Source of the DNA: Escherichia coli
GTDB lineage: Bacteria; Pseudomonadota; Gammaproteobacteria; Enterobacterales; Enterobacteriaceae
Length of the DNA stretch: 64,000 bases
Strand: one strand, 5' to 3'
Assembly: GCF_030013595.1 (NCBI RefSeq)
Contig: NZ_CP122768.1
In this document: positions 1 to 64,000 of the stretch, one piece after another
Layout: each line of letters starts with the position of its first letter
How positions within the stretch are numbered: position 1 is the first letter of the stretch
Position numbers and translations under genes: made by a program
Notes under the pieces: model-generated
Told to the model about the DNA's origin: nothing
Databases searched by the model: none
What the model saw: the letters and a program-made list of their open reading frames with translations, nothing else

Positions 1-73
1 TATCTTTTTGCCCGACAGGATAAGCATGAAGAACGGGAATATCTGCCAGCTCGCGTGATTCTATTTCAATCAT
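1..73 (-). CDS. yjfP: Partial CDS (first 24 codons only, runs off window start): YjfP-like esterase
   Basis: Reverse-strand ATG at 71-73 translates MIEIESRELADIPVLHAYPVGQKD and continues past position 1; matches remembered YjfP N-terminus and expected position next to bsmA. Confidence 0.5.
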   Translation of the reverse strand, partial: MIEIESRELADIPVLHAYPVGQKD

Positions 74-254
74 CTGTCTCTCCTTTTTGTCTGGTATGAC
101 ATGAAGAAATCCTTAGCACAAGTTTCTGCTGGCGGTATTAGTTCATAATGTTGAGATGTGGGTTACGCTTTCGTCACGTTTTCATTCGAAAATCGCGTAC
201 CAGGTAACAATTCGGGAACATTCCCCCAAAGTTAAATTAATAAGGCACTACACT

Positions 255-584
255 ATGGTTAGCAGGAAACGTAATAGCGTTATTTACCGGTTTGCCAGTT
301 TATTATTGGTGTTAATGTTAAGTGCCTGTAGCGCACTGCAAGGTACGCCACAGCCAGCACCGCCAGTAACGGACCATCCGCAAGAGATTCGCCGCGACCA
401 GACGCAAGGGTTACAGCGAATAGGTAGCGTAAGCACGATGGTTCGGGGTTCTCCGGATGACGCATTAGCAGAAATCAGAGCGAAAGCTGTCGCTGCAAAA
501 GCTGATTATTACGTTGTCGTCATGGTGGACGAAACCATCGTGACAGGACAGTGGTATTCACAAGCCATTTTGTACCGTAAATAA
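255..584 (+). CDS. bsmA: DUF1471-family lipoprotein BsmA (YjfO), 109 aa
   Basis: ORF 156..584 trimmed to ATG at 255 (MVSRKRNSV...); signal peptide with lipobox LSAC; length matches remembered K-12 protein. Confidence 0.8.
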   Translation: MVSRKRNSVIYRFASLLLVLMLSACSALQGTPQPAPPVTDHPQEIRRDQTQGLQRIGSVSTMVRGSPDDALAEIRAKAVAAKADYYVVVMVDETIVTGQWYSQAILYRK

Positions 585-732
585 ATCAGACAACTTACAT
601 AGTCAGCTTTACATTGCTTTGCGTCCCTATGCGTTTACCTGTGCACAATAAATTACCGGCTGGAAGCTCGGGCGTTTATTACCGCGATGGAATGCCCTGC
701 AACATGTGGGGAAACGAAAAATGGAGCTGACG

Positions 733-1008
733 ATGAAACAATTACTTGCCTCACCCTCGCTGCAATTAGTGACTTATCCTGCGAGCGCCACGGCACAGTC
801 TGCAGAATTCGCCAGTGCTGACTGCGTGACGGGCCTGAATGAAATAGGTCAGATCTCAGTTAGCAATATTTCAGGGGATCCGCAGGACGTGGAACGTATC
901 GTGGCGTTAAAGGCCGATGAACAAGGTGCGTCATGGTACCGCATTATTACCATGTACGAAGACCAGCAGCCTGATAACTGGCGCGTACAGGCGATACTGT
1001 ATGCATGA
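733..1008 (+). CDS. yjfN: DUF1471-family small periplasmic protein YjfN, 91 aa
   Basis: ORF 706..1008 trimmed to ATG at 733 (MKQLLASPSL...); paralogue of adjacent bsmA; convergent with aidB as expected. Confidence 0.8.
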   Translation: MKQLLASPSLQLVTYPASATAQSAEFASADCVTGLNEIGQISVSNISGDPQDVERIVALKADEQGASWYRIITMYEDQQPDNWRVQAILYA

Positions 1009-1033
1009 GTATCATCTACAGCAAATGAACAAT

Positions 1034-1067
1034 GCCGGATGCGGCGCGAGCGCCTTGTCCGGCCTAC
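1034..1067. repeat. REP (repetitive extragenic palindrome) element
   Basis: gccggatgcggcgcgagcgccttgtccggcctac, imperfect palindrome of the enterobacterial REP type, between convergent yjfN and aidB. Confidence 0.6.
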
Positions 1068-1124
1068 AATTTTCACATATTTCATTGAGTTAATTGAAAC
1101 CAGCGTTGCATCAGTCGTATACGC

Positions 1125-2750
1125 TTACACACACACTCCCCCCGTCGCCCGCAGCAATAAATCATTCTGGATCTGCTCTGACAACCGTACGCCGCCGCGC
1201 GTATCTAACATCACCTGACACCACGCCTGCGCCATTGGCGGAGAGGCATATTTCAACATTTGCGCACCGCAGCCCAGCAGGAATAGCTGATGAGTAATCT
1301 CTCGCCCCAGTTCTTCAGCTGGCTTACGCAGCTGCTGTTGTAAACGACGTACCGCGCGATCAAAATAGCGATCCTGCCCTTTCACTTCCACAAATGCTTC
1401 CGATAATAAGTCGTATACACCCGCTTGCTTATTGAGCACGCGCAGTACATCCAGGCACATAATATTACCGGAACCTTCCCAAATACTGTTTACCGGCATC
1501 TCCCGGTAAAGCCGCGGCAGCTCGCTCTCCTCGCTATAACCAATGCCGCCCAGCACCTCCATCGCTTCGGCCACAAACGGCATACCTCGTTTGCAGATCA
1601 CAAATTTCGCCGCAGGCGTAAATAAACGCGCCCACAGGGCTTCTTTGGCATCGGCACGCCGGTCCCACGCTCGCGCAAGACGAAACAGCAACGCCGTTTG
1701 CCCTTCAAGCTGAAGTGCCATGCGACTTAAGACATGACGCATAAGGGGCTGTTGGATCAATGGATTACCAAAAACATGGCGTTGATGGGCATGATAAATC
1801 GCCAGCGAAAATGCACGGCGCATCATGGCATGGCTACCCAGGGCGCAATCAAAACGCGTCATCCCACCCATTTTCAGGATCAGACGAATTCCTTCCCCTT
1901 CCTGCCCCAACAACCAGCCAATGGCATCCTGAAACTCCACTTCGCAGCTGGCGTTAGAGCGATTACCCAGCTTATCTTTCAGCCGCTCGAGGCGAATCGC
2001 GTTGCGTTGCCCGTCAGGCAAAAAGCGCGGCACAAAAAAGCAGGACAAACCGCCCGTAGTCTGCGCCAGCACCAGATGCGCATCGCTTTGCGGCACCGAG
2101 AAAAACCATTTATGCCCCACCAGCCGATAAGAGCCATCTTCCAGGCGCTCTGCGCGGGTGGTGTTGCTCATGACATCGGAACCGCCCTGCTTTTCCGTCA
2201 TTCCCATGCCAATCAACAAACCGCGTTTTTGCCCACCTGGCAATAAGTGAGAATCGTAGCGATCGCTCAACAGCGGCGTGCTCCAGTCCTGAAACGGCGC
2301 GGGTAACATCTGTAACAGCAATGGCGTGGCGGCAAAGGTCATCGTTATCGGACATAACGACCCTGCCTCAACCTGTGCGTGCAACATCAAACGCGCCGCG
2401 CGCGCCACAAATGCGCCGGAGCGAGCGTCTTCTTCCCAGGCAAGATTGTGCACCCGATTGGTACATAGCGCCTGCATCAATAGGTGCCAGGCGGGGTGAA
2501 AACGCACATCGTCCAGACGCCGCCCCTGGGCATCGTAGCGCAATAATTCAGGCGGATTCACATTCGCCAGCCGCCCCAGTTCAAGGGATTCAGCCGTTCC
2601 TAACTGCTGACCAATACTGGCTAGAAAATCGCTATCCCAGCCAGCACCTTCACGCGTTACCGCTTCGCAGAGCGCGCCATCAGACAGGTATAAGTTGCTG
2701 TTATTTAATGGTATAGGTTGATTAAAAACGGTGTGAGTTTGCCAGTGCAC
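1125..2750 (-). CDS. aidB: Isovaleryl-CoA dehydrogenase-like adaptive-response protein AidB (acyl-CoA dehydrogenase fold), 541 aa
   Basis: ORF 1125..2768; probable GTG start at 2750 (VHWQTHTVFNQPIPL...); acyl-CoA dehydrogenase-like sequence throughout. Confidence 0.9.
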   Translation of the reverse strand: MHWQTHTVFNQPIPLNNSNLYLSDGALCEAVTREGAGWDSDFLASIGQQLGTAESLELGRLANVNPPELLRYDAQGRRLDDVRFHPAWHLLMQALCTNRVHNLAWEEDARSGAFVARAARLMLHAQVEAGSLCPITMTFAATPLLLQMLPAPFQDWSTPLLSDRYDSHLLPGGQKRGLLIGMGMTEKQGGSDVMSNTTRAERLEDGSYRLVGHKWFFSVPQSDAHLVLAQTTGGLSCFFVPRFLPDGQRNAIRLERLKDKLGNRSNASCEVEFQDAIGWLLGQEGEGIRLILKMGGMTRFDCALGSHAMMRRAFSLAIYHAHQRHVFGNPLIQQPLMRHVLSRMALQLEGQTALLFRLARAWDRRADAKEALWARLFTPAAKFVICKRGMPFVAEAMEVLGGIGYSEESELPRLYREMPVNSIWEGSGNIMCLDVLRVLNKQAGVYDLLSEAFVEVKGQDRYFDRAVRRLQQQLRKPAEELGREITHQLFLLGCGAQMLKYASPPMAQAWCQVMLDTRGGVRLSEQIQNDLLLRATGGVCV

Positions 2751-2833
2751 TGTGTCTCCCTCCATCAATGGCAGTCACCCTTAGTATGGTCACTGCCATG
2801 GATTCCTGACAGAAAGAGATTGCTAAAACATTC

Positions 2834-3997
2834 TTATCCAGCAATGTAATGCGGAACGAAACGTGAGGTGTCTTTGGTGATCAGCGTGTTATCTTCACGG
2901 ATCCCCATTCCGCACGCTTCATCATCGACAATCCAGCTACCGATGAGTGTGTAGCTATCGCCAAATCGCGGCAGAGGTTGAAGCGCCTGGTAGATCATCG
3001 GTTCATCGGCGTAATCACCATCAGCGTGGTCAACGACGTTATTCTGACCGTCGAAAATGGTGACGTTTCCGCCTTCGCGTGAGTAGATCGGTTTACGCAC
3101 ATAGCTTTCGCCAGCGGCAATCTGCGGTTTTTCGCCCTCAAACCAGGATGCAAGAAGGTTAGGATGACCAGGAAAGAAACGCCAAAGCAGCGGCATTAAC
3201 CCTTTGTTGCTCAAGATACTTTTCCATAACGGCTCCACCCATTGCTCGCGGCGCTTGCGCAGCAGCGGACCGTTATCGTCACGCATCATCCACTCCAGCG
3301 GATACAGCTTAAATGCACGCTGGATGACATTATCATCAAGATCGGTCAGCACACCGCCGACGCCCAAACCGAGATCTTCAATGTAGATAAACCGCGACTC
3401 CTGCCCTGCCTGCTGGGCGCAGTCCTGCAAGTACAGCACGGTACTCCTGTCTTCATCGGTGTCCTGACAGCAGCAAAAATAAAACGGTTCCCGACTGTAA
3501 AGCTCACTAAAGCGCGAAATCAGGCGTTCCTGAATAGCATTGTACTGATCGGCATCACGCGGAATAATGCCGCTGCGCCGGGCATCCTCCAGCCACAGCC
3601 ACTGGAAATAAGCCGATTCATACAACGAGGTTGGCGTATCGGCGTTGTACTCCAGCAGCTTCACCGGCGCATTGCCACACCAGGCAAAATCCATCCGGCC
3701 ATAGAGCGAAGGATCGCGTGCGCGCCAGCTTTCGGCGATCACATCCCAGTACAACGGCGGGATCGCCAGTTGCGTCAGGATCTCTTCGTCTTTAACCGCG
3801 CGATCCACCACCTCAAGGCACATCTGATGCAGTTCCGCAGTTGGTTTTTCGATCTGCTCTTCAATCTGACGCAGGGTAAAGCGGTAAGCCCGACTCTCAT
3901 CCCAATAGATTTCATTGTCGATGATATGAAAGTCGAAACCGTTGTCAGCGGCGATCTGGTCCAGATCCCACCGTACAGGAACGTTGTGTCTCAGCAT
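2834..3997 (-). CDS. yjfC: Glutathionylspermidine-synthase-like ATP-grasp protein YjfC, 387 aa
   Basis: ORF 2834..4012 trimmed to ATG at 3997 (MLRHNVPVRW...); last gene of the co-directional yjfI-C cluster. Confidence 0.85.
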   Translation of the reverse strand: MLRHNVPVRWDLDQIAADNGFDFHIIDNEIYWDESRAYRFTLRQIEEQIEKPTAELHQMCLEVVDRAVKDEEILTQLAIPPLYWDVIAESWRARDPSLYGRMDFAWCGNAPVKLLEYNADTPTSLYESAYFQWLWLEDARRSGIIPRDADQYNAIQERLISRFSELYSREPFYFCCCQDTDEDRSTVLYLQDCAQQAGQESRFIYIEDLGLGVGGVLTDLDDNVIQRAFKLYPLEWMMRDDNGPLLRKRREQWVEPLWKSILSNKGLMPLLWRFFPGHPNLLASWFEGEKPQIAAGESYVRKPIYSREGGNVTIFDGQNNVVDHADGDYADEPMIYQALQPLPRFGDSYTLIGSWIVDDEACGMGIREDNTLITKDTSRFVPHYIAG

Positions 3998-3999
3998 GA

Positions 4000-4638
4000 T
4001 TAGCCTCCCCAATGCCCACGGGCGCTGGAAGAACGACCATAGCCGCCGCGAGAAACGGTTGACGCTTTTTTGGTGGTAAAGCCGCCCGAAGAATAGGACT
4101 CTTTTTTGCCAGAACCGGAGCGCCAGGAGTAATCACCGGAAGTGTTGCGCCAGACGGGGCGCGAAGCAAAAGAGGAACCGCCGCTGTTATACACAAACTG
4201 CTCGTCGCGATCTTTACGAATAACCCGGCTTAACAAAAATCCAGAAACAACCGGGATCCAACTCTGTTCAACGTTGTCGTAGTAACAATTTTCATACTTA
4301 GACTGACAATTCTGCTGAGTCATATTCTTCGGAACATCGGCATAAAACGCCGCTTTGGCGTTGTTCCAGCCATGAGCACAGATATCTGAATTATTACCGT
4401 CATCAATACAATCCTGCACAGTCGAGTAAAACGTTCCGTCGCCGTCGTTATCGACATCGCCACTATCGCCACAACCTTTCAATACGAAAAAAGCGGCACC
4501 GCCCATTAGCGCCAACGTTAAGTATTTTTGTGCGTAACGATTGCGACGCGGTTCAAAAGGATTATTCGGTCTACCAATGCGACTGATCGCTCCGTGACCA
4601 ATTTTACTGTTATTTCTTGATTTGCGTTTTCTGGCCAT
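4000..4638 (-). CDS. yjfM: Uncharacterised protein YjfM (DUF1190 by recollection), 212 aa, Gly/Ser-rich C-terminus
   Basis: Intact ORF in yjf operon; stop within 3 bp of yjfC start. Confidence 0.8.
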   Translation of the reverse strand: MARKRKSRNNSKIGHGAISRIGRPNNPFEPRRNRYAQKYLTLALMGGAAFFVLKGCGDSGDVDNDGDGTFYSTVQDCIDDGNNSDICAHGWNNAKAAFYADVPKNMTQQNCQSKYENCYYDNVEQSWIPVVSGFLLSRVIRKDRDEQFVYNSGGSSFASRPVWRNTSGDYSWRSGSGKKESYSSGGFTTKKASTVSRGGYGRSSSARGHWGG

Positions 4639-4647
4639 GATCGTCCA

Positions 4648-5046
4648 TTACCATGTCATACAAGCTGCGTTAAAAATACCGCCAGCCAGTGCGGCGGTTC
4701 CCATAAACATTCCTGCTGCGGTATTGTGATTAATAATTTTTTCGCTTAATGCGGGCATATAAAGTCTGACGCCAGCAAAAACGAGTAACTGAATCACCAG
4801 TGCGATCCCGCCCCAGGCGAAATAGTCTGGAATACTCACCGCATTGATTGCCGCACTGGATAAGGGGATCACGTAACCCAACAATGTACCGCTGAACGCC
4901 AGTGACGCCGCGGTATTATTGTTTTTGATTAACTGCCATTCGTTGTGCGGTGTAATTTTAGAATAGATAAACAGAAAAATAATCACCATAGCCACGCCAA
5001 TAAAAAAATAGGCACTAAAGGCAAGAAGAGAATCCAGTATATGCAT
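4648..5046 (-). CDS. yjfL: Small inner-membrane protein YjfL (DUF350-like), 132 aa
   Basis: ORF 4648..5127 trimmed to ATG at 5046 (MHILDSLLAFSAYFFIGVAMVII...); hydrophobic throughout. Confidence 0.8.
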   Translation of the reverse strand: MHILDSLLAFSAYFFIGVAMVIIFLFIYSKITPHNEWQLIKNNNTAASLAFSGTLLGYVIPLSSAAINAVSIPDYFAWGGIALVIQLLVFAGVRLYMPALSEKIINHNTAAGMFMGTAALAGGIFNAACMTW

Positions 5047-5063
5047 TGTAAACGTCCTTGTAA

Positions 5064-5723
5064 TTAACCAATAATATGAAGTGATGTCAGCGGGATATCG
5101 ACACCCAACGCGCGCGAAAATAACCACTCTGGCTCGCCGAGATCGTTAAAAGATTCCTCACCATTTAGCAGCAAATATTCGTAAGTATCTTCGGTTACTT
5201 GCCGTTGGTAGCCCATGGTAAAATTATGTACTTCCCATTTGGCATGGTTTTGATTTTCTACTTTTTCCAGCATGTAGACGGGTTCGATATTTCCCGGTTC
5301 TTCGCTGTTAAAAAATCGCTGCCAGCGTTTTTCCTGCCAGTTTAAGGTCATTGCCCCCATCGCTTTGGCATTGATCGTCTCGCGCCAGTGACTCTCTTTA
5401 CTGATACCGTAGCTCTCTTCATAGACAAAGAGCTTGATATCATCAATGTCATCAATATTTTCGCCGCCGGTGGTATTGATTTGCAGAAACTCATCGCCTG
5501 AAGTGTAGTAGCGGAAAATCTGGCTACCGCCGCCCAGATCGATGTGACTGACAGCGGCTACCGTAAATTCCTCACCCGGCAGCGCAATCAGCAATTCATC
5601 TTCCAGCAAACGAAATGCTAACGTGTCGAGCGTAAAGCCACTATTGAGATGCAGACCCAGCGGACCGCGAGCGATAGCAGGCTTATTATCCTTGCCAAAG
5701 AGACGCTGGAAAAAACCAGACAT
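5064..5723 (-). CDS. yjfK: Uncharacterised protein YjfK (DUF2491 by recollection), 219 aa
   Basis: Intact ORF (MSGFFQRLFGKDNKPAIARGPLGL...); yjf operon position. Confidence 0.8.
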   Translation of the reverse strand: MSGFFQRLFGKDNKPAIARGPLGLHLNSGFTLDTLAFRLLEDELLIALPGEEFTVAAVSHIDLGGGSQIFRYYTSGDEFLQINTTGGENIDDIDDIKLFVYEESYGISKESHWRETINAKAMGAMTLNWQEKRWQRFFNSEEPGNIEPVYMLEKVENQNHAKWEVHNFTMGYQRQVTEDTYEYLLLNGEESFNDLGEPEWLFSRALGVDIPLTSLHIIG

Positions 5724-5772
5724 ATTTTATCCTTAAAATAGTTGCCAGCCTTGCAGTGAGGCTGGCAAAAAA

Positions 5773-6471
5773 TTACTCGCCCTGTTGGCGTTGCAGTCTT
5801 GCTAATACATCCTGGGCGCTACTTTTATTGCTACCGCCTATTCCGGCTTCCGCCAGCTTTTCATCAAGATCGCGACCGTCTGCGACTTTTTCCAACTGTG
5901 CAGCAGCATCCAGGCGAGCCTGACGTTCGGCCTGACGCGTTTGCAGGCGTTTTAAGGATTCTGCCGCTGTCGAAACGCTGGAAGATGCGCCAACGGTAGA
6001 GGTCGTTACAGCCTGTTGTGCACGCTGCATGGCTTCAGTAGCTTTAACGACTTCCATTTGCTGCTCAAACTGAGCGATACGCTGCGCTGTCGCTGTAACT
6101 GCTTTTTCCACGCCATCACGAGAGACTTCCAGATTCGACAACACTTGCTCTTCAGCGGTAATGAGATTCTCAAGGCGCGCGATTTCTTCAGCAACTTCGT
6201 TAATCAACGACGGATTAACGTTCTTGCTTAACGCTTCCAGCGCACGGGCTTCCAGACTGGCTTTGCGCTCACGTAAATCTTTCAGCTTATCGTGACTTAA
6301 TTTCACCCGCGCCAGCAGATCAACGCGAGATTTTCCGGCTTTATCGAGTTCAGCTTTAGCGTCACGAATATGCTGTTCCAGCATGCGCACGCCCTGGGTT
6401 TCTTCAATGGATTCTTCCGCCTGAGAGATAAACGATTTCCCCAGCGTAAATAAACTTTTTAAAATTCCCAT
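5773..6471 (-). CDS. yjfJ: PspA/IM30-family coiled-coil protein YjfJ, 232 aa
   Basis: Intact ORF; long heptad-like Ala/Glu/Arg/Leu/Gln-rich helices typical of the PspA/Vipp1 family. Confidence 0.85.
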   Translation of the reverse strand: MGILKSLFTLGKSFISQAEESIEETQGVRMLEQHIRDAKAELDKAGKSRVDLLARVKLSHDKLKDLRERKASLEARALEALSKNVNPSLINEVAEEIARLENLITAEEQVLSNLEVSRDGVEKAVTATAQRIAQFEQQMEVVKATEAMQRAQQAVTTSTVGASSSVSTAAESLKRLQTRQAERQARLDAAAQLEKVADGRDLDEKLAEAGIGGSNKSSAQDVLARLQRQQGE

Positions 6472-6489
6472 AAATACCCGTCCTTGTAA

Positions 6490-6891
6490 TTAGAGTGAAT
6501 ATTCTTCTGTAATTTCAGCCAGATCCAATGCGTTATCTACCAGCGAGGTTATCTCAAGCAGGATATCTTCAAGAGAAGATTTAAGCGATAACGCCCCGAA
6601 AACAATGTAATACTCTTCATGTTGCACGCTGGAGATCCCTACCGATGACAACGGCATCATCTTCTGATTTCTTAATAAGAAGGTATTAAATTCATCTGGA
6701 TTGCTGATACTACTTACCGGACAAATAAAGGTTTCGATAATCATTTGGCGGGAAGTAAATAGAATATTGATTTGCAAATCGCCATAATCATTCATTTTAA
6801 TAATTAATGCGTTCTCGCCATTTGTTACATCAATATTTTGTTCAGGTACAGTTTGCAGCGCCGTCGCCAGCGCCAACGGATTCCATGTCAT
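6490..6891 (-). CDS. yjfI: Uncharacterised protein YjfI (DUF2170 by recollection), 133 aa
   Basis: Intact ORF, ATG at 6889-6891; first gene of yjfIJKLMC; AT-rich promoter-like sequence upstream at 6892-6970. Confidence 0.8.
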   Translation of the reverse strand: MTWNPLALATALQTVPEQNIDVTNGENALIIKMNDYGDLQINILFTSRQMIIETFICPVSSISNPDEFNTFLLRNQKMMPLSSVGISSVQHEEYYIVFGALSLKSSLEDILLEITSLVDNALDLAEITEEYSL

Positions 6892-6971
6892 ATATTATTC
6901 CATATAAATTAAGTTTAAATATTAATAAAATGAATATTTGCAGTACGTAATTATCTTACCAGCTATAGACA

Positions 6972-7680
6972 AATAAATATCCTCCGGCATAGCCGGAGGT
7001 TTTTCAAATGCGCCTGTAAGGCTCTGTTACCAGCCGCGCCCTAACAGGCGCATACGATCTGACATTTGCATTCAACTTCGTTACTTACGGCCCGTAAACG
7101 GGCTGCCCGGATATGGAATCGATAACTGCTCCCCCATTTTATCCTCTTCAAGCTGGTGCTTTATGTAGTCCTGTATCTTCGCCGTGTTCTTACCCACCGT
7201 ATCGACATAGTACCCTCGGCACCAGAACTCCCTGTTTCTGTATTTGAATTTCAAATCCCCAAACTGCTCGTAAAGCATCAGACTGCTTTTCCCTTTCAGA
7301 TATCCCATAAAGCCGGATACGCTCATTTTGGGTGGGATTTCCACAAGCATATGGATATGATCTGCGCAGCACTCTGCTTCCAGAATCCGTACGCTTTTCC
7401 ACTCACACAGCTTTCTCAAAATACTGCCTATCGCCCTACGCTTCTCTCCGTAAAACGCCAGTCTTCGGTATTTCGGCGCAAAAACTATGTGATATTTACA
7501 GTTCCAGCGGGTGTGCGCTAAGCTCTTTTCGTCCCCCATTGGGACCCCCTTTTGATTTCTTGTTTGACACTTGCAGTTGCCAGACCGCAAGGTGTTTTAA
7601 CAAATCAAAAGGGGTTTTAATAACTGGCTCAAAGCTGAAAGCTTTCCGGAACCCCCAGCCTAGCTGGGGGTTTTCTGTGC
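6972..7680 (-). mobile_element. IS200 insertion sequence (IS200/IS605 family), about 707 bp; ends estimated to within roughly 10 bp
   Basis: Contains tnpA (7081-7539); subterminal hairpin 7652-7670 (cccccagc/gctggggg); stem-loop 7546-7614 pairing the Shine-Dalgarno sequence; hairpins 6981-6999 and 7008-7053 at the other end; rlmB-to-yjfI spacing is about 710 bp longer than I expect for the native intergenic region. Confidence 0.8.
7081..7539 (-). CDS. tnpA: IS200 transposase TnpA (Y1/HUH single-strand transposase), 152 aa
   Basis: ORF 7081..7590 trimmed to ATG at 7539 (MGDEKSLAHTRWNCKYHIVFAPKYRR...HIHMLVEIPPK...); HxH motif and catalytic Tyr region recognisable. Confidence 0.9.
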   Translation of the reverse strand: MGDEKSLAHTRWNCKYHIVFAPKYRRLAFYGEKRRAIGSILRKLCEWKSVRILEAECCADHIHMLVEIPPKMSVSGFMGYLKGKSSLMLYEQFGDLKFKYRNREFWCRGYYVDTVGKNTAKIQDYIKHQLEEDKMGEQLSIPYPGSPFTGRK

Positions 7681-7682
7681 AC

Positions 7683-7709
7683 AAAAAAAAACCATCCAAA
7701 TCTGGATGG
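7683..7709 (-). terminator. Rho-independent terminator downstream of rlmB
   Basis: Minus strand reads gccatccagatttggatgg followed by nine T, about 20 nt after the rlmB stop. Confidence 0.6.
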
Positions 7710-7729
7710 CTTTTCATAATTCAGAGGAA

Positions 7730-8461
7730 CTAGCTGCGCTGTCGCACCGCTTCAAATAAGCAAATCCCTGTCGCCACAGAAACGTTCAGGGAAGAAACGC
7801 TTCCTGCCATTGGGATGCTGATCAACTCGTCGCAATGTTCACGAGTCAGGCGACGCATACCTTCACCTTCCGCGCCCATCACCAGTGCCAGCCGTCCGGT
7901 CATTTTGCTCTGATAAAGTGTATGATCCGCCTCACCTGCCGTACCGACGATCCAGATATTCTCTTCCTGCAACATACGCATGGTGCGCGCAAGGTTAGTC
8001 ACCCGAATCAGCGGAACACTTTCTGCCGCGCCGCAGGCTACTTTTTTCGCCGTGGCGTTGAGCTGTGCGGAGCGATCTTTCGGCACAATCACCGCATGAA
8101 CACCAGCGGCGTCCGCGCTACGCAGGCACGCGCCGAGGTTGTGCGGATCGGTTACGCCGTCGAGGATCAGCAGGAACGGTTGATCGAGCGAAGCGATCAG
8201 ATCCGGCAGATCGTTTTCCTGATACTGCCGTCCTGGCTTCACACGGGCGATAATGCCCTGATGCACGGCACCGTCGCTTTTCTCGTCGAGATACTGACGG
8301 TTCGCCAACTGGATAACCACGCCCTGGGACTCAAGGGCGTGAATCAGCGGTAACAGACGTTTATCTTCACGGCCTTTTAAAATAAAGACTTCCTGAAAAC
8401 GTTCAGGGGCGCGCTCCAGCAGGGCCTGCACTGCGTGGATGCCGTAAATCATTTCGCTCAT
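7730..8461 (-). CDS. rlmB: 23S rRNA (Gm2251) 2'-O-methyltransferase RlmB, 243 aa
   Basis: Intact ORF ([26 protein letters not shown]...); SpoU/TrmH-type sequence; downstream of rnr. Confidence 0.9.
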
Positions 8462-8551
8462 TAATGTACTCGTTGTTTACGTTTTGCCGGGAGCGCCACG
8501 CTTGCCCGGCCTACGGATAATTCACCCTCTTCTGTTTGAAGAGGGTTATGA

Positions 8552-10993
8552 TCACTCTGCCACTTTTTTCTTCGCCGCACGCTTCGCTTTGGTCGCTGCA
8601 GCTATTTTCTGCGTTTTCGCCGATGGCTTTTTCGCTTTTCTCGCGTCTTTCTTCGCCGCTTTCGGCTTCGTTTTTTTCTCGCCGCGGAAGGCGCTGTCTG
8701 GCTCAAAGTTTACCTTTTTACCGACCTGACGACGCTTGCCGCCTTTTTTGCCTGCATCGCCTTTTTTCGCTTTCTCGCGCGCCGTTTTACCGACGTTGCG
8801 CGGTGCGCGTTCGCTGGAGATCAGGCTAAAGTCGATTTTACGCTCGTCCATATTAACCGCTTCGACGCGAACTTCCACGCGATCGCCCAGGCGATAAGTC
8901 TGGCCGCTGGATTCACCCATCAGGCGTTGCCCTACCTGGTCAAAGCGATAGTAGTCATTGTCCAGCGAAGAGACATGGACCAGACCATCAATGAACAAGT
9001 CGTCCAGACGGACGAAGAAGCCAAAGCCAGTGACGCTGGAAATTACGCCTTTAAAGACGTTACCTACCTGGTCGAGCATGAAGTCACACTTCAGCCAGTC
9101 AGCTACATCGCGTGTTGCTTCGTCGGCACGACGTTCCGCCATCGAACAGTGCTGACCCAGTTGCAGCATCTCTTCCATCGAATAATGGTAACCGCCGGTT
9201 TCAGTAGTGTTGCCCTGATGCCCCTGCTCTTTCGCCAGCAGATACTTAATGGCGCGGTGCAGCGTCAGGTCAGGATAACGACGAATCGGCGAAGTAAAGT
9301 GCGCATAGGACTGCAATGCCAGACCGAAGTGACCACGGTTTTCCGGATCGTAAATCGCCTGTTTCATCGAGCGCAGCAGCATGGTTTGCAGCATTTCTGC
9401 GTCAGGACGATCGGCAACCGACTCCAGCAGCTCCGCGTAGTCACGCGGTTCCGGCTTGTTACCGCCCGGCAATTCCAGCCCCAGCTCCGCCAGCACTGAA
9501 CGGAAAGAGGTAATTGCTTCGGTGCTCGGCTTGTCGTGAATACGGAACAGTGCTGGTTCCTTGGCTTTCTCAACGAAACGCGCCGCCGAGATATTCGCCA
9601 GAATCATACACTCTTCAATTAATTTGTGTGCGTCGTTACGCTGGGTCTGTTCGATACGTTCAATACGGCGTTCAGCGTTGAAAATGAACTTCGCTTCTTC
9701 GCTCTCAAATGAGATCCCACCGCGTTCTTCACGGGCTTTATCCAGCACTTTATAGAGGTTATGCAACTCTTCGAGATGCTTAACCAGCGGGGCGTACTGC
9801 TCGCGCAGATCCTGATCGCCCTGCAGAATATGCCAGACTTTGGTGTAGGTCAGACGTGCGTGAGAGCTCATTACCGCTTCATAGAATTTGTAGCCAGTCA
9901 GGCGGCCTTTCGACGAAACCGTCATCTCGCACACCATACACAGGCGGTCTACCTGCGGGTTGAGCGAACACAGACCGTTAGAGAGCACTTCCGGCAGCAT
10001 CGGGATAACCTGCGAAGGGAAGTACACCGACGTACCACGGTTACGCGCTTCTCTGTCCAGCGGTGTTGGCGGACGCACATAGTAGCTGACGTCGGCAATC
10101 GCGACCCATAAACGCCAGCCGCCGCCGCGTTTTTTCTCGCAGTAAACTGCATCGTCAAAGTCACGGGCGTCTTCGCCATCAATGGTGACCAGCGGTAAAT
10201 CGCGCAGATCGACACGGCCCGCTTTTGCTTCTTCCGGCACTTCTTCTTTCAGCCCGGCAACCTGTTGCTCAACGGCCTGCGGCCAGATATACGGAATTTC
10301 ATGGGTACGCAGAGCGATATCAACCGCCATGCCGGTGCCCATATTGTCGCCAAGTACTTCGACGATTTTACCCACCGCTTTGGTACGGCGAGTCGGGCGT
10401 TGGGTCAGTTCAACTACGACCACAAAGCCCATCCGCGCGCCCATGATCTGATCGGGCGGGATTAAGATATCGAAGCTCAGACGGCTATCGTCAGGAACCA
10501 CAAAGCCGACGCCCGCTTCGGTAAAGTAGCGACCAACAATCTGGCTGGTTTTTGGCACCAGTACGCGGACAATACGCGCTTCACGACGACCTTTACGGTC
10601 AGCACCCAGCGGCTGCGCCAGCACCTGATCGCCATGAATGCAGGTTTTCATCTGCTCGCTGGAGAGATACAAATCATCTTTACGCCCTTCAACCCGCAGA
10701 AAGCCGTAGCCATCACGGTGGCCAATAACGGTACCTTTCACCAGGTCGAGGCGTTCCGGCAGCGCATAGCACTGACGACGAGTGAAGACCAGTTGACCAT
10801 CGCGCTCCATCGCGCGCAGGCGGCGACGCAGGCCTTCAAGCTGCTCTTCGCCTTCAATGTGCAGTTCTACCGCCAGCTCATCACGGCTGGCCGGTTTTTC
10901 ACGTTTGGTTAAATGTTCGAGGATAAATTCCCGACTAGGGATGGGATTCGCGTATTTTTCAGCTTCGCGTTCCTGGAATGGATCTTGTGACAT
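8552..10993 (-). CDS. rnr: Ribonuclease R (RNase II family exoribonuclease, Lys-rich C-terminal tail), 813 aa
   Basis: ORF 8552..11035 trimmed to ATG at 10993 ([20 protein letters not shown]...); S1 domain and basic tail. Confidence 0.9.
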
Positions 10994-11031
10994 CTCGGTT
11001 CCTCCGTTGTCATCTCTGATGAAGATTTTCG

Positions 11032-11457
11032 TCACTCCACCAGCAATAATTTATAAAGCGGTTGATTCTCTTCAACCAAATCGGCAAGCGTGTAGTTATC
11101 CAGTTCCGTAAGAAAACTTTGCACGGCCTTAGAAAGCGCCTGTTTCAACCGACAGGCAGGTGTAATGTGGCAAAACTCACTGCTGCAATTCACCAGCGAT
11201 AAGGGCTCCAGCTCGCGCACCACATCACCAATACGTATCGCACTCGCCGGTTTACCCAGACGAATGCCGCCATTTTTTCCACGAACAGCAGTCACGTAGC
11301 CGGCACGACTAAGTTGATTGATTATTTTGACCATATGATTACGGGAGACGCCGTAGACGTCAGTCACTTCAGAAATACTGGTCATCCGCCCTTCTGGCAA
11401 TGACGCCATGTAGATCAGCGCACGTAATCCGTAATCAGTGAAACTCGTTAACTGCAC
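11032..11457 (-). CDS. nsrR: Nitric-oxide-sensing Rrf2-family repressor NsrR, 141 aa
   Basis: Intact ORF ([20 protein letters not shown]...); three Cys near C-terminus; overlaps rnr start. Confidence 0.9.
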
Positions 11458-11661
11458 ATCAACCTCAAAAGGGAAATCGGGAAAAAATACATTTATATTG
11501 ATGATAAACCAGCCACAAGCTGTGTCGCTAATTTATTTCAGTTCGGGGAAGGAAAAAAGCGAGGATTTAACACTGTGTCGGATAGCGTAATGGCTTACCC
11601 GACACAGCAATGTATCACACTGTTAGCCCGGCAGGCAAAATATCTGCCAGGCGTACCAGAA

Positions 11662-12963
<1,302 letters not shown>

Positions 12964-13063
12964 TCAAAATCACCGTTTGCTTAAAAATGGATTCTACCAT
13001 CGCTTTTTCAGAGTTACAGCACTTTTTGCACTCAAAAATGACCTCGATCAGTCTGTTTTTTGT

Positions 13064-13261
13064 TCAGCCAATCGTTTTCCTCAACATGTAGTAGACCACA
13101 ACGCCCGCAACCACAAGTCCACCGCCAAAACGACGTAAAATATTATCAGGCAAATTGGTCATCGCAGAGATCATCTTCTTCCATGCCTTCGGGTAAAGCA
13201 TCGGCACTAAACCTTCGAGCACCAAAACCAGGGCAAGCGCCAGCCAGATTGTCGAATTCAT
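13064..13261 (-). CDS. yjeT: Small membrane protein YjeT (DUF2065 by recollection), 65 aa
   Basis: Intact short hydrophobic ORF between hflC and purA. Confidence 0.75.
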   Translation of the reverse strand: MNSTIWLALALVLVLEGLVPMLYPKAWKKMISAMTNLPDNILRRFGGGLVVAGVVVYYMLRKTIG

Positions 13262-13342
13262 TGATTATCCTTATAGAAAAAGAAAACCACCGACATCCCT
13301 GAGGATGCGGTGGCTTTATTGACCTGTACCGCAGTCGTTATA

Positions 13343-14347
13343 TTAACGCGTTGCGGAAGTCGGCGTCTTCATGTAGCGGAAGAAATCGCTATCCGGGCTC
13401 ATGACCATCACGTCCTGATTGCCAGAGAAGCTGTTCTCATAAGCACGCAGGCTACGGATGAATGCGTAGAAGTCCGGATCTTTACTGAATGCATCAGCAA
13501 ACAGTTTGGCTGCTTCGGCATCGCCTTCACCACGCATGATGCGGCCCTGACGCTCAGCTTCTGCCAGCGTTCTGGTCACTTCATAGTCGGCAGTCGCGCG
13601 CAGTTTTTCCGCTTCTTCCTGACCTTGTGAACGGTGACGACGCGCTACCGCTTCACGCTCGGCGCGCATACGGTTGTAGATCGCTTCAGACACTTCGGTC
13701 GGCAGGTTGATCTGCTTGATACGCACATCGACAACTTCAATACCCAGCGCCGCCATACTGTTCGGGTTGATGACCGGAACTTTGCCCTTCGTCTCAGCCG
13801 TTACGCGCTCTGCCGCTTCGGCAATGGCGTTATCTGCTGCCGGGGTAGTAACTTCATCTTCTGTACCCGCAGAACCGGAGTTCAGCGCGTCACGTACTTC
13901 GAGGGTCAGACGACCACGGGAATCGGTGACGATGTCTTTCACGTCCAGGCGACCAATTTCAGAACGCAGACGGTCAGAGAACTTACGTTTCAACAGCACT
14001 TCCGCTTGCGAAATGTCGCCACCACCCGTTGCCAGGTAGTAACGGCTGAAATCGCTGATGCGCCATTTGATGTAAGAGTCGACGATCAGGTCTTTCTTCT
14101 CTTTGGTCACAAAGCGGTCGGCCTGGTTGTCCATGGTCTGAATACGTGCGTCGAGCATTTTCACCGTTTCAATGAACGGTATCTTGAAATGCAGACCCGG
14201 CTCATAAACCAGAGGTTTGTTGTCATCGTCACGCAGTACCTTACCAAAACGCAGCGTAATACCGCGCTCACCTTCTTTGACGACAAAGACAGACATGTAA
14301 AGCACTACCAGCACGATGATGATAATCGCGATAACTGACTTACGCAT
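13343..14347 (-). CDS. hflC: FtsH protease modulator HflC (SPFH/band-7), 334 aa
   Basis: Intact ORF; N-terminal TM helix then SPFH-like region; immediately after hflK. Confidence 0.95.
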   Translation of the reverse strand: MRKSVIAIIIIVLVVLYMSVFVVKEGERGITLRFGKVLRDDDNKPLVYEPGLHFKIPFIETVKMLDARIQTMDNQADRFVTKEKKDLIVDSYIKWRISDFSRYYLATGGGDISQAEVLLKRKFSDRLRSEIGRLDVKDIVTDSRGRLTLEVRDALNSGSAGTEDEVTTPAADNAIAEAAERVTAETKGKVPVINPNSMAALGIEVVDVRIKQINLPTEVSEAIYNRMRAEREAVARRHRSQGQEEAEKLRATADYEVTRTLAEAERQGRIMRGEGDAEAAKLFADAFSKDPDFYAFIRSLRAYENSFSGNQDVMVMSPDSDFFRYMKTPTSATR

Positions 14348-14349
14348 CG

Positions 14350-15609
14350 TTATTCCCCCTGACGCTGGTAGTCGTTACGCTGCGCGTTGGCGCGGCGTTG
14401 GTCCATAATATCGCCCTGACTGGTGGACGACGTGTTGCTTGCTCCACTGGTTGTGGAGGAAGAGGCTGGCGGCAGACGCAGCAGATTGCTGGCACCGTTA
14501 TCGCTCTTCGCCGCAGGGGCGTTACCACCTTTCAGCATCTGGTCTAACGGCAGAACCATCAGGTTGCCACCTTTATCGTTAACCAGCACTTTGCGGGTGT
14601 TGCCCAACACTTTTTCCATCGTCTCGATATACAGACGCTCGCGAGTAATTTCCGGCGCGGCTTTATATTCCGGCAGAAGTTTAGCAAAGCGCGCCACTTC
14701 ACCCTGAGCTTCCAGGATGGTCTGGGCCTTGTACGCACGCGCCTCTTCGAGGATACGTTGCGCCTGACCGTTCGCACGCGGCTGAACTTCGTTGGTATAC
14801 GCTTCTGCTTCACGAATGTATTGCTGTTCGTTTTCACGCGCGGCAATCGCATCGTCAAACGCCGCTTTTACTTCTTCCGGCGGACGAGCTGCCTGGAAGT
14901 TGACGTCCAGCAGAGTGATACCCATGTCATACGGACGAATCGTCTCTTCCAGTTCGCGCTGAGTATCGCTACGAATCACGGTACGACCTTCCGTCAGAAT
15001 GCGGTCCATGGTGTATTTACCGATAACCCCACGCAGGGCACTGTCGGTAGCCTGACGCAGGCTGTCATCCGGGCTGGTCACGCTATACAGATATTTTTCC
15101 GGATTGGTGACGCGGTACTGCACGTTCATCTCAACGCGCACTACGTTCTCGTCCGACGTCAGCATCACACCAGAAGCGGCCAGTTCACGCACGGCTTCCA
15201 CGTTCACCGGTTTGACTTCGTCGATAAACGTCGGTTTCCAGTTCAGACCCGGCTCAACCAGATGGCTGAATTTACCAAAGCGTGTTACCACGCCACGTTC
15301 GGCTTCTTTAATGGTATAGAAACCACTGGCCGCCCAGATAATGACAATCGCTGCCGCTGCGATGGTAACGACACGACCGCCAAGCTGCGGGCGCGGGCCT
15401 TGCGATGAACTGCCACCGCCAGATCCAGTGCCTTTACCGCCGCCCAGACCACCAAGCTTTTTGCTCAGCTTGCGGAAGATATCATCTAAATCAGGTGGCC
15501 CTTGATCGCGACCGCCTTTGTTTCCATTTCCCTCAGAGTTGCCGCCAGGTTTGCTGCTTCCCCACGGGTCGCGGTCTTGTCCGTTATTACCGGGCTGATT
15601 CCACGCCAT
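14350..15609 (-). CDS. hflK: FtsH protease modulator HflK (SPFH/band-7), 419 aa
   Basis: Intact ORF (MAWNQPGNNGQDRDPWGSS...); Gly-rich N-terminus. Confidence 0.95.
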   Translation of the reverse strand: MAWNQPGNNGQDRDPWGSSKPGGNSEGNGNKGGRDQGPPDLDDIFRKLSKKLGGLGGGKGTGSGGGSSSQGPRPQLGGRVVTIAAAAIVIIWAASGFYTIKEAERGVVTRFGKFSHLVEPGLNWKPTFIDEVKPVNVEAVRELAASGVMLTSDENVVRVEMNVQYRVTNPEKYLYSVTSPDDSLRQATDSALRGVIGKYTMDRILTEGRTVIRSDTQRELEETIRPYDMGITLLDVNFQAARPPEEVKAAFDDAIAARENEQQYIREAEAYTNEVQPRANGQAQRILEEARAYKAQTILEAQGEVARFAKLLPEYKAAPEITRERLYIETMEKVLGNTRKVLVNDKGGNLMVLPLDQMLKGGNAPAAKSDNGASNLLRLPPASSSTTSGASNTSSTSQGDIMDQRRANAQRNDYQRQGE

Positions 15610-15694
15610 GTTTGTGCTCCATATTTGTTATGCGGTGATCCCTGTTGTCTTTCGACGCCAGAGGATATGACTCCACGCTTCAGACGCTACGCCG

Positions 15695-16975
15695 TTAGAT
15701 CAGGTAATCGATCAACGCCGGTTCTTGTTTACAGAGGCGACGCCAGTCAACGATCGGCATACGAACTTGCAGACTTACGCTGCCGTCCTCCTCCATCCAC
15801 TCTTTTTCTATTGCCTGAAGCTGATAAAAACGACTTCTCAGACGCCCTTCCTGCGGTGGCAGACGCAATGTATGCTGCGCCACCTCGCCGGAAAGCCGCT
15901 CCGTCAAAGCCTGAAAAAGCTGTGGTATCCCCGCTCCGGTCTGTGCGGAAAGCCAGACACGGATCGGTTTGTTCTCTTCGTCCCGATCAATACGCGGTTC
16001 GAAATCTTCCAGCATATCGATCTTGTTCATCACCAGCAGGGTTGGGATCTCGTGAGCGTCGATCTCTTCAAGAACCGTATTCACCGCTTCGATGTTTTCT
16101 TGTACACGTACATCCGCCGCATCAATGACGTGCAGCAGCAATGTGGCTTGCCGCGTCTCTTGTAACGTGGCTTTAAATGCCGCCACCAGATCGTGCGGCA
16201 GGTGGCGAATAAACCCTACGGTATCTGCCAACACGGTTTCACCGACATCCGCGACGTCAATACGCCGCAACGTCGGGTCGAGGGTGGCAAACAACTGGTC
16301 TGCCGCGTAGACCCGCGCTTCGGTGATGCGATTGAAAAGGGTAGATTTACCGGCGTTGGTATATCCCACCAGCGAAACAGTAGGAACGTCGGCTTTGATA
16401 CGCGATTGCCGCCCCTGCTCACGCTGCTTTTCAACTCTTTCCAGGCGCGACTGTATCTGCACGATGCGATTACGCAACAAACGACGGTCGGTTTCGAGCT
16501 GGGTTTCACCCGGACCACGCAAACCTATCCCGCCTTTCTGTCTTTCAAGGTGGGTCCAGCCACGCACCAGACGCGTAGCCAGATGGCGCAGCTGCGCCAG
16601 CTCAACCTGCAACTTACCCTCATGGGTACGGGCACGTTGGGCGAAAATATCTAAAATAAGGCCGGTGCGGTCGATGACACGACACTCGCACAAACGCTCC
16701 AGGTTACGCTCTTGCGCCGGGCTCAGGGCATGGTCAAAAAGAACGACCGAAGCACCCGTCGCTTTGACAGCTTCCGCAATTTCAACTGCTTTACCTTCAC
16801 CTACAAAATACTTTGGGTGCGGCGCTTTACGGCTACCGGTAATCACCTGCAATGCTTCGACACCGGCGGAAGAGACCAGAGATTCAAACTCCTGGAGGTC
16901 TTCCATATCTTTGTCTTGCGTAAAATAGATGTGTACCAGTACCGCCTGCTCACCAGCATCATAACGGTCAAACAA
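15695..16975 (-). CDS. hflX: Ribosome-associated GTPase HflX, 426 aa
   Basis: Intact ORF; GxxxxGKS P-loop ([12 protein letters not shown]). Confidence 0.95.
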
Positions 16976-17050
16976 GCGTATAACCCTCTAAATAGATCAG
17001 CGGGGAACGCAGGATCGCTGGCTCCCCGTGTAAAAAAACAGCCCGAAACC

Positions 17051-17371
<321 letters not shown>

Positions 17372-17444
17372 TTATATGCTTATTTGTACTTTGAACCTTT
17401 CGATTCTGAAAAAATTGCGCACGATACGTCTCAATTGTACACAT

Positions 17445-18395
17445 TCAGCCTGCGATAGCACCAACAACCTGTAATACTTCGTCACGCGCTTGTTCTGGTT
17501 TTTCACTGCCAAGCCAGTGAACCCCTTCCCAACCACGCAGCCAGGTTATCTGCCGCTTCGCCAACTGTCTCGTGGCGCAAACACCTCGATAAACCATTTC
17601 ATCGTATGAGATTTCGCCTTCAAGGTAAGACCACATCTGGCGATAACCCACGCAACGAATGGAAGGCAAGTCCGTATGCAAATCTCCTCGGGCAAAAAGC
17701 GCCCGGACTTCTGCTTCAAAACCTGAAGCCAACATCTGATGAAAACGCTGCTCAATTCGTTGATGGAGCAGTTCACGGCTCGCCGGGGCGATGGCGAACT
17801 GATGCACCTGATACGGTAGAGCGTCTCCTGACGTTTGCGTCAGTTCCGTTAAAGTTTTACCCGAAATGAAAAAAACTTCCAGTGCCCGGGAAAGCCTTTG
17901 TGGATCATTTGGATGAATCCTTGCTGCCGCAACCGGATCGATCTCCTGAAGTTGACGATGCAATGACTCCCAACCTTGCTCTGCCGCCTGTTGCTCAATT
18001 CTGGCCCGCACTTCCGGGTCTGCCGACGGTAGCGGCGACAACCCTTCCAGCAATGCCTTGAAATACAACATCGTACCGCCCACTAACAGTGGGATCCGCC
18101 CCGCCGCGGTGATATCGGCCATTTCCGCCAGCGCATCGCGGCGAAAATCAGCAGCCGAGTAAGCCTGCGACGGATCGCGAATATCCAGCAATCGGTGCGG
18201 CGCGGCGAGTAACTCTTCAGCGTTCGGCTTCGCCGTCCCGATATCCATCCCTTTGTAAATAAGGGCAGAATCAACGCTTATCAACTCTACTGGTAAAATT
18301 TTACGCAGCTCAATGGCTAACGCCGTTTTACCGGAGGCCGTCGGCCCCATCAAAAAAATCGCCTTAGGCAGGCTCGCCTTACTGATATCACTCAT
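17445..18395 (-). CDS. miaA: tRNA dimethylallyltransferase MiaA, 316 aa
   Basis: Intact ORF; P-loop GPTASGKT; start overlaps mutL stop. Confidence 0.95.
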
Positions 18396-20235
18396 CTTTC
18401 AGGGCTTTTATCGCCGGATGTAAATCAACAGATTGTAACAGACCACCCGGCGGCGTTTTCACAAGTTGCGGACATAACCGTTCCACGTCCGCCAGCAGGG
18501 TTATGGCCTGTGCCATTGACCACTGCACATGTTCGCTCATCAGATTTCGTGCAATCCACTGCGCAATATTGCCAGGTTCGAATACGGACTGCTTCGCCAG
18601 GTAGCCTATCAGTTCAGGAATCAAGATTTGTAAATTTTGTTGGCGTAAGGGTAAAGGCACGGCCCTGATGGTCACATGCTGCGCATCGGACTGGAAATCA
18701 ATACCCAATTCCGCCAGGGCAGACTGCGCTTTTTCTAATGCCGATTTTTCTTCGCCAGAAACTTTTAGCCGCAGCGGAATCAGCAACGGCTGGGCGCAAA
18801 CTGGCGCTTCACCCGGCGTCAGTTGCGCCTGACGCAGCCAGCGTTCTGCCACTGGCAAGGCTAAAAGTGAAATGTTGCCGTCGCGCTCCAGCAACGCACA
18901 GTCGGAATGGACGATAGTCAGTACCCGACCAAAGCTTTGACTGTTTGCCGCAAGTGCAGGTTCCTGCGGTTCTGGCGCTTTTGGTTTTTGCATCGGCGCG
19001 GGCGTTTGCAAAAGCTGGCGATACACTTCACCTTGCTGTTTCTGGTAACCTGGCTGCGCATTCGGCCAAGGGGCAGCCGGACGACTGCCTGAGGCGGGCG
19101 CAGGAGTGTAACGCGGAGCTACTGGCTCACGAACTGCCGGTTCAGCAAAATGATTGCGCCCCGCCGCCACGCGGTTTTCCGGGATGGCGCGCGGTGCAGG
19201 TTGTGGTTCATCGTCCAGCGGTAGCGGCGTTTCCAGTTGCTGTTGTAGCACGCTCAGCACGCCCTGATAGATAAAATCATGCACCAGACGCGACTGATGG
19301 AAACGCACTTCGTGTTTGGCAGGGTGCACGTTGACGTCCACCTGATGTGGGTCGATCTCCAGATACAGCACAAATGCCGGTTGCTGATCGGCCCCCAGTT
19401 TGTCTTCACAGGCCTGGCGGATCGCGTGATTGATCAGGCGATCGCGCATCATGCGACCATTCACATAGCAATACTGAATTTCCGCCAGTGCGGGCGTGGT
19501 GTGATTCGGATCTGCCACCCAGCCGCGCAGCGTAAGATCGCCGTGTTGCCATTCAATCGCCAGCGCTTGTTCGAGAAAAGCGGTGCCGCAAATCGCGCCT
19601 AAGCGCCGTTCTTTTTGCCCGCCTTCCGGCACTGCGCGGTACTGACGCACAATTTTACCGTTATGCGACAGGTTGATCGTGACGTCGAAACGCGCCAGCG
19701 CAATGCGGCGAATAATTTCATCGATATGGTTAAATTCGGTTTTCTCGGTGCGCAGGAATTTGCGCCGCGCCGGGGTGTTGTAGAACAGATCCAGCACCTC
19801 CAGCGTCGTTCCCACCGGATGCGCCGCCGGTTTAACCGTTACGTCCATATCGCGCCCTTCGGCATAGGCCTGCCAGGCTTCCTGCTGTTCTGCGATGCGT
19901 GAAGTGAGCGTCAGGCGCGAAACCGAACTGATACTCGCCAGCGCCTCACCGCGAAAGCCAAGGCTGATAATGGCTTCGAGATCGTCCAGAGAGGCGATTT
20001 TACTGGTGGCATGACGAGCCAGCGCCAGCGCCAGCTCATCTTTTTTGATACCGCAGCCGTTATCACGAATGCGGATAAGTTTCGCCCCACCGCGTTCGAT
20101 ATCAATATCGATACGCGTCGCACCTGCATCGAGGCTGTTTTCCACCAGTTCTTTGACTACCGACGCAGGTCGCTCGACCACCTCACCTGCGGCAATCTGG
20201 TTCGCCAGTTGTGGCGGTAAGACCTGAATTGGCAT
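18388..20235 (-). CDS. mutL: DNA mismatch repair protein MutL, 615 aa
   Basis: ORF 18388..20238 trimmed to ATG at 20235 ([23 protein letters not shown]...); GHKL ATPase motifs. Confidence 0.95.
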
Positions 20236-20244
20236 CAATCGTCC

Positions 20245-21582
20245 TTAGTTTGGCAGCGTGCGATCTGGCGTCGTCACCGTACTGGCAGTTTGTGCCGTTG
20301 CACCCTGCGGCGCAGATTGCATCGGATGCGCAAGGAAATAATTACGCAGGCCTTTGTAAATGGCTTCTGCCAGCTGTTGTTGGTAATCGTCGCTCGCCAG
20401 CAAACGTTCTTCGCTGTTGTTGCTGATAAAACCGGTTTCGACCAGTACTGATGGGATATCCGGCGAACGCAGAACGCCAAGGCTGGCGTGTTCTGGTCGA
20501 CGTTTATGTATTTCGCCAATGCGTTGCAACTGGCTGATCATACTGGTCGCTACATCATACCCTACACGCTGGGAATGACCGAACTGTAAATCCAGCACCG
20601 CCTGGCTTAAATAGGGGTCAGACTGGCTGTTCGCCAGCACATCGCCCGCTCCGCCCAATAGCTCCGACTGTTTCTCATGCTGTTCCAGCCAGCTTGCCAT
20701 CTCGCTGTTTGCACGACGGTTAGAGAGCACCCATACGGAAGCGCCAGTCGCACTGCGGTTCGGTGCGGCATCAGCGTGAATCGACACGAGGAAATTGGCG
20801 TTTTGCTTACGTGCCACATCGCTGCGCCCCATCACCGAAATAAAGTAATCCCCATCACGAGTTAAAACGCCTTTAAACATCGGATCGTCATTGAGCAAGG
20901 TACGTAATTTACGCGCAATGGCGATGGTGACATTTTTCTCCCGCGTACCGCCGGGGCCGATAGCGCCAGGATCCTGACCGCCGTGTCCGGCATCAATAGC
21001 GATGATAATTTTATCGCCAGTGTTAGCCGTCGCGCGCGCTGCCGGACGCGTTACCGTATTACTGCTGATAACCCCCGTAGTGCGGTTACTTTCGGTTTTA
21101 AACGGATTGCGCGCCGGTTCGCTGACGCGCGGTGCGACAACCGCAGGTGTTTCAACGCGTTTCGCAACCACGGGCGGCGGAGGAGGCGGTGGCGGCGCAT
21201 CGGCGTTAATCGTAAAGACGACAGTGTAATTGCTGCCATTCTGCCGCTTCACCGCTTCGGTTTTACCATTTTCGGTAAGCTCGACCACCAGCCGTAGCGT
21301 TTGTGCATCTTTAGGCGTTCCAGAGCGAATCGCCTTCACCAGATTATTGCCGCTGAACAACAATGGCAGTCCCTGAATCACGCCCGTTTGTTTGATATCG
21401 AGCGCCACGGTGCGTTTGCTTTGATGGCTAAACGCATAATCAGGATCGCCAATAAAACTCAACGTTATCCGCGCCTGTTGGTTGCCGTTAGAAACCTGAA
21501 TATCAGAGAGCGTCGCGGCGCCCACCTGCGCGCACAGCAGCAGCAACGTCGCTACCAACCAATTTCTGATGCGATACATCAT
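20245..21582 (-). CDS. amiB: N-acetylmuramoyl-L-alanine amidase AmiB, 445 aa
   Basis: ORF 20245..21597 trimmed to ATG at 21582 ([19 protein letters not shown]...); signal peptide; eight consecutive Pro codons at 21172-21195. Confidence 0.9.
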
Positions 21583-21600
21583 CCCGCCACCTTTCAAAGG

Positions 21601-23579
<1,979 letters not shown>

Positions 23580-23581
<2 letters not shown>

Positions 23582-24719
23582 GTCAGAGCCCCTCGATCTC
23601 AATCAGTTAGCGCAAAATATTAAACAGTGGGGGCTGGAACTGGGCTTTCAGCAGGTAGGTATTACCGATACCGATCTCAGCGAGTCCGAGCCCAAACTGC
23701 AAGCATGGCTGGACAAACAATACCACGGCGAAATGGACTGGATGGCGCGTCACGGTATGCTGCGCGCTCGCCCCCATGAGTTATTGCCCGGTACGCTGCG
23801 CGTGATCAGCGTGCGGATGAATTACCTTCCTGCTAACGCCGCATTTGCCAGCACGCTGAAAAACCCTAAGCTCGGCTATGTGAGCCGTTATGCGCTGGGC
23901 CGTGACTACCACAAACTTCTGCGCAACCGACTCAAAAAGCTGGGCGAGATGATTCAGCAACATTGTGTTTCGCTGAATTTTAGACCGTTTGTCGATTCTG
24001 CGCCTATTCTCGAGCGCCCGTTAGCTGAAAAAGCAGGACTTGGCTGGACAGGTAAGCACTCACTTATCCTCAATCGCGAGGCCGGTTCGTTCTTCTTTTT
24101 AGGCGAATTGCTGGTCGATATTCCTCTGCCCGTGGATCAACCAGTCGAGGAAGGATGCGGTAAATGCGTGGCCTGTATGACGATTTGCCCGACCGGAGCC
24201 ATCGTCGAGCCATATACCGTCGATGCTCGCCGCTGTATCTCTTATCTCACCATCGAACTGGAGGGGGCGATCCCGGAAGAGTTGCGACCGTTAATGGGAA
24301 ATCGTATTTATGGTTGCGATGACTGCCAGCTTATCTGCCCGTGGAATCGCTATTCGCAACTCACTACAGAAGACGATTTCAGCCCGCGTAAGCCGCTACA
24401 CGCACCGGAACTCATTGAGTTATTCGCCTGGAGTGAAGAGAAGTTTTTAAAAGTCACGGAAGGTTCGGCGATTCGCCGTATAGGTCACCTGCGTTGGCTG
24501 CGTAATATTGCCGTAGCCTTAGGCAATGCGCCCTGGGATGAAACGATTCTGGCGGCGCTGGAAAGTCGTAAAGGTGAGCACCCACTTCTTGATGAGCACA
24601 TAGCGTGGGCGATTGCGCAGCAAATCGAGAGACGAAATGCGTGCATAGTCGAAGTGCAATTGCCGAAAAAACAGCGTCTGGTTCGGGTAATTGAAAAAGG
24701 GTTACCGCGTGATGCCTGA
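23580..24719 (+). CDS. queG: Epoxyqueuosine reductase QueG (YjeS), 4Fe-4S protein, 379 aa
   Basis: ORF 23472..24719 trimmed to ATG at 23580 (MSEPLDLNQLAQNIKQWG...); CxxCxxC ferredoxin-type motifs. Confidence 0.9.
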
Positions 24720-24988
24720 TTCATCCACAGCTTGTGAATAAAAATAAAAACGCATTGCAATTCAAGACGAATAAAATCGTCAAGTGATCGACTCGACAAA
24801 ACGAAATCTTAATTTTTAACTTATCTATCAATAGATTAAAAAAATACTATTCACCGTGCGAAGTTTCTTTGAAATTAAGATTACGGCCTGAGGCTGTGGA
24901 TAACTCTGTTTACAAGAGTTTGTCAGAGACAACAAAAACCAGCAATAACGCATCGTGTCGCTGTGGATATTTTATTGAGAGAAGAATT

Positions 24989-25064
<76 letters not shown>

Positions 25065-25099
25065 TTGGGTGGTCTGTGCTTTACAGCACTTTCAAATTT

Positions 25100-25175
<76 letters not shown>

Positions 25176-25332
25176 TTAATCTTCGTCTTTCGAACCGCTA
25201 CTGCCTTGGCTGCCTTCACTCACCTTAGTCACTTACTTTTGTAAGCTCCCAAGGATTCGTTCAGTTGCCGCCTTGTCGCAATTCGAAATACTGCGATTGG
25301 GTGGTCTGTGCTTTGCAGCACTTTTCAAATTT

Positions 25333-25408
<76 letters not shown>

Positions 25409-25465
25409 GTACTACTTAATTTTGCTTTCGTAATTTTCGCATTTCTGCGTCGTTACGGGAGGCGC

Positions 25466-25493
25466 ATTATACGAGAAATCTTTCCCTCTGCAA
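25466..25493 (-). promoter_or_regulatory. Putative sigma-70 promoter of the glyVXY tRNA operon (stringent type)
   Basis: Minus strand reads TTGCAG, 16 nt, TATAAT, then GC-rich discriminator GCGCCTCCC, with an A/T-rich UP-like tract upstream; about 50 nt before the glyV 5' end. Confidence 0.5.
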
Positions 25494-25618
25494 CCCCCCT
25501 AAAAAATTTTTTTTGAGTTTTTATCTCAAGTGCTGAAATTATCAGCAAGGCGTTCAATTTAGCGTCAAAATCACGCCGCCGCAAGTGGATTCCGACGCTT
25601 ACGTGACCAGGAAAAATT

Positions 25619-26164
25619 TTACAGCTTGATAAAATGCTCGCGGTAGTAAGCCAGCTCCGCCACCGATTCACGGATATCATCCATCGCCTGATGCGTCCCC
25701 TGCTTGGTAAAACCATCCAGAATTTCCGGCTTCCAGCGGCGCGCCAGCTCTTTCAGGGTGCTGACATCGAGATAACGGTAGTGGAAGTAGGCTTCCAGCT
25801 CCGGCATATATTTAAACAGGAAGCGACGATCCTGGCCGATGCTGTTACCGCAAATCGGCGATTTTCCCGCAGGCACCCACTGTTTTAAAAATTCGAGCGT
25901 TGCCAGTTCAGCTTCACGATCGCCCATCGTGCTCGCTTTCACGCGCTCTACCAGCCCGCTGGCGGTATGGGTGCGCACGTTCCAGTCATCCATCAGCGCC
26001 AGTTGCTCATCAGACTGATGTACTGCAATGGTTGGCCCTTCTGCCAGAATATTCAGGTTGGCATCGGTCACCAGCGTGGCAATCTCAATAATGCGATCGC
26101 GCTCGGGATCCAGACCGGTCATCTCAAGATCGATCCAAATCAGGTTGTTTTCATTGGCACTCAT
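25619..26164 (-). CDS. orn: Oligoribonuclease Orn (DEDDh 3'-5' exonuclease), 181 aa
   Basis: ORF 25619..26308 trimmed to ATG at 26164 ([27 protein letters not shown]...). Confidence 0.9.
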
Positions 26165-26258
26165 GCTATTTTCCACCCATTCACAGTGACTATATTGATC
26201 CACAATTGCGTGTATCATAGATGTTTTGCCCATCAGGGGCGACCAGGAGTCTGTACGA

Positions 26259-27311
26259 TTGAGTAAAAATAAACTCTCCAAAGGCCAGCAGCGCCGCGTG
26301 AACGCCAATCACCAGCGTCGTCTTAAAACGTCTAAGGAGAAGCCCGACTACGATGACAATCTGTTTGGCGAGCCTGATGAAGGTATCGTCATCAGCCGCT
26401 TTGGTATGCACGCTGATGTGGAATCCGCCGATGGCGACGTTCACCGCTGCAATATTCGCCGTACCATCCGTTCGCTGGTGACCGGCGACCGCGTAGTCTG
26501 GCGTCCGGGTAAACCGGCGGCGGAAGGCGTAAATGTCAAAGGGATCGTCGAAGCGGTGCATGAGCGCACCTCGGTGTTAACGCGCCCGGACTTCTACGAT
26601 GGCGTGAAACCTATTGCCGCCAACATCGACCAGATTGTCATTGTCTCCGCCATTTTGCCGGAGCTGTCGCTCAATATTATCGACCGTTACCTGGTGGCCT
26701 GCGAAACCTTGCAGATTGAGCCGATTATTGTGCTCAACAAGATAGACCTGCTGGACGACGAAGGCATGGCATTCGTCAACGAGCAGATGGATATCTACCG
26801 CAATATCGGTTATCGCGTATTGATGGTTTCCAGCCATACTCAGGATGGGCTGAAACCGCTGGAAGAGGCGCTGACCGGGCGCATCAGCATTTTTGCCGGG
26901 CAGTCTGGCGTCGGTAAATCCAGCCTGCTGAACGCGTTGCTGGGGCTGCAAAAAGAGATCCTGACCAACGATGTCTCTGACAACTCGGGGCTTGGTCAGC
27001 ACACCACGACCGCCGCTCGGCTGTATCACTTCCCGCACGGCGGTGATGTGATTGACTCCCCAGGTGTGCGTGAGTTCGGCCTCTGGCACCTGGAGCCGGA
27101 ACAAATCACTCAGGGCTTTGTCGAATTCCATGACTACTTAGGTCTGTGTAAATATCGCGATTGCAAACACGATACCGATCCGGGCTGCGCTATCCGGGAA
27201 GCGGTTGAGGAAGGGAAAATCGCGGAAACCCGTTTCGAAAACTATCACCGTATTCTGGAAAGCATGGCGCAGGTAAAAACGCGTAAAAACTTTTCTGATA
27301 CGGATGACTGA
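26259..27311 (+). CDS. rsgA: Ribosome small-subunit biogenesis GTPase RsgA (YjeQ), 350 aa
   Basis: ORF 26226..27311; probable TTG start at 26259 giving (M)[12 protein letters not shown]..., with AGGAG about 10 nt upstream; GKSS P-loop and C-terminal Zn-finger Cys residues. Confidence 0.85.
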
Positions 27312-27407
27312 CAATTAAGCTAACCGTCGTTAGAATCGTCCCCTTTTTTTCAGGATCCGGCATGTAGGCCGGATCAGGAACGACAAAACAATGGCCTGGA
27401 GGCTACC

Positions 27408-28376
27408 TTGTTAAATTCATTTAAACTTTCGCTACAGTACATTCTGCCGAAACTATGGCTTACTCGCCTGGCGGGTTGGGGCGCAAGCAAGCGGGCAGGA
27501 TGGCTGACAAAACTGGTTATCGATCTGTTCGTTAAATACTACAAGGTCGACATGAAAGAGGCGCAAAAGCCGGATACCGCCAGCTACCGCACCTTTAACG
27601 AATTCTTTGTCCGTCCGCTGCGTGACGAAGTACGCCCAATCGATACCGATCCGAATGTACTGGTTATGCCTGCCGATGGCGTTATCAGCCAGTTGGGTAA
27701 AATCGAAGAAGATAAAATCCTGCAAGCCAAAGGCCACAACTACAGCCTCGAAGCCCTGCTGGCAGGCAACTATCTGATGGCGGACCTGTTCCGCAACGGT
27801 ACGTTTGTGACCACTTACCTCTCCCCGCGTGACTACCACCGCGTACACATGCCGTGCAACGGTATTCTGCGTGAGATGATCTACGTGCCAGGCGATCTCT
27901 TTTCCGTTAACCATCTCACCGCTCAGAACGTGCCGAATCTGTTTGCCCGTAACGAACGCGTGATCTGCCTGTTCGATACCGAATTTGGCCCAATGGCGCA
28001 GATTCTGGTCGGGGCGACGATTGTAGGCAGCATTGAGACGGTCTGGGCGGGCACCATTACGCCGCCGCGCGAAGGTATCATCAAGCGCTGGACCTGGCCT
28101 GCCGGGGAAAACGACGGTTCTGTGGCACTGCTGAAAGGCCAGGAAATGGGCCGCTTTAAACTCGGTTCCACCGTTATCAACCTGTTTGCACCGGGTAAAG
28201 TGAATCTGGTTGAGCAACTGGAAAGCCTGTCTGTCACGAAAATTGGCCAGCCGCTGGCAGTATCTACCGAAACCTTTGTTATGCCAGACGCTGAACCCGC
28301 CCCGCTTCCTGCTGAAGAGATCGAAGCAGAACACGACGCCAGCCCATTGGTTGACGACAAAAAAGACCAGGTCTAA
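27408..28376 (+). CDS. psd: Phosphatidylserine decarboxylase proenzyme Psd, 322 aa
   Basis: Intact ORF ([24 protein letters not shown]...). Confidence 0.95.
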
Positions 28377-28397
28377 TCCATCAAAGGAAACGCTGAC

Positions 28398-31300
28398 GTG
28401 CGCCTGATTATCACTTTTCTGATGGCCTGGTGCCTCAGTTGGGGGGCGTACGCCGCGACGGCCCCCGATAGCAAACAAATCTCACAAGAACTGGAGCAGG
28501 CAAAAGCGGCGAAACCCGCGCAACCGGAAGTCGTAGAGGCGCTCCAGTCTGCCTTAAATGCGCTTGAGGAACGGAAAGGTTCCCTTGAGCGCATCAAGCA
28601 ATATCAAGAAGTTATTGATAATTATCCGAAACTCTCCGCTACTCTGCGCGCGCAATTAAACAACATGCGTGACGAGCCGCGCAGCGTGTCACCGGGAATG
28701 TCTACCGACGCGCTGAATCAGGAAATTCTCCAGGTCAGCAGCCAGTTGCTGGATAAAAGCCGTCAGGCCCAGCAAGAGCAGGAACGCGCCCGCGAGATTG
28801 CCGATTCGCTGAATCAACTGCCGCAACAGCAAACCGATGCCCGCCGTCAGTTAAATGAAATCGAGCGCCGCCTGGGGACGCTTACCGGCAATTCCCCGCT
28901 CAATCAGGCACAAAATTTCGCGTTGCAGTCTGACTCCGCACGCCTGAAAGCGCTCGTCGATGAACTGGAACTGGCGCAGCTGTCCGCCAATAACCGCCAG
29001 GAATTAGCGCGCTTACGCTCAGAGCTGGCGGAAAAAGAGAGCCAGCAGCTGGATGCGTATTTGCAGGCCTTACGTAATCAGTTGAACAGCCAACGTCAGC
29101 TTGAGGCGGAGCGGGCGCTGGAAAGTACCGAATTGCTGGCAGAAAACAGCGCCGATTTGCCGAAAGACATCGTCGCGCAATTCAAAATTAACCGCGAACT
29201 ATCGGCGGCTTTGAATCAACAGGCGCAGCGGATGGATCTCGTTGCCTCGCAACAGCGTCAGGCTGCCAGCCAGACGTTACAGGTCCGGCAGGCGTTGAAT
29301 ACGCTGCGTGAACAGTCGCAATGGCTGGGCTCGTCCAACCTGCTCGGCGAAGCGTTGCGGGCGCAGGTGGCACGGCTGCCGGAAATGCCAAAACCACAAC
29401 AGCTTGATACCGAAATGGCGCAGTTACGTGTGCAACGGTTACGTTATGAGGATCTGCTTAATAAACAGCCGCTGCTACGGCAAATCCATCAGGCCGACGG
29501 TCAGCCGCTGACCGCTGAGCAAAACCGTATTCTGGAAGCACAGCTACGCACTCAGCGTGAGTTGCTGAACTCATTGTTGCAGGGTGGCGACACGCTACTG
29601 CTGGAGCTGACCAAGCTGAAAGTCTCCAACGGGCAACTGGAGGATGCGCTGAAAGAGGTGAATGAAGCGACGCACCGCTATCTGTTCTGGACCTCTGACG
29701 TGCGCCCGATGACCATCGCCTGGCCGCTGGAAATCGCCCAGGATCTGCGTCGTCTCATTTCGCTGGACACCTTCAGTCAGTTGGGCAAAGCCAGTGTGAT
29801 GATGCTGACCAGTAAAGAGACAATTTTACCGCTGTTTGGCGCGTTGATTCTGGTCGGTTGCAGTATTTACTCACGCCGCTATTTCACCCGTTTTCTTGAA
29901 CGTTCGGCGGCGAAAGTCGGCAAAGTGACTCAGGATCACTTCTGGCTGACGTTACGCACTCTTTTCTGGTCGATTCTCGTCGCGTCACCGCTACCGGTGC
30001 TGTGGATGACGCTGGGTTACGGCTTGCGCGAGGCGTGGCCTTATCCGCTGGCGGTAGCGATTGGTGATGGCGTAACAGCCACCGTACCGCTGCTATGGGT
30101 AGTGATGATTTGCGCTACCTTTGCCCGCCCGAACGGCTTATTTATCGCTCATTTTGGCTGGCCGCGCGAACGGGTTTCCCGTGGGATGCGCTACTACCTG
30201 ATGAGCATTGGGCTTATCGTGCCGCTGATTATGGCGCTGATGATGTTCGATAATCTCGACGACCGCGAGTTTTCCGGTTCGCTGGGACGGCTTTGCTTTA
30301 TCCTCATTTGCGGTGCGCTGGCGGTGGTCACTCTCAGTCTGAAAAAGGCCGGGATCCCGCTGTATCTCAACAAAGAAGGCAGCGGCGACAACATTACCAA
30401 CCATATGCTGTGGAACATGATGATTGGCGCACCGCTGGTTGCCATTCTGGCGTCGGCGGTGGGTTATCTGGCAACGGCGCAGGCACTGTTAGCGAGGCTT
30501 GAAACCTCGGTTGCCATCTGGTTCCTGCTACTAGTGGTTTATCACGTTATCCGCCGCTGGATGCTGATCCAGCGCCGCAGGCTGGCGTTTGACCGGGCGA
30601 AGCATCGCCGGGCAGAGATGTTAGCGCAACGTGCGCGTGGCGAAGAGGAAGCTCATCATCACAGTAGCCCGGAAGGGGCAATTGAAGTCGATGAAAGCGA
30701 AGTCGATCTCGATGCCATCAGTGCGCAATCCTTGCGGCTGGTGCGCTCAATTTTGATGTTGATCGCCCTGCTTTCGGTCATTGTGCTGTGGTCAGAAATC
30801 CATTCCGCTTTCGGCTTCCTCGAAAATATTTCGCTGTGGGATGTCACCTCCACGGTACAGGGCGTAGAAAGTCTGGAGCCGATTACCCTCGGTGCGGTGC
30901 TGATTGCCATTCTGGTGTTTATCATCACCACGCAGCTGGTGCGCAACCTGCCCGCGCTGCTGGAACTGGCGATTTTGCAGCACCTGGATTTAACGCCGGG
31001 TACAGGTTACGCCATCACCACCATCACCAAATATCTGCTGATGCTGATTGGCGGGCTGGTCGGCTTCTCAATGATTGGTATTGAGTGGTCGAAATTGCAG
31101 TGGCTGGTCGCCGCGCTCGGTGTTGGTCTCGGTTTTGGTTTGCAGGAAATTTTCGCCAACTTTATCTCTGGCCTGATCATCCTGTTCGAAAAACCGATTC
31201 GCATTGGCGATACGGTAACGATCCGCGATCTTACTGGTAGCGTGACGAAAATTAACACCCGCGCCACCACCATCAGCGACTGGGACCGTAAAGAGATAAT

Positions 31301-31721
31301 CGTGCCGAACAAGGCGTTTATTACCGAGCAGTTTATCAACTGGTCGCTCTCTGACTCGGTCACGCGCGTGGTGTTGACGATTCCGGCCCCTGCCGATGCC
31401 AACAGTGAAGAAGTGACGGAAATCCTGCTCACCGCAGCGCGTCGCTGCTCGCTGGTGATCGACAACCCGGCACCGGAAGTCTTCCTGGTGGATCTGCAAC
31501 AGGGGATTCAGATTTTCGAGCTGCGTATTTACGCCGCTGAGATGGGTCACCGTATGCCGCTACGCCATGAGATCCACCAGCTAATTCTGGCAGGCTTCCA
31601 TGCCCACGGTATCGATATGCCATTCCCGCCCTTCCAGATGCGTCTGGAAAGCCTCAACGGTAAACAAACGGGGAGAACATTAACTTCTGCGGGCAAAGGT
31701 CGTCAGGCGGGAAGTTTGTAA
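28398..31721 (+). CDS. mscM: Miniconductance mechanosensitive channel MscM (YjeP), MscS/MscK family, 1107 aa
   Basis: Intact ORF with GTG start; signal peptide, long Gln-rich coiled-coil periplasmic region, multi-TM region and MscS-like C-terminal domain. Confidence 0.9.
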   Translation: MRLIITFLMAWCLSWGAYAATAPDSKQISQELEQAKAAKPAQPEVVEALQSALNALEERKGSLERIKQYQEVIDNYPKLSATLRAQLNNMRDEPRSVSPGMSTDALNQEILQVSSQLLDKSRQAQQEQERAREIADSLNQLPQQQTDARRQLNEIERRLGTLTGNSPLNQAQNFALQSDSARLKALVDELELAQLSANNRQELARLRSELAEKESQQLDAYLQALRNQLNSQRQLEAERALESTELLAENSADLPKDIVAQFKINRELSAALNQQAQRMDLVASQQRQAASQTLQVRQALNTLREQSQWLGSSNLLGEALRAQVARLPEMPKPQQLDTEMAQLRVQRLRYEDLLNKQPLLRQIHQADGQPLTAEQNRILEAQLRTQRELLNSLLQGGDTLLLELTKLKVSNGQLEDALKEVNEATHRYLFWTSDVRPMTIAWPLEIAQDLRRLISLDTFSQLGKASVMMLTSKETILPLFGALILVGCSIYSRRYFTRFLERSAAKVGKVTQDHFWLTLRTLFWSILVASPLPVLWMTLGYGLREAWPYPLAVAIGDGVTATVPLLWVVMICATFARPNGLFIAHFGWPRERVSRGMRYYLMSIGLIVPLIMALMMFDNLDDREFSGSLGRLCFILICGALAVVTLSLKKAGIPLYLNKEGSGDNITNHMLWNMMIGAPLVAILASAVGYLATAQALLARLETSVAIWFLLLVVYHVIRRWMLIQRRRLAFDRAKHRRAEMLAQRARGEEEAHHHSSPEGAIEVDESEVDLDAISAQSLRLVRSILMLIALLSVIVLWSEIHSAFGFLENISLWDVTSTVQGVESLEPITLGAVLIAILVFIITTQLVRNLPALLELAILQHLDLTPGTGYAITTITKYLLMLIGGLVGFSMIGIEWSKLQWLVAALGVGLGFGLQEIFANFISGLIILFEKPIRIGDTVTIRDLTGSVTKINTRATTISDWDRKEIIVPNKAFITEQFINWSLSDSVTRVVLTIPAPADANSEEVTEILLTAARRCSLVIDNPAPEVFLVDLQQGIQIFELRIYAAEMGHRMPLRHEIHQLILAGFHAHGIDMPFPPFQMRLESLNGKQTGRTLTSAGKGRQAGSL

Positions 31722-31749
31722 GGTTTTGTGCCGGATGAACCCATCCGGC

Positions 31750-32064
31750 TCACAAACAAAACTGATAGCGCAGAAAAAACTGCCACAGCCAGTAGCCGAA
31801 AATAGCCAGCGCGGTGGCGTACATAAACCAGCCGCGTTTTTTTCGCCACAAAGCGAACCAGAGAAAAGGGAAAAAGAGCGGTAACGTCATTATCACACCG
31901 ACATCGCGAGTATCGTCATCTTCGAGATACATCAAAACATCACAGACGTTGTTAATCCCGCGTCCATCAATCATCCACTCTTTGTCCAGCGCGGAGGTAA
32001 TGGTTATCCAGAGGAACGCCACAATGAACCAGATGCAGCACAAGACAAACATGCGCGCACTCAT
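31750..32064 (-). CDS. yjeO: Small inner-membrane protein YjeO, 104 aa
   Basis: Intact hydrophobic ORF between mscM and yjeM. Confidence 0.75.
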   Translation of the reverse strand: MSARMFVLCCIWFIVAFLWITITSALDKEWMIDGRGINNVCDVLMYLEDDDTRDVGVIMTLPLFFPFLWFALWRKKRGWFMYATALAIFGYWLWQFFLRYQFCL

Positions 32065-32161
32065 GAGATAACCCGTAGTTTAATTTCGCTATAGCACATA
32101 CGAAATCCCACTAATTCCCTGTCATTGCGCCCTATCGTCAGACAGACGATAGGGCATCGGG

Positions 32162-33664
32162 TTATTCCACCACCCACTGCGGATTTTTTGCCACTCTGCT
32201 GCAATAGTTCTGGTAAATCGCCATCGCTAACAGCGAGAAGAAGACAGGGCCGCCAATCATCCACAATGTGCTGTCCCAGTCTCCGGCTTCAACCACAGGT
32301 TGAATGATGGTGAAGACGTTCGCAAATGTCACAACCAGTACGACAACCACCGTCGCAATCATTGCCGACATACGCGTTTTGAAAATCACAAACGGTCTGT
32401 CGAGATCCTGACGTGCTTTAAAGAATGGGAAAGCCAGCGCGAGGAACAAGTAAGGAAGCGTCATAGACACGTTCGCCATCAGAGTCAGTTTGTTAAAGAA
32501 CGCCGATGCGGTGCCACCGCCAAACGAAACCAGCAGGATGAAGACAGTAACCAGCCCGCACTGCATCCACATGGCGATAGACGGCATACCCATCGTATTC
32601 AGGCGCGTCATCGGTTCCGGCCACAATGCTTTCGGCGTTCCCTGGATGATGGCTTTCAGCGGTGAATAGCAAAGCGTAAAGAACGCACCGGTATAAGCGA
32701 GGAACATCGAAAGCCCGGTAATACGCGCAAACCATACGCCCAGCGACAATGACGCTTCTGGTGACAAATGCAGTGCGTTACCCAGCGTCACCCCGAGGCT
32801 CTTCATCAGCACATAGGTAATATTGCCGAGGTTAACGGAACCATTACTTAATACCTGCTGCCAGTTTGTGCTGACGCCCCATAAAAATATTGCCAGCGAA
32901 TAACCGATTGAAATAACAATAGCGGCAAAAACAATACCTTTGGCAAAGTTCTTTTCTGGATTTTCCGTTTTATCGACCAGACCACCAACCGCTTCAATTC
33001 CGCCATAGGCAAAAATAGCAAATACCACAAACGATAGCATTGCCAGACCGGACTGATAACCCGGGTTCGGTGATGCAAGGAAATTAATATCCTGCGCGAA
33101 ATGCCCACCATTTAATAACAAAATAGTAATGCTTACTAACAGCAATACTAAATTCAGACACATTACTGCAATACCGCCCACCGCAGTAATGCGGGCAATT
33201 TTATTAATCCCTTTTGAAGCAACGACGGTGACCAGAATCATCCATGCCACTGCCAGCAGACCAACCACCTGCGTAGGCTCCAGTCCGGCAATATGCCAGT
33301 GCTGGGTCATGTCGCTACCATAGAGGAATGTTGAGAACGGTACCCAAACTTTCGCGGAGGTACTCACCATCCAGATGATATAAGAGGAAAACCACATAAA
33401 CGTACCAATGAAGGCAAAACGTGGTCCGACACTATTATTCATCCAGGAATAGATACCGCCTTCTTCTTTGCGATAAGCAGCTCCCATTTCAGCCATCATT
33501 AAGGCGAATGGAATAAAGAATAACAATGCAGAAAATATATAAAAGGGAATCGCACTATAACCCATTAAGTAATAAGCCGATGGGCTATTGGCAAATCCAA
33601 ATACGGAAGTAAAGATCATCAATATGAGTCCTATCAGACTCATCTTTTTTATCGTGTGAGGCAT
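32162..33664 (-). CDS. yjeM: Amino-acid/polyamine (APC-superfamily) transporter YjeM, 500 aa
   Basis: ORF 32162..33706 trimmed to ATG at 33664 (MPHTIKKMSLIGL...); polytopic membrane protein. Confidence 0.85.
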   Translation of the reverse strand: MPHTIKKMSLIGLILMIFTSVFGFANSPSAYYLMGYSAIPFYIFSALLFFIPFALMMAEMGAAYRKEEGGIYSWMNNSVGPRFAFIGTFMWFSSYIIWMVSTSAKVWVPFSTFLYGSDMTQHWHIAGLEPTQVVGLLAVAWMILVTVVASKGINKIARITAVGGIAVMCLNLVLLLVSITILLLNGGHFAQDINFLASPNPGYQSGLAMLSFVVFAIFAYGGIEAVGGLVDKTENPEKNFAKGIVFAAIVISIGYSLAIFLWGVSTNWQQVLSNGSVNLGNITYVLMKSLGVTLGNALHLSPEASLSLGVWFARITGLSMFLAYTGAFFTLCYSPLKAIIQGTPKALWPEPMTRLNTMGMPSIAMWMQCGLVTVFILLVSFGGGTASAFFNKLTLMANVSMTLPYLFLALAFPFFKARQDLDRPFVIFKTRMSAMIATVVVVLVVTFANVFTIIQPVVEAGDWDSTLWMIGGPVFFSLLAMAIYQNYCSRVAKNPQWVVE

Positions 33665-33882
33665 GAAACCATCCTTCATTTCAGCGCGTGTATAAAACGC
33701 GCCCACTGAACTGCACTGCCCAACATTGAGCGGGCAGCGTAAAAACCAATACAGAATTGATACCTGGATGATATCAAATATCCAGTCTTAAATTGTGGCC
33801 TTTAGCGGAAAAATGAAAACATATGCTACAGAATGGCGCTTATCACGCCATTCTTCGCGGTTAATTCAGTAATTTTTCAGAA

Positions 33883-34860
33883 TTATGCCCGGTCAACGCT
33901 AAAGGCGATGACTTCAGCCAGTGTCTCCGCGCCCAGCGCCAACATCACCAGACGATCAACACCTAATGCCACGCCGGAACAGTCAGGCATACCGACTTTC
34001 AAGGCTTCAATCAGATTCTGGTCAATGGGGTGCTGCGGCAAACCGCGCGCCGCGCGCTTACGGTTATCTTGTTCAAAGCGTTGTTGCTGCTCACGGGCAT
34101 CCGTCAATTCATGGAAACCATTCGCCAGCTCAATACCTTTATAATAAACCTCAAAGCGTTCAGCGACCCGATGATCTTCGGTACTGATTTGCGCCAGTGA
34201 TGCCTGGCTGGCTGGAAAGTGGTACACAAAGGTCGGTTTTTCTTTGCCAATATTTGGCTCTACGCCAAAGGTAAACAGCAATTGTAGAAGCGTGTCGCGG
34301 TCTTCTTCAGTATCGGCAACGTTGCTCAAATCCAGTTTCGCTGCCACTTCCCGCAGTTGCGTTTTGTCGGCAGAGAGTGGGTCAATTTCCAGATAACGCA
34401 AGAAAGCTTGTTGATAAGAAAGGCTTTCTGCTGCCGGGCAGTCCAGCACTTGTTGTAAGAGATCGTCCACCTCGTTCATCAACCGGTACATATCATAGTG
34501 CGGTCGATACCACTCAAGCATAGTGAACTCAGGGTTGTGATAACGCCCCATCTCTTCATTACGGAAGCTGCGGCACAGCTGGAATACCGGCCCACAACCG
34601 GCAACCAGCAGGCGTTTCATATGGTATTCCGGGCTGGTCATTAACCAGAGATTCATCCCCTGCGAATGCCCAGGGCCAACGAAACGTGTCTCAAACGGGA
34701 CCAAATGAATATCGGTTACCGTCGCCTGGCTCATACAAGGCGTCTCCACCTCCAGCACTCCACGATCGGCAAAGAAACGACGGATCTCCGCCATAATCGC
34801 CGCGCGTTTTAATAAGTTAGGAATGGATGCGCTCGGCTGCCAGGATGCCGTTTCGCTCAT
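33883..34860 (-). CDS. epmA: EF-P lysine-34 beta-lysyltransferase EpmA (PoxA/YjeA/GenX; class II LysRS paralogue), 325 aa
   Basis: ORF 33883..34905 trimmed to ATG at 34860 ([30 protein letters not shown]...). Confidence 0.9.
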
Positions 34861-35035
34861 AGTTAAATCTCCAGTTTTTGACAAGGGCACGAAGTCTACT
34901 CGCAACGCGACGGCGAGACAAATTTTACGCAGGAATCAAACAAGGGTGGGCAGTGACTAAAAAAAGCACGATCTGATGGTTTAGTAATTAAATTAATCAT
35001 CTTCAGTGATAATTTAGCCCTCTTGCGCACTAAAA

Positions 35036-35079
35036 AAATCGATCTCGTCAAATTTCAGACTTATCCATCAGACTATACT
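35036..35079 (+). promoter_or_regulatory. Putative frdABCD promoter: FNR-type half-sites plus -10
   Basis: aaatcGATCtcgTCAAa at 35036-35053 resembles TTGAT-N4-ATCAA; TATACT at 35074-35079 sits about 30 bp downstream, consistent with a class II activator. Confidence 0.45.
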
Positions 35080-35184
35080 GTTGTACCTATAAAGGAGCAG
35101 TGGAATAGCGTTCGCAGACCGTAACTTTCAGGCACTTACCCTGAAGTACGGGGCTGTGGGATAAAAACAATCTGGAGGAATGTC

Positions 35185-36985
35185 GTGCAAACCTTTCAAG
35201 CCGATCTTGCCATTGTAGGCGCCGGTGGCGCGGGATTACGTGCTGCAATTGCTGCCGCGCAGGCAAATCCAAATGCAAAAATCGCACTAATCTCAAAAGT
35301 ATACCCGATGCGTAGCCATACCGTTGCTGCAGAAGGGGGCTCCGCCGCTGTCGCGCAGGATCATGACAGCTTCGAATATCACTTTCACGATACAGTAGCG
35401 GGTGGCGACTGGTTGTGTGAGCAGGATGTCGTGGATTATTTCGTCCACCACTGCCCAACCGAAATGACCCAACTGGAACTGTGGGGATGCCCATGGAGCC
35501 GTCGCCCGGATGGTAGCGTCAACGTACGTCGCTTCGGCGGCATGAAAATCGAGCGTACCTGGTTCGCCGCCGATAAGACCGGCTTCCATATGCTGCACAC
35601 GCTGTTCCAGACCTCTCTGCAATTCCCGCAGATCCAGCGTTTTGACGAACATTTCGTGCTGGATATTCTGGTTGATGATGGTCATATTCGCGGCCTGGTA
35701 GCAATGAACATGATGGAAGGCACGCTGGTGCAGATCCGTGCTAACGCGGTCGTTATGGCTACCGGCGGTGCAGGTCGCGTTTATCGTTACAACACCAACG
35801 GCGGCATCGTTACCGGTGACGGTATGGGTATGGCGCTAAGCCACGGCGTTCCTCTGCGTGACATGGAATTCGTTCAGTATCACCCAACCGGTCTGCCCGG
35901 TTCCGGTATCCTGATGACAGAAGGCTGCCGCGGTGAAGGTGGTATTCTGGTCAACAAAAATGGCTACCGTTATCTGCAAGATTACGGCATGGGCCCGGAA
36001 ACTCCGCTGGGCGAGCCGAAAAACAAATATATGGAACTGGGGCCACGCGACAAAGTTTCTCAGGCCTTCTGGCACGAATGGCGTAAAGGCAACACCATCT
36101 CCACGCCGCGTGGCGATGTGGTTTATCTCGACCTGCGTCACCTCGGCGAGAAAAAACTGCATGAACGTCTGCCGTTCATCTGCGAACTGGCGAAAGCGTA
36201 CGTTGGCGTCGATCCGGTTAAAGAACCGATTCCGGTACGTCCGACCGCACACTACACCATGGGCGGTATCGAAACCGATCAGAACTGTGAAACCCGCATT
36301 AAAGGTCTGTTCGCCGTGGGTGAATGTTCCTCTGTTGGTCTGCACGGTGCAAACCGTCTGGGCTCCAACTCCCTGGCGGAACTGGTGGTCTTCGGTCGTC
36401 TGGCCGGTGAGCAAGCGACAGAGCGTGCAGCAACTGCTGGTAATGGCAACGAAGCGGCAATTGAAGCGCAGGCAGCTGGCGTTGAACAACGTCTGAAAGA
36501 TCTGGTTAACCAGGATGGCGGCGAAAACTGGGCGAAGATCCGCGACGAAATGGGCCTGGCTATGGAAGAAGGTTGCGGTATCTACCGTACGCCGGAACTG
36601 ATGCAGAAAACCATCGACAAGCTGGCTGAGCTGCAGGAACGCTTCAAGCGCGTGCGCATCACTGACACTTCCAGCGTGTTCAACACCGACCTGCTCTACA
36701 CCATTGAACTGGGCCACGGTCTGAACGTTGCTGAATGTATGGCGCACTCCGCAATGGCACGTAAAGAGTCCCGCGGCGCACACCAGCGTCTGGACGAAGG
36801 TTGCACCGAGCGTGACGACGTCAACTTCCTCAAACACACCCTCGCCTTCCGCGATGCTGATGGCACGACTCGCCTGGAGTACAGCGACGTGAAGATTACT
36901 ACGCTGCCGCCAGCTAAACGTGTTTACGGTGGCGAAGCGGATGCAGCCGATAAGGCGGAAGCAGCCAATAAGAAGGAGAAGGCGA

Positions 36986-36993
<8 letters not shown>
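35185..36993 (+). CDS. frdA: Fumarate reductase flavoprotein subunit FrdA, 602 aa
   Basis: Intact ORF with GTG start ([21 protein letters not shown]...); FAD dinucleotide-binding motif. Confidence 0.97.
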
Positions 36994-38126
<1,133 letters not shown>

Positions 38127-38136
38127 GGAGCCTGAG

Positions 38137-39692
<1,556 letters not shown>

Positions 39693-39780
39693 AATTTCAT
39701 CGGGTCCGAATTTTTGGACCTTTTCTCCGCTTTTCCTTGCTGTCATCTACAATTAGAAAAAAACCAGTAAGGAAACATTT

Positions 39781-40314
39781 ATGCGCCTGCTCCCTCTCGT
39801 TGCCGCAGCGACAGCTGCATTTCTGGTCGTTGCCTGCAGTTCTCCTACGCCGCCCCGTGGCGTGACCGTAGTGAATAATTTCGATGCTAAACGCTATCTC
39901 GGTACCTGGTATGAGATTGCCCGTTTTGATCACCGCTTTGAACGTGGACTGGAAAAAGTCACCGCAACATACAGCCTGAGGGATGATGGCGGCCTGAATG
40001 TCATTAATAAAGGCTATAACCCTGACAGAGAAATGTGGCAGCAGAGTGAAGGGAAAGCGTACTTTACCGGCGCACCAACTCGCGCTGCGCTGAAAGTGTC
40101 ATTCTTTGGTCCTTTCTATGGCGGTTATAACGTTATTGCACTCGATCGGGAATACCGCCATGCGCTGGTTTGCGGCCCGGACCGCGACTACCTGTGGATA
40201 CTCTCCCGCACGCCAACCATTTCTGACGAAGTGAAACAGGAGATGCTGGCAGTCGCGACCCGGGAAGGGTTTGATGTCAGTAAGTTTATTTGGGTACAAC
40301 AGCCCGGTAGTTAG
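39781..40314 (+). CDS. blc: Outer-membrane lipocalin Blc, 177 aa
   Basis: Intact ORF; lipobox VVACS; lipocalin GTWYEIA motif. Confidence 0.9.
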
Positions 40315-40628
40315 TGAGTGCTGAGTTTCAGACCAATAATCCCCAATACGATTAACGCCAGACTCGCCAGGCGCATCGGGTTAGCGGACTCGCCGAGCAG
40401 CACAATGCCGGTGATGGCCGCGCCGACTGCGCCAATACCCGTCCACACGGCATAAGCCGTCCCTACTGGTAACGATTTCATCGCCCAGGCAAGTAGCGCC
40501 ATACTGACAATCATCGCCGTCACGGTAATAACACTTGGCGTCAAACGACTAAAGCCGTGGGTATATTTCAGGCCAACGGCCCATACCACTTCCAGCAGAC
40601 CAGCAATAACTAAGATAATCCAGGACAT
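40311..40628 (-). CDS. gdx: SMR-family guanidinium exporter Gdx (SugE), 105 aa
   Basis: ORF 40311..40691 trimmed to ATG at 40628 ([22 protein letters not shown]...); four-TM SMR protein. Confidence 0.9.
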
Positions 40629-40644
40629 ATCAGGCTCCGGAGAA

Positions 40645-40691
40645 TTGGGGCCGTCCCCGGTGAAAAGAGGCGTTTGCAGGTCGTCCTGCAA
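40645..40691 (-). ncRNA. Guanidine-II riboswitch (mini-ykkC motif) in the gdx 5' leader
   Basis: Minus strand reads two GC-stem hairpins with ACGR loops, gcagg-ACGA-cctgc (40676-40689) and gggg-ACGG-cccc (40647-40658), joined by a 15-nt linker, about 20 nt upstream of the gdx ATG. Confidence 0.7.
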
Positions 40692-40802
40692 AGCTGATGG
40701 TTGAACGGATATTTTGCCAGGTGGCAGGGGAATTTCAACTATTACCTTTGTGACTATCGCAAAAAAACAAACGGCACGACATAACTGTCGTACCGTTATT
40801 GC

Positions 40803-40949
40803 TTACTGCTGCGCTTTCGTTGCTGCGCCAGAAATCGCGTTACCGCCATCAGAAATGTCTTCACCAACGCCACGCGTGGTGTTGCAGGCAGTTAATACTG
40901 TTGAAAGCACCAGAACAGAAAAGATCGCTGCAATTGTCTTCTTCACCAT
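40803..40949 (-). CDS. ecnB: Entericidin B small lipoprotein, 48 aa (below the ORF-track length cutoff)
   Basis: Hand translation of the minus strand: [48 protein letters not shown]; lipobox LTAC. Confidence 0.85.
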
Positions 40950-41059
40950 AACGTCTTCCTTTTAGGTAATGTTATTTATGTTTGCCTATAGCAAATTAAT
41001 AATAGACAACATCACCAAAAATGATGGAAATCTGATGATTTTTCGGAAGAGAAGAAAAA

Positions 41060-41185
41060 TTAGCTGGCAGCGCGGGAGATGGAATTACCGAGATGTTTAA
41101 TGTCTTCACCAAAACCGCGAGCGGTGTTACAGCCCGTGAGCAGCGCACTGGCAAGCAAAACAAGAACGATAAGGCGTTTCATCAT
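41060..41185 (-). CDS. ecnA: Entericidin A small lipoprotein, 41 aa (below the ORF-track length cutoff)
   Basis: Hand translation of the minus strand: MMKRLIVLVLLASALLTGCNTARGFGEDIKHLGNSISRAAS*; lipobox LTGC; paralogue of ecnB. Confidence 0.85.
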   Translation of the reverse strand: MMKRLIVLVLLASALLTGCNTARGFGEDIKHLGNSISRAAS

Positions 41186-41236
41186 CTCTGACCTGAATAA
41201 GTGATGGTGCAGCCTGCAGGCCGCACCACAACCGCA

Positions 41237-41803
41237 TTACTTCACGCGAGAGACGTATTCACCAGAGCGGGTATCCACTTTGATGACTTCGCCGATTTGT
41301 ACAAACAGCGGAACTTTAACCACAGCGCCAGTAGACAGGGTAGCCGGTTTGCCGCCAGTACCTGCGGTATCACCTTTCAGGCCCGGATCGGTATCCACGA
41401 TTTCCAGTTCAACGAAGTTCGGCGGAGTAACGGAGATCGGCTGACCATTCCACAGAGTTACGATACACTCTGCCTGATCCAGCAGCCATTTCGCGTTGTC
41501 GCCAATTGCTTTTGCATCAGCAGACAGCTGCTCGAAAGTTTCGTTGTTCATGAAGTGCCAGAACTCACCGTCGTTGTACAGGTAAGTCAGGTTCATATCG
41601 ACAACATCAGCGCCTTCAGCGGAATCAGTAGATTTGAAGGTTTTTTCTACACGAGTACCGGTCAGCAGACGACGCAGTTTAACGCGAGCAAATGCCTGGC
41701 CTTTACCCGGTTTTACGAATTCACTCGCTTCAACCGCGTAAGGTTCGCCGTCTAACATGATTTTAAGACCAGCACGAAAATCGTTGCTATAGTACGTTGC
41801 CAT
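41237..41803 (-). CDS. efp: Translation elongation factor P, 188 aa
   Basis: Intact ORF ([49 protein letters not shown]...) with the modified-Lys loop KPGKG. Confidence 0.97.
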
Positions 41804-41844
41804 AAGGCCCTCTGAAATTTGTTAATTGGTAGCTAAGCCACAAA

Positions 41845-42873
41845 ATGGCGCATATTGTAACCCTAAATACCCCATCCAGAGAAGATTGGTTAACGCAACT
41901 TGCCGATGTTGTGACCGATCCTGATGAACTTCTGCGTCTTTTGAATATAGACGCGGACGAAAAACTGTTGGCCGGACGCAGCGCCAAAAAGCTTTTTGCC
42001 CTGCGTGTGCCCCGCTCATTTATCGATCGCATGGAGAAAGGCAATCCGGACGATCCTCTTTTGCGTCAGGTACTTACCTCGCAAGATGAGTTTGTCGTCG
42101 CGCCCGGATTCTCCACCGACCCACTGGAAGAACAGCACAGCGTAGTGCCTGGTTTGTTGCATAAATACCACAACCGGGCGCTTTTGCTGGTCAAAGGCGG
42201 CTGCGCGGTAAATTGCCGCTATTGCTTCCGTCGCCACTTCCCCTATGCCGAAAATCAGGGCAACAAGCGTAACTGGCAAACTGCACTTGAGTATGTTGCT
42301 GCGCATCCGGAACTGGACGAGATGATTTTCTCCGGCGGCGATCCGCTGATGGCGAAAGATCACGAGCTGGACTGGTTGCTCACACAACTGGAAGCCATCC
42401 CGCATATCAAACGTCTGCGGATTCACAGCCGTCTGCCGATTGTGATCCCGGCACGCATCACAGATGCGCTGGTTGAACGCTTTTCACATTCTACGCTGCA
42501 AATCTTGCTGGTGAATCACATCAACCATGCCAATGAGATAGATGAAACATTCCGTCAGGCGATGGCTAAGTTGCGCCGGGTCGGCGTTACTTTGCTCAAC
42601 CAGAGCGTTCTGTTACGTGGCGTGAACGATAACGCGCAAACGCTGGCAAACCTGAGTAATGCGTTGTTCGATGCCGGCGTGATGCCGTATTACCTGCATG
42701 TGCTCGATAAAGTACAGGGCGCGGCGCATTTTATGGTGAGTGATGACGAAGCACGGCAGATTATGCGTGAGTTGCTGACACTGGTGTCGGGATATCTGGT
42801 GCCTAAACTGGCGCGAGAAATTGGCGGCGAACCCAGCAAAACGCCGCTGGATCTCCAGCTACGCCAGCAGTAA
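41845..42873 (+). CDS. epmB: EF-P lysine 2,3-aminomutase EpmB (YjeK; radical SAM), 342 aa
   Basis: Intact ORF; radical-SAM CxxxCxxC (CAVNCRYCFRRHF); divergent from efp. Confidence 0.95.
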   Translation: MAHIVTLNTPSREDWLTQLADVVTDPDELLRLLNIDADEKLLAGRSAKKLFALRVPRSFIDRMEKGNPDDPLLRQVLTSQDEFVVAPGFSTDPLEEQHSVVPGLLHKYHNRALLLVKGGCAVNCRYCFRRHFPYAENQGNKRNWQTALEYVAAHPELDEMIFSGGDPLMAKDHELDWLLTQLEAIPHIKRLRIHSRLPIVIPARITDALVERFSHSTLQILLVNHINHANEIDETFRQAMAKLRRVGVTLLNQSVLLRGVNDNAQTLANLSNALFDAGVMPYYLHVLDKVQGAAHFMVSDDEARQIMRELLTLVSGYLVPKLAREIGGEPSKTPLDLQLRQQ

Positions 42874-43107
42874 CTGATTAAACAGGGAAGTTTAATCTTT
42901 GCACGTTGCATAACCTTTAATTATTCATATACATTGCTGTTATTACTTTTTATATAACCAACACCAATAATTAACCTTTCTTTTCTGTTTATATAGAGTG
43001 AGCACGGCTATTTATGTTATTTTAACAACTATTACTACCAAGCCCATTTATCTGGCTTATAAATTAAAATTAATTATTTAATTGAGAAATGGTTAGGGAG
43101 AACCTAC

Positions 43108-43977
43108 ATGGCCATAAGCATCAAGGGTGTTAATACCGGTGTTATTCGCAAGAGCAATAATTTCATTGCACTGGCGCTGAAAATTAAAGAGCCTCGCAAT
43201 AAAGAATCGTTGTTCTTTCTGTCTGTCATGGAACTGCGCGACCTTCTGATTGCGCTGGAAAGCCGTCTGCATCAAAAGCATAAACTGGATGCTGCTGCAC
43301 GCCTTCAGTATGAGCAAGCTCGCGATAAAGTCATTAAGAAAATGGCAGAAAACATCCCAGAAATTCTGGTTGATGAGCTTAAAAATGCCGATATTAATCG
43401 TCGGGTTAACACGCTGGAACTTACCGATAATCAAGGCGAAAATCTTACCTTCGTATTAACGCTACATGACGGTAGCAAATATGAGTTAGTCGTCAATGAG
43501 TTGCAGATTGAAATGCTGGCGCGAGCAATCATTCATGCAATTAATAATGCGGAAATGCGTGAACTGGCATTACGTATTACCTCACTGTTAGATTTCCTGC
43601 CGTTATATGACGTTGACTGCCAGGAAAATGGCAATCTGGAATATGACACCTATTCCCAACCGGAATGGAAACATAACTTGTTCGACCATTATCTGGCGGT
43701 GCTTTACCGCTTTAAAGATGAAAGTGGCAAAGAACAATTTAGCGGCGCAGTGGTGAAAACGCGTGAAGCAACGCCGGGTAAAGAAATAGAGGCGATCACT
43801 CGCCGAATGCTTGATTTCAGCCCACGACTGAAAAAACTCGCGGGTGTACCATGTCAGGTCTATGTTCGCACCGTAGCGGCAAATAACGCCCAACCGCTAA
43901 CCCAGGATCAATGCTTACGCGCGCTGCATCACTTACGTGTTCAATCCACCAGCAAAACTGCACCACAGGCGAAATAA
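43108..43977 (+). CDS. yjeJ: Uncharacterised protein YjeJ, 289 aa
   Basis: Intact ORF; gene and its 234-bp upstream region are visibly AT-rich compared with neighbours. Confidence 0.75.
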   Translation: MAISIKGVNTGVIRKSNNFIALALKIKEPRNKESLFFLSVMELRDLLIALESRLHQKHKLDAAARLQYEQARDKVIKKMAENIPEILVDELKNADINRRVNTLELTDNQGENLTFVLTLHDGSKYELVVNELQIEMLARAIIHAINNAEMRELALRITSLLDFLPLYDVDCQENGNLEYDTYSQPEWKHNLFDHYLAVLYRFKDESGKEQFSGAVVKTREATPGKEIEAITRRMLDFSPRLKKLAGVPCQVYVRTVAANNAQPLTQDQCLRALHHLRVQSTSKTAPQAK

Positions 43978-44026
43978 TCCCATCTGTTTTACTACGAGGC
44001 TGGAAGTATCCAGCCTCTGGATCCCA

Positions 44027-44380
44027 TCAGTTCGGGCACTTATATACCTGGCCGATAATCTGGCTATCCGTCGGGACAAAACTGGACAACATCCCCTGCG
44101 ACGGGCTGCTGATGCCATAAATCACGTTACCGCCCATTGCAGCCGCCTGGTTGCGCAGATCGTTTGCTGCGCCGCGCATAGAACCGCCCTCTTCACCGTG
44201 TTGCCCGGAAAGCCAGTTGCTTTGCTTACCTGTCGCAGTACCAATCAGCTGGCACTCTGCGCCTGGCTGCTCGTCCACAATGCGTACACTCTGACCGGCA
44301 GCACTCAATTCGTTGCTGGAGCTACAACCCGCCATCAGTAGCGCGGCACCGACAATCCCTGCTAAGTATTTTACGTGCAT
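44027..44380 (-). CDS. yjeI: Putative lipoprotein YjeI, 117 aa
   Basis: ORF 44027..44413 trimmed to ATG at 44380 (MHVKYLAGIVGAALLMAGCSSS...); lipobox MAGC. Confidence 0.8.
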   Translation of the reverse strand: MHVKYLAGIVGAALLMAGCSSSNELSAAGQSVRIVDEQPGAECQLIGTATGKQSNWLSGQHGEEGGSMRGAANDLRNQAAAMGGNVIYGISSPSQGMLSSFVPTDSQIIGQVYKCPN

Positions 44381-44461
44381 GTTATTCCCCATAATCAATG
44401 AGCTGGACGCCACTCGCGTCGTCCGTGTCTGAATCTTATACTAGAAAGATGACCAAAAGAA

Positions 44462-44490
44462 AAACCCCCAGACATTTCTGCCCGGGGGTT
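44462..44490 (-). terminator. Putative terminator downstream of groL
   Basis: GC hairpin (ccccc...ggggg) flanked by T-runs, immediately after the groL stop. Confidence 0.45.
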
Positions 44491-44517
44491 TGTTTATTTC
44501 TGCGAGGTGCAGGGCAA

Positions 44518-46176
<1,659 letters not shown>

Positions 46177-46207
46177 TTAAATTCGTATGTTCAGTGTCGT
46201 GCGCGGA

Positions 46208-46552
<345 letters not shown>

Positions 46553-46579
46553 TTACGTGGTTTCCCGGCTGGTGACCAG

Positions 46580-46614
46580 AGAAATGGGGATGAGGCTTCG
46601 CCCCTTCAAGGGGG
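46580..46614 (-). promoter_or_regulatory. Sigma-32 (heat-shock) promoter of groSL
   Basis: Minus strand reads CCCCCTTGAA (-35) ... CCCCATTTCT (-10), matching the sigma-32 consensus, about 80-110 nt upstream of groS. Confidence 0.7.
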
Positions 46615-46775
46615 AAAAAGAAAAAAATTCTGATCAGCACAAAATCGGGTGAAAACCCTGATTCACCTCACATTTCATCGCAATTTCTTCATCACCGTCA
46701 TAAGCGAATCTGATTGTGCTACCATCGAAAATCTACGCAGTTGCCCATAATTTGGGCGCAATCGGACATCAACCC

Positions 46776-48032
46776 ATGAGTGGACTCAAACAAGAACTGG
46801 GACTGGCCCAGGGCATTGGCCTGCTATCGACGTCATTATTAGGCACTGGCGTGTTTGCCGTTCCTGCGTTAGCTGCGCTGGTAGCGGGCAATAACAGCCT
46901 GTGGGCGTGGCCCGTTTTGATTATCTTAGTGTTCCCGATTGCGATTGTGTTTGCGATTCTGGGTCGCCACTATCCCAGCGCAGGCGGCGTCGCGCACTTC
47001 GTCGGTATGGCGTTTGGTTCGCGGCTTGAGCGAGTCACCGGCTGGCTGTTTTTATCAGTCATTCCCGTGGGTTTGCCTGCCGCACTACAAATTGCAGCCG
47101 GATTCGGCCAGGCAATGTTTGGCTGGCATAGCTGGCAACTGTTGTTGGCAGAACTCGGTACGCTGGCGCTGGTGTGGTATATCGGTACTCGCGGTGCTAG
47201 TTCCAGTGCTAATCTACAAACAGTTATTGCCGGACTTATCGTCGCGCTGATTGTCGCTATCTGGTGGGCGGGCGATATCAAACCTGCGAATATCCCCTTC
47301 CCTGCACCTGGTAATATCGAACTTACCGGGTTATTTGCTGCGTTATCAGTGATGTTCTGGTGCTTTGTCGGTCTGGAGGCATTTGCCCATCTTGCCTCGG
47401 AATTTAAAAATCCAGAGCGTGATTTTCCTCGTGCTTTGATGATTGGTCTGCTGCTGGCAGGATTAGTCTACTGGGGCTGTACGGTAGTCGTCTTACACTT
47501 CGACGCCTATGGTGAACAAATGGCCGCGGCAGCATCGCTTCCAAAAATTGTAGTGCAGTTGTTCGGTGTAGGAGCGTTATGGATTGCCTGCGTGATTGGC
47601 TATCTGGCCTGCTTTGCCAGTCTCAACATTTATATACAGAGCTTCGCCCGCCTGGTCTGGTCGCAGGCGCAACATAATCCTGACCACTACCTGGCACGCC
47701 TCTCTTCTCGCCATATCCCGAATAATGCCCTCAATGCGGTGCTCGGCTGCTGCGTGGTGAGCACGCTGGTGATTCATGCTTTAGAGATCAATCTGGACGC
47801 TCTTATTATTTATGCCAATGGCATCTTTATTATGATTTATCTGTTATGCATGCTGGCAGGTTGTAAATTATTGCAAGGACGTTATCGACTACTGGCGGTG
47901 GTTGGCGGGCTGTTATGCGTTCTGTTACTGGCAATGATCGGCTGGAAAAGTCTCTATGCGCTGATCATGCTGGCGGGGTTATGGCTGTTTCTGCCAAAAC
48001 GAAAAACGCCGGAAAATGGCATAACCACATAA
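46776..48032 (+). CDS. yjeH: APC-family inner-membrane transporter YjeH, 418 aa
   Basis: ORF 46716..48032 trimmed to ATG at 46776 (MSGLKQELGLAQGIGLLSTSLLGTGVF...). Confidence 0.85.
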   Translation: MSGLKQELGLAQGIGLLSTSLLGTGVFAVPALAALVAGNNSLWAWPVLIILVFPIAIVFAILGRHYPSAGGVAHFVGMAFGSRLERVTGWLFLSVIPVGLPAALQIAAGFGQAMFGWHSWQLLLAELGTLALVWYIGTRGASSSANLQTVIAGLIVALIVAIWWAGDIKPANIPFPAPGNIELTGLFAALSVMFWCFVGLEAFAHLASEFKNPERDFPRALMIGLLLAGLVYWGCTVVVLHFDAYGEQMAAAASLPKIVVQLFGVGALWIACVIGYLACFASLNIYIQSFARLVWSQAQHNPDHYLARLSSRHIPNNALNAVLGCCVVSTLVIHALEINLDALIIYANGIFIMIYLLCMLAGCKLLQGRYRLLAVVGGLLCVLLLAMIGWKSLYALIMLAGLWLFLPKRKTPENGITT

Positions 48033-48047
48033 TCCGGCGTTTCGACA

Positions 48048-48524
48048 TTAATCCTGGCGATCGTCTTTATGATCAAGGCGGTCGCGGTCATCATCCTTTC
48101 GCTGGTACTCACCATCAAAAGTATTACCGCCACCGGTCCCGGCGCTAAAACCGCCGCCTGGCATGCGAGAAAAGCGCAAATGCGGCATCAACTTCACTGT
48201 CAGATGCTTTTGCACCGGCGGCAATAAAAGCAGAAGACCGAGGAAGTCGGTGAAAAAGCCCGGTAATAAAAGCAGCAAACCGGCAATGATCAGCGAAACA
48301 CTTTTAATCATCTCCGCCGCTGGGTTTTCACCCGCCGCCATTTTTTGCTGCATCAGCACGAAATTCTTAAAGCCCTGGTTGCGTACCAGTGACATACCGA
48401 TAACTGACGTGAATATAACCAGCACGAGGGTCAGCAATACCCCCAATACATGGGCAACCTGAATAAAGATTGAAATCTCAATATAGACATAAAGGAAAAT
48501 GGCAATAAAAGGTAACCAGCGCAA
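48048..48524 (-). CDS. fxsA: Inner-membrane protein FxsA, 158 aa
   Basis: Intact ORF; hydrophobic N-terminal half, acidic C-terminus. Confidence 0.85.
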   Translation of the reverse strand: MRWLPFIAIFLYVYIEISIFIQVAHVLGVLLTLVLVIFTSVIGMSLVRNQGFKNFVLMQQKMAAGENPAAEMIKSVSLIIAGLLLLLPGFFTDFLGLLLLLPPVQKHLTVKLMPHLRFSRMPGGGFSAGTGGGNTFDGEYQRKDDDRDRLDHKDDRQD

Positions 48525-48659
48525 GGGTTTCTCCTGTAATAGCAGCCGGTTAACCCCGGCTACCTGAATGGGTTGCGAATCGCGTTTAGCTTATATTGTG
48601 GTCATTAGCAAAATTTCAAGATGTTTGCGCAACTATTTTTGGTAGTAATCCCAAAGCGG

Positions 48660-48673
48660 TGATCTATTTCACA
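48660..48673 (+). promoter_or_regulatory. Putative CRP/FNR-type site in the aspA promoter region
   Basis: TGATCtatttCACA palindrome-like motif about 190 bp upstream of the aspA ATG. Confidence 0.35.
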
Positions 48674-48860
48674 AATTAATAATTAAGGGGTAAAAACCGA
48701 CACTTAAAGTGATCCAGATTACGGTAGAAATCCTCAAGCAGCATATGATCTCGGGTATTCGGTCGATGCAGGGGATAATCGTCGGTCGAAAAACATTCGA
48801 AACCACATATATTCTGTGTGTTTAAAGCAAATCATTGGCAGCTTGAAAAAGAAGGTTCAC

Positions 48861-50297
48861 ATGTCAAACAACATTCGTATCGAAGAAGATCTGTTGGGTA
48901 CCAGGGAAGTTCCAGCTGATGCCTACTATGGTGTTCACACTCTGAGAGCGATTGAAAACTTCTATATCAGCAACAACAAAATCAGTGATATTCCTGAATT
49001 TGTTCGCGGTATGGTAATGGTTAAAAAAGCCGCAGCTATGGCAAACAAAGAGCTGCAAACCATTCCTAAAAGTGTAGCGAATGCCATCATTGCCGCATGT
49101 GATGAAGTCCTGAACAACGGAAAATGCATGGATCAGTTCCCGGTAGACGTCTACCAGGGCGGCGCAGGTACTTCCGTAAACATGAACACCAACGAAGTGC
49201 TGGCCAATATCGGTCTGGAACTGATGGGTCACCAGAAAGGTGAATATCAGTACCTGAACCCGAACGACCATGTTAACAAATGTCAGTCCACTAACGACGC
49301 CTACCCGACCGGTTTCCGTATCGCAGTTTACTCTTCCCTGATTAAGCTGGTAGATGCGATTAACCAACTGCGTGAAGGCTTTGAACGTAAAGCTGTCGAA
49401 TTCCAGGACATCCTGAAAATGGGTCGTACCCAGCTGCAGGACGCAGTACCGATGACCCTCGGTCAGGAATTCCGCGCTTTCAGCATCCTGCTGAAAGAAG
49501 AAGTGAAAAATATCCAACGTACCGCTGAACTGCTGCTGGAAGTTAACCTTGGCGCAACAGCAATCGGTACTGGTCTGAACACGCCGAAAGAGTACTCTCC
49601 GCTGGCAGTGAAAAAACTGGCTGAAGTCACTGGCTTCCCATGCGTACCGGCTGAAGACCTGATCGAAGCGACCTCTGACTGCGGCGCTTATGTTATGGTT
49701 CACGGCGCGTTGAAACGCCTGGCTGTGAAGATGTCCAAAATCTGTAACGACCTGCGCTTGCTCTCTTCTGGTCCACGTGCCGGCCTGAACGAGATCAACC
49801 TGCCGGAACTGCAGGCGGGCTCTTCCATCATGCCAGCTAAAGTAAACCCGGTTGTTCCGGAAGTGGTTAACCAGGTATGCTTCAAAGTCATCGGTAACGA
49901 CACCACTGTTACCATGGCAGCAGAAGCAGGTCAGCTGCAGTTGAACGTTATGGAGCCGGTCATTGGCCAGGCTATGTTCGAATCCGTTCACATTCTGACC
50001 AACGCTTGCTACAACCTGCTGGAAAAATGCATTAACGGCATCACTGCTAACAAAGAAGTGTGCGAAGGTTACGTTTACAACTCTATCGGTATCGTTACTT
50101 ACCTGAACCCGTTCATCGGTCACCACAACGGTGACATCGTGGGTAAAATCTGTGCCGAAACCGGTAAGAGTGTACGTGAAGTCGTTCTGGAACGCGGTCT
50201 GTTGACTGAAGCGGAACTTGACGATATTTTCTCCGTACAGAATCTGATGCACCCGGCTTACAAAGCAAAACGCTATACTGATGAAAGCGAACAGTAA
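48861..50297 (+). CDS. aspA: Aspartate ammonia-lyase AspA, 478 aa
   Basis: ORF 48816..50297 trimmed to ATG at 48861 ([30 protein letters not shown]...); fumarase/aspartase [10 protein letters not shown] signature. Confidence 0.97.
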
Positions 50298-50322
50298 TCG
50301 TACAGGGTAGTACAAATAGAGA

Positions 50323-50349
50323 AGGCACGTCAGATGACGTGCCTTTTTT
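50323..50349 (+). terminator. Rho-independent terminator after aspA
   Basis: aggcacgtc / gacgtgcct stem followed by TTTTT. Confidence 0.6.
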
Positions 50350-50414
50350 CTTGTGAGCAGTAACTTAAAAATAACAATCTAATATCAACTTGTTAAAAAA
50401 CAAGGAAGGCTAAT

Positions 50415-51716
50415 ATGCTAGTTGTAGAACTCATCATAGTTTTGCTGGCGATCTTCTTGGGCGCCAGATTGGGGGGAATAGGTATTGGTTTTGCAGGCGG
50501 ATTGGGGGTGCTGGTTCTTGCCGCTATTGGCGTTAAACCCGGTAACATCCCGTTCGATGTCATTTCCATTATCATGGCGGTTATCGCCGCTATTTCTGCC
50601 ATGCAGGTTGCTGGCGGTCTGGACTATCTGGTTCATCAGACAGAAAAGCTGCTGCGCCGTAACCCGAAATACATCACGATCCTCGCACCGATCGTGACCT
50701 ATTTCCTGACAATCTTTGCTGGTACTGGCAACATCTCTCTGGCGACACTGCCAGTTATCGCTGAAGTTGCGAAGGAACAAGGCGTTAAACCTTGCCGTCC
50801 GCTGTCTACTGCAGTGGTATCCGCGCAGATTGCGATCACCGCATCGCCAATCTCAGCGGCAGTGGTTTACATGTCTTCCGTAATGGAAGGTCATGGCATC
50901 AGCTACCTCCATCTGCTCTCCGTGGTCATCCCGTCCACCCTGCTGGCGGTTCTGGTGATGTCCTTCCTGGTCACTATGCTGTTCAACTCCAAACTCTCTG
51001 ACGATCCGATTTATCGCAAGCGTCTGGAAGAGGGCCTGGTTGAACTGCGCGGTGAAAAGCAGATTGAAATCAAATCCGGTGCAAAAACGTCCGTCTGGCT
51101 GTTCCTGCTGGGCGTAGTTGGCGTGGTTATCTATGCAATCATCAACAGCCCAAGCATGGGTCTGGTTGAAAAACCGCTGATGAACACCACCAACGCAATC
51201 CTGATCATTATGCTCAGCGTTGCAACTCTGACCACCGTTATCTGTAAAGTCGATACCGACAACATCCTCAACTCCAGCACCTTCAAAGCAGGTATGAGCG
51301 CCTGTATTTGTATCCTGGGTGTTGCGTGGCTGGGCGATACTTTCGTTTCCAACAACATCGACTGGATCAAAGATACCGCTGGTGAAGTGATTCAGGGTCA
51401 TCCGTGGCTGCTGGCCGTCATCTTCTTCTTTGCTTCTGCTCTGCTGTACTCTCAGGCTGCAACCGCAAAAGCACTGATGCCGATGGCTCTGGCACTGAAC
51501 GTTTCTCCGCTGACCGCTGTTGCTTCTTTCGCTGCGGTGTCAGGTCTGTTCATTCTGCCGACCTACCCGACGCTGGTTGCTGCGGTACAGATGGATGACA
51601 CGGGTACTACCCGTATCGGTAAATTCGTCTTCAACCATCCGTTCTTCATCCCGGGTACTCTGGGTGTTGCCCTGGCCGTTTGCTTCGGCTTCGTGCTGGG
51701 TAGCTTCATGCTGTAA
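50415..51716 (+). CDS. dcuA: Anaerobic C4-dicarboxylate antiporter DcuA, 433 aa
   Basis: Intact polytopic membrane ORF (MLVVELIIVLLAIFLGARLGGIGIGF...) downstream of aspA. Confidence 0.95.
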   Translation: MLVVELIIVLLAIFLGARLGGIGIGFAGGLGVLVLAAIGVKPGNIPFDVISIIMAVIAAISAMQVAGGLDYLVHQTEKLLRRNPKYITILAPIVTYFLTIFAGTGNISLATLPVIAEVAKEQGVKPCRPLSTAVVSAQIAITASPISAAVVYMSSVMEGHGISYLHLLSVVIPSTLLAVLVMSFLVTMLFNSKLSDDPIYRKRLEEGLVELRGEKQIEIKSGAKTSVWLFLLGVVGVVIYAIINSPSMGLVEKPLMNTTNAILIIMLSVATLTTVICKVDTDNILNSSTFKAGMSACICILGVAWLGDTFVSNNIDWIKDTAGEVIQGHPWLLAVIFFFASALLYSQAATAKALMPMALALNVSPLTAVASFAAVSGLFILPTYPTLVAAVQMDDTGTTRIGKFVFNHPFFIPGTLGVALAVCFGFVLGSFML

Positions 51717-51725
51717 TGATCAATC

Positions 51726-51752
51726 GCGGGGCGTTCACGCCCCGCTTTCTTT
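51726..51752 (+). terminator. Rho-independent terminator after dcuA
   Basis: gcggggcg / cgccccgc stem followed by a T-rich tract. Confidence 0.6.
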
Positions 51753-51831
51753 CCCGCCGACTAACATCCTTCCCCCGTCCGTTGTATAGTGACCTCTCTC
51801 TTGCGGTTCCATCTGTTCTTGCGAGGTGTTT

Positions 51832-52170
51832 ATGCTTGATGAAAAAAGTTCGAATACCGCGTCTGTCGTGGTGCTATGTACCGCACCGGATGAAGCGACA
51901 GCCCAGGATTTAGCCGCCAAAGTGCTGGCGGAAAAACTGGCGGCCTGCGCGACCTTGATCCCCGGCGCAACCTCTCTTTATTACTGGGAAGGTAAGCTGG
52001 AGCAAGAATACGAAGTGCAGATGATTTTAAAAACTACCGTATCTCTCCAGCAGGCACTGCTGGAATGCCTGAAGTCTCATCATCCATATCAAACCCCGGA
52101 ACTTCTGGTTTTACCTGTTACACACGGAGACACAGATTACCTCTCATGGCTCAACGCATCTTTACGCTGA
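51832..52170 (+). CDS. cutA: Divalent-cation tolerance protein CutA, 112 aa
   Basis: ORF 51826..52170 trimmed to ATG at 51832 ([25 protein letters not shown]...); 3' end overlaps dsbD start. Confidence 0.9.
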
Positions 52171-53843
52171 TCCTGCTACTTTGCAGCACTTCCGTTTTTG
52201 CCGGATTATTCGACGCGCCGGGACGTTCACAATTTGTCCCGGCGGATCAAGCCTTTGCTTTTGATTTTCAGCAAAACCAACATGACCTTAATCTGACCTG
52301 GCAGATCAAAGACGGTTACTACCTCTACCGTAAACAGATCCGCATTACGCCGGAACACGCGAAAATTGCCGACGTGCAGCTGCCGCAAGGCGTCTGGCAT
52401 GAAGATGAGTTTTACGGCAAAAGCGAGATTTACCGCGATCGGCTGACGCTTCCCGTAACCATCAACCAGGCGAGTGCGGGAGCGACGTTAACTGTCACCT
52501 ACCAGGGCTGTGCTGATGCCGGTTTCTGTTATCCGCCAGAAACCAAAACCGTTCCGTTAAGCGAAGTGGTCGCCAACAACGCAGCGTCACAGCCTGTGTC
52601 TGTTCCGCAGCAAGAGCAGCCCACCGCGCAATTGCCCTTTTCCGCGCTCTGGGCGTTGTTGATCGGTATTGGTATCGCCTTTACGCCATGCGTGTTGCCA
52701 ATGTACCCACTGATTTCTGGCATCGTGCTGGGCGGTAAACAGCGGCTTTCCACTGCCAGGGCATTGTTGCTGACCTTTATTTATGTGCAGGGGATGGCGC
52801 TGACTTACACGGCACTGGGTCTGGTGGTTGCCGCCGCAGGGTTACAGTTCCAGGCGGCGCTACAGCACCCATACGTGCTCATTGGCCTCGCTATCGTCTT
52901 TACCTTGCTGGCGATGTCAATGTTTGGCTTGTTTACTCTGCAACTCCCCTCTTCGCTGCAAACACGTCTCACGCTGATGAGCAATCGCCAACAGGGCGGC
53001 TCACCTGGCGGTGTGTTTGTTATGGGAGCGATTGCCGGACTGATCTGTTCACCATGCACCACCGCACCGCTTAGCGCGATTCTGCTGTATATCGCCCAAA
53101 GCGGGAACATGTTGCTGGGGGGCGGCACGCTTTATCTCTATGCGTTGGGCATGGGCCTGCCGCTGATGCTAATAACCGTCTTTGGTAACCGCCTGCTGCC
53201 GAAAAGCGGCCCGTGGATGGAACAAGTCAAAACCGCGTTTGGTTTTGTGATCCTCGCACTGCCGGTCTTCCTGCTGGAGCGAGTGATTGGTGATATATGG
53301 GGATTACGCTTGTGGTCGGCGCTTGGTGTCGCATTCTTTGGCTGGGCCTTTATCACCAGCCTACAGGCCAAACGCGGCTGGATGCGCGTGGTGCAAATAA
53401 TCCTGCTGGCAGCGGCATTGGTTAGCGTGCGCCCACTTCAGGATTGGGCATTTGGTGCGACGCATACCGCGCAAACTCAGACGCATCTCAACTTTACACA
53501 AATCAAAACGGTAGATGAGTTAAATCAGGCGCTCGTTGAAGCCAAAGGCAAACCAGTGATGTTAGATCTCTATGCCGACTGGTGCGTCGCCTGTAAAGAG
53601 TTTGAGAAATACACCTTCAGCGACCCGCAGGTGCAAAAAGCGTTAGCAGACACGGTCTTACTTCAGGCTAACGTCACTGCCAACGACGCCCAAGATGTGG
53701 CGCTGTTAAAGCATCTTAATGTCCTTGGCCTACCGACAATTCTCTTTTTTGACGGACAAGGCCAGGAGCATCCACAAGCACGCGTCACGGGCTTTATGGA
53801 TGCTGAAACCTTTAGCGCACATTTGCGCGATCGCCAACCGTGA
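52146..53843 (+). CDS. dsbD: Thiol:disulfide interchange protein DsbD (DipZ), 565 aa
   Basis: ORF 52065..53843 trimmed to ATG at 52146 ([23 protein letters not shown]...); C-terminal thioredoxin CVAC motif. Confidence 0.95.
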
Positions 53844-53879
53844 ACGACACTTGCAGTGGGAAAGACGGAGGAAAATAGC

Positions 53880-54455
53880 GTGCAACGTGAAGATGTACTG
53901 GGAGAAGCCCTGAAATTATTAGAATTACAAGGGATTGCCAACACCACGCTGGAGATGGTTGCTGAACGTGTGGATTATCCACTGGACGAGCTACGCCGCT
54001 TCTGGCCAGACAAAGAGGCAATCCTCTACGATGCGCTGCGTTATCTTAGCCAACAGATAGATGTCTGGCGTCGTCAGCTGATGCTGGACGAAACGCAAAC
54101 CGCCGAACAAAAGTTGCTGGCACGTTATCAGGCGTTATCGGAGTGCGTTAAAAACAACCGCTATCCGGGCTGTCTGTTTATCGCTGCCTGTACGTTTTAT
54201 CCCGATCCTGGCCACCCTATTCATCAACTGGCCGATCAGCAAAAAAGCGCGGCCTACGATTTCACCCACGAACTGTTAACCACACTGGAAGTTGACGATC
54301 CGGCGATGGTAGCAAAGCAGATGGAACTGGTGCTGGAAGGCTGTTTAAGCCGAATGCTGGTGAATCGTAGCCAGGCGGATGTCGACACCGCACATCGGCT
54401 GGCGGAAGATATCCTGCGCTTCGCCCGCTGCCGCCAGGGTGGTGCTTTGACCTGA
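53880..54455 (+). CDS. yjdC: TetR-family transcriptional regulator YjdC, 191 aa
   Basis: ORF 53856..54455; probable GTG start at 53880 ([31 protein letters not shown]...); N-terminal helix-turn-helix. Confidence 0.8.
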
Positions 54456-54561
54456 CAGAAACACAGAAAAGAAGCGATTTGCCGCAATCTTAAGCAGTTG
54501 AATCGCTTTTACTGAAATTAGGTTGACGAGATGTGCAGATTACGGTTTAATGCGCCCCGTT

Positions 54562-54637
54562 GCCCGGATAGCTCAGTCGGTAGAGCAGGGGATTGAAAAT
54601 CCCCGTGTCCTTGGTTCGATTCCGAGTCCGGGCACCA
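54562..54637 (+). tRNA. pheU: tRNA-Phe (GAA)
   Basis: gcccggatagctcagtcggtagagcaggggattgaaaatccccgtgtccttggttcgattccgagtccgggcacca, 76 nt, followed by hairpin ggacctcc/ggaggtcc plus TTTTT at 54653-54678. Confidence 0.95.
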
Positions 54638-54834
54638 AATTCATATCAACGGACCTCCACGGAGGTCCGTTTTTCGTTTCAGAACACCATGATTTAAGTG
54701 TTCTTCCTCCAAATCAATTCTACCGAACTCAACCAAATTCTCCCCACATCAACCTCATTGTGTGGGTATAATTGCGGGTATACCCCAGTTCGACAGAATT
54801 TGTACCCTCTTTAACGCATTCAGAAGGCTGAACT

Positions 54835-56097
54835 ATGGCACTGACTGACGCAAAAATCCGGGCTGCAAAGCCCACTGACAAGGCTTATAAACTCACTGAC
54901 GGGGCCGGCATGTTCCTGCTGGTTCATCCTAATGGTTCCCGTTACTGGCGTCTCCGTTATCGTATTCTGGGTAAGGAGAAGACTCTGGCACTTGGTGTGT
55001 ATCCGGAAGTTTCTCTCTCCGAAGCTCGTACAAAACGGGATGAGGCCCGAAAACTGATTTCAGAGGGGATTGACCCTTGCGAACAGAAAAGAGTTAAAAA
55101 AGTTGTCCCTGATTTACAGCTCTCTTTTGAACATATTGCACGACGCTGGCATGCCAGTAATAAACAATGGGCACAATCACACAGCGATAAAGTACTCAAA
55201 AGCCTCGAGACACACGTTTTCCCCTTTATCGGCAACCGGGATATCACAACACTCAATACCCCGGACCTGCTTATCCCTGTTCGTGCTGCAGAAGCAAAAC
55301 AAATTTATGAAATCGCCAGTCGTCTGCAGCAAAGAATATCTGCTGTAATGCGTTATGCCGTACAGTCTGGCATCATCAGATATAACCCGGCTCTGGATAT
55401 GGCTGGTGCATTGACCACGGTAAAACGCCAGCATCGCCCTGCTCTGGATCTTTCACGCCTGCCTGAACTTCTGTCGCGTATTGACGGTTATAAAGGCCAG
55501 CCTGTCACCCGACTGGCAGTTATGCTGAATTTACTGGTTTTTATTCGTTCCAGTGAACTCAGATATGCCCGCTGGTCTGAAATTGATATTGACAATGCCA
55601 TGTGGACTATTCCAGCCGAACGCGAACCTCTGCCAGGCGTAAAATTTTCATACCGGGGCTCCAAGATGCGAACACCACATCTTGTGCCACTCAGCCAACA
55701 GGCTGTAGCCATACTGGCAGAACTTCAGACATGGGCAGGTGAAAATGGTCTGATCTTTACGGGAGCACATGACCCACGTAAACCAATCAGTGAAAACACC
55801 GTAAATAAAGCCCTGAGGGTTATGGGGTATGACACAACCCAGGATGTCTGTGGTCATGGATTCCGGGCGATGGCATGTAGTGCATTAATAGAATCAGGTT
55901 TGTGGTCCCGCGATGCTGTGGAACGCCAGATGAGCCATCAGGAGCGTAATGGTGTACGTGCTGCGTATATCCATAAAGCCGAACATCTGGAAGAACGTCG
56001 ACTTATGCTACAGTGGTGGGCAGATTTTCTGGATGCGAACAGAGAACAATGTATCAGCCCGTTTGAATATGCAAAGATTAACAATCCATTAAAATAG
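54835..56097 (+). CDS. int: P4-type tyrosine integrase of a tRNA-Phe-associated island, 420 aa
   Basis: Intact ORF (MALTDAKIRAAKPTDKAYKLTDGAGMFLLVHPNGSRYWRLRYRILGKEKTLALGVYPEVSLSEARTKRDEARK...) with C-terminal catalytic region (HGFRAMA...RLMLQWW); sits directly 3' of a tRNA. Confidence 0.85.
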   Translation: MALTDAKIRAAKPTDKAYKLTDGAGMFLLVHPNGSRYWRLRYRILGKEKTLALGVYPEVSLSEARTKRDEARKLISEGIDPCEQKRVKKVVPDLQLSFEHIARRWHASNKQWAQSHSDKVLKSLETHVFPFIGNRDITTLNTPDLLIPVRAAEAKQIYEIASRLQQRISAVMRYAVQSGIIRYNPALDMAGALTTVKRQHRPALDLSRLPELLSRIDGYKGQPVTRLAVMLNLLVFIRSSELRYARWSEIDIDNAMWTIPAEREPLPGVKFSYRGSKMRTPHLVPLSQQAVAILAELQTWAGENGLIFTGAHDPRKPISENTVNKALRVMGYDTTQDVCGHGFRAMACSALIESGLWSRDAVERQMSHQERNGVRAAYIHKAEHLEERRLMLQWWADFLDANREQCISPFEYAKINNPLK

Positions 56098-56282
56098 TAA
56101 TCATCCCGGGCAGCTAGCCCGGGAATTATTTTCTGAATATTTTTCTTTGTGAGTAACTGGAAAAAGGATAGCGAAGTAAATTACTTTAATGAATTATTCC
56201 AGGGGCTCATTAAAGTTCTTTCGTAATACTTTGTAGTCAAACACGTTATGGCTGGCATCAAAAACCAGGTAATGACTCCAAC

Positions 56283-56780
56283 TTATTGATAGTGTTTTAT
56301 GTTCAGATAATGCCCGATGACCTTGTCATGCAGCTCCACCGATTTTGAGAACGACAGTGACTTCCGTCCCAGCCTTGCCAGATGTTGTCTCAGATTATGT
56401 CGCTCAATGCGCTGAGTGTAACGCTTGCTGATAACGTGCAGCTTTCCCTTCAGGCGTGATTCATACAGCGGCCAGCCATCCGTCATCTATACCACGACCT
56501 CAAAGGCCGACAGCAGGCTCAGAATACGCTCCAGTGTGGCCAGAGTGCGTTCACCGAAGACGTGCGCCACAACCGTCCTCCGTATCCTGTCATACGCGTA
56601 AAACAGCCAGCGCTGACGTGATTTAGCACCGACGTAGCCCCACTGTTCGTCCATTTCAGCGCAGACAATCACATCACTGCCCGGTTGTATGCGCGAGGTT
56701 ACCGACTGCGGCCTGAGTTTTTTAAGTGACGTAAAACCGTGTTGAGGCCAACGCCCATAATGCGTGCACTGGCGCGACAT
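56283..56780 (-). pseudogene. insB: IS1 insB disrupted by an in-frame TAG stop; also appears to carry a 6-bp in-frame deletion
   Basis: Two ORF-track fragments (56487..56780 and 56283..56486) are separated only by TAG at 56487-56489 where canonical InsB has Trp (..VVIWMTDGW..); fragment 2 lacks two residues relative to my recollection of InsB (HNLNLRQ vs HNLRQ here). Confidence 0.7.
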
Positions 56781-56974
56781 CCGACGCCATTCATGGCCAT
56801 ATCAATGATTTTCTGGTGCTTACCGGGCTGAGAGGCGGTGTAAGTGAACTGTAGTTGCCATGTTTTACGGCAATGAGAGCAGAGATAGCGCTGATGTCCG
56901 GCAGTGCTTTTGCCGTTACGCACCACGCCTTCAGTAGCGGAGCAGGAAGGACATCTGATGGAAATGGAAGCCAC
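56699..56974 (-). CDS. insA: IS1 InsA (transposition inhibitor / N-terminal part of InsAB'), 91 aa
   Basis: GTG start; [42 protein letters not shown]... with Zn-finger Cys pairs. Confidence 0.9.
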
Positions 56975-57201
56975 GCAAGCACCTTAAAATCACCATCATA
57001 CACTAAATCAGTAAGTTGGCAGCATTACCGAAATCCCCATCCTTTAGGGCAGTGAGAATGTCAATAATAGCAGACCACATCATGAGTCATTTTGACCGAC
57101 ACATGCAGAAGCAGAGGCTCCATCCCATTTTATACCTACCCTATAACACTTAGAAAAACAACATGTTAAAAATGTCTATTGGAAACAATTTTATTTCCAA
57201 T

Positions 57202-57220
57202 TGTAATGATAACCATTCTC
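57202..57220 (+). promoter_or_regulatory. Fur box upstream of fecI
   Basis: tgtaatgataaccattctc matches the 19-bp Fur consensus GATAATGATAATCATTATC at 15 of 19 positions; about 45 bp upstream of fecI. Confidence 0.6.
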
Positions 57221-57264
57221 ATATTAATATGGCTACGTGATAATTAACTTTTGATGCACTCCGC

Positions 57265-57782
57265 ATGTCTGACCGCGCCACTACCACAGCTTCCTTAACG
57301 TTCGAGTCGCTTTATGGCACACATCACGGCTGGTTGAAAAGCTGGCTGACGCGCAAACTCCAGTCTGCTTTTGATGCAGATGACATTGCCCAGGACACTT
57401 TTTTGCGGGTAATGGTCAGCGAAACGCTCTCGACGATCCGCGATCCTCGCTCCTTCCTGTGCACTATCGCCAAACGCGTGATGGTGGACCTGTTTCGCCG
57501 AAACGCGCTGGAAAAAGCGTATCTGGAGATGCTGGCGCTTATGCCGGAGGGGGGAGCGCCTTCACCTGAGGAACGCGAAAGCCAACTCGAGACCCTACAA
57601 CTCCTCGACAGCATGCTGGACGGGCTAAACGGCAAAACACGTGAAGCGTTTCTGCTTTCGCAACTGGATGGTCTGACATACAGCGAGATTGCGCACAAAC
57701 TCGGTGTTTCCATCAGCTCCGTGAAAAAATACGTGGCGAAAGCCGTCGAGCACTGCCTGCTGTTCCGTCTGGAGTATGGGTT

Positions 57783-57786
<4 letters not shown>
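57265..57786 (+). CDS. fecI: ECF sigma factor FecI, 173 aa
   Basis: Intact ORF ([28 protein letters not shown]...). Confidence 0.95.
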
Positions 57787-61147
<3,361 letters not shown>

Positions 61148-61156
61148 TGTGTTAAC

Positions 61157-61177
61157 GCCCGGCTTGCCGGGCTTTTA
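61157..61177 (+). terminator. Hairpin between fecA and fecB (attenuator-like)
   Basis: cccggc / gccggg stem followed by a T-rich tract, between fecA stop and fecB start. Confidence 0.5.
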
Positions 61178-61191
61178 GCTGGAATGTGATT

Positions 61192-62094
61192 ATGTTGGCA
61201 TTTATCCGTTTTCTTTTTGCAGGCCTGCTGCTGGTGATCAGCCACGCCTTTGCCGCCACGGTTCAGGACGAACACGGCACGTTTACACTCGAAAAAACGC
61301 CACAACGGATTGTGGTGCTGGAACTCTCGTTCGCCGATGCGCTGGCCGCCGTGGACGTCAGCCCGATCGGTATTGCCGACGATAACGATGCAAAACGCAT
61401 CCTGCCCGAAGTGCGTGCGCACCTGAAACCGTGGCAGTCCGTCGGAACGCGCGCGCAGCCGAGCCTGGAAGCCATTGCCGCTCTGAAACCAGACCTGATC
61501 ATTGCCGACAGCAGTCGCCATGCGGGGGTTTACATCGCCTTGCAGCAAATCGCGCCGGTACTGCTGCTTAAGTCCCGCAACGAAACCTACGCTGAAAATT
61601 TGCAATCTGCGGCTATCATCGGCGAAATGGTGGGTAAAAAGCGAGAGATGCAGGCACGTCTGGAACAACATAAAGAGAGGATGGCGCAGTGGGCCAGCCA
61701 GCTTCCCAAAGGGACACGCGTGGCCTTTGGCACATCACGCGAACAGCAATTCAACCTGCATACTCAGGAGACCTGGACCGGCAGCGTGCTGGCCTCTCTG
61801 GGGCTGAACGTTCCCGCTGCGATGGCGGGTGCGTCCATGCCGTCCATCGGCCTGGAGCAACTGCTGGCGGTCAATCCTGCCTGGCTGCTGGTTGCCCACT
61901 ATCGCGAAGAGAGCATTGTTAAACGCTGGCAACAAGATCCGCTCTGGCAGATGTTAACCGCCGCGCAGAAGCAGCAGGTTGCTTCGGTCGACAGTAACAC
62001 CTGGGCGCGGATGCGCGGTATTTTTGCTGCAGAGCGTATTGCCGCTGACACGGTAAAAATCTTCCACCATCAGCCGCTTACCGTTGTGAAATGA
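61192..62094 (+). CDS. fecB: Periplasmic ferric-citrate binding protein FecB, 300 aa
   Basis: ORF 61186..62094 trimmed to ATG at 61192 (MLAFIRFLFAGLLLVISHAFAATVQDE...). Confidence 0.95.
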   Translation: MLAFIRFLFAGLLLVISHAFAATVQDEHGTFTLEKTPQRIVVLELSFADALAAVDVSPIGIADDNDAKRILPEVRAHLKPWQSVGTRAQPSLEAIAALKPDLIIADSSRHAGVYIALQQIAPVLLLKSRNETYAENLQSAAIIGEMVGKKREMQARLEQHKERMAQWASQLPKGTRVAFGTSREQQFNLHTQETWTGSVLASLGLNVPAAMAGASMPSIGLEQLLAVNPAWLLVAHYREESIVKRWQQDPLWQMLTAAQKQQVASVDSNTWARMRGIFAAERIAADTVKIFHHQPLTVVK

Positions 62095-63089
62095 CCGCGA
62101 TAAAACACCCGGTGCTGCTGTGGGGGCTTCCCGTTGCAGCACTTATTATTATTTTCTGGCTGAGTCTGTTTTGCTACTCGGCCATTCCTGTTTCCGGAGC
62201 AGATGCAACCCGCGCCCTGCTGCCTGGACACACGCCAACGCTACCAGAAGCGCTGGTGCAAAACCTTCGTTTGCCACGAAGCCTCGTCGCCGTTCTGATC
62301 GGCGCAAGCCTGGCGCTCGCGGGCACGCTGCTGCAAACCCTGACCCACAACCCAATGGCCTCTCCTTCACTGCTCGGCATTAACAGCGGCGCGGCGCTGG
62401 CTATGGCGCTTACCAGCGCGCTGAGTCCGACGCCGATTGCAGGCTATTCTCTGTCGTTCATCGCGGCATGCGGGGGCGGCGTGAGCTGGCTGCTGGTCAT
62501 GACCGCAGGAGGCGGATTTCGTCATACCCATGACAGAAACAAACTGATCCTCGCGGGTATCGCGCTGTCGGCCTTTTGTATGGGCCTTACCCGCATCACC
62601 CTGCTGCTGGCCGAAGATCATGCTTACGGCATCTTTTACTGGCTGGCAGGCGGAGTGTCCCACGCCCGCTGGCAGGATGTCTGGCAGCTCTTGCCGGTGG
62701 TGGTCACTGCAGTCCCTGTCGTGTTGCTGCTGGCGAATCAACTGAACCTGCTCAACCTCAGCGACAGCACCGCCCATACGCTGGGAGTGAACCTGACGAG
62801 GCTACGTTTGGTCATCAATATGTTAGTGCTGCTTCTGGTTGGTGCGTGCGTCAGCGTGGCAGGTCCGGTGGCATTTATCGGTCTGCTGGTGCCACATCTG
62901 GCGCGCTTCTGGGCAGGCTTCGATCAGCGCAACGTACTGCCAGTGAGCATGCTGCTGGGGGCCACGCTGATGCTGCTGGCAGATGTACTCGCACGCGCGC
63001 TGGCCTTCCCCGGAGATCTGCCCGCAGGCGCAGTGCTGGCGCTGATTGGCAGCCCTTGCTTTGTCTGGCTTGTGAGGAGGCGAGGATGA
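62091..63089 (+). CDS. fecC: Ferric-citrate ABC transporter permease FecC, 332 aa
   Basis: Intact ORF; ATGA overlap with fecB stop. Confidence 0.95.
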   Translation: MTAIKHPVLLWGLPVAALIIIFWLSLFCYSAIPVSGADATRALLPGHTPTLPEALVQNLRLPRSLVAVLIGASLALAGTLLQTLTHNPMASPSLLGINSGAALAMALTSALSPTPIAGYSLSFIAACGGGVSWLLVMTAGGGFRHTHDRNKLILAGIALSAFCMGLTRITLLLAEDHAYGIFYWLAGGVSHARWQDVWQLLPVVVTAVPVVLLLANQLNLLNLSDSTAHTLGVNLTRLRLVINMLVLLLVGACVSVAGPVAFIGLLVPHLARFWAGFDQRNVLPVSMLLGATLMLLADVLARALAFPGDLPAGAVLALIGSPCFVWLVRRRG

Positions 63090-64000
63090 AAATTGCGCTG
63101 GTTATTTTCATCACCCTTGCCCTGGCGGGCTGTGCGCTGTTATCACTCCATATGGGAGTGATCCCCGTGCCGTGGCGCGCGCTGCTGACCGACTGGCAGG
63201 CCGGACGCGAGCATTATTATGTATTGATGGAGTACCGACTGCCGCGCTTGCTGCTGGCACTGTTTGTCGGTGCAGCCCTCGCCGTGGCGGGTGTGCTGAT
63301 ACAGGGGATTGTGCGCAACCCTCTGGCATCACCGGATATTCTCGGCGTTAACCATGCCGCCAGCCTGGTCTCTGTGGGGGCTCTACTTCTTATGCCGTCA
63401 CTGCCCGTGATGGTGCTGCCGCTGCTGGCCTTTGCGGGCGGCATGGCGGGGTTGATATTGCTGAAGATGCTGGCAAAGACCCACCAGCCGATGAAGCTGG
63501 CGCTCACCGGCGTGGCGCTTTCTGCATGCTGGGCCAGCCTGACGGATTATCTGATGCTCTCGCGCCCGCAGGATGTGAACAACGCCCTGCTGTGGCTGAC
63601 CGGCAGCTTATGGGGCCGTGACTGGAGCTTTGTGAAGATTGCCATCCCGCTGATGATTTTATTTCTGCCGCTGAGCCTGAGTTTTTGCCACGATCTCGAC
63701 CTCCTTGCACTCGGCGATGCGCGCGCCACCACGCTCGGTGTGTCGGTGCCCCATACCCGATTCTGGGCTTTGTTACTAGCTGTCGCCATGACATCTACCG
63801 GCGTGGCCGCCTGCGGCCCGATTAGCTTTATTGGTCTCGTGGTGCCGCATATGATGCGTAGCATCACCGGTGGACGTCACCGCAGACTGCTGCCTGTTTC
63901 GGCCCTGACAGGTGCGTTGCTGTTGGTGGTTGCCGATCTGCTGGCGAGAATTATTTATCCCCCACTGGAGCTCCCGGTTGGCGTGCTGACCGCCATTATC
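63086..64000 (+). CDS. fecD: Ferric-citrate ABC transporter permease FecD, partial (runs off window end)
   Basis: ATG at 63086 overlapping fecC stop; translates MKIALVIFITLALAGCALLSLHMGVIPVPW...; no stop before position 64000, so absent from the ORF track. Confidence 0.9.
   Translation, partial: MKIALVIFITLALAGCALLSLHMGVIPVPWRALLTDWQAGREHYYVLMEYRLPRLLLALFVGAALAVAGVLIQGIVRNPLASPDILGVNHAASLVSVGALLLMPSLPVMVLPLLAFAGGMAGLILLKMLAKTHQPMKLALTGVALSACWASLTDYLMLSRPQDVNNALLWLTGSLWGRDWSFVKIAIPLMILFLPLSLSFCHDLDLLALGDARATTLGVSVPHTRFWALLLAVAMTSTGVAACGPISFIGLVVPHMMRSITGGRHRRLLPVSALTGALLLVVADLLARIIYPPLELPVGVLTAII

Follow-up and report, generated by a model that had tools for sequence, protein, structure and literature searches.

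Two adjacent DUF1471 genes of Escherichia coli, bsmA and yjfN, and their probable origin by an ancient tandem duplication

According to Eletsky et al. 2014 (PLoS One 9:e101787, PMC4092069), the expansion of the DUF1471 family is compatible with repeated rounds of duplication and divergence. The same authors offered the adjacency of yjfN and yjfO in Salmonella as an example of duplication. The products of these genes have been studied to some extent. BsmA (YjfO) is the biofilm stress and motility protein, with a role in biofilm and peroxide stress (Weber et al. 2010, Microbiology 156:139, as cited in PMC4092069 and PMC4447067). YjfN has been described as a suicide activator of the periplasmic protease DegP. 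It engages DegP through its C-terminal alanine, activates the protease and is degraded (Kim, Song, Eom and Kim 2018, J Bacteriol 200, as cited in bioRxiv 10.1101/2024.12.25.630354 and PMC12096828). Another system of similar design is RcsF, an outer-membrane lipoprotein that senses stress. Its fold similarity to DUF1471 was already remarked by Eletsky et al. (PMC4092069). However, RcsF carries redox-active disulfides, and DUF1471 proteins lack them (PMC4092069).

The pair analysed here is the gene pair cited by Eletsky et al. It is real, its interpretation by the sequence-only reading was correct, and it was already known: each gene has a name and an annotation, and earlier work has cited their adjacency as pointing to duplication. 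The test of sisterhood, the synteny of outgroups and the direction of the event are absent from that paper and are added here.

The window is a stretch of 64,000 nucleotides of E. coli DNA. Its bases 1-1200 are 100% identical to NZ_CM149870.1 (E. coli chromosome), and the RefSeq annotation of that record gives intervals identical to the ORFs read from the window sequence. The names bsmA and yjfN, assigned from the letters at 255-1008, agree with these intervals. The locus was matched in 5,424 of the 5,426 complete E. coli genomes and is thus part of the core genome. The window BsmA is identical to K-12 BsmA at 108 of 109 residues, with K75R as the sole difference. YjfN has the same sequence as in K-12. 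It does not differ from the characterised DegP activator and ends in the same hydrophobic residue (...ILYA). The coordinates of all features are collected in the table.

Table. Features of the bsmA-yjfN locus, in positions of the window
Feature	Position	Strand	Remarks
yjfP (esterase), 5' end	1..73	-	Divergent from bsmA; RefSeq annotation of the identical locus
bsmA promoter and leader	74..254	+	Blocks conserved across genera (alignment of 13 genera)
Conserved block TTCATAATGTTGAGA	142-156	+	Upstream of bsmA
Palindrome TTTTCATTCGAAAAT	179-193	+	Conserved, upstream of bsmA
Palindrome GGGAACATTCCCC	214-226	+	Conserved, upstream of bsmA
Conserved block CTACACT	248-254	+	Just 5' of bsmA
bsmA (yjfO) CDS, 109 aa	255..584	+	ATG 255 to stop 584; RefSeq
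BsmA lipoprotein signal peptide	255-326	+	Residues 1-24
BsmA lipobox L22-S23-A24-C25	318-329	+	Cys25 at 327-329
BsmA Pro-rich linker	about 330-410	+	Conserved
BsmA DUF1471 domain	411-578	+	Residues 53-108
CpxR-like direct repeat GCAAA-GCAAT-GTAAA	608..622	-	Upstream of yjfN; TTTAC-N5-TTTGC on the + strand
-10-like hexamer CACAAT	644..649	+	Presumed yjfN promoter, from conserved columns
Small leader stem-loop (CCCTGCA / TGTGGGG)	695..711	+	yjfN leader, single-sequence folds
yjfN translation start region	721..735	+	In-frame ATG 721, SD GGAG 723-726, annotated ATG 733
yjfN CDS, 91 aa	733..1008	+	ATG 733 to stop 1008; RefSeq
YjfN N-terminal export peptide	733-801	+	Residues 1-23
YjfN DUF1471 domain	835-1002	+	Residues 35-90
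YjfN C-terminal Ala91	1003-1005	+	
Single REP-type palindromic unit	1034..1067	.	Presumed REP, between convergent yjfN and aidB; GCCGGATGCGGCGCGAGCGCCTTGTCCGGCCTAC
aidB	1125..2750	-	Convergent right-hand neighbour, fixes the syntenic site; RefSeq annotation

Two entries of the ORF list are artefacts of the listing, the ORF at 156-584 (142 aa) and the alternative GTG start of yjfN at 706. In both, the upstream part overlaps conserved non-coding blocks or is not conserved. The palindrome between yjfN and aidB, which from its consensus we take to be a REP unit, forms a stable hairpin in the fold. Its match to the REP-derived naRNA4, the only Rfam hit at E<=1, is below threshold (30.6 bits, where the gathering score is 59.5).

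The two proteins had been placed in the same family, and the HMM search agrees. Against Pfam PF07338 (DUF1471, YdgH_BhsA-like), BsmA gives E 2.1e-15 (56.9 bits) and YjfN gives E 2e-17 (63.4 bits). Both matches cover all 55 model positions and exceed the gathering cut-off of 27 bits. On the NCBIfam models, BsmA passes the BsmA equivalog NF011433 with 152.7 bits (cut-off 100). For YjfN, the YhcN model gives 51.8 and the BsmA model 51.0. The AlphaFold model of YjfN has a mean pLDDT of 81, with values of at least 89 across the domain. In Foldseek it matches the solved DUF1471 structures 2M2J, 4EVU (TM 0.87, rmsd 1.5 Å), 2MA8 and 2JNA. The model thus predicts for YjfN a small alpha+beta fold like that of the YdgH domains, SrfN and YahO, the members with solved structures. 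Single-sequence searches of the PDB with YjfN or BsmA retrieved zero relatives, and the family profile alone found them.

A profile search of 1.84 billion representative proteins returned just 510 family clusters at 50% identity. Apart from a few records with doubtful labels, the named relatives all belong to Enterobacteriaceae, Yersiniaceae, Erwiniaceae or Pectobacteriaceae. Among the relatives retrieved, PF07338 is restricted to Enterobacterales. The doubtful labels include one 'Chryseobacterium' and one 'Pseudomonas aeruginosa'.

The N-terminus of BsmA reads MVSRKRNSVIYRFASLLLVLM-LSAC. A positively charged n-region is followed by a hydrophobic core and then by the lipobox, which agrees with the pattern [LVI][ASTVI][GAS]C placed after a positive n-region and a hydrophobic h-region. 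The lipobox LSAC proposed for BsmA is therefore well founded. The lipobox cysteine is present in all 79 BsmA orthologs, as L-x-[GAS]-C. Seven of them fall outside the stricter pattern, with the variant lipoboxes LCGC and LNGC. The cysteine is followed by a conserved tether, C-S-x-L-Q-G-T-P-x-P-x-P-P...P-Q-E-I-R-R-x-Q-T, and the +2 residue is serine in 66 of the 79 orthologs. According to the +2 rule, a serine at this position, and no aspartate, directs a lipoprotein to the outer membrane by the Lol pathway. Because of this serine, BsmA is predicted to be an outer-membrane lipoprotein. Its C-terminus reads ...SQAILYRK.

BsmA and RcsF share one layout, in which a lipobox and a proline-rich tether precede a small alpha/beta domain. 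RcsF (2Y1B) is also the next match of the YjfN model after the DUF1471 structures (E 6e-3). The NCBIfam model of RcsF matches BsmA weakly over the signal peptide and linker, and this match is not significant (E 0.079). The likeness of BsmA and RcsF would thus be a functional analogy and not membership of a shared family.

Mature YjfN is highly conserved across orthologs. The segment AEFASADC and AEFASADCVTGLNEIG are invariant. Its sole cysteine is C31, within 'SADC'. This is not a lipobox, because it is placed after the likely signal-peptidase I site, and YjfN is without a lipobox as had been proposed. The N-terminal peptide of the E. coli protein contains a cleavage motif of the A-x-A type (ATA|QS). 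The peptide is weakly hydrophobic, with a best 8-residue Kyte-Doolittle mean of 0.9 versus 2.4-2.5 in Citrobacter and Enterobacter. For this reason, the export and periplasmic location of the E. coli protein rest on the literature and not on its sequence. The C-terminus reads ...VQAILYA, and 76 of 78 YjfN orthologs end in LYA or LYV. An alanine or valine as the last residue is found in the YjfN subfamily alone; in every other subfamily the last residue is K, R, Q, H or N. This hydrophobic end matches the published mechanism of DegP activation.

The spacer between bsmA and yjfN (585-732) was aligned across 17 genera. It presents one strongly conserved block, TTTACAyTGCTTTGCGTCC...CCTG-TGCACAAT. 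The direct repeat in this block differs by one mismatch from the CpxR consensus GTAAA-N5-GTAAA (pattern search). A CpxR-like box with at most two mismatches is present in all 79 orthologous spacers, and it is the best-conserved spacer block. In many genera, a third CpxR-like half-site lies 10 bp further upstream. The window contains 6 sites with one mismatch or none, where 3.1 are expected; such sites are thus not rare, and it is the conservation that carries the weight of the evidence. Regarding regulation, yjfN falls within the CpxR iModulon, and for Salmonella it has been listed as CpxAR-regulated (PMC7657598, PMC5428311). It is absent from the direct CpxR targets of a ChIP-exo study (PMC7657598). 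From the conserved repeat, CpxR would bind at the putative box 608-622.

The scan for sigma-70 and terminator consensus sequences gave neither a promoter nor a terminator between bsmA and yjfN. The promoter positions are therefore placed from conservation only. The presumed -10 hexamer reads CATAAT in Klebsiella, Yokenella and Trabulsiella. The spacer has no terminator-like site, so transcription from bsmA could read through into yjfN.

The leader of yjfN may fold into a small hairpin of -6 to -11 kcal/mol. It lies at the same position in most genera, where the stem sequences differ and the pairing is kept, and it is deleted in Klebsiella and Raoultella. The mean z value of only -1.2 gives it modest support. 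RNAalifold, applied to a MAFFT alignment of this leader, missed the local hairpin and proposed instead four invariant pairs of GCCC with the SD region, without covariation. The sequence ATGGAGCTGACGATG, which contains the SD and the two in-frame ATGs of yjfN, is near-invariant across genera. By Ribo-RET, translation of yjfN initiates at two sites, the annotated start and another one shortly before it (bioRxiv 10.1101/520783).

Within the conserved blocks upstream of bsmA, the CATAAT at 144-149 is a candidate -10 element of this gene. The intergenic region of yjfP and bsmA is bound by sigma-S RNA polymerase in ChIP-seq, and it forms open complexes with the sigma-S holoenzyme only (PMC4447067).

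To relate the two proteins, we compared them with the other eight K-12 paralogs (rclB, yahO, ybiJ, mcbA, bhsA, ydgH, yhcN and yjfY). BLASTP aligns BsmA and YjfN with 26 identities in 87 positions (30%, E 4e-8). The similarity is significant, in line with the sequence-only reading. In the all-against-all BLASTP, the best E. coli paralog of BsmA is YjfN (33.5 bits, versus 21 for the next). For YjfN, the best is YhcN (42.4 bits), followed by BsmA (33.5). With wider sampling, E. coli YjfN matches a BsmA-type protein (52.8 bits) above YhcN (48.5). The subfamily profiles were compared with hhalign. BsmA finds YjfN first (80.2) and then YhcN (70.1). YjfN finds BsmA first (80.65), practically tied with YhcN (80.32). 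The nearest relatives of YhcN by profile are BhsA, YbiJ and McbA.

The C-terminal motif QA[IL]LY had been taken as a mark of the whole family. The ends of BsmA and YjfN do share it. However, it is not family-wide: TAVIYK, TATIYK, TAELYK, SADIYR and similar sequences form the ends of the remaining eight paralogs in E. coli. The QAILY end and a T-x-G-L-x-x-IG segment are common to BsmA and YjfN only. A hairpin loop longer by three residues is present in BsmA and YjfN, also in YjfY and the YdgH domains, and is missing in YhcN.

A neighbour-joining tree was built from 132 domains and 67 columns, taken from the best 150 of the 510 clusters. The BsmA and YjfN subfamilies are each monophyletic (94% bootstrap). 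In the point estimate they are sisters; the joint node has 40% bootstrap, and the alternatives reach at most 9%. The tree was extended with Nissabacter-type sequences (up to 136 domains, 67-68 columns), and the support of the joint node rose to 51%. There, the Nissabacter-type YjfN-like proteins group with YjfN of Enterobacteriaceae (65%), and their upstream partners group with BsmA (90%). An independent duplication in Nissabacter has 0% bootstrap. These comparisons point to BsmA and YjfN as sister subfamilies with moderate support, which is not strong because the domain is short.

The rank of YhcN in the BLAST search of YjfN, its near-equal scores in the NCBIfam and hhalign comparisons and the 40-51% bootstrap of the joint node would suit a different history. 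In it, another DUF1471 paralog, for example a YhcN-like one, was inserted or translocated beside bsmA in an ancestor of Enterobacteriaceae. We consider this unlikely. YjfN and YhcN group in 0.3% of the bootstrap replicates, and YhcN has its own closest relatives elsewhere in the family. The QAILY end, the GL-x-x-IG segment and the longer loop unite YjfN with BsmA and are absent from YhcN, and the preference of YjfN for YhcN is reversed when the sampling is wider. In addition, the yjfN copy lies directly downstream of bsmA, on the same strand, in all genomes examined, and in one locus outside the E. coli type (L088, below) the two neighbours are more alike than in E. coli.

The order of the genes was followed in one genome per species. 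YjfN was found in 148 species, and 80 loci of about 25 genera were kept. All are Enterobacteriaceae by name, except one record that is apparently mislabelled. In 79 of the 80 loci, yjfN directly follows bsmA on the same strand, and the pair is flanked by a divergent yjfP and a convergent aidB. The sequence of the eightieth ends 17 bases upstream of yjfN. The gene aidB is 3' of yjfN in 77 loci; in the other three, the sequence ends downstream of yjfN.

Other members of the order present bsmA alone, abutting aidB. This is the case in Yersinia, Rouxiella (two loci), Pantoea and one further locus (L094). The gap between bsmA and aidB is 16-31 nt in Yersinia and Rouxiella, and the 3' ends overlap in Pantoea and L094, so there is no space for a second gene. 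In Pectobacterium, bsmA is also alone, in a different gene context. Two Nissabacter loci and L088 have a lipoprotein of 102 aa followed by a YjfN-like protein of 91 aa, adjoining aidB. The tandem copies are 40.5% identical in L088 (57.8 bits, E 1.7e-17) and 37% identical in Nissabacter (L090), where the spacer has 39 nt. Their YjfN-like proteins end in ...IYR and ...LYR and do not have the hydrophobic end. The short spacer, the ...LYR end and the greater likeness of the copies can be read as intermediate traits. The search for homologs of one divergent YjfN-like protein (P0295) returned itself as the sole match. Because Nissabacter has yjfN and both Yersinia and Rouxiella lack it, either losses or a transfer must be assumed.

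A recent local duplication at the level of E. coli has in its favour the bare adjacency of two family members and nothing else. It is refuted by a synteny that spans genera: about 25 genera carry clear orthologs of both genes in an unchanged order. The locus also belongs to the core of the species. The proteins are also only 30% identical. A DNA repeat search over 1-1300 gave chance matches of 10-20 nt only and no trace of a duplicated segment. A 13-nt match between 505-517 and 943-955 was tried as a relic of the duplication. Its reading frames differ, and it is due to chance. A recent origin has practically no probability left.

Equally negligible is a chance neighbourhood of two unrelated ORFs, which only the short length of the proteins could suggest, against Pfam matches over the full model, a significant pairwise alignment and a predicted YjfN fold like that of solved family members; 10 of about 4,300 genes belong to the family, from which we estimate about 0.02 adjacent pairs by chance, and chance adjacency is unlikely.

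We consider an ancient tandem duplication between yjfP and aidB, which gave bsmA and yjfN and was followed by specialisation, as the best explanation, with a probability of about 0.8. The suggestion of a local duplication is supported to this extent by the best paralog of BsmA, the sister subfamilies, the fixed tandem and the single-copy outgroups, for an event that is ancient and not recent and that predates the radiation of Enterobacteriaceae. The direction and the single origin of the duplication are what we infer from these data. The lipoprotein gene bsmA would be the older occupant of the site, because Yersinia, Rouxiella and Pantoea have no other family gene there. The second gene, yjfN, would have arisen by one tandem duplication, and it is present in the Nissabacter-type loci and in all sampled Enterobacteriaceae. 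It would have been lost, or never been there, in some Yersiniaceae and Erwiniaceae. After the duplication, BsmA would have kept the lipoprotein signal peptide, the lipobox and the proline-rich tether. YjfN would have dropped the lipobox and the tether and become a soluble exported protein. Its gene would have gained a promoter region of its own, to which the conserved CpxR-like direct repeat in the spacer would belong. In Enterobacteriaceae, the C-terminus of YjfN would then have shifted from ...Y-R/K to the hydrophobic ...LYA.

A more specific account of the tandem duplication has about even odds. According to it, yjfN was born from bsmA before the split of Enterobacteriaceae and the Nissabacter type, and it was rebuilt stepwise into a sacrificial activator of DegP. 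The steps would be the loss of the anchor and tether, the internal Cpx-type promoter and the change from ...YR to ...YA, with the Nissabacter-type loci as an intermediate state.

The discovery value of these results is small, and the modest gain is evolutionary. The incremental additions are the outgroup synteny with the direction of the duplication, the innovations of the subfamilies and the conserved blocks 5' of bsmA. These strongly conserved blocks may point to an undescribed regulator. The synteny of outgroups suggests that the lipoprotein gene bsmA is ancestral and yjfN derived. The hydrophobic C-terminus and the Cpx-type promoter would be innovations specific to yjfN. Together they trace a testable path by which a structural protein of the envelope could have become an activator of a protease. 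If the stepwise account is true, the locus would be a compact and datable case of neofunctionalisation in the cell envelope.

The region between yjfP and bsmA contains four blocks that stay unchanged across about 13 genera, two of them palindromes (see table). A comparison of this whole intergenic region with Rfam gave no match.

The 5' leader of yjfN carries a small stem-loop. Its position is constant in most genera, while the stem sequences vary. In Klebsiella and Raoultella, a deletion of 10 nt takes it out. RNAalifold failed to retrieve the stem-loop. We consider, with modest confidence, that this leader forms a stem-loop that has been kept. The N-terminal peptide of YjfN differs among genera. 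In Escherichia, residues 1-23 read MKQLLASPSLQLVTYPASATAQS. The counterpart in Citrobacter, Salmonella, and Enterobacter, MKRTLALTSLLLSAGLVSTTAQS, is far more hydrophobic. In Pluralibacter-like genera, the peptide has just 15-18 residues.

BsmA varies in length among E. coli strains. All these variants are in-frame and lie in the linker and helix. They include duplications of ALQGTPQP, EIRRDQTQ, or QPA, the deletion of QPA, and the deletion of the five residues VAAKA, which has a direct repeat on either side (GCGAAAGCTG and GCAAAAGCTG). Another variant gains 6 extra residues through an altered stop codon. In Escherichia albertii NBRC 107761, the bsmA ortholog presents two in-frame stops, after DHP and after TGQ. 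Therefore, it is probably a pseudogene in that strain; yjfN is intact there.

Repeat elements were found around the pair. In some Escherichia, an element containing AAGTAAGTGACTGGGGTGAGCG is inserted exactly behind the bsmA stop codon. Of the complete E. coli genomes, 5,426 in all, only 3 have this insertion. Intestinirhabdus has a similar element at another point of the bsmA-yjfN spacer. By the ERIC consensus, we take the spacer element to be of the ERIC/IRU type. Between the convergent yjfN and aidB there is one palindromic unit, presumably REP by its consensus. It gave a sub-threshold match to the REP-derived naRNA4 family of Rfam.

Locus L044 comes from a record titled Chryseobacterium sp. 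18061. It contains the enterobacterial block ulaR-yjfP-bsmA-yjfN-aidB, and its content is nearly identical to the locus of Citrobacter sp. 18056 (L043). The record looks either wrongly labeled as to species or derived from a contaminated assembly.

Coordinates of the features in the window or, with an L-number, in the compared locus
Feature	Position	Remark
yjfP-bsmA intergenic region	74-254	four conserved blocks
Block TTCATAATGTTGAGA	142-156	~13 genera
Palindrome TTTTCATTCGAAAAT	179-193	~13 genera
Palindrome GGGAACATTCCCC	214-226	~13 genera
Block CTACACT	directly before bsmA ATG	~13 genera
BsmA length variants	330-510	linker and helix
Repeats around VAAKA deletion	480-504	direct repeats
yjfN leader stem-loop	695-711	
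YjfN residues 1-23	733-801	
REP-type unit	1034-1067	
Repeat insertion	L009, L011, L012	bsmA stop to yjfN promoter block
Repeat insertion	L044, L045	within yjfN leader
E. albertii bsmA	L010:5523-5849	
yjfY	L001:4235-4510	outside window, 8 kb ahead of its start
yjfY	L092:1652-1927	Yersinia

A third DUF1471 gene, yjfY, is of the long-loop type, like bsmA and yjfN. In E. coli, 8 kb with the ula genes separate it from bsmA; in Yersinia, yjfP is the sole gene in between. The yjfY-bsmA-yjfN region may have been host to more than one duplication.

Follow-up and report, generated by a model that had tools for sequence, protein, structure and literature searches.

At positions 2834-6891 of the window (the whole 64,000-nucleotide stretch of E. 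coli DNA that we analyzed) lie six intact, co-directional genes on the minus strand, yjfI, J, K, L, M and C, packed tightly, with gaps (from yjfI to yjfC) of 18, 49, 17, 9 and 2 nt. They are the E. coli yjfIJKLMC locus, a PspA-type membrane-repair module next to a polyamine-attaching enzyme module, which is already known, though still poorly understood. The genes and the elements around them are these:

2834..3997, minus strand: yjfC, ATP-grasp acid-amine ligase of the GSP_synth family, 387 aa (Pfam GSP_synth, 1e-148)
4000..4638, minus strand: yjfM, DUF1190 envelope protein, 212 aa (Pfam DUF1190, 7e-18)
4648..5046, minus strand: yjfL, DUF350 integral membrane protein, 132 aa (Pfam DUF350, 2e-33)
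5064..5723, minus strand: yjfK, DUF2491, cytoplasmic all-beta protein, 219 aa (Pfam DUF2491, 2e-71)
5742..5768, minus strand: terminator-like stem-loop (10-bp stem; fold -17.1 kcal/mol, z -3.05) within the 49 nt that separate yjfJ from yjfK
5773..6471, minus strand: yjfJ, PspA/IM30/Vipp1 (bacterial ESCRT-III) paralogue, 232 aa (Pfam PspA_IM30, 5e-58, full length)
6490..6891, minus strand: yjfI, DUF2170, CesT/Tir-like chaperone family, 133 aa (Pfam DUF2170, 5e-44)
6892..6970, minus strand: 79 nt of native AT-rich sequence upstream of yjfI, the same in E. coli with and without the IS
6971..7682, minus strand: complete IS200, 712 bp, in the orientation of the operon (filled against empty site alignment)
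6971-6999: IS200 right-end hairpin and T-rich tail (fold -19.4 kcal/mol, z -4.5)
7081-7539, minus strand: IS200 tnpA (Y1_Tnp 1e-36; NCBIfam IS200 3e-42)
7549-7672: Rfam STnc490 match within IS200 (146 bits)
near 7646-7674: IS200 left-end hairpin
7683..7709, minus strand: intrinsic terminator of rlmB, with hairpin (fold -18.2 kcal/mol, z -4.55) and T9 tract

All six gene starts were refined by comparison with nearly identical E. coli loci annotated in RefSeq, and two of them moved: the listed ORF 4648-5127 opens too early for yjfL, which is 4648-5046, and the ORF listed for yjfC opened at 4012. Each protein has a Pfam family, and the first-pass annotation, made from the letters alone, was right about the six packed genes, about YjfJ as a PspA/IM30 protein and about YjfC as a ligase resembling glutathionylspermidine synthetase; its overall reading, a membrane-stress module coupled to a peptide or polyamine ligase, we count as correct. 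It erred in calling YjfL tiny, for it has 132 aa, and its hydropathy profile shows several peaks (KD19 maximum 2.59) and about four hydrophobic segments.

The cluster is core to the species: it is found in 5,425 of 5,426 complete E. coli genomes, single-copy and syntenic from rlmB to aidB, and all six genes are under purifying selection (pN/pS 0.02-0.11, with E. whittamii as the reference). Such presence and such constraint put it far beyond chance. The first-pass annotation also held that the operon was not functionally characterized, and named published characterization as what would refute it. That was overstated. YjfC structures and activity, the structure of a YjfI homologue, the operon class (described by comparative genomics in Ravi 2024), heat induction and a tolC phenotype have all been reported, so characterization exists in part. 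What stands is that, according to a 2026 review, still not much is known about YjfJ, and that the physiological substrate of YgiC, the paralogue of YjfC, is stated as not known in the literature. New here are the split into two modules, the aromatic-Gly-Gly end of DUF1190 proteins, a re-reading of YjfK, and the placement of an IS200 at a T9 tract.

An IS200 copy beside the rlmB terminator

The IS200 seen upstream in the first pass is indeed there, the only copy in the window, inserted directly after the T9 tract of the rlmB terminator and ending 79 nt from the yjfI ATG. Four of the 5,426 complete E. coli genomes carry IS200 at this site, and an IS200-free operon of 100% identity exists; the insertion is very recent, and the coding capacity of the operon is unaffected. 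The 79 nt between element and gene should hold a putative core promoter and 5'UTR. No consensus sigma-70 site in this region passed the promoter scan. By eye we spotted in it the hexamer GATAAT, which may be -10-like.

The operon's yjfIJKL genes are silent under laboratory conditions. A (T)9->8 deletion at rlmB/yjfI (+47/-80) activates them in heat-evolved E. coli, where they are strongly induced as part of an iModulon that does not include yjfMC (Rychel 2025). The IS200 would most likely act on regulation, in that it would push upstream sequence away and place two hairpin terminators in the path of transcription reading through from rnr-rlmB; we take such an effect to be a real possibility, if one we would not quite bet on.

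Two modules and a lost channel gene

Across 80 loci, the neighborhood is conserved (a check that the first pass had proposed) in the form of two modules, I-J-K and L-M-C. The 69 classifiable loci comprise 46 with IJKLMC, 11 with LMC or LC, 10 with MC or C, and 2 with IJKLC; yjfI, yjfJ and yjfK are all-or-none among them, L-M-C and M-C modules occur without a PspA gene in the cluster, and yjfL lies directly upstream of the DUF1190 gene in I-J-K-L-M-C and L-M-C loci. One rearranged cluster has the order I-J-C-K-L-M. We are highly confident of the operon's identity and its two-module structure taken jointly. The modules may not be co-expressed, because the heat-evolution iModulon stops short of yjfMC.

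Most relatives carry a K+ channel gene (Ion_trans_2 plus TrkA_N) between yjfJ and yjfK, which E. coli has lost: against one channel-bearing locus (L005), homology ends at the yjfJ stop codon and restarts at the yjfK ATG. Here and in several other lineages, the six genes were kept after the channel was gone. The yjfJ-yjfK spacer sits where relatives carry the channel gene, and the yjfK Shine-Dalgarno sequence comes after the stem-loop within it.

What might the first module do? A profile built from 25 YjfJ orthologues matches solved Vipp1/PspA chains (5e-9, residues 1-228), and residues 2-19 are amphipathic (muH 0.45 vs 0.20+-0.10 in shuffles). Through this helix, YjfJ most likely attaches to the inner membrane from the cytoplasmic side, where its polymer would stabilize or repair the bilayer; judged from sequence, a PspA-like membrane role is likely. 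YjfI, for which we found no signal peptide and no TM-grade segment, matches the BacA crystal structure 8Q8O (5.8e-17), the CesT-like structure of a homologue (Wallart 2024), and as a CesT/Tir-type chaperone it probably holds or delivers YjfJ. No solved structural relative was found for YjfK, the constant companion of I and J and probably an adaptor.

In the second module, YjfC is identical to crystallized E. coli YjfC (7UK6/7UK7) at 383 of 387 residues (99%, E 2e-272) and shares 52% identity with YgiC. It is a synthetase domain only: in GspS and trypanothione synthetase, its matches cover just the synthetase parts. In vitro peptide-spermidine ligase activity is reported for it (Pederick 2023, as cited in later papers), and in the cell the enzyme would likewise use ATP to join spermidine to a peptide carboxylate. 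Deleting yjfMC and ygiBC together, according to a later citation of Dhamdhere 2010, aggravates the growth defect of a tolC mutant.

A Gly-Gly tail as candidate acceptor

What, then, does the ligase modify? YjfM begins with a basic stretch and a segment, signal or anchor, whose lipobox (VLKGC) is degenerate, continues with a domain that has four conserved Cys in the family alignment, and ends in a disordered basic tail, ...SRGGYGRSSSARGHWGG-COOH. In the structure model, residues 68-175 are largely confident (with a dip near 141-150), the tail is disordered, and the hydrophobic motif forms beta-strands inside the domain. The tail is basic (median net charge +5), and 92 of 114 DUF1190 family representatives end in Gly-Gly.

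A DUF1190 gene whose protein ends in GG stands directly upstream of the ligase gene in 73/80 loci, and the ligase's DUF1190 partner almost always ends in aromatic-Gly-Gly-COOH; even three divergent DUF1190 proteins all lie beside DUF350 and GSP_synth. Conservation is at the protein level, since all four Gly codons occur at both positions, GGAGG is present in only 23/76 loci, and WGG is retained in 13 loci whose ligase gene starts 15-522 nt away. The GG end also survives in the rearranged I-J-C-K-L-M cluster. So conserved an aromatic-Gly-Gly-COOH makes the YjfM tail a candidate YjfC substrate: the natural acceptor may be its terminal glycine carboxylate, much as glutathione's glycine is in glutathionylspermidine synthetase. 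We put this forward tentatively, by analogy.

The mature tail should be periplasmic, because lipoprotein-type signals occur in 95/114 family members, a second TM-grade segment is found in none (best KD19 <= 1.39), and the hydrophobic motif is modeled as intradomain strand. Modification would thus have to precede export. The ligase, being ATP-dependent, is cytoplasmic, so pre-export modification is an extra assumption that counts against the tail as acceptor. If the tail is nonetheless modified, YjfM, an exported, membrane-anchored protein, would present a polycationic tail on the outer side of the inner membrane, and the PspA module would guard the inner side while the tail acts outside.

This mismatch in topology favors another reading, in which the product of YjfC is a small, soluble conjugate of peptide and polyamine (compare glutathionylspermidine), YjfL and YjfM have the task of handling or sensing, at the membrane, either this conjugate or polyamines, and the Gly-Gly serves a ligase-unrelated periplasmic role such as docking or protease resistance. 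That the activity reported in vitro acts on peptides suits it, as do the statements in citing papers about YgiC's substrate, and the genetic link of ygiBC/yjfMC to tolC fits a metabolite needing balance. Yet it leaves unexplained both the near-inseparability of DUF1190 and ligase and the mimicry, by the DUF1190 end, of the glycine carboxylate used by homologous GspS, and the cluster encodes no candidate small peptide. We regard it as possible, not as probable.

More doubtful is the proposal of Ravi et al. (2024) that the PspA-CesT pair is the effector of a monitoring system for polyamine or K+ status, with the ligase (and the channel, if there is one) tuning solutes and polyamines, PspA responding by remodeling the membrane, and no protein modified. 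Links of such dyads with polyamine enzymes and a ligand-gated K+ channel recur (Ravi 2024), and we confirmed the channel in most loci; but the six genes outlive the channel, L-M-C and M-C persist without PspA, and the conserved DUF1190 terminus goes unaccounted for. Quite improbable, in our judgment, is the suggestion of Rychel et al. (2025) that YjfJ, YjfK and YjfL form pore-like structures in the envelope, with YjfK a primitive outer-membrane porin and YjfI a periplasmic lipoprotein, which would raise membrane viscosity or export misfolded proteins at high temperature; the T9->8 mutation does strongly up-regulate yjfIJKL in all heat-evolved strains, and we rejected YjfK as a porin, reading it as a cytoplasmic all-beta protein. 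An anti-phage or other conflict system can be set aside almost entirely: PspA was discovered as a phage-shock protein and SIR2/TIR and STAND genes adjoin one metagenomic homologue, but PADLOC models gave no match beyond weak coiled-coil noise on YjfJ, and a core, syntenic, strongly constrained locus is unlike a defence island.

As for the best explanation as a whole (two modules, the YjfM tail as acceptor, a regulatory effect of IS200), our belief and our doubt are about equal.

Comparison with known systems

The locus matches E. coli K-12 yjfIJKLMC (b4181-b4186) in genes, order and neighbors (rnr-rlmB upstream, aidB downstream), and its operon DNA is 96-100% identical to that of other E. coli, from which it differs by the IS200 79 nt upstream of yjfI. 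Its gene set is that of the class "CesT/Tir-PspA plus ATP-grasp, DUF350, DUF1190, DUF2491" (Ravi 2024), which usually carries the channel gene that E. coli is without. With pspF/pspABCDE and Bacillus LiaIH, it shares a PspA/IM30 effector with an amphipathic N terminus, and its small membrane protein may parallel PspB/C or LiaI; unlike them, it has no PspB, PspC, PspF or two-component regulator in or beside the cluster, and the PspA protein's partners are a CesT-like chaperone, DUF2491 and a polyamine ligase module. The Pseudomonas aeruginosa bac cluster (BacA PA3732, BacB PA3731) likewise has DUF2170 followed by a PspA_IM30 protein, but its four genes include no ligase, DUF350, DUF1190 or DUF2491, and YjfI is not a BacA equivalog, because it scores 94 bits (8e-27) against an NCBIfam cut-off of 300.

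GspS/Gss and trypanothione synthetase have an ATP-grasp synthetase domain homologous to YjfC (E 1e-33 to 1e-38), and their chemistry is that of YjfC: ATP activates a carboxylate that spermidine amidates. YjfC, in contrast, has no amidase domain, and citing papers describe YgiC as without glutathionylspermidine synthetase activity and call YgiC and YjfC peptide-spermidine ligases. The ygiBC pair, downstream of tolC, is a paralogous two-gene unit of DUF1190 protein and ligase, as in yjfMC, and shares the joint tolC-mutant phenotype; YgiB-type proteins also end in Gly-Gly (...S[F/M/L]GG), preceded by F, M or L where YjfM has W. Unlike the yjf cluster, ygiBC has no DUF350 or PspA module, and ygiB is under Cpx regulation. 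For a ligase acting on the end of a protein there is a precedent in RimK, an ATP-grasp enzyme that modifies the C terminus of ribosomal protein S6. The likeness, by analogy only, is in the protein C-terminal carboxylate that YjfC would modify on YjfM; RimK belongs to another ATP-grasp subfamily and adds glutamates to a cytoplasmic target, whereas YjfC would add a polyamine to an acceptor bound for export.

The yjfIJKLMC operon and its standing

The first-pass annotation had read positions 2834-6891 as a six-gene yjfIJKLMC block, and this is what we find: six intact genes on the minus strand, following one another from yjfI to yjfC with gaps of only 18, 49, 17, 9 and 2 nt, and flanked by rnr-rlmB on the upstream side and by aidB downstream. 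Every protein has a match, well above threshold, to a single Pfam family (DUF2170, PspA_IM30, DUF2491, DUF350, DUF1190 and GSP_synth).

Genes of the operon, with starts refined by reference to near-identical E. coli loci annotated in RefSeq
6490-6891, minus strand, yjfI
5773-6471, minus strand, yjfJ
5064-5723, minus strand, yjfK
4648-5046, minus strand, yjfL
4000-4638, minus strand, yjfM
2834-3997, minus strand, yjfC

This is an already-known E. coli operon and, as a locus, an ordinary one, previously described and carried by essentially all E. coli (5,425 of 5,426 complete genomes); the window shares 96-100% DNA identity with E. coli chromosomes. Why, then, look at it again? It encodes one of the few bacterial ESCRT-III-family proteins, the natural substrate of its ligase is unreported in the papers accessible to us, and strong purifying selection maintains it even though yjfIJKL stays silent under laboratory conditions. 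In the comparison with E. whittamii, pN/pS is 0.02-0.11 across the six genes, which are thus maintained as working genes.

The observation itself thus stands, and its interpretation was partly right. The claim that the operon is uncharacterised fails for the operon class, for YjfC and for a homologue of YjfI, all of which are in the literature, and holds for YjfJ, of which a 2026 review says that not much is known, and for the substrate of YgiC, the paralogue of YjfC. Ravi et al. 2024 described the class as a CesT/Tir-PspA pair accompanied by an ATP-grasp ligase, a K+ channel, DUF350, a DUF1190 lipoprotein and DUF2491, and proposed that it ties PspA-based membrane dynamics to polyamines. Later papers that cite the primary work call YgiC and YjfC peptide-spermidine ligases, state that YgiC does not act as a glutathionylspermidine synthetase and that the substrate it uses in the cell is unknown, place ygiB under Cpx regulation, and report that joint deletion of yjfMC and ygiBC aggravates the growth defect of a tolC mutant. 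What we add is a dissection into two modules, the loss of a channel gene, and a testable candidate for the natural substrate of the ligase.

A few observations belong to the locus at large. At least one E. coli genome, H11 (NZ_AP027679.1), has an IS1 within the operon, and coverage of the operon falls below 80% in about 100 of the 5,426 genomes, so that occasional natural knock-outs exist. The 83-nt spacer between yjfC and aidB (window 2745-2845, minus strand) has a very stable predicted fold (-39.3 kcal/mol, z -4.5), and no U-tract follows it; its long stem pairs with GGAGGGAGA, just ahead of the aidB GTG start, so that aidB might be poorly translated from yjfC read-through transcripts. A terminator-like hairpin at the yjfL 3' end (4678-4698), considered as an explanation for the absence of yjfMC from the iModulon, found no support (z -0.37). 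Downstream of aidB, the small DUF1471-type genes bsmA and yjfN (156-1008, plus strand), named by synteny with annotated E. coli, are ordinary neighbours outside the operon.

An IS200 at the T-tract upstream of yjfI

That an IS200 lies directly upstream of yjfI, as had been noted at first pass, is borne out by alignment with both IS-free and IS-bearing E. coli. The element ends 79 nt from the yjfI ATG, and its insertion point immediately follows the T9 tract of the rlmB terminator.

Features of the insertion
6971-7682, same orientation as the operon, IS200, 712 bp, delimited by a clean alignment of filled against empty site
7081-7539, minus strand, Y1 transposase gene of IS200 (PF01797 1e-36, NF033573 3e-42)
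7549-7672, minus strand, tnpA 5'UTR of IS200, matching the full Rfam STnc490 model at 146 bits

With a Y1 (HUH) transposase, structured ends (a hairpin at the left, and at the right a strong hairpin that leads into a T-rich tail) and an empty site that can be recovered from relatives, the element belongs with IS200/IS605, and the copy looks complete. STnc490 is an Hfq-binding RNA; because the tnpA 5'UTR matches it, this copy could supply a trans-acting small RNA. IS200 occupies the yjfI site in only 4 of 5,426 genomes, and an isolate from a pig carries the operon, identical at 4,137 of 4,137 bases, without it. Given this rarity and this identity, we take the insertion to be very recent and strain-specific, too young to have had any effect on the coding sequences. 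A natural IS200-bearing strain, MS 69-1, has its copy at the same site (L002, the MS 69-1 locus, 5680-6400, compared with window 6971-7682), with differences at about 3% of positions, as estimated by eye from the alignment, and short flanks that are nearly identical, which points to separate insertions at a hot spot or else to an old polymorphism.

The tract abutted by IS200 (element and terminator together lie at window 6971-7709) is the same one that laboratory evolution has found. In heat-evolved E. coli, the activating mutation for yjfIJKL is a one-base deletion, (T)9->8, at rlmB/yjfI (+47/-80) (Rychel et al. 2025, supplementary table). In the window strain, the T9 tract now lies 712 bp farther from yjfI, and the right end of IS200, which is, as it happens, also a GC hairpin followed by T-rich sequence, now stands in place of all that lay beyond -79. 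A promoter scan of the retained 79 nt upstream of yjfI passed no consensus promoter, and on sequence alone IS200 may have raised, lowered or left unchanged the expression of the operon. MS 69-1 has T8 at this tract. The IS200 allele is in any case a ready-made natural variant, at the very tract that laboratory evolution altered, with which to study the silencing of the operon.

Two modules, a lost channel and a candidate acceptor

We gathered 80 genomic loci through an alignment of YjfC and YgiC, annotated them with the six window proteins, and restricted the classification of modules to the 69 that had sufficient upstream sequence. All six genes are present in 46; 11 have only L-(M)-C, 10 have only (M)-C, as in the paralogous ygiBC pair, and in 2 the M gene is undetectable. 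Across the 69, I, J and K are all-or-none, which, together with the L-(M)-C and (M)-C loci, shows two modules. In other words, by gene content the cluster is a PspA module (I-J-K) joined to a ligase module (L-M-C), with the M-C pair as the irreducible core. Rearranged clusters also occur, ordered I-J-C-K-L-M (L085, 950-5663) or with K-L divergent from I-J-C (L064), and they keep the same six families and a DUF1190 protein that still ends in ...SWGG.

Most six-gene loci, including a few from enterobacteria and one from a divergent Escherichia, contain a seventh gene between yjfJ and yjfK, whose product of about 350 aa has a K+ selectivity filter (TVGYGD/TLGFGD) and matches to Ion_trans_2 and TrkA_N (for example at 3070-4140 of the channel-bearing locus L005). 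When the window is aligned with L005, homology ends at the yjfJ stop codon and restarts at the yjfK ATG, so that a short spacer occupies the position of the missing gene:
5724-5772, 49-nt yjfJ-yjfK spacer with a stable hairpin, at the homology break against L005
E. coli has lost the channel gene.

What does the ligase act on? Immediately upstream of the ligase gene sits the DUF1190 gene, and often the stop codon of the first-transcribed gene overlaps the start codon of the second. In 73 of 80 loci the DUF1190 product has a Gly-Gly terminus, YjfM-type proteins ending in ...WGG and YgiB-type proteins in ...S[F/M/L]GG. Of the 114 full-length representatives at 50% identity that an exhaustive search of the family yielded, 92 end in GG and 15 in GS, the residue before the glycines being most often W or F; this ending is preceded by a conserved SRGGFG motif and a Ser/Gly/Arg-rich tail of variable length, modelled as disordered. 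Three divergent DUF1190 proteins, picked without regard to the ligase, all proved to be encoded beside DUF350 and GSP_synth genes. One could imagine that Gly-Gly is only the by-product of a ligase Shine-Dalgarno sequence or of an ATGA overlap. We rejected this idea because each of the four glycine codons appears at both positions, only 23 of 76 loci have GGAGG, and WGG is kept in 13 loci where the ligase starts 15-522 nt away, as well as in the rearranged I-J-C-K-L-M cluster.

GspS, glutathionylspermidine synthetase, activates the glycine carboxylate of glutathione, and a flexible, free Gly-Gly-COOH on an obligate partner is thus an obvious candidate acceptor. By this analogy, we tentatively put forward the Gly-Gly-COOH of YjfM as the natural acceptor of YjfC, a doubtful proposal. 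The fuller version, which we hold to be unlikely, would make YjfC and YgiC protein C-terminal polyamine ligases, each amidating the Gly-Gly-COOH end of its DUF1190 partner, YjfM or YgiB, with spermidine before export; in many Gammaproteobacteria, this spermidinylation would be tied to an ESCRT-III-like membrane-repair module and a K+ channel.

The main objection to YjfM as acceptor is the topology of its tail. A lipobox-like motif or lipoprotein-type signal is found in 95 of the 114 DUF1190 representatives; E. coli YjfM itself carries a basic extension of 38 aa and an atypical VLKGC, and the Cys is absent from some enteric members. No second TM-grade segment was found in the family, no member reaching KD19 1.6 past the signal region, and in the model the conserved hydrophobic P...G motif forms beta-strands of a compact domain. 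These two results led us to reject a second YjfM transmembrane helix that would place the tail in the cytoplasm and, with the signals, predict a periplasmic tail. That is, the tail should lie beyond the cytoplasmic, ATP-dependent ligase unless it is modified before export. The extreme C-terminus of YjfL is strongly conserved too, as ...LNAACM[S/T][Y/W]-COOH (window 4648-4680; L003-L082), and by the positive-inside rule should, like the predicted YjfM tail, be periplasmic. Beside this objection stands the chief rival, in which the product of the ligase is a small, soluble conjugate of peptide and polyamine. If YjfM is the acceptor after all, C-terminal spermidinylation of an exported protein would be a bacterial post-translational modification not described before. 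The near-universal aromatic-Gly-Gly terminus makes the substrate question for YjfC and YgiC a one-week mass-spectrometry experiment.

The PspA-like protein, the ligase and their known relatives

YjfJ is the PspA/IM30 protein it had been called (PF04012, 5.3e-58, residues 2-232 against profile positions 1-220 of 220). A single-sequence search for solved ESCRT-III-like structures gave no match; a profile of 25 YjfJ orthologues matches the Vipp1/PspA chains 8QBR, 8QBW and 6ZVR at about 5e-9 over positions 1-228. The N-terminus is significantly amphipathic, as is the alpha0 membrane-binding helix of PspA/IM30/Vipp1: residues 2-19 have a muH of 0.45 against 0.20+-0.10 in 2,000 shuffles, 1.1% of which reach 0.45. 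Together, the profile match and the N-terminus support a PspA-like role for YjfJ at the cytoplasmic face of the inner membrane.

YjfI (PF09938, 5.2e-44) matches 8Q8O (BacA) over residues 3-128 at 5.8e-17; a CesT-like fold has been described for its family, DUF2170 (Ravi 2024, Wallart 2024), and the crystal structure of P. aeruginosa BacA is a CesT-like dimer (Wallart 2024). The conserved I-J pair suggests that its partner polypeptide would presumably be YjfJ. The proposal that YjfK is an outer-membrane porin (Rychel 2025) we rejected, the combination of a signal peptide with structural similarity to outer-membrane barrels not being found. A defence system is likewise rejected, since no protein of the operon matches a known one; against the PADLOC models, five proteins had no match and YjfJ only coiled-coil noise (5e-4 and 2e-3).

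How, then, does the operon compare with the systems that it resembles? The canonical Psp regulon encodes the membrane partners PspB and PspC and the activator PspF alongside PspA, whereas the yjf cluster is without all three, none of these families appearing among the neighbours of yjfJ (rlmB, IS200, yjfI, yjfK, yjfL, yjfM, yjfC and aidB). On the ligase side, the GSP_synth ATP-grasp assignment made at first pass is correct (PF03738, 1.4e-148); YjfC is homologous to the GspS and trypanothione synthetase structures and identical at 383 of 387 residues to the crystallised E. coli YjfC (7UK6/7UK7, E 2e-272). Its score with the NCBIfam GspS model is 166 bits, where the cut-off is 882, and its likeness to glutathionylspermidine synthetase (EC 6.3.1.8) stops at the synthetase domain: GspS is a bifunctional protein of 619 aa, with an N-terminal amidase and glutathione as its acid substrate, whereas YjfC, at 387 aa, aligns to the synthetase part only.

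Follow-up and report, generated by a model that had tools for sequence, protein, structure and literature searches.

A recent IS200 insertion in the T-tract of the rlmB terminator of Escherichia coli, and the terminator-like targets of its relatives

IS200 is known for how seldom it moves, and its transposition is extremely rare in the laboratory (PMC4513863). The left-end hairpin of the element is a bidirectional terminator that stops ~85% of incoming transcripts (PMC4513863, PMC5435999), and a stem-loop, Hfq and the antisense RNA art200 add to the repression of tnpA (PMC4513863, PMC5435999). Within the transposase, Y125 is the catalytic residue, and the Y125F protein is catalytically dead (Ellis et al. 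2015, PMC4513863). For IS608, pairing of a guide sequence with the cleavage site has been established (Barabas et al. 2008, as described in a paper that cites it). Elements of this kind are also associated with terminators, an association available as a bulk statistic and read as a means of limiting transposase expression (preprint 10.1101/2025.07.22.666184). This bulk association is the only earlier report of a terminator preference of IS200 or IS1541 that our search found; older primary insertion-site papers lay outside the search, and we claim no priority for the target rule described below. The present analysis contributes base-level ends for one such element, proof of its recency and of recurrent hits at its site, and a quantified pattern of terminator homing that explains its place and orientation.

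A complete IS200-group element between rlmB and yjfI

We analysed a 64,000-nucleotide stretch of an E. coli genome (contig NZ_CP122768.1), which we call the window. All of the relevant genes lie on its minus strand: rnr (8552-11035), rlmB (7730-8461), a 152-aa open reading frame (7081-7539), yjfI (6490-6891) and yjfJ (5773-6471). The spacer between the rlmB stop (7730) and the yjfI start (6891) is 838 bp in the window and 126 bp in IS-free E. coli (A20, MEW, HCP5S3_I2), indicating an insertion of exactly 712 bp. An earlier, sequence-only reading of this DNA had proposed an IS200 between the rlmB terminator and yjfI, co-oriented with the flanking units rnr-rlmB and yjfIJKLMC, in a spacer of ~840 bp where ~130 bp was expected. 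The empty-site comparison and the gene map agree with that proposal. Its length of ~707 bp, however, was an underestimate, and of its two ends, 6972 and 7680, the first is exact and the second falls 3 bp short. The features of the element and its flank are:

6972-7683, minus strand: complete IS200-group insertion sequence of 712 bp, TGTGCACAG...GGAGGATATTTATT (empty-site comparison, Nord1 copy and right-end flanks).
7684-7710, minus strand: native rlmB intrinsic terminator, hairpin GCCATCCAGATTTGGATGG followed by T8 (identical in empty-site genomes).
7650-7672, minus strand: perfect left-end hairpin AACCCCCAGC-TAG-GCTGGGGGTT, IS nts 12-34 (fold and Rfam; position as in PMC4513863).
7546-7614, minus strand: 5'UTR stem-loop in which the Shine-Dalgarno sequence AAGGGGGT (7544-7551) is paired with CCCCUUUU (RNA fold, inverted repeat and Rfam alignment).
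~7531-7620, plus strand: putative art200 antisense RNA (placed by homology, from the description in PMC4513863).
7081-7539, minus strand: tnpA, encoding a 152-aa Y1 HUH transposase, stop codon included (Pfam and NCBIfam matches; HUH motif H61-I-H63, Tyr125).
7008-7053, minus strand: second, interior right-end inverted repeat with 14-nt arms, 93% complementary (inverted-repeat search), past the tnpA stop codon and ahead of the right-end hairpin.
6981-6999, minus strand: perfect right-end subterminal hairpin CCTCCGGC-TAT-GCCGGAGG (fold; missing from empty sites).
6972-6980, minus strand: 9-nt tail ATATTTATT that ends the element (follows the right-end hairpin; the flanks of 43 copies diverge there).

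The open reading frame at 7081-7539 matches Pfam Y1_Tnp (PF01797, E=8e-37) and the NCBIfam transpos_IS200 equivalog (NF033573, 144 bits against a cut-off of 55). On the minus strand, 7549-7672 is an end-to-end match to Rfam STnc490, the model of the IS200 left end with its 5'UTR (146 bits against a gathering score of 56). The art200 antisense RNA and the 5'UTR-derived sRNAs of the IS200 group would arise from this conserved region. The sequence-only reading had allowed that tnpA might be too dissimilar for IS200, or that everything outside 7081-7539 might be native. These scores lie far above the family thresholds, and both 6972-7080 and 7540-7683 are missing in IS-free strains. The 152-aa Y1 transposase, the subterminal hairpins and the stem-loop sequestering the Shine-Dalgarno sequence, all of which it had named, were recovered by the profile matches and folds. 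It had also considered the hairpin at 6981-6999 possibly native. This hairpin is the right-end hairpin of the IS, and its absence from every empty site rules out a native origin.

We then fixed the ends of the element at the level of single bases. On the gene strand, the empty spacer reads GCCATCCAGATTTGGATGG-T9-GTCTATAGCTGG, with the junction T9|GTCTATAG, and the window carries a clean 712-bp insertion, T9-GTGCACAGAAAACCCCC...CCGGAGGATATTTATTT-GTCTATAG. Common T and GT residues give six formally possible registers, and the junction is ambiguous by 1-3 nt within T residues. We adopted the register T8|IS|T-GTCTATAG, which places the element at 6972-7683, because three observations converge on it. 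First, among 43 distinct IS200/IS1541 copies, similarity at the right end is lost directly after ATATTTATT (...GGAGGATATTTATT): 24 copies continue with T, 7 with G, and 6 each with A and C. Second, the Nord1 copy between yddM and fdnI reads T7-[TGTGCAC...TTATT]-ATTGCG where the empty site of EcPF20 reads CGCCA-T7-ATTGCG. Third, with nt 1 at the T of 7683, the left-end hairpin falls at nts 12-34, matching the published IS200 numbering (PMC4513863). A 711-bp element starting at G (GTGCAC) is disfavoured by the Nord1 pair and by this numbering. Beyond the shared T residues, target duplication is absent in the comparison of occupied with empty sites at two loci (rlmB-yjfI and yddM-fdnI), and an inverted-repeat search of the element found none joining its two ends. 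The insertion site, 80 bp upstream of yjfI, falls inside the T-tract of the rlmB terminator.

The regulatory anatomy of the left end is of the IS200 type. The 5'UTR stem-loop folds at -45.6 kcal/mol (z = -4.2), with CCCCUUUUGAUUU pairing with AAAUCAAAAGGGG and thereby burying the Shine-Dalgarno sequence AAGGGGGU. With nt 1 at 7683 it occupies nts 70-138, and the published stem-loop occupies nts 69-138 (PMC4513863). The left-end hairpin has a single occurrence within the 64-kb window. As a separate observation, the Rfam STnc490 model lies on the tnpA-sense strand and takes in the left-end terminator hairpin (7549-7672). Ellis et al. 2015 (PMC4513863) define STnc490/art200 experimentally as an antisense RNA of 90 nt against the 5'UTR, and the model fits this RNA in neither strand nor extent. 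Two weak Rfam matches, rnk_pseudo (21.7 bits) and plus-strand STnc490 (21.5 bits), were set aside as chance matches to the terminator and hairpin.

Membership of the IS200 group is further indicated by a single Y1 HUH open reading frame of ~150 aa with HUH and Y125, by hairpins at both ends, and by the lack of terminal inverted repeats and of target duplication. The open reading frame list of the element (6972-7683) contains no tnpB. Over its full length the window IS is ~96% identical to IS200C and 86.7% identical to IS1541A. IS200C is a name assigned by PGAP, and the isoform criterion of ISfinder is at least 95% nucleotide identity to a named reference. The window variant itself is annotated only as an "IS200/IS605 family transposase" (WP_000502112.1, Nord1).

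IS200 is notoriously immobile in the laboratory (PMC4513863), as might be expected if the element were a dead relic or a non-autonomous derivative. We consider this very unlikely, however, since the window copy retains an intact open reading frame with HUH and Y125, both ends and all regulatory structures, and since copies identical to one another are found at different loci in other genomes. These data establish the identity, the ends and the intactness of the window IS.

Recency and recurrent use of the rlmB site

The nearest relatives of the window have an empty site. The flanks of the IS are 100% identical to those of HCP5S3_I2 over 2,971 bp and 99.98% identical over 4,315 bp; the corresponding values for MEW, also empty, are 98.96% and 100%. 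The Nord1 copy between yddM and fdnI is identical to the window IS at 712 of 712 positions. Identity to a copy elsewhere, together with an empty site in the nearest relatives, indicates that the insertion is recent.

We next asked how often the site is occupied. Among 5,426 complete E. coli genomes, four carry an IS200 at rlmB-yjfI (MS 69-1, AVS0465, APEC E956 and GmM077), and the window's variant is found there in none. All four copies belong to the IS200C lineage, differ from the window IS at 27-31 of 712 positions, and sit in the same T-tract in the same orientation. The junction of the E956 copy is offset by one T, with one T fewer on the right, the result of either slippage in the homopolymer or insertion at an offset position. 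The flanks of the five carriers, counting the window, differ from each other by 0.6-2.9%. Because the other carriers hold a different IS200 lineage at the same site, these alignments indicate that the rlmB T-tract has been hit independently at least once, and probably several times.

Excision of IS200/IS605 elements is precise and would restore T9|GTCTATAG, so an ancestral insertion at rlmB-yjfI could have been lost from the genomes that now appear empty. However, the site is empty in 5,422 of the 5,426 complete genomes, among them the nearest relatives, whose flanks are identical, and the window IS is identical to a copy elsewhere yet 4% off IS200C at the same site. An ancestral insertion is therefore extremely unlikely. 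As judged from the alignments, the insertion is a recent IS200 polymorphism and an ordinary mobile-element event. We assign a probability of about 93% to the reading that a full-length, apparently functional IS200 (Nord1 variant) recently inserted into T9 of the rlmB intrinsic terminator. With its ends defined at base level, this polymorphism is a useful strain marker.

The yddM-fdnI spacer is also occupied in many strains. An IS200 lies after the fdnI terminator in 309 E. coli genomes, some of which have the window variant (100%) and others IS200C (97.4% over IS and flanks). The two lineages could have come to this site by repeated insertion or by gene conversion.

Insertion behind terminator hairpins and T-tracts

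To describe the targets of related elements, we searched for exact matches to the 21-nt left-end hairpin in a set with one genome per species. At least 120 stretches were recovered. They span Yersinia, Vibrio, Brenneria, Dickeya, Edwardsiella, Pluralibacter, Budvicia, Tatumella and Oxalobacter, and also Mailhella/Desulfovibrio, Bacillota, Peptococcaceae, Elusimicrobiaceae and Saccharibacteria. In very distant taxa the hairpin, CCCCCAGCTAGGCTGGGGGTT, is often found at contig ends, and its true spread is wider than the matches listed.

A T-rich tract outside the element abuts the left end in 122 of the 122 flanks listed. Among the distinct left-end flanks listed, base -1 is always T and base -2 is nearly always T. 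A GC-containing hairpin with a T-rich tail ends at the IS in 117 of the 122 (96%, among the matches listed). In the same DNA, the same detector is positive at 2.25% of random positions and at 20% of the ends of ordinary runs of at least five T. The 40 nt upstream of the left end have a mean folding energy of -18.6 kcal/mol, compared with -7.3 kcal/mol at random positions. The upstream hairpins vary between sites, and in the two empty sites examined (rlmB-yjfI and yddM-fdnI) they are native. Being site-specific and present in empty sites, they are host terminators that lie outside the IS, which rules out the terminator hairpin as a part of the mobile element. These data define a precise target rule for IS200/IS1541: a host terminator hairpin followed by a T-tract, always on the strand of the terminator. 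Since the T-tract is on the terminator's own strand, the IS is co-oriented with the preceding gene, which explains its co-orientation with rnr-rlmB in the window. The rule likewise explains why IS200 and IS1541 are nearly always found between genes, in the orientation of the gene upstream, and why they are phenotypically silent.

Tandem copies of IS1541 are present in Yersinia pestis NCTC5923 (stretch L082, ~300-370; L083, 2661-3391; L085, 12605-13335). Here the second copy starts with its left end immediately behind the first copy's right-end hairpin and ATATTTATT tail, suggesting that the right end of the IS resembles a preferred target.

How might such a target be chosen? By analogy with IS608, TnpA would move the top strand (tnpA sense) as single-stranded DNA and paste it 3' of the T-tract. 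The inverted-repeat search picked up a cis-complementary arrangement of T-run, GTGCAC and AGAAAA. Most subfamilies conserve GAAAA ahead of the left-end hairpin, and a similar GAAAAA stands before the right-end hairpin. On the IS608 model, the GAAAA directly 5' of the left-end hairpin, like its right-end counterpart, may act as the guide that pairs with the T-tract. The preceding terminator hairpin would be a strong additional determinant and may mimic the IS right end, itself a hairpin with a 9-nt T-rich tail.

A rival account is that the T-tract alone is targeted, that the hairpin itself goes unrecognised, and that purifying selection leaves copies where they are harmless. The invariant T at -1 and the near-invariant T at -2 fit this account, as does an A-tract guide, which could specify only TTTT. 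In addition, a hairpin already precedes ~20% of the ends of ordinary T>=5 runs, a proportion that would be higher for intergenic runs. Survivorship could indeed account for part of the hairpin association, as insertions just after terminators are the least harmful. However, 96% against 20% is a large excess, and the element is oriented with the terminator strand in every case. The tandem IS1541 copy placed directly after another copy's right-end hairpin and tail, and the two IS200 lineages in the same rlmB T-tract, also count against it. On balance we think it less likely than not that the T-tract and selection are sufficient.

The broader proposal, that members of the IS200 group are true terminator-homing transposons and that the IS in T9 might alter yjfIJKL control, is tentative, and we hold it at clearly less than even odds. 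If terminator homing is correct, TnpA would read the host terminator hairpin and T-tract on single-stranded DNA, with pairing by the A-tract, and a conserved "safe-harbour" insertion rule would extend across many phyla.

Two side observations concern Dickeya. In Dickeya undicola 2B12 (stretch L080, 680-745), a 41-nt perfect palindrome, GTCTATAGAAAACCCCCAGC-TAG-GCTGGGGGTTTTCTATAGAC, lies between two convergent terminators (T6 and A7). It looks like two IS200 left-end starts placed back to back with one shared hairpin and without a transposase gene. In the window, the native octamer GTCTATAG after T9 (6963-6970, minus strand) also opens the IS200-like left end GTCTATAGAAAACCCCC of Dickeya (L079 and L080). 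This match could be due to chance or could be an old footprint; further similarity was not seen.

Transcription around yjfI and comparison with known systems

The insertion lies between rlmB and a proposed promoter of yjfI:

6925-6920 (TTAATA) and 6902-6897 (TGGAAT), minus strand: proposed constitutive sigma-70 promoter of yjfI with a 17-nt spacer (Shimada et al. 2014, PMC3946193).

This promoter is intact, 46 nt downstream of the IS. A consensus promoter scan of 6400-7800 called no sigma-70 promoter, and its position therefore rests on the literature. Co-transcription of nsrR-rnr-rlmB-yjfI(J) is on record (literature including PMC3946193). The ninth T of the rlmB terminator tract is nt 1 of the IS, and hairpin and T9 are kept whole. 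Because IS nt 1 is itself a T, the rlmB terminator is predicted to be preserved, with its hairpin and full T9. Both this terminator and the adjoining IS left-end hairpin fold strongly. Read-through from rnr-rlmB into yjfI should fall, as the model adds the left-end terminator and then the right-end hairpin with its T-rich tail in series. The core promoter of yjfI is predicted to be untouched, with the sequence upstream of -80 replaced by the right end of the IS. Seen from yjfI, the native hairpin and T9 are swapped for an IS hairpin and ATATTTATTT.

The same tract has been linked to expression of the downstream genes. Heat-evolved E. coli K-12 shows strong yjfIJKL up-regulation, and the mutation linked to it is a (T)9->8 deletion at rlmB/yjfI +47/-80 (PMC12492005, Table S1/S2). 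The deletion is at K-12 position 4,410,053, the authors regard it as a promoter mutation, and yjfIJKL is described as a "heat tolerance" operon (PMC12492005). The affected tract corresponds to window positions 7683-7691, which are the U-tract of the rlmB intrinsic terminator. The insertion thus splits a T-tract already implicated in yjfIJKL control, and we offer an effect of the insertion on yjfI and yjfIJKL as a hypothesis. The window strain and the empty-site strain HCP5S3_I2 form a natural pair for studying how the spacer regulates yjfIJKL. Natural strains vary between T8 and T9 at the rlmB tract. YjfI (6490-6891) has a sub-threshold NCBIfam match to the Pseudomonas biofilm regulator BacA (94 bits against a cut-off of 300), and the BacA paper also mentions yjfI (PMC10948618).

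Selection might have favoured the insertion because it rewires yjfIJKL expression, for instance through a change in the T9 tract. The up-regulation associated with (T)9->8 in the same tract (PMC12492005) and the recurrent hits at the site are in line with such selection. However, an IS200 at this site is very rare (5 genomes), target preference by itself predicts recurrence, and the IS introduces terminators, with no outward promoter known in it. Selection for rewiring is therefore improbable, and the reading of a recent, ordinary insertion into the T-tract is preferred.

Among described elements, IS200 of Salmonella enterica resembles the window IS in organisation. Like it, the window IS has a single 152-aa tnpA, a left-end terminator hairpin at nts 12-34, a stem-loop sequestering the Shine-Dalgarno sequence AAGGGGGU at about nts 69-138 and a strong STnc490 match, and both lack terminal inverted repeats and target duplication. 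It differs in length, 712 bp against a quoted 707 bp, and the likeness is to the published description of the Salmonella element. With E. coli IS200C (MS 69-1, AVS0465, APEC E956, GmM077) it shares length, architecture, ends, the rlmB T-tract and orientation, but differences at 27-31 of 712 nt (~96% identity) mark it as a distinct lineage. IS1541/IS1541A of Yersinia pestis has the same left-end hairpin 21-mer and the same right-end hairpin with its tail, and it too inserts after terminator-like hairpins and T-tracts. In IS1541, however, the left end starts with GTGCCCAG instead of GTGCACAG, and in Y. pestis its copy number is much higher and tandem copies are present.

IS608 and ISDra2 likewise have a Y1 HUH transposase and subterminal hairpins, and insert 3' of a short target abutting the left end. 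These family paradigms show an orientation bias towards the lagging-strand template. GC skew, negative on the window plus strand throughout, places the top strand of this single IS copy on the same template. In contrast to the window IS, IS608 and ISDra2 carry tnpB and target TTAC or TTGAT; the target of the window IS is a T-tract after a host hairpin, and its guide pairing is inferred. A comparable site choice is known from bacterial introns of group IIC (class C), which home to the 3' flank of intrinsic terminator stem-loops. They are retroelements with an RNA ribozyme and a reverse transcriptase, unrelated to IS200 in sequence and chemistry. The element described here, an intact IS200-group insertion sequence, belongs to a kind that is already known.

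What the first reader, a model, noticed from the sequence alone, without database searches (positions are those of the whole stretch)
7545..7670. IS200 5' region: end hairpin plus a stem-loop that buries the tnpA ribosome-binding site
On the tnpA strand the Shine-Dalgarno sequence (aaggggg) is base-paired in a long stem-loop (7546-7614), and a GC hairpin (7652-7670) sits near the element end. This matches what is described for IS200 translational repression, where an antisense small RNA to this region (art200/STnc490) is also reported in Salmonella, so a cis-antisense transcript is plausible here.
Basis: partly seen in the sequence, partly recalled or inferred. Interest (0 to 1): 0.3.

Follow-up and report, generated by a model that had tools for sequence, protein, structure and literature searches.

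The report
IS200 transposase leader: known translational lock
This is the left end of an ordinary IS200 insertion sequence in an E. coli chromosome, carrying the already well-studied RNA hairpins (and almost certainly the antisense RNA gene) that keep its transposase switched off.

Summary
On the minus strand a 10-bp GC hairpin (7672-7650) lies 10-13 nt inside the left end of a 712-bp IS200-family element (about 7682/7685 to 6971/6974). A 69-nt stem-loop (7614-7546) pairs four of the five Shine-Dalgarno Gs; the fifth G and the spacer sit in a small hairpin that holds the tnpA AUG (7539-7537) in its loop. Pairing probability of the SD is about 1.0, and the fold z-score is -5.0. Rfam RF01405 (STnc490) matches at 146 bits, but on the tnpA-sense strand. 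Across 70 relatives from Proteobacteria and Firmicutes the SD stem covaries: 9 of 11 pairs show double changes and 91% of cells are paired. The host is E. coli, not Salmonella. The element sits directly after the rlmB terminator. The region is near-identical to Salmonella IS200 and Yersinia IS1541, including the published art200 antisense promoter, start site and hairpin-plus-U-tract terminator on the plus strand. Antisense transcription is therefore very likely, although no RNA data could be examined. Everything matches published work (Beuzón 1999, as cited in Ellis 2015; Ellis 2015, 2017). Verdict: real, correctly interpreted, already known, low interest.

The parts
6971..7685 (-). IS200-group insertion sequence. 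The insertion is 712 bp, either 7682..6971 or shifted by up to 3 T to 7685..6974. There are no terminal inverted repeats and no clear target duplication.
   Evidence: Comparison with the empty rlmB-yjfI site of E. coli VCSW5 (L001) shows a 712-bp insertion after the T9 run. Related copies occur in 2645 of 5426 complete E. coli genomes.
7683..7709 (-). Host rlmB intrinsic terminator: hairpin 7709-7692 plus a T9 run at 7691-7683. This is the insertion target, not part of the IS.
   Evidence: The hairpin was found by the terminator scan on the complementary strand. The same sequence is present in the empty site.
7650..7672 (-). Left-end hairpin AACCCCCAGC-UAG-GCUGGGGGUU, corresponding to IS200 nt 12-34. 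It is the published bidirectional terminator against read-in transcription. By analogy with other family members it is probably also the subterminal hairpin that TnpA recognises on single-stranded DNA.
   Evidence: Folds. Helix 1 is 97.6% paired and 5 of 10 pairs show double-sided changes. On the plus strand it is followed by TTTTCTGT. Published role: PMC4513863 and PMC5435999. A similar right-end hairpin is present across relatives.
7631..7645 (-). Small hairpin 2 (AAAGCU-UUC-AGCUUU). The published tnpA transcription start (about nt 40, i.e. about 7644) falls in its 5' arm.
   Evidence: It is part of the Rfam RF01405 consensus structure and appears in the fold. Conservation is weak: 67% of cells paired.
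7546..7614 (-). Long stem-loop of the tnpA 5'UTR (IS200 nt 69-138). The basal 13-bp helix pairs the anti-SD CCCCUUUU with AAAAGGGG of the SD. The apical stem (7590-7584 with 7577-7571) carries the loop CUGGCA (7583-7578), the published kissing site for art200.
   Evidence: MFE, centroid, pair probability about 1.0. Covariation: helix 3 has 9 of 11 pairs and helix 4 has 5 of 6 pairs with double changes. The loop's role comes from the M1 mutant in PMC5435999.
7545..7551 (-). Shine-Dalgarno sequence AAGGGGG, 5 nt upstream of the AUG.
   Evidence: Read directly from the sequence. It matches the SD quoted in PMC4513863. Every base is paired with probability >= 0.99.
7531..7545 (-). Start-codon hairpin GUCCC-AAUGG-GGGAC, with the AUG (7539-7537) in the loop.
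   Evidence: A comparable hairpin enclosing the start codon is predicted in 60 of 70 relatives, 50 of them at -3 kcal/mol or better.
7560..7565 (-). C/A-rich single-stranded stretch AAACAA (-26 to -21 from the AUG). It is the published Hfq-binding site and putative S1 enhancer site.
   Evidence: Position mapped from PMC4513863. It is unpaired in the fold.
7081..7539 (-). tnpA, encoding a 152-aa Y1 (HUH) transposase. The gene is intact.
   Evidence: ORF list. Pfam PF01797 at E = 7.9e-37. HUH at residues 61-63 and Tyr125 present; 147/152 identical to IS200F and 141/152 to IS1541A.
7530..7620 (+). Predicted art200-type cis-antisense sRNA of about 90 nt: a 5' small hairpin, then the long hairpin, then GGGG-UUUUAA.
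   Evidence: Start site and length taken from PMC4513863 and mapped onto the window. The plus strand folds at -38.4 kcal/mol, z = -5.9. The hairpin is followed by TTTTAATAA at 7615-7623. No transcription data were available.
7495..7524 (+). Inferred art200 promoter: -35 TTTACA (7495-7500), an 18-nt spacer, and -10 TAAGCT (7519-7524). It is embedded in tnpA codons 6-7 and 14-15.
   Evidence: Sequence. The spacing fits the published start at nt 153, and the description 'good -35, almost unrecognisable -10' matches. Both hexamers are identical in Salmonella IS200F and Y. pestis IS1541A. The Leu codon under the -10 is NTA in 76 of 76 distinct relatives, against 28% A-ending Leu codons elsewhere in the gene.
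6981..6999 (-). Right-end subterminal hairpin CCUCCGGC-UAU-GCCGGAGG, followed by AUAUUUAUUU and the element end.
   Evidence: Terminator scan hits on both strands. A conserved CCNCCNGC-NNN-GCNGGNGG hairpin is followed by AT-rich ends in relatives.

Best explanation
Window 7545-7670 is the left-end control region of an intact IS200-group insertion sequence. The element lies on the minus strand of an E. coli chromosome, directly behind the rlmB terminator. It appears to work as described for Salmonella IS200.

1. The GC hairpin at 7672-7650 stops transcription that reads in from outside. It probably also serves as the hairpin TnpA recognises on single-stranded DNA.
2. The weakly transcribed tnpA mRNA (start about 7644) folds its 5'UTR into a 69-nt stem-loop. 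This buries the Shine-Dalgarno sequence against an upstream CCCCUUUU anti-SD, so 30S subunits cannot bind.
3. A roughly 90-nt antisense RNA (art200) is transcribed from the plus strand, from 7530/7531 to about 7620. Its promoter is hidden in tnpA codons 6-15, and it ends at the same inverted repeat, which on this strand reads as a hairpin plus U-tract. It kisses the apical loop of the mRNA and blocks ribosome binding.
4. Hfq binds the C/A-rich stretch upstream of the SD.

Shown here: the structures, their statistical support, their covariation, the sequence identity of all elements to the characterised IS200/IS1541, and the element boundaries. Inferred from the literature and not tested here: termination, translational repression, antisense transcription and Hfq binding.
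For: Structure
- Fold and SD pairing probability of about 1.0 in all contexts; z = -5.0.
- Rfam RF01405 full-length match at 146.4 bits against a gathering score of 56.

Element identity
- A 712-bp insertion relative to an empty site.
- Intact Y1 transposase.
- The 5' region is 95.9% identical to Salmonella IS200F and 92.7% to Y. pestis IS1541A. The left-end hairpin, basal stem, apical stem-loop, AAGGGGG of the SD, the AUG and the antisense -35/-10 are identical.

Conservation in 70 relatives
- 89.5% of cells are paired, against about 40% when partners are slid.
- 22 of 33 pairs have double-sided changes; no shuffle in 500 reached the covariation score.

Published mechanism
- Coordinates and mechanism are in PMC4513863 and PMC5435999.
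- The Salmonella antisense promoter was shown there to fire in E. coli.

Plus strand
- Hairpin followed by a U-tract.
- Synonymous-site constraint on the antisense -10.
Against: - No expression data for this locus were available, so the antisense RNA and the repression are inferred by homology.
- The generic sigma-70 scan found no promoter on either strand in 6900-7800. TAAGCT matches only 3 of 6 consensus positions, as the authors also noted.
- The Rfam model matches the sense strand only, in the window and in all 20 other loci tested. It therefore says nothing about the antisense RNA.
- Counts of G-U versus A-C pairs in the basal helix (17 versus 22) do not show which strand's RNA structure is under selection.
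Confidence: 0.92

Rival explanations
1. The long inverted repeat exists mainly for the antisense RNA, as its structural body and intrinsic terminator. SD sequestration in the mRNA would then be a by-product.
For: - On the plus strand the hairpin is followed by UUUUAA, exactly where the published 90-nt RNA ends.
- In 63 of 70 relatives the 6 nt flanking the stem hold at least 4 A on the sense strand, which read as U on the antisense strand.
- The antisense -10 shows synonymous-site constraint across the family.
- The basal helix has as many antisense-compatible A-C cells as sense-compatible G-U cells.
Against: - The helix always includes the SD itself in every relative, even where the SD is GGAGG rather than GGGGG.
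- The apical helix keeps a G-U pair in 61 of 70 sequences, which would be a C-A mismatch in the antisense RNA.
- Published lower-stem mutants derepress tnpA about 20-fold independently of art200.
- The two roles are not mutually exclusive.
Confidence: 0.25
2. The hairpins are chiefly DNA-level transposition signals. They would be single-strand DNA structures bound or cleaved by the Y1 transposase, as at the ends of IS608 and ISDra2, rather than RNA regulators.
For: - Both ends carry GC-rich subterminal hairpins with 3-nt loops, conserved across relatives.
- Covariation cannot distinguish DNA hairpins from RNA hairpins.
- Established knowledge of the family: TnpA recognises subterminal hairpins on the top strand.
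Against: - This is plausible only for the 7672-7650 hairpin.
- The long stem-loop lies 70-140 nt inside the element, has no counterpart at the right end, and always pairs the SD.
- The literature shows RNA-level effects for it.
Confidence: 0.3
3. The region's main present-day role is as a source of host-domesticated trans-acting small RNAs, as proposed for Salmonella: the processed sense 5'tnpA RNA, art200, or both.
For: - PMC5435999 and PMC12594629 report that the processed 5' part of tnpA regulates invF and other regulons in Salmonella.
- The sequence here is nearly identical.
Against: - The published targets are Salmonella SPI-1 genes that E. coli lacks.
- This copy is present at this site in only 4 of 5426 complete E. 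coli genomes, which does not fit a fixed host function.
- Nothing here tests trans activity.
Confidence: 0.1
4. The structures are chance palindromes in AT/GC-patchy intergenic DNA.
For: None beyond the general frequency of short hairpins.
Against: z = -5.0 and -5.9 with 0 of 200 shuffles as stable. Rfam E = 5e-31. Compensatory changes across phyla.
Confidence: 0.01

Closest known systems
Salmonella enterica IS200 (IS200F and LT2 copies): left-end terminator, SD-sequestering 5'UTR stem-loop and art200 (formerly STnc490)
   Same: - All structural elements fall at the same element coordinates.
- The left-end hairpin, basal and apical stems, loop, AAGGGGG of the SD, the AUG, and the antisense -35/-10 and start site are identical.
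- TnpA is 147/152 identical.
- The Rfam score is equivalent: 146 bits here against 149 bits for IS200F.
   Different: - The host is E. coli.
- There are a few substitutions in the middle of the stem-loop (ACACC...GUGUC here, ACAUC...AGUUC in IS200F), one in hairpin 2, one immediately after the SD (T7544 here, G in IS200F) and one in the antisense promoter spacer.
- This copy belongs to an E. coli sublineage: 99.7% identical to copies in other strains and about 96% to the common 'IS200C'.
Yersinia pestis IS1541A
   Same: Same architecture, with identical regulatory elements. The antisense RNA is reported to be expressed there (PMC4513863).
   Different: 92.7% identity over the 5' 206 nt. TnpA is 141/152 identical.
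Rfam RF01405 'STnc490 Hfq binding RNA'
   Same: Full-length match (model positions 1-124) well above the gathering score.
   Different: The model corresponds to the tnpA-sense strand: left-end hairpin, hairpin 2 and the SD stem-loop, IS nt 12-135. It does not correspond to the roughly 90-nt antisense art200 that the name STnc490 refers to in PMC4513863. All 21 loci with a match (the window plus 20 others) hit on the tnpA strand.
IS10 RNA-IN/RNA-OUT antisense control of transposase translation
   Same: A cis-antisense RNA, made from a promoter inside the 5' end of the transposase gene, pairs via a loop with the mRNA's ribosome-binding region.
   Different: The element family and transposase type are unrelated. 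According to PMC4513863, IS200 pairing does not need Hfq, and the mRNA additionally self-sequesters its SD.

Membership tests
IS200 group of the IS200/IS605 family | A single ORF encoding a Y1 HUH transposase of about 150 aa | tested here: met
   152-aa ORF at 7539-7081. Pfam PF01797 at E = 7.9e-37. HUH at residues 61-63 and Tyr125 present.
IS200 group of the IS200/IS605 family | Length of about 700-710 bp, no terminal inverted repeats, no target-site duplication | tested here: met
   A 712-bp insertion relative to the empty site. Only a 3-base T ambiguity occurs at the junctions.
IS200 group of the IS200/IS605 family | Subterminal hairpins at both ends | tested here: met
   Left end 7672-7650. 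Right end 6999-6981. Both are conserved in relatives.
IS200 group of the IS200/IS605 family | Transposition through single-stranded intermediates | not testable with these tools
   Requires biochemistry or genetics.
Rfam RF01405 (STnc490) | Covariance-model score at or above the gathering score of 56 bits | tested here: met
   146.4 bits, E = 4.9e-31, model positions 1-124, minus strand.
IS200 tnpA 5'UTR translational repressor stem-loop (Beuzón 1999, cited in PMC4513863; Ellis 2015) | The SD is base-paired to an upstream anti-SD in a stable stem-loop at element nt 69-138 | tested here: met
   Stem-loop at 7614-7546. SD pair probability is 0.99-1.0.
IS200 tnpA 5'UTR translational repressor stem-loop (Beuzón 1999, cited in PMC4513863; Ellis 2015) | The structure is conserved through compensatory changes in relatives | tested here: met
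   Helix 3: 9 of 11 pairs have double-sided changes and 91.2% of cells are paired. Slid controls give 36-45%.
IS200 tnpA 5'UTR translational repressor stem-loop (Beuzón 1999, cited in PMC4513863; Ellis 2015) | The stem-loop blocks 30S binding and lowers TnpA synthesis | not testable with these tools
   Shown for Salmonella IS200 in PMC4513863. Not measured for this copy.
art200 cis-antisense sRNA | Promoter and start site opposite tnpA codons 3-15 | tested here: inconclusive
   The hexamers TTTACA and TAAGCT and the start position are identical to Salmonella and Yersinia and fit the published description. However, the generic promoter scan found nothing, and the published figure showing the boxed elements could not be read.
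art200 cis-antisense sRNA | An antisense transcript of about 90 nt is actually made | not testable with these tools
   No RNA data were available. Needs a Northern blot or strand-specific RNA-seq.
art200 cis-antisense sRNA | Stable hairpin followed by a U-tract at the 3' end | tested here: met
   The plus-strand fold is -38.4 kcal/mol, z = -5.9. TTTTAATAA follows at 7615-7623.
IS200 left-end bidirectional terminator | GC-rich hairpin at element nt 12-34 with flanking U/A runs | tested here: met
   10-bp stem at 7672-7650. GAAAA lies 5' of it on the sense strand, which reads as UUUUC 3' of it on the plus strand. The U-tract on the sense side is weak (UUCCGG).
IS200 left-end bidirectional terminator | Terminates read-in transcription | not testable with these tools
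   About 85% termination is reported for Salmonella IS200 (PMC5435999).

The most novel reading that the evidence does not exclude
The antisense RNA gene may not be an enterobacterial peculiarity but an ancestral, selected part of the whole IS200 group, from Proteobacteria to Firmicutes.
- Its -10 (TAnnnT) is held in place by synonymous-site constraint on the Ser-Leu codons 6-7. The Leu codon is NTA in 76 of 76 distinct genes, against 28% A-ending Leu codons elsewhere in the gene.
- Its terminator is the SD stem-loop plus a conserved U-tract.
- Its target is the near-invariant apical loop.

If so, the sense/antisense RNA pair in this E. coli copy would also be available for trans-acting host regulation, as proposed for Salmonella.
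Probability: 0.4. Interest if true: 0.35.

Novelty: already known. Interest (0 to 1): 0.12.

Why it matters
The finding matters little beyond correct annotation. It marks an intact, translationally silenced IS200 copy in this E. coli genome, and it flags that 7530-7620 (+) should be annotated as an art200-type antisense sRNA and 7546-7672 (-) as a cis-regulatory leader.

Two side results may be useful to curators:
- The Rfam family named STnc490 models the sense-strand leader rather than the antisense RNA.
- The leader architecture, and probably the antisense gene, extends with covariation to Firmicutes relatives.

Tried and rejected
1. The generic sigma-70 and terminator scan of 6900-7800 found no promoter. 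It also missed the left-end hairpin and the long hairpin as terminators. Its thresholds exclude a 3-of-6 -10 and stems with internal loops, so I do not count this against the antisense gene.

2. RNAalifold on the MAFFT alignment A1 recovered only the left-end hairpin and the apical stem. Stem lengths differ between subgroups and MAFFT shifted the middle. I therefore wrote the structure by hand from the window fold, using only the columns anchored on CUCC and GGAGG, and counted pairs with slide controls.

3. I tried to decide which strand's RNA is under selection from G-U versus A-C cells. The result was inconclusive: the basal helix gave 17 versus 22. Only one conserved G-U pair in the apical stem favours the sense strand.

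4. I considered the 169-aa ORF starting at TTG 7590. I rejected it as an ORF-caller extension. RefSeq annotates 459 nt for the homologous copies, and the SD-AUG spacing fits 7539.

5. The overlapping ORFs 7496-7717 (-) and 7332-7733 (+) have no Pfam match.

6. I tried to read Beuzón and Casadesús 1997 and 1999 and the He et al. 2015 review of the IS200/IS605 family. None is held. Statements about those papers are taken second-hand from PMC4513863 and PMC5435999.

7. I asked whether terminator-adjacent insertion was a new observation. A 2025-26 preprint already reports it as strongest for IS200/IS605.

Full report
**What is at the coordinates**

On the minus strand, 7900-6700 reads as follows:
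- the end of rlmB (stop at 7730);
- its intrinsic terminator (hairpin 7709-7692, T9 run 7691-7683);
- GTGCACAGAA;
- a perfect 10-bp hairpin, AACCCCCAGC-TAG-GCTGGGGGTT (7672-7650);
- a small hairpin (7645-7631);
- a long inverted repeat (7614-7546) ending in AAAAGGGG;
- GUCCCAAUGGGGGAC;
- a 152-aa ORF (7539-7081).

The ORF is a Y1/HUH transposase: Pfam PF01797 at E = 7.9e-37, with HUH at residues 61-63 and Tyr125.

**Host and element boundaries**

The flanks are E. coli chromosome, in the order rnr-rlmB-[insertion]-yjfI-yjfJ. They are 99.9% identical to several strains that lack the insertion.

Base-by-base comparison with the empty site of strain VCSW5 shows a 712-bp insertion directly after the T9 run. 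It spans 7682..6971, or up to 7685..6974 because three T's are ambiguous.

Related elements occur in 2645 of 5426 complete E. coli genomes. This exact site is occupied in only 4.

**Check of the observation**

Folding the minus strand from 7680 to 7520 gives the following:
- the left-end hairpin (7672-7650);
- the long stem-loop at exactly 7614-7546;
- a 5-bp hairpin (7545-7531) holding the AUG in its loop.

The fold energy is -65.2 kcal/mol, against -44.2 +/- 4.2 for dinucleotide shuffles (z = -5.0; 0 of 200 shuffles as stable).

In four transcript contexts, including one that starts at the published tnpA start, every base of AAGGGGG has a pairing probability of 0.99-1.0, and the AUG is unpaired in a loop.

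The only amendments are that the end hairpin is slightly larger than stated, and that the fifth SD G pairs in the neighbouring small hairpin rather than in the long stem.

Rfam RF01405 (STnc490) matches 7672-7549 full length at 146.4 bits (gathering score 56, E = 5e-31). It is the only copy in the window.

**Conservation**

A scan of one genome per species with the TnpA protein returned 80 loci, at 66-94% protein identity. They come from Enterobacterales, Vibrio, Desulfovibrio, Sutterella and many Clostridia and other Firmicutes.

Individually folded, nearly all show the same three-part leader, and the SD (GGGGG, GGAGG or AGGAG) is buried in a long hairpin.

On a 70-sequence alignment (A1) I imposed the window's structure:

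| Measure | Result |
|---|---|
| Cells forming standard pairs | 89.5% (36-45% when partners are slid by 1-3 columns) |
| Pairs with changes on both sides | 22 of 33 |
| Shuffles reaching the covariation score | 0 of 500 |
| SD-sequestering helix | 91% paired; 9 of 11 pairs with double changes |
| Left-end hairpin | 97.6% paired |
| Apical stem | 94% paired |

The apical loop and stem sequence (UGCGGUCUGSCAACUGCA) is nearly invariant.

Rfam RF01405 also finds the leader in all 20 other loci tested, always on the tnpA strand. Most Firmicutes copies score above the gathering threshold.

**Agreement with the literature**

PMC4513863 (Ellis, Trussler and Haniford 2015) gives these coordinates for the 707-bp Salmonella IS200:
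- terminator, nt 12-34;
- tnpA start, about nt 40;
- SD stem-loop, nt 69-138;
- SD, AAGGGGGU;
- a C/A-rich Hfq/S1 site at -26 to -21.

With nt 1 set to 7683, every one of these lands on the corresponding feature here. The hairpin falls at 7672-7650, the stem-loop at 7615/7614-7546, the AUG at 7539 (nt 145), the C/A stretch AAACAA at 7565-7560, the antisense start at 7531/7530, and the antisense 3' end at about 7620.

PMC5435999 summarises the effects:
- The left-end hairpin terminates about 85% of read-in transcripts.
- The stem-loop represses translation about 20-fold.
- art200 represses about 15-fold.
- Hfq binds just upstream of the SD.
- Three nucleotides in the terminal loop are critical for art200 pairing. 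This explains the invariant apical loop.

PMC12594629 states that an inverted repeat in the tnpA 5'UTR is a common feature of the IS200 group.

**The antisense RNA**

This part could only be addressed by sequence.

On the plus strand the elements are:
- TTTACA at 7495-7500;
- an 18-nt spacer;
- TAAGCT at 7519-7524;
- the published start at 7531 (or 7530), 7 nt downstream of TAAGCT.

This fits the authors' remark that the -35 is good and the -10 is 'almost unrecognisable'. I could not see their figure, so the hexamer assignment is my inference.

The plus-strand RNA 7530-7620 folds at -38.4 kcal/mol (z = -5.9). Its long hairpin is followed by UUUUAAUAA, so the inverted repeat doubles as the antisense terminator.

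Both hexamers and the start site are identical in Salmonella IS200F and Y. pestis IS1541A, with one substitution in the spacer relative to the window. The Salmonella promoter was shown to fire in E. coli. An art200-type RNA from this copy is therefore very likely, but it remains unobserved.

Two family-wide signals support a conserved antisense gene:
- The Leu codon underlying -12/-11 of the -10 is NTA in 76 of 76 distinct genes. Five other conserved Leu positions use all six codons, and only 28% of other Leu codons end in A.
- 63 of 70 leaders have at least 4 A in the 6 nt 5' of the stem, which gives a U-tract on the antisense strand.

**Caveat on the Rfam hit**

The RF01405 consensus aligns to the tnpA-sense strand: left-end hairpin, hairpin 2 and SD stem-loop. 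The plus strand scores only 21.5 bits, through the palindromic end hairpin alone.

The family name therefore refers to the antisense RNA, while the model describes the sense leader. The hit identifies the IS200 leader but is not evidence for antisense transcription.

**Rival readings**

- The stem-loop probably serves both RNAs. G-U versus A-C counts do not separate the strands, although one G-U pair conserved in 61 of 70 sequences favours the sense RNA.
- The end hairpin probably has a DNA-level role as well. A similar GC hairpin with a 3-nt loop sits at the right end (6999-6981) and in relatives, as expected for the TnpA recognition hairpins of this family. This is an inference from IS608/ISDra2 biology.
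- A domesticated trans-acting role, as proposed in Salmonella, is possible but untested. It fits poorly with the rarity of this insertion.

**Verdict**

The feature is a textbook instance of a characterised system, and novelty is nil for the finding itself.

The side observations extend known facts modestly: cross-phylum covariation, synonymous constraint on the antisense -10, and terminator-adjacent insertion. The last of these has already been reported in a preprint.

Noticed in passing
window 7683-7709 and 6971-7685; loci L003-L082: The IS sits immediately after the T9 run of the rlmB intrinsic terminator, co-oriented with it. In relatives from Proteobacteria and Firmicutes the left end is likewise preceded by a host hairpin plus T-run. 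A strict test found this in 39 of 60 loci, against 0.6% of control flank positions, and most of the misses are errors of my hairpin finder. A 2025-26 bioRxiv preprint (10.1101/2025.07.22.666184) already reports terminator-like sequences upstream of ISs, with the strongest signal for IS200/IS605.
   Followed up: partly
window 6971-7685 versus L002 (E. coli MS 69-1): Four of 5426 complete E. coli genomes carry an IS200 at the identical rlmB-yjfI site. In MS 69-1 the copy is the 'IS200C' type and differs at 28 of 712 positions (3.9%), while the flanks differ at 16 of 1189 (1.3%). The T-run is one base shorter. This could reflect independent hits on a hot spot, or an old insertion with divergence or gene conversion. 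It was not resolved.
   Followed up: partly
window 7549-7672 (-); L005-L084: Rfam RF01405 'STnc490' matches the tnpA-sense strand in the window and in all 20 other loci tested. The model therefore describes the sense leader, not the antisense art200 RNA that the name STnc490 denotes in the literature.
   Followed up: partly
window 7519-7524 (+), i.e. tnpA codons 6-7; loci L003-L082: There is synonymous-site constraint here. The Leu codon is TTA or CTA in 76 of 76 distinct tnpA genes and the preceding codon starts with A in all of them, which preserves TAnnnT on the antisense strand. Other conserved Leu codons vary freely.
   Followed up: yes
L011 (Vibrio plantisponsor), about 60 nt upstream of the tnpA match: This is a degenerate copy. 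The left-end hairpin is fused almost directly to the start region, the whole SD stem-loop is deleted, and ATC replaces the ATG.
   Followed up: no
L085 (E. coli plasmid pTB201) and about 277 other plasmid records: A left-end leader remnant, about 76% identical to IS200 and without a tnpA gene, lies a few hundred bp from the iss serum-survival gene on IncF plasmids.
   Followed up: no
window 40646-40692 (-): A Guanidine-II (mini-ykkC) riboswitch match at 50.4 bits, above the gathering score.
   Followed up: no
window 24992-25408 (-) and 54562-54634 (+): Three tRNA genes with identical scores lie in a tight cluster, and a fourth tRNA lies elsewhere in the window.
   Followed up: no
window 7081-7590 (-): The mechanical ORF list extends tnpA upstream to a TTG at 7590, inside the apical stem, giving 169 aa. 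This is an artefact. The real start is the ATG at 7539, behind the SD.
   Followed up: yes

Follow-up and report, generated by a model that had tools for sequence, protein, structure and literature searches.

The long inverted repeat at the right end of an Escherichia coli IS200C element as a candidate lineage-specific alternative pairing of two small conserved hairpins

The long inverted repeat between the transposase gene and the right end of an Escherichia coli IS200C element appears, from an alignment of related right ends, to be an alternative pairing, specific to one lineage, between two small hairpins that are conserved and are here called A and C. The element lies in a 64,000-nt stretch of DNA that we call the window (NCBI RefSeq assembly GCF_030013595.1, contig NZ_CP122768.1). 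From the anatomy, conservation, covariation and energetics of the right end we infer, as the most likely function and with a probability of about 0.55, that the long repeat is a lineage-conserved part of the IS200C right end that would serve in cis as a structural stem when that end is single-stranded.

The IS200C element and its subterminal hairpins

The host element belongs to the IS200 group of the IS200/IS605 family and is an already known element. Its top strand is the minus strand of the window, on which it runs TGTGCACAG...ATATTTATT (Table 1). The product of tnpA, its sole gene, matches the Pfam family PF01797 (Y1_Tnp) at 126.5 bits against a cut-off of 23, and the counterpart of tnpA at the homologous locus of one closely matching E. 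coli genome is annotated as an IS200C family transposase. The surrounding genes are those of the E. coli-type rnr-rlmB / yjfI-yjfJ region and lie on the minus strand throughout, with the tnpA ORF between rlmB and yjfI. An Rfam 15 search (cmscan, E <= 1) of positions 6400-8000 gave two matches, RF01405 at the left end and a weak one, due to chance, outside the element; none fell in 6972-7080.

The empty rlmB-yjfI site of E. coli E01 lacks exactly 712 nt. Excising these 712 nt from the window restores the empty site exactly, with no duplication needed, and TTTGT/TGT at both junctions blurs the limits by 3-5 nt. The element sits in the T-run beyond the rlmB terminator hairpin; 46 loci have T-runs as their left flanks, and the consensus of these related loci, which ends on the right with ATATTTATT, shows a T-run on the 5′ side of the left end. 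The two ends carry similar subterminal hairpins on the same strand, without terminal inverted repeats.

Table 1. Features of the IS200C element and its target, in window coordinates
Feature	Position	Strand	Basis or remark
IS200C element, 712 nt	6972..7683	-	compared with empty (L001) and occupied (L002) sites; limits ambiguous by 3-5 nt
Right-end tail ATATTTATT, to presumed right cleavage site	6972..6980	-	conservation ends 9-11 nt past the hairpin, 46 loci
Right-end subterminal hairpin, top strand CCTCCGGC-TAT-GCCGGAGG	6981..6999	-	100% paired with covariation
GAAAAA directly 5′ of the right-end hairpin foot	7000..7005	-	guide-sequence position; conserved in alignment A3
Long inverted repeat (fold S1)	7008..7053	-	minimum-energy fold, RNA and DNA
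Hairpin C, GCCT-TAC-AGGC	7012..7022	-	99.2% of cells paired; 3 of 4 pairs compensatory
Box 2, GGCTGGTAACAGA	7023..7035	-	conserved primary sequence between A and C, alignment A3
Hairpin A, GCGCC-TGTTAG-GGCGC	7036..7051	-	93.2% of cells paired; 5 of 5 pairs with double-sided changes, 65 sequences
Box 1, ATGCAAATGTCAGATCGT	7054..7071	-	begins 9 nt past the tnpA stop codon
tnpA, 152 aa, Y1 HUH transposase	7081..7539	-	ORF list; stop codon 7081-7083
Rfam RF01405 (STnc490) match	7549..7672	-	spans left-end hairpin and 5′UTR stem-loop; 146.4 bits (gathering score 56), E = 1.6e-31
Apical tnpA 5′UTR stem-loop, TTGCGGTCTGGCAACTGCAAG	7570..7590	-	complementary to box 1; art200 pairing start site
Left-end subterminal hairpin CCCCCAGC-TAG-GCTGGGGG	7652..7670	-	known bidirectional IS200 terminator (PMC4513863)
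rlmB terminator hairpin (7692-7709) and T-run (7684-7691), insertion target	7684..7709	-	junction reading, terminator scan

An earlier note, made from the letters of the window, had described perfect 10-bp arms 26 nt apart in the 3′ region of IS200, had set this region against native chromosome and had made its reading depend on conservation of the arms among IS200 copies. This description of the arms holds: ACAGGCGCAT (7044-7053) is the exact reverse complement of ATGCGCCTGT (7008-7017), and the arms can be extended to 14-nt arms (7008-7021 and 7040-7053) in which 13 of 14 positions are complementary. Because other IS200C copies match the window through ~6971, the repeat is part of the element, in the segment from the tnpA stop codon to the right end; together with an empty site that lacks the whole 712 nt, these copies bear out the placement in IS200. 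A native chromosomal or REP-like origin of the repeat was ruled out by the empty site and by the presence of the repeat in IS200 copies elsewhere. Both arms are kept in Salmonella, Yersinia and E. coli copies.

TnpA proteins of the IS200/IS605 family bind hairpins of ~20-25 nt near both ends of the element, on one strand; a short guide sequence precedes the foot of the hairpin on its 5′ side, and the DNA is cleaved a few nt away (PMC6006769). In the window, the top strand of the right end is GAAAAA-CCTCCGGC-TAT-GCCGGAGG-ATATTTATT and that of the left end is GAAAA-CCCCCAGC-TAG-GCTGGGGG. The left end holds a near-identical twin of the small right-end hairpin, which is itself 9 nt away from the element's end. 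The right-end hairpin is paired in 65 of 65 relatives (100% of cells), with compensatory changes in four of its eight pairs. The GAAAA of the left end stands at the matching place, the positions -4 to -1 before the hairpin being A in 46 of 46 left ends; by analogy with the IS608 paradigm (PMC6006769), GAAAAA probably acts as the guide. The same hairpin pair recurs in at least 80 loci found by TnpA similarity, many with compensated stems (CCACCGGC/GCCGGTGG, CCCCCGGC/GCCGGGGG, CCACCAGC/GCTGGTGG, CCACGCGT/ACGCGTGG and others), and one repeat-collapsed contig (L003) stops exactly at the boundary of the right-end tail. Given the left-end twin, the GAAAA(A) prefix, the 9 nt to the end and complete pairing with covariation, we take the small hairpin, and not the long repeat, to be the TnpA-type recognition hairpin.

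The earlier note had proposed that the transposase recognises both structures. This holds for the hairpin at 6981-6999, by its twin, prefix, position and covariation; it fails for the long repeat at 7008-7053. The long repeat does share the right end and the strand with the real hairpin, from which its foot is 8 nt away. From that foot (7008) to the right end (6972) there are nevertheless 36 nt, which take in the small hairpin, where a TnpA site would lie within ~10-20 nt of the cleavage site; the foot is preceded by no guide-like sequence; and the repeat has no left-end counterpart, no direct or inverted match of at least 7 nt being found between the window's two element ends. Its pairs are formed in 59.5% of cells across the 65 right ends, and most family members with a TnpA 66-82% identical do not have it, while the adjacent hairpin answers in every one of these respects. 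That the long repeat, itself or in part, is the subterminal structure bound by TnpA is thus very improbable, and the doubt already voiced in the note, that it is too long for such a role, was justified. The T-run that had been noticed at the small hairpin is also there: on the plus strand the 8-bp stem reads CCTCCGGC-ATA-GCCGGAGG and is followed by TTTTT, and a terminator scan finds this hairpin terminator-like on both strands.

Hairpins A and C and the long repeat

Taken simply as a pattern, the long repeat is nothing unusual: perfect inverted repeats of 10 bp or more with loops of 3-40 nt number 10 in the window, where first-order Markov simulations give 2.8 ± 2.1. It is nonetheless more than chance, since the 54-nt stretch that contains it folds better as DNA than every one of 200 shuffles (-14.1 kcal/mol, z = -3.2) and both arms are conserved across genera, being kept in Salmonella IS200F, Yersinia IS1541A, Dickeya, Citrobacter, Vibrio, Erwinia and other copies. 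The RNA fold of a 119-nt stretch reaches -46.7 kcal/mol (z = -4.5). Megablast with the 54-nt query placed a near-exact variant at 895 places in 221 complete E. coli genomes, a count that covers the near-exact variant only and is not the overall frequency of the repeat.

Relatives were picked by TnpA similarity (at least 80 loci, many of them MAG contigs), and 65 IS200-group right ends were aligned with MAFFT (alignment A3). The non-coding right end is ~110 nt long, and the stretch from stop codon to right end is conserved from Enterobacterales to Firmicutes MAGs. From the tnpA stop to the right-end hairpin the layout is a single-stranded box 1, hairpin A, box 2, hairpin C and then CGCATATGAAAAA. 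RNAalifold, unprompted, returned three hairpins only from A3: A, C and the right-end hairpin. Together these three are paired in 97.8% of cells of the unfitted alignment, with double-sided changes in 12 of their 17 pairs. Their covariation score is 0.497, against 0.149 ± 0.010 for shuffles and at most 0.078 with partners slid, although the aligned sequences are phylogenetically related and the shuffle controls consequently overstate significance. Hairpin C has the counterpart GGGC-TAT-GCCC in Firmicutes. To judge from the aligned sequences, the family-wide conserved and covarying structure between the tnpA stop and the right-end hairpin consists of the small hairpins A and C. Wobbles in hairpin A have no strand bias (13 G.T against 12 A.C), so these counts do not identify the strand or molecule that acts.

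The long repeat joins the 5′ strand of A and its flanks to the 3′ strand of C and the conserved CGCAT, and its fold excludes A and C because it uses one strand of each. Its pairs per sequence are bimodally distributed. Fourteen of the 65 right ends form 9-10 of the 10 pairs, and the other 51 form 0-8, most commonly 5. The 14 carriers are of proteobacterial type and come from E. coli, Salmonella (IS200F), Yersinia (IS1541A), Dickeya, Citrobacter, Erwinia, Enterobacter, Budvicia, Vibrio, Sutterella, a Desulfovibrio MAG and one MAG labelled Bacillota. Among them 95% of cells are paired in the long repeat and 99% in A and C. No compensatory double change in the long repeat occurs among these 14, a small and nearly invariant set in which compensation cannot tell the two folds apart; nor does any occur among 14 distinct proteobacterial-type right ends from IMG/VR.

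All variation in the pairs specific to the long repeat is of the wobble or the disruptive kind (GAGCGCC in L006, AGAGG in L007, CCTGG in L008, AAGCGCC in L013, CCTAG/TCAGG in L014, GGCGCAC in L061 and ACGCGCC in one IMG/VR copy). The two commonest variants keep their pairing through G.T wobbles on the tnpA-sense strand. The arms are ATGCGCCTGT/ATAGGCGCAT in Salmonella IS200F and Yersinia IS1541A and GTGCGCCTGT/ATAGGCGCAT in typical E. coli IS200C; the usual E. coli element has two G.T wobbles in the repeat, as does the copy that strain MS 69-1 carries at this same site, and the copy in the window is the repeat's perfect form.

The long stem is favoured energetically, at -28.8 kcal/mol as RNA and -14.2 kcal/mol as DNA, against -18.1 and -10.9 kcal/mol with A and C enforced; in the proteobacterial-type lineage it should therefore form on a naked single strand. 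The centroid fold has the stem and the terminal hairpin formed and box 1 unpaired. Three further pairs lengthen the stem in the minimum-energy fold, on one side into the last part of box 1 and on the other into the TGA of the GAAAAA region.

A stable GC-rich stem 3′ of a stop codon might also be taken for the intrinsic terminator of tnpA, and a weak native IS200 terminator is mentioned, unlocated, in a preprint (10.1101/2024.06.26.600842). The long stem is however followed by no T- or U-run on either strand, TTTGAAAAACC coming after it on the tnpA strand, and the terminator scan flags only 6981-6999 (on both strands) and the rlmB terminator. Terminator identity was ruled out on the missing T-run and on the scores, which only the small hairpin attains. 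The arms could otherwise form a palindromic protein site on double-stranded DNA; they stand 26 bp apart around a variable inner sequence, unlike a typical operator, and nothing indicates a binding protein. We regard the pair of readings, terminator or protein site, as scarcely credible.

Possible roles of the long stem

The reading that we favour is that of a structural stem acting in cis. Copies of the proteobacterial-type lineage have acquired complementarity between the 5′ strand of A plus flanks (ATGCGCCTGT) and the 3′ strand of C with CGCAT (ACAGGCGCAT), such that a free single strand prefers one long irregular stem to the two small hairpins. The stem would act while the right end is single-stranded, in the 3′UTR of the tnpA mRNA, in the top DNA strand during peel-and-paste transposition, or in both. 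There it might form a stable block that stops box 1 and the unit of GAAAAA plus hairpin from mispairing, and in RNA it might protect the 3′ end.

The chief competing reading makes the long repeat a neutral by-product, only A, C and the conserved boxes being functional and the long complementarity having no role of its own. It would have arisen when C changed from GGGC/GCCC to GCCT/AGGC beside the conserved CGCAT, which by chance repeats the 3′ strand of A. The invariant core of the repeat, GCGCC/GGCGC, is already accounted for by A, C and the family-wide CGCAT box, so that the repeat could indeed be such a by-product. Moreover, A and C are retained in the proteobacterial lineage (99.2% paired) and covary across the family, the pairs specific to the long repeat drift uncompensated, and the change in L007 preserves C as a T.G wobble yet breaks the long repeat. 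On the other side, the long stem is more stable than A and C by 10 kcal/mol in RNA and 3 kcal/mol in DNA and would, at that stability, form and displace the conserved hairpins unless prevented. A and C do not call for the AT flank or for the TGT/ACA extension, and Enterobacterales, Vibrio, Sutterella and the Desulfovibrio MAG retain 9-10 of the 10 pairs. We consider the by-product possible, and less likely than a stem that acts in cis.

Both folds could also matter, as the two states of a conformational switch in which the long stem, alternating with A and C, gates box 1 on its 5′ side and CGCAT-TGAAAAA with the transposase hairpin on its 3′ side. The folds are mutually exclusive and both fit every proteobacterial-type sequence (the 95% and 99% paired given above), the minimum-energy stem touches box 1 and the GAAAAA region through its three added pairs, and the partner of box 1 in the 5′UTR is conserved. 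The energy gap nevertheless strongly favours one state in RNA, and the Firmicutes relatives do without the alternative fold; a switch is an improbable account of the repeat.

Box 1 and comparison with known systems

Box 1 matches, as its reverse complement, the apical part of the tnpA 5′UTR stem-loop; of the 16 positions in the window's pair, 11 are Watson-Crick, 3 are G.U and 2 are mismatched. In 54 elements these positions are 88.6% paired, against 82.5 ± 0.6 (maximum 84.2) with the right-end partners shuffled among elements and 24-39% with the partners slid. The central position of the box pair occurs in all four Watson-Crick combinations. Divergent boxes keep their own complement (CGGCTCGT/ACGAGCCG in L013 and CGTAGTCTAC/GTAGGCTACG in L077), as do those of L031, L033, L035, L060 and L072, and the mean duplex energy is -28.2 kcal/mol for an element's own pair and -21.8 kcal/mol for mismatched pairs of elements. 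Wobbles in the box pair number 91 G.T against 51 A.C, a difference that is uninformative on the strand; one doubtful outer pair and the relatedness of the sequences inflate the count. Long degenerate inverted repeats running from end to end were rejected as the cause, global alignments of the left-end interior with the reverse-complemented right-end interior falling within ~1.7 sd of shuffles in five elements; the interiors of the two ends align no better than shuffles, so the similarity is confined to the box. We found no description of this complementarity in the literature searched, outside which lay the older papers on IS200 structure (NAR 1997, NAR 1999).

At the left end of IS200 a terminator hairpin occupies nt 12-34, and a 5′UTR stem-loop (nt 69-138) hides the ribosome-binding site (PMC4513863, PMC5435999). 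Pairing of art200 begins at the terminal loop of this stem-loop (PMC4513863), and box 1, being complementary to the same loop, resembles that part of art200.

A tentative proposal, for which we claim clearly less than even odds and which draws on sequence comparison, is that the IS200 right end forms a structured, conserved module in which box 1 pairs with the apical loop of the tnpA 5′UTR. As RNA, such pairing could be a fold-back of the 3′UTR on the 5′UTR, or could make a 3′UTR-derived, art200-like regulator of transposase translation; as single-stranded DNA, it could be a contact between left and right ends that brings them together. If box 1 does pair in this way, the long repeat beside it in enterobacterial copies would be a stem that presents or gates it.

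The subterminal palindromes of IS608 and ISDra2 belong to the same family, and the 19-nt hairpins at 6981-6999 and 7652-7670 fit their paradigm (PMC6006769). The 46-nt long repeat differs in being a separate structure, interior to the hairpin, without a left twin and confined to one lineage; no accessory right-end module is described for IS608 in the literature that we found. The structures of the IS200 left end, together with art200/STnc490, are likewise extra conserved folds in the non-coding ends of this element, beyond what the transposase needs. Those left-end structures act on the tnpA RNA and have been tested experimentally (PMC4513863, PMC5435999), while A, C and the long repeat of the right end have no Rfam family. 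The Haniford-lab papers on IS200 treat the left end only, the one functional construct found, the mini-IS200 of Ellis et al. 2015, took bp 566-707 as a whole (PMC4513863), and no experiments on the right end were found in the literature searched, which did not extend to NAR 1997, NAR 1999 and the 2015 family review.

As first stated, the finding has little weight: it concerns a conserved part of a familiar insertion sequence, with the transposase hairpin beside it. Its wider meaning is that the IS200 right end is more elaborate than the IS608 model would have it, with two covarying accessory hairpins and conserved boxes from Firmicutes to Enterobacteria, and that in enterobacterial copies the accessory hairpins can collapse into one long stem. 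The complementarity of box 1 and the 5′UTR is the one lead worth following. If functional, the pairing would add a layer of control, or a step of end pairing, to an almost immobile element, and it would bear on the IS200 5′UTR as a riboregulator and on the Salmonella 5′tnpA small RNA.

Two systems invite comparison here, the hok mRNA, which folds back by pairing of its 5′ and 3′ ends, and the Hfq-type small RNAs that derive from 3′UTRs. The IS200 right end differs from both in that its complementarity could act in single-stranded DNA. It resembles them in its order of parts: a single-stranded box shortly after the stop codon that is complementary to a loop of the 5′UTR, then stable stems, a terminator hairpin and a U-rich tail.

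Box 1 and the tnpA 5′UTR loop

Shortly 3′ of the tnpA stop codon lie ~15 nt (box 1) whose reverse complement forms the apical loop region in the tnpA 5′UTR stem-loop, the pairing site of the antisense RNA art200. Both sequences are present in the window and in the compared loci L003-L084. Box 1 covaries with the 5′UTR loop across the IS200 group, with 88.6% of positions paired vs 82.5 ± 0.6 with shuffled partners, a difference whose significance is overstated since the elements compared are phylogenetically related. Mean duplex energy is -28.2 kcal/mol for box 1 and loop from the same element vs -21.8 kcal/mol for mismatched element pairs. As far as the literature was accessible, no description of this complementarity was found.

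Features of the element and its surroundings in the window
Feature	Position	Strand
Box 1	7054-7071	minus
5′UTR stem-loop, apical loop region	7570-7590	minus
Right-end non-coding region	6972-7080	minus
Rfam STnc490 (RF01405) match	7549-7672	tnpA sense
yjfI and yjfJ	5773-6891	same as tnpA
rlmB terminator (insertion target)	7684-7709	

The Rfam STnc490 model matches the start of the element with 146 bits on the tnpA-sense strand and only 21 bits on the opposite strand; therefore, despite the published papers, in which STnc490/art200 is antisense to the tnpA 5′UTR, the model seems to be of the sense 5′tnpA RNA.

Right-end layout and downstream genes

In an alignment of 65 IS200-group right ends, the non-coding region as a whole has a small-RNA-like layout: a single-stranded box is followed by two covarying hairpins (A and C) with the conserved box GCTGGTAACAGAG between them, then by an A-rich linker and a terminator-like hairpin that ends in a U-rich tail. 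Rfam has no family for this region. Downstream of the element are yjfI (133 aa) and the PspA/IM30-like yjfJ (232 aa). Since these genes share the tnpA strand, transcripts exiting the element would enter yjfI unless stopped at the right-end hairpin.

Copies and fragments elsewhere

Among 5,426 complete E. coli genomes compared with window positions 6850-7800, only 4 have an IS200 at the rlmB-yjfI site. Strain MS 69-1 has a copy (96.8% identity across the compared region) with the long right-end inverted repeat in its wobble form, vs the perfect form in the window. Solo right-end fragments without tnpA (~112 nt, 96% identical), which begin just past the stop codon and reach the end of the element, occur on many plasmids, with an oxidoreductase gene on one side and an acetyltransferase gene on the other. 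Plasmid loci with IS200 right ends include a Salmonella Kentucky plasmid (L088), many E. coli IncF plasmids (H41-H46) and L085-L087. On other plasmids, including pO157-like ones, decayed right ends have both the long-repeat arms and the small right-end hairpin eroded.

Insertion target

A T-run with consensus TTTTTTGT directly precedes IS200-group elements (left flanks of 46 loci), two of its positions being T in 43 of the 46, and G+C-rich sequence lies upstream of it. Judged by sequence, the two together are a predicted intrinsic terminator tail; the target in the window is the rlmB terminator. With its hairpin and T-run the target resembles IS200's own right end, a hairpin followed by ATATTTATT.

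Follow-up and report, generated by a model that had tools for sequence, protein, structure and literature searches.

The hexanucleotide repeat in Escherichia coli mutL: unit number, purity and codon usage

A short tandem repeat inside a mismatch-repair gene raises two questions, namely which of its alleles a given strain carries and whether the repeat is kept as a switch of the mutation rate or is simply what appears when a required peptide is written in the codons that the genome favours. We considered both questions for a (GCCAGC)x3 tract in mutL of E. coli contig NZ_CP122768.1, within a stretch of 64,000 nucleotides that was analysed as a whole and that we call the window. The existence of a repeat hotspot in mutL and its interpretation in terms of mutators are already published. 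Our reading, in which we place high confidence, is that the tract is an incidental slipped-strand hotspot in an essential part of mutL, and that the window carries the normal functional three-unit allele.

The tract and its gene

The plus strand of the window reads GCCAGCGCCAGCGCCAGC at positions 20018 to 20035, a perfect (GCCAGC)x3, and Tandem Repeats Finder reports a tract at exactly these positions with a period of 6, 3.0 copies, and 100% matches. A preliminary description of this DNA had placed three perfect copies of the unit here, inside mutL, and the sequence, the repeat finder, and the identity of the gene all bear this out, the copy number of three included. Read on the coding strand (20018 to 20035, minus strand), the tract becomes (GCTGGC)x3 and covers nucleotides 201 to 218 of mutL, which is the position, “201-218”, given in Table 2 of Chen et al. 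in 2010 (PMC2955026). The minus-strand codons around it are GAG CTG GCG CTG GCG CTG GCT CGT, for E67 L68 A69 L70 A71 L72 A73 R74, so that the LALALA motif, described earlier as lying “near residue 70”, corresponds to codons L68 to A73 (CTG GCG CTG GCG CTG GCT; 20017 to 20034, minus strand). The preliminary description had also written the minus-strand unit as CTGGCG; the hexamer repeat stands, but the phase does not, as the exact reverse complement of GCCAGC is GCTGGC, of which CTGGCG is a rotation. GCT encodes A73 in the window, which limits the tract to 2 5/6 copies in the CTGGCG phase, while in strains with GCG at A73, such as O157:H7 and E. coli B, three copies are present in either phase. 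The question of phase was also treated by Chen et al. (PMC2955026).

Besides the mutL tract, no perfect irreducible hexamer repeat with three or more copies was found in the 64-kb window. Such tracts are expected 0.0033 times per window according to 300 dinucleotide-preserving shuffles and 0.004 times analytically (about 0.28 per 4.6-Mb genome), and codon-order shuffles of mutL give an expectation of 0.0006. The mutL tract is thus genuine, and random DNA would hardly produce it by chance. Once the peptide LALAL and the local codon-pair usage are given, the probability of the perfect core is about 0.03.

The host gene is a full-length mutL of 615 amino acids (18388 to 20235, minus strand) with no internal stops and with the three-unit, functional-type allele. 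Its product scores 1012 bits against the NCBIfam equivalog NF000948, whose cutoff is 701, which identifies it as the MutL orthologue, and TIGR00585 also matches. It contains the Pfam domains HATPase_c_3, DNA_mis_repair, and MutL_C, and over residues 1 to 339 it is almost identical to the solved LN40 fragment of E. coli MutL (PDB entries including 1BKN, 1B62, and 1B63); the first two of these domains, together with the homology to the solved LN40 structures, place it among the proteins with a GHKL ATPase N-terminal domain of the MutL/MLH type. Its upstream neighbours are amiB, tsaE, and nnr, its downstream neighbours miaA, hfq, and hflXKC, and the order amiB-mutL-miaA-hfq is as expected for mutL. 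In E. coli MutL, the ATP lid comprises residues 74 to 97 (PMC3724809), and LALALA therefore runs straight into the lid; in the window, codons 74 to 97 occupy positions 19945 to 20016 (minus strand), as computed from the CDS start at 20235. An AlphaFold2 model of residues 1 to 339, built from an alignment of 23 sequences, was set aside, its mean pLDDT being 46.6 and its values falling below 50 over residues 1 to 207, and the helix at residues 65 to 77 is only suggestive.

The mutL of the window is 100% identical to that of two pig-faecal isolates (for example, NZ_CM149870.1) and belongs to the class with GAT at D66 and GCT at A73, as in K-12. MutL carries one substitution, T114I, at a near-invariant residue; we rejected it as a notable change, given that Ile is found at this position in two other species and Val in two. 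The allele is thus the wild-type three-unit one, with nothing pointing to a repair defect, and three units in the window mean that the strain is not a mutL-repeat mutator.

Some further features of the window were observed along the way. In amiB (minus strand), a proline-codon repeat at 21173 to 21197 (Tandem Repeats Finder period 9, 2.8 copies) encodes PPPPPPPP; in strain 377323_2f, the stretch is two residues shorter (PPSPPP), which makes this another in-frame length polymorphism, adjoining mutL. Three tandem tRNA-Gly(GCC) genes between queG and orn (24989 to 25408) form an ordinary E. coli arrangement. About 703 bp of the window, between yjfI and rlmB (6978 to 7680), are missing from the near-identical genome NZ_CM149870.1; the segment has hairpin-like ends, and it holds an ORF of 169 amino acids (7081 to 7590, minus strand) with the IS200/IS605 TnpA-like motif HTRWNCKYHIVFAPKYRR, and by eye it is probably an IS200-family insertion. 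Between epmB and yjeJ, at 43036 to 43045, the window has an empty site where NZ_CM149870.1 carries a 1,329-bp ISVsa5 (IS4-like) insertion. Homology to the same genome stops at 54751, just past tRNA-Phe (54562 to 54637), beyond which the window shows an integrase-like ORF of 420 amino acids (54835 to 56097) and then ferric-citrate-like fecIRABC ORFs (57265 to 63089, named from their translations); NZ_CM149870.1 has only an integrase remnant beyond tRNA-Phe, followed by cadCBA. The region from 54562 to 64000 is probably a tRNA-Phe-associated island.

Published alleles and their phenotypes

The preliminary description stated that the gain or loss of one unit had been reported as a route to mutator alleles, and the literature supports this (PMC7523724, PMC9376063, PMC2955026, PMC5793043). 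A close case is that of the E. coli B LTEE (Shaver and Sniegowski 2003; Maddamsetti and Grant 2020, PMC7523724), in which the gene, the position, and the 6-bp unit are the same as in the window. In population Ara-2, a change from three to four units at 2,250 generations produced a mutator, and three units and a normal mutation rate had been restored by 42,250 generations, while in Ara-4, a change from three to two units also produced a mutator (PMC7523724). The unit is written there as CTGGCG or TGGCGC, and three units are the functional state, as in the window; the mutator alleles of the LTEE thus have four or two units, whereas the window has the unmutated allele with three. One difference is that E. 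coli B has GCG at A73 and a 20-bp periodic tract that is perfect in both phases, whereas the window and K-12 have GCT and a tract of 18 bp. In K-12 evolution lines, a deletion that reduces LALALA to LALA arose independently in two populations (PMC9376063), and the addition or removal of LA has been described as impairing ATP binding (Pillon 2013, as cited in PMC9376063).

In Salmonella, the tract of strain LT7 was described as a “genetic switch” (Gong 2007; Chen 2010, PMC2955026). It is also a (GCTGGC)x3 at nucleotides 201 to 218, encoding LALALA by the ATP lid, as in the window, albeit in another genus, and the loss of one unit yields a mutator that reverts spontaneously. In S. Typhimurium LT7 and LT2, the deleted form, 6bp-delta-mutL, interconverts with the wild type, and “locking” the tract with synonymous changes lowers population mutability, which Chen et al. 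read as evidence of a functional switch; the same authors found conversion to be undetectable in non-mutator wild-type strains (PMC2955026). Lastly, in NCTC86, Escherich's original strain, L68_A69del was found in every isolate tested, and the authors considered that the allele was probably gained during culture-collection passage (Desroches 2018, PMC5793043); its tract is the same as that of the window, but with two units rather than three.

Unit number and purity within E. coli

The comparison of repeat number with other isolates that the preliminary description proposed was run on 5,426 complete RefSeq E. coli genomes, of which 5,425 have a mutL locus. The queries were synthetic four-unit and two-unit alleles, each with 40-bp native flanks, such that any other unit number forces a gap and lowers identity below 95%. 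Both queries agree on three units in 5,417 of the 5,425 genomes, two in seven records, and four in one, so that natural unit numbers are two, three, or four, with three as the overwhelming norm. Whole-unit variation was read at the sequence level in six of the seven two-unit records and in the four-unit record, and all the variants read directly are in frame and otherwise intact. In the same search, one of the 5,426 complete genomes gave no match to the mutL N-terminal region and may have a mutL deletion, and two matches to this region fell on records typed as plasmids.

Strain ST648 (NZ_CP008697.1), isolated from a pleural effusion, carries the four-unit allele. Two units are found in four records of NCTC86, in its derivative B-2207, in W137 (NZ_CP163067.1; urine), and in 377323_2f (NZ_CP039404.1; faeces). 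Sequence-level reading of B-2207 and of three NCTC86 records showed 0 to 1 differences over 5,092 bp, while the fourth NCTC86 record, LR217818, was assigned two units by a 100% match to the two-unit query only. W137 differs from NCTC86 by 4 to 5 bases over the same 5,092 bp, and 377323_2f has a clearly different background, with many differences in mutL. Two-unit alleles thus lie on at least three independent backgrounds; counted with the four-unit allele, the tract has contracted at least three times and expanded once in some 5,400 genomes. Unit-number variants are real but rare. W137, 377323_2f, and ST648, clinical or commensal isolates that all fall outside the NCTC86 family, are predicted from their alleles to be natural mismatch-repair mutators.

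The purity of the tract was assayed with 30-mers ending exactly at a tract boundary, for which the 28-base exact word of megablast causes an internal SNP to lose the match. Upstream, the anchors with GAT and GAC at D66 were found in 2,941 and 1,859 genomes, respectively, for a sum of 4,800; downstream, those with GCT and GCG at A73 were found in 2,640 and 2,164, for a sum of 4,804. The low count of the first 30-mer (2,941) could have suggested widespread interruption, but this was rejected, as most of the shortfall corresponds to the GAT/GAC polymorphism at D66, which lies outside the tract. About 614 genomes are absent from both sums because of a synonymous change of A69 from GCG to GCA, counted in 574 genomes with its own upstream anchor; it is the sole real interruption class in the shortfall, and about 40 genomes fall in neither counted class. 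The perfect tract is therefore present in approximately 88.6% of E. coli genomes.

The interrupted allele, which we first met in strain MS16-3, reads GAG CTG GCA CTG GCG CTG GCG. It accounts for 10.6% of the complete genomes (574 of 5,425), including those of O25b:H4-ST131 such as EC958 (for example, NZ_HG941718.1). GCA at A69 (20029 to 20031 in the window) breaks the first repeat unit and leaves two perfect ones, making this a natural “semi-locked” allele, of which we found no mention in the literature searched. One could imagine that E. coli lineages differ heritably in the ease with which they turn into mismatch-repair mutators, with the perfect tract of 18 to 20 bp kept by second-order selection and GCA at A69, present also in pandemic ST131, acting as a natural “lock” that would measurably lower the rate of LA gain and loss, but we regard this as rather unlikely.

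Conservation, codon pairs, and the origin of the tract

The proposal of Chen et al. in 2010 can be put more generally, as a contingency locus that toggles between low and high mutation rates and whose repeat is kept perfect by second-order selection. Such a reading draws support from the reversible changes in LTEE Ara-2 (PMC7523724) and Salmonella LT7 and from the lower mutability of locked alleles (PMC2955026). The presence of the perfect tract in most E. coli genomes and in many genera of Enterobacteriaceae also speaks in its favour. We aligned the mutL N-terminal region of 80 Enterobacteriaceae species representatives (81 sequences in the alignment). The peptide is LALALA in 79 of the 80 species and LSLALA in one, and all 80 have three units. 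At the DNA level, the core (CTG GCG CTG GCG CTG GC) is intact in 47 of the 81 sequences (about 58%), whereas independent codon draws would give about 5.6. Chen et al. reported the exact tract to be confined to Salmonella, Escherichia, and Shigella (PMC2955026), but the intact tract is also found in Citrobacter, Enterobacter, Klebsiella, Raoultella, Kosakonia, Lelliottia, Kluyvera, Buttiauxella, and Cedecea, and its taxonomic spread is thus wider than reported. Moreover, conservation of the five core codons exceeds that of the average invariant Leu or Ala codon (0.874 versus 0.618, P=0.0002 by column resampling), and the wobble base of A73, just outside the core, is free (0.47). This raised conservation could be taken as a sign of selection for the tract, but we dropped that interpretation after a matched Ala-Leu control and an examination of codon-pair statistics.

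The matched control compares codons of the repeat with those of the same type elsewhere in mutL, as the modal-codon fraction over the 81 sequences. For Ala before Leu, the values are 0.89 (A69) and 0.93 (A71) in the repeat and 0.90 (A98), 0.91 (A179), and 0.81 (A224) outside it; for Leu after Ala, they are 0.80 (L70) and 0.79 (L72) in the repeat and 0.83 (L99), 0.84 (L180), and 0.86 (L225) outside it. The repeat codons are thus no better conserved than the non-repeat GCG-CTG pairs of the gene, in a control of 3 Ala and 3 to 4 Leu columns that ignores phylogeny. The codon-pair statistics, computed with the tract masked from the 18,409 codons of 57 validated genes in the window, point in the same direction. 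In these genes, GCG makes up 52.6% of Ala codons before Leu versus 36.2% overall (P=7.5e-7), and CTG makes up 72.0% of Leu codons before Ala versus 53.3% overall (P=1.9e-8). The window strongly favours GCG-CTG for Ala-Leu pairs and CTG-GCG for Leu-Ala pairs. The commonest hexamer of the window is GCTGGC/GCCAGC, with 165 occurrences on both strands together, and the second is CTGGCG/CGCCAG, with 153. Neither the matched mutL codons, a small control set, nor the codon-pair bias of the 57 genes revealed a repeat-specific selection signal.

Interruptions of the tract tell a similar story. Synonymous changes break the core in 34 of the 81 sequences (33 of the 80 species representatives; about 42%), and these, together with the 574 E. 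coli genomes with GCA at A69, show that the perfect tract is dispensable, even in a lineage as successful as ST131. Classical contingency loci are the phase-variable simple-sequence repeats of Haemophilus and Neisseria (Moxon). The mutL tract resembles them in being a tandem repeat in a coding sequence, subject to reversible slippage that switches a phenotype, but it differs from them in having only three units and in adding or removing LA in frame instead of turning the reading frame on and off. Two features expected of a contingency locus are missing from our data: in the small control set, the tract is not maintained beyond what coding and codon bias account for, and neither tract length nor a frameshifting unit points to a high switching rate, the tract having three in-frame units of 6 bp and variants appearing in 8 of 5,425 records, from about four lineages. 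The largest group of variants, that of NCTC86, was judged to have been acquired during subculture (PMC5793043), and conversion went undetected in non-mutator wild-type strains (PMC2955026). Taken together, the equal conservation of non-repeat GCG-CTG pairs and the codon-pair bias, which is genome-wide and explains the codon choice, make a selected switch improbable in our estimation. Still weaker is the idea that the repeat is a coincidence without mutational consequence and that the unit-number variants are sequencing or assembly errors, which might appeal to the shortness of a three-unit tract and the great rarity of variants but can hardly be credited when B-2207 and four NCTC86 records under separate labels share the two-unit allele, which was also published independently as L68_A69del (PMC5793043), when laboratory populations have repeatedly and independently gained or lost one unit and were measured to be mutators (PMC9376063, PMC7523724), and when 64 kb of DNA should contain only 0.003 perfect threefold hexamers.

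We thus return to an incidental hotspot as the preferred reading. Its origin would lie in a strictly required peptide that is written in the Ala-Leu codon pair favoured by the genome, GCG-CTG, from which a perfect repeat would follow; codon-pair bias would account for the tract without any selection for the repeat itself. Slipped-strand misalignment is the standard mechanism for short tandem repeats. With three identical 6-bp units, the nascent and template strands may misalign by one unit at replication, with the in-frame gain or loss of Leu-Ala as the outcome. The change in length by two residues would presumably displace the ATP lid, and according to the literature, ATP binding would be impaired, mismatch repair abolished, and the mutation rate raised. 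Slippage could then also reverse the change.

What the present analysis adds is modest: a census of unit number in 5,425 genomes, the candidate mutators W137, 377323_2f, and ST648, an interrupted allele associated with ST131, a wider taxonomic spread of the intact tract, and an explanation based on codon pairs as opposed to a maintained switch. These additions leave the known picture of the mutL hotspot unchanged. The tract is one main, reversible route to hypermutability in populations of E. coli and Salmonella, and it bears on experimental evolution, on adaptation during chronic infection, and on the emergence of antibiotic resistance. The by-products of the work may help in the typing of mutator risk from genome data.

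Follow-up and report, generated by a model that had tools for sequence, protein, structure and literature searches.

The amiB gene of this Escherichia coli genome encodes eight consecutive prolines, and it lies in the same chromosomal region as efp, epmA and epmB, which encode elongation factor P (EF-P) and enzymes that modify it. We asked what this tract contributes to AmiB and whether its closeness to the EF-P genes has any meaning. The window, that is, the whole stretch of DNA analysed, is 64,000 nucleotides long. Within it, amiB occupies positions 20245-21582 on the minus strand and encodes the cell-division enzyme AmiB, an N-acetylmuramoyl-L-alanine amidase, with 445 amino acids followed by a stop codon. 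Direct reading of the minus strand from 21195 to 21172 gave CCG CCA CCG CCT CCT CCG CCG CCC, preceded by the Ala codon GCG and followed by the Val codon GTG. Translation placed the eight prolines (hereafter P8) at residues 130-137 of AmiB, and the original prediction of eight consecutive proline codons matched the window sequence exactly in both codons and coordinates. The P8 run was beyond chance, since 200,000 shuffles of the AmiB protein produced no run of seven or more prolines, and runs of at least six appeared at a frequency of 1.5e-5. Among the 62 non-overlapping open reading frames (ORFs) of the window, AmiB was the only one with at least three consecutive prolines. A 104-aa ORF on the plus strand (20983-21297), whose translation contains GRRRRRWRR, was rejected as a gene; it mirrors the CCN run antisense to amiB.

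The protein was then placed in its family and divided into domains. It matched the NCBIfam equivalog NF007751 with 977.2 bits (cutoff 532), residues 1-445 aligning with profile positions 1-445. This full-length match, the AMIN and Amidase_3 domains and the gene neighbourhood identified it as a member of the AmiB family, and the gene is annotated as amiB in a 100%-identical genome and in related ones. The AMIN domain covered approximately residues 24-127 (21202-21513, minus strand), as judged from Pfam and an AlphaFold2 model. The Pfam match (PF11741, residues 27-112) scored 20.6 bits, barely over its cutoff of 20.5, while the model showed an all-beta domain of eight strands over residues 24-127, with mean pLDDT values of 67-93 in 10-residue blocks. 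The model also contained a signal-like helix at the N-terminus. It was poor overall (mean pLDDT 54.8, built on a 30-sequence enterobacterial alignment), and its catalytic domain was poorly modelled owing to this shallow alignment; only the AMIN domain and the linker boundary were therefore taken from it. The Amidase_3 catalytic domain was assigned by Pfam (PF01520, E = 2.8e-48, 164.7 bits) to residues 194-413 (20344-21003, minus strand). Between the two Pfam domains lies a low-pLDDT interdomain linker of approximate limits, residues 128-193 (21004-21201, minus strand), with the proline tract in first place. The last beta-strand of AMIN (118-127) ended two residues ahead of the tract, residues 130-189 had pLDDT values below 50 and no secondary structure, and the catalytic domain began at about residue 194. 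On this basis, the model places the eight prolines as the first element of the AMIN-Amidase_3 linker.

This position suggests a structural role. The tract would open the linker that joins the N-terminal AMIN domain, which targets septal peptidoglycan, to the C-terminal amidase domain. We infer that it most likely acts as a spacer, in which a stiff, extended polyproline-II segment would make the linker project outward from the AMIN domain. A linker between the AMIN and catalytic domains is also found in Pseudomonas aeruginosa AmiB. In the cryo-EM study of the P. aeruginosa FtsEX-EnvC-AmiB complex, this linker of about 40 residues was flexible and unresolved, and it lets the AMIN domain relocate (PMC10214136). 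Our own record of the proline tract comes almost wholly from Enterobacteriaceae.

A misassembled repeat had been named as a finding that would undo the observation. We checked this against other complete genomes, and the tract was reproduced there. A K-12-derived genome contained the same 24 nt, and a 120-nt query that included the tract matched 4,507 complete genomes at an identity of at least 95%. The sampled matches in this band spanned the full 120 nt, except for one 117-nt match, which represented an allele with seven prolines (P7). Misassembly was accordingly ruled out, as independent complete genomes, including the K-12-derived strain, carry an identical tract. In the closest genome, HCP5S3_I2, amiB was 100% identical to that of the window. 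The K-12-derived amiB differed more, with 97% identity in DNA and a Val instead of an Ala ahead of the tract; no functional difference is implied.

We next considered whether the tract needs EF-P, as had been proposed. With eight in-frame proline codons, amiB has the sequence of an EF-P stall motif. E. coli K-12 AmiB has the same domain order and an identical 24-nt tract at the same position (residues 130-137), and its P8 tract is the subject of published profiling, part of it in BW25113, a K-12 derivative. Martens et al. (PMC4402525) named the proline run of amiB as the longest in E. coli, and in their wild-type cells ribosome footprints rose sharply at amiB codons 130-138. For E. coli BW25113, asymmetry scores have been published that cover the PPV motif of amiB and its six overlapping PPP motifs (PMC11611912, Supplementary Data 3). 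These scores were 1.0-1.24 in the wild type and 6.7-10.5 in the delta-efp strain, which bears out the need for EF-P at the AmiB polyproline tract. In the same data set, a delta-efpL strain scored 1.0-2.9, and overexpression of EfpL in delta-efp gave scores of 3.8-6.7 (PMC11611912). Slow Pro-Pro bond formation is thus the cost of the tract: ribosomes queue on it, and EF-P lets them pass, as the published profiling shows. For epmA and epmB mutants, we found no amiB-specific data in the literature covered, and the supplementary material of Elgamal et al. 2014 and Elgamal et al. 2016 makes no mention of amiB. The EF-P-dependent slow spot at the amiB tract is already known, and the observation, correct as it is, is an ordinary one. 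Earlier publications cover the tract, its rank as the longest run in E. coli and the EF-P-dependent pausing on it, and what a genome scan adds here is small.

The PPP motif of CadC, a classic EF-P target, offers a comparison. It likewise consists of consecutive prolines and depends on EF-P, with an asymmetry score that rises from 2.6 in the wild type to 10.8 in delta-efp, against 6.7-10.5 for amiB in the same mutant (PMC11611912). The two differ in outcome: no regulatory consequence of the AmiB stall is known, whereas the stall in CadC reportedly determines how many copies of a regulator are made and has a physiological read-out, as attributed to work by Ude et al. from 2013.

To place the tract in a wider context, we scanned one genome per GTDB species and recovered 80 AmiB loci. 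Nearly all of them came from Enterobacteriaceae, and the genera covered were Escherichia, Citrobacter, Salmonella, Enterobacter, Klebsiella, Raoultella, Kosakonia and others. The results showed that in all 80 records the proline tract stood immediately after an F-T-I-N/D/K-A-D-x motif. The longest uninterrupted run was three prolines in one record, four in 2, five in 12, six in 16, seven in 14, eight in 29, nine in 5 and ten in 1, so that eight was the commonest length (29 of the 80 species-level records). Ala, Ser, Thr or Gln occasionally interrupted the tract. Compared in this way, the sequences indicate that the tract is conserved in kind, though not in exact length, at the AMIN-linker junction across Enterobacteriaceae; it is held proline-rich in this family while its length drifts between about 5 and 10 residues. 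In Escherichia whittamii, AmiB has 455 aa and carries a 10-residue tandem duplication right after the tract (residues ~130-157), indicating that the linker can also lengthen by larger repeats.

Conserved prolines are no less compatible with selection for a translational pause than with a structural role. The ribosome stop could itself be useful, either by giving the AMIN domain time for targeting or folding after it has emerged or by tuning the output of AmiB to EF-P activity. Retention of the tract in all 80 species-level records and the wild-type footprint peak (Martens et al., PMC4402525) are consistent with such a programmed pause, and so is its position. Qi et al. 2018 (PMC5811046) report that polyproline motifs of E. 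coli are enriched between -2 and +9 residues, counted from domain ends; counted from the last AMIN strand, the AmiB tract begins at +3. Like those motifs, it lies just past a domain end, in a linker, and shows gain and loss between strains. AmiB is not mentioned in the main text of that study, however, and the co-translational folding benefit proposed there concerns cytoplasmic multi-domain proteins, whereas AmiB is exported (PMC5811046). When EF-P is present, an asymmetry of about 1.0-1.24 argues for little net loss of downstream ribosomes, and the length of the run (3-10) and its continuity vary widely while the gene is retained. Moreover, AmiB has a signal-like N-terminal helix and is a Sec-exported protein, so its AMIN domain folds in the periplasm and not at the ribosome. 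We consider a programmed pause unlikely, and the structural linker start remains the reading that we prefer.

The tract had also been proposed to vary in length between strains, and this was borne out within E. coli, where P5, P6, P7, P8, P11 and PPSPPP forms were read. Full-length amiB was present in 5,424 of 5,426 complete E. coli genomes. Alleles were counted with allele-specific BLAST queries of 111-129 nt in an identity band of at least 99%, so that the counts are proxies rather than per-genome readings, and they come from a collection of complete genomes that is clonally biased. P8, taken as the remainder after the other alleles, accounted for about 83% (about 4,500-4,550 of ~5,425 genomes), and it occurred in several synonymous codon versions (CCG/CCA/CCT/CCC) that differ between strains while the residue stays Pro. 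The form PPSPPP, followed by Met in place of Val, was matched in 711 genomes (~13%), P6 in 143 (~2.6%) and P5 in 19. P7 and P11 were each found in 1 of 5,425 genomes: the former had lost one CCT from a CCT-CCT-CCT background, and the latter carried a tandem duplication of CCGCCACCG. All length changes were multiples of three (3, 6 or 9 nt) and kept the frame. Over the whole of amiB, 697 genomes were 90-95% identical to the window gene, as against the 711 with PPSPPP. By these counts, the short alleles that are common go together with a diverged amiB haplotype, and the tract varies slowly, mostly along lineages. Variants of amiB encoding 444 aa (two loci) or 448 aa (one locus) kept P8 and had their indels elsewhere in the gene.

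Six tract forms inside one species might point to a contingency repeat, a hypermutable stretch by which AmiB would be switched or tuned from strain to strain. Tandem Repeats Finder (TRF) reported a weak imperfect repeat at the tract (period 9, 2.8 copies, 81% matches, score 36), and perfect codon repeats in the tract of the window reached two units at most. The frame was never lost, the P7 and P11 alleles each occurred once in 5,425 genomes, and the common alleles followed diverged haplotypes. With no long perfect repeat and no frequent or frame-shifting length changes, a phase-variable contingency locus was rejected, and we give the hypermutable repeat hardly any credence. Instead, rare in-frame deletions or duplications of 3, 6 or 9 nt among imperfect CCN repeats produce the length changes, and the tract does not work as a switch. 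The natural allele range from P5 to P11, including PPSPPP, is a modest descriptive addition; the P5-P11 alleles provide a ready-made series for relating run length to EF-P dependence and AmiB function.

One P5 record stood apart. The E. coli 'O157:H7' strain TR01 had the P5 allele and the same flanks as the enteropathogenic strain EPEC E2348/69, unlike the other O157:H7 genomes sampled, which gave 120-nt matches of P8 length. This suggests recombination or a mislabelled record.

We then examined the neighbouring EF-P genes. The gene efp, encoding elongation factor P, was located at 41237-41803 on the minus strand (TIGR00038, 253.6 bits; NF001810, 269.9 bits; also annotated), 20.0 kb from the tract. 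The gene epmB, for a lysine 2,3-aminomutase-like EF-P modification enzyme, was located at 41845-42873 on the plus strand (equivalog TIGR03821, 534 bits), 20.7 kb away, and epmA, for EF-P-(R)-beta-lysine ligase, at 33883-34860 on the minus strand (equivalog NF006828, 604 bits), 12.7 kb away. All three genes named in the original prediction were thus confirmed by equivalog models. Its distance of about 20 kb holds for efp and epmB but not for epmA. Likewise, EpmA and EpmB are encoded in the window, while the hydroxylase EpmC is encoded elsewhere: a tblastn search of the window for epmC returned noise only (best E = 0.25), and in the K-12-derived genome a distance of about 1.95 Mb separates epmC and amiB. 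To speak of the whole EF-P modification pathway was an overstatement, because EpmC is absent from the window.

With amiB, efp, epmA and epmB all within 21 kb, it could be supposed that functional clustering has brought a target and its helpers together. The interval between amiB and efp, however, is occupied by over 20 unrelated genes, some on each strand, among them frd, ampC, mscM, psd, rsgA, orn and queG. Targets, moreover, are everywhere, PP being present in 22 of the 62 non-overlapping window ORFs, and the remote position of epmC speaks against such clustering as well. The arrangement is also easily broken, as cadC adjoins the region in a related genome and is displaced by an island here. 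A functional link between the amiB tract and the nearby EF-P genes has no support, and adaptive co-location is in our view extremely improbable; their closeness reflects ordinary inherited gene order.

The genes on the other side of amiB raise one further possibility. Directly downstream, on the same strand, lie mutL, miaA, hfq, hflX, hflK and hflC. If EF-P or its beta-lysylation were limiting, ribosomes stalled in amiB could leave RNA polymerase running ahead, Rho could terminate transcription, and less read-through into mutL-miaA-hfq-hflXKC would follow. These genes carry internal promoters of their own, which speaks against the proposal. In addition, the C/G ratio exceeded 1.4 solely over the tract and was about 1.0-1.3 just downstream, with no clear rut-like (C-rich, G-poor) region. 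Polyproline stalls without EF-P do allow Rho termination in reporters and in cadA (Elgamal et al. 2016, PMC5021804), and the amiB stall in delta-efp is strong (PMC11611912), but amiB is absent from the candidates and supplements of the former study (PMC5021804). Polarity of this kind is the sole reading with a wider consequence, as it would make mismatch repair, tRNA modification and Hfq levels depend on the state of a translation factor; we judge it to be quite unlikely.

Taken jointly, a structural linker start, slow translation relieved by EF-P, drift in length and ordinary inherited gene order very probably account for the tract.

The gene order of the region was also compared with that of HCP5S3_I2. 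This genome has the order tsaE-amiB-mutL-miaA-hfq-hflXKC, in a region 99.99% identical to the window. By BLAST, the two sequences consisted of collinear blocks with at least 99.9% identity, separated by three structural differences. The first is a segment of about 700 bp of the IS200/IS605 type (window 6978-7680), which is missing from HCP5S3_I2; it includes a transposase ORF of that family between yjfI and rlmB (7081-7590, minus strand; NF033573, 144 bits). The second is an ISVsa5 (IS4-like) insertion beside epmB in HCP5S3_I2, whose site in the window, at about 43036-43045 and just downstream of epmB, is without the insertion. The third follows tRNA-Phe (54562-54637). In the window, the stretch from this tRNA gene to position 64000 includes an island with an integrase gene (54835-56097), an IS1 fragment (56699-56974) and fecI, fecR, fecA, fecB and an ORF resembling fecC (57265-63089). 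In HCP5S3_I2, cadCBA-dtpC and a gene for a lysine-tRNA ligase come after the same tRNA-Phe, and cadC does not lie inside the window.
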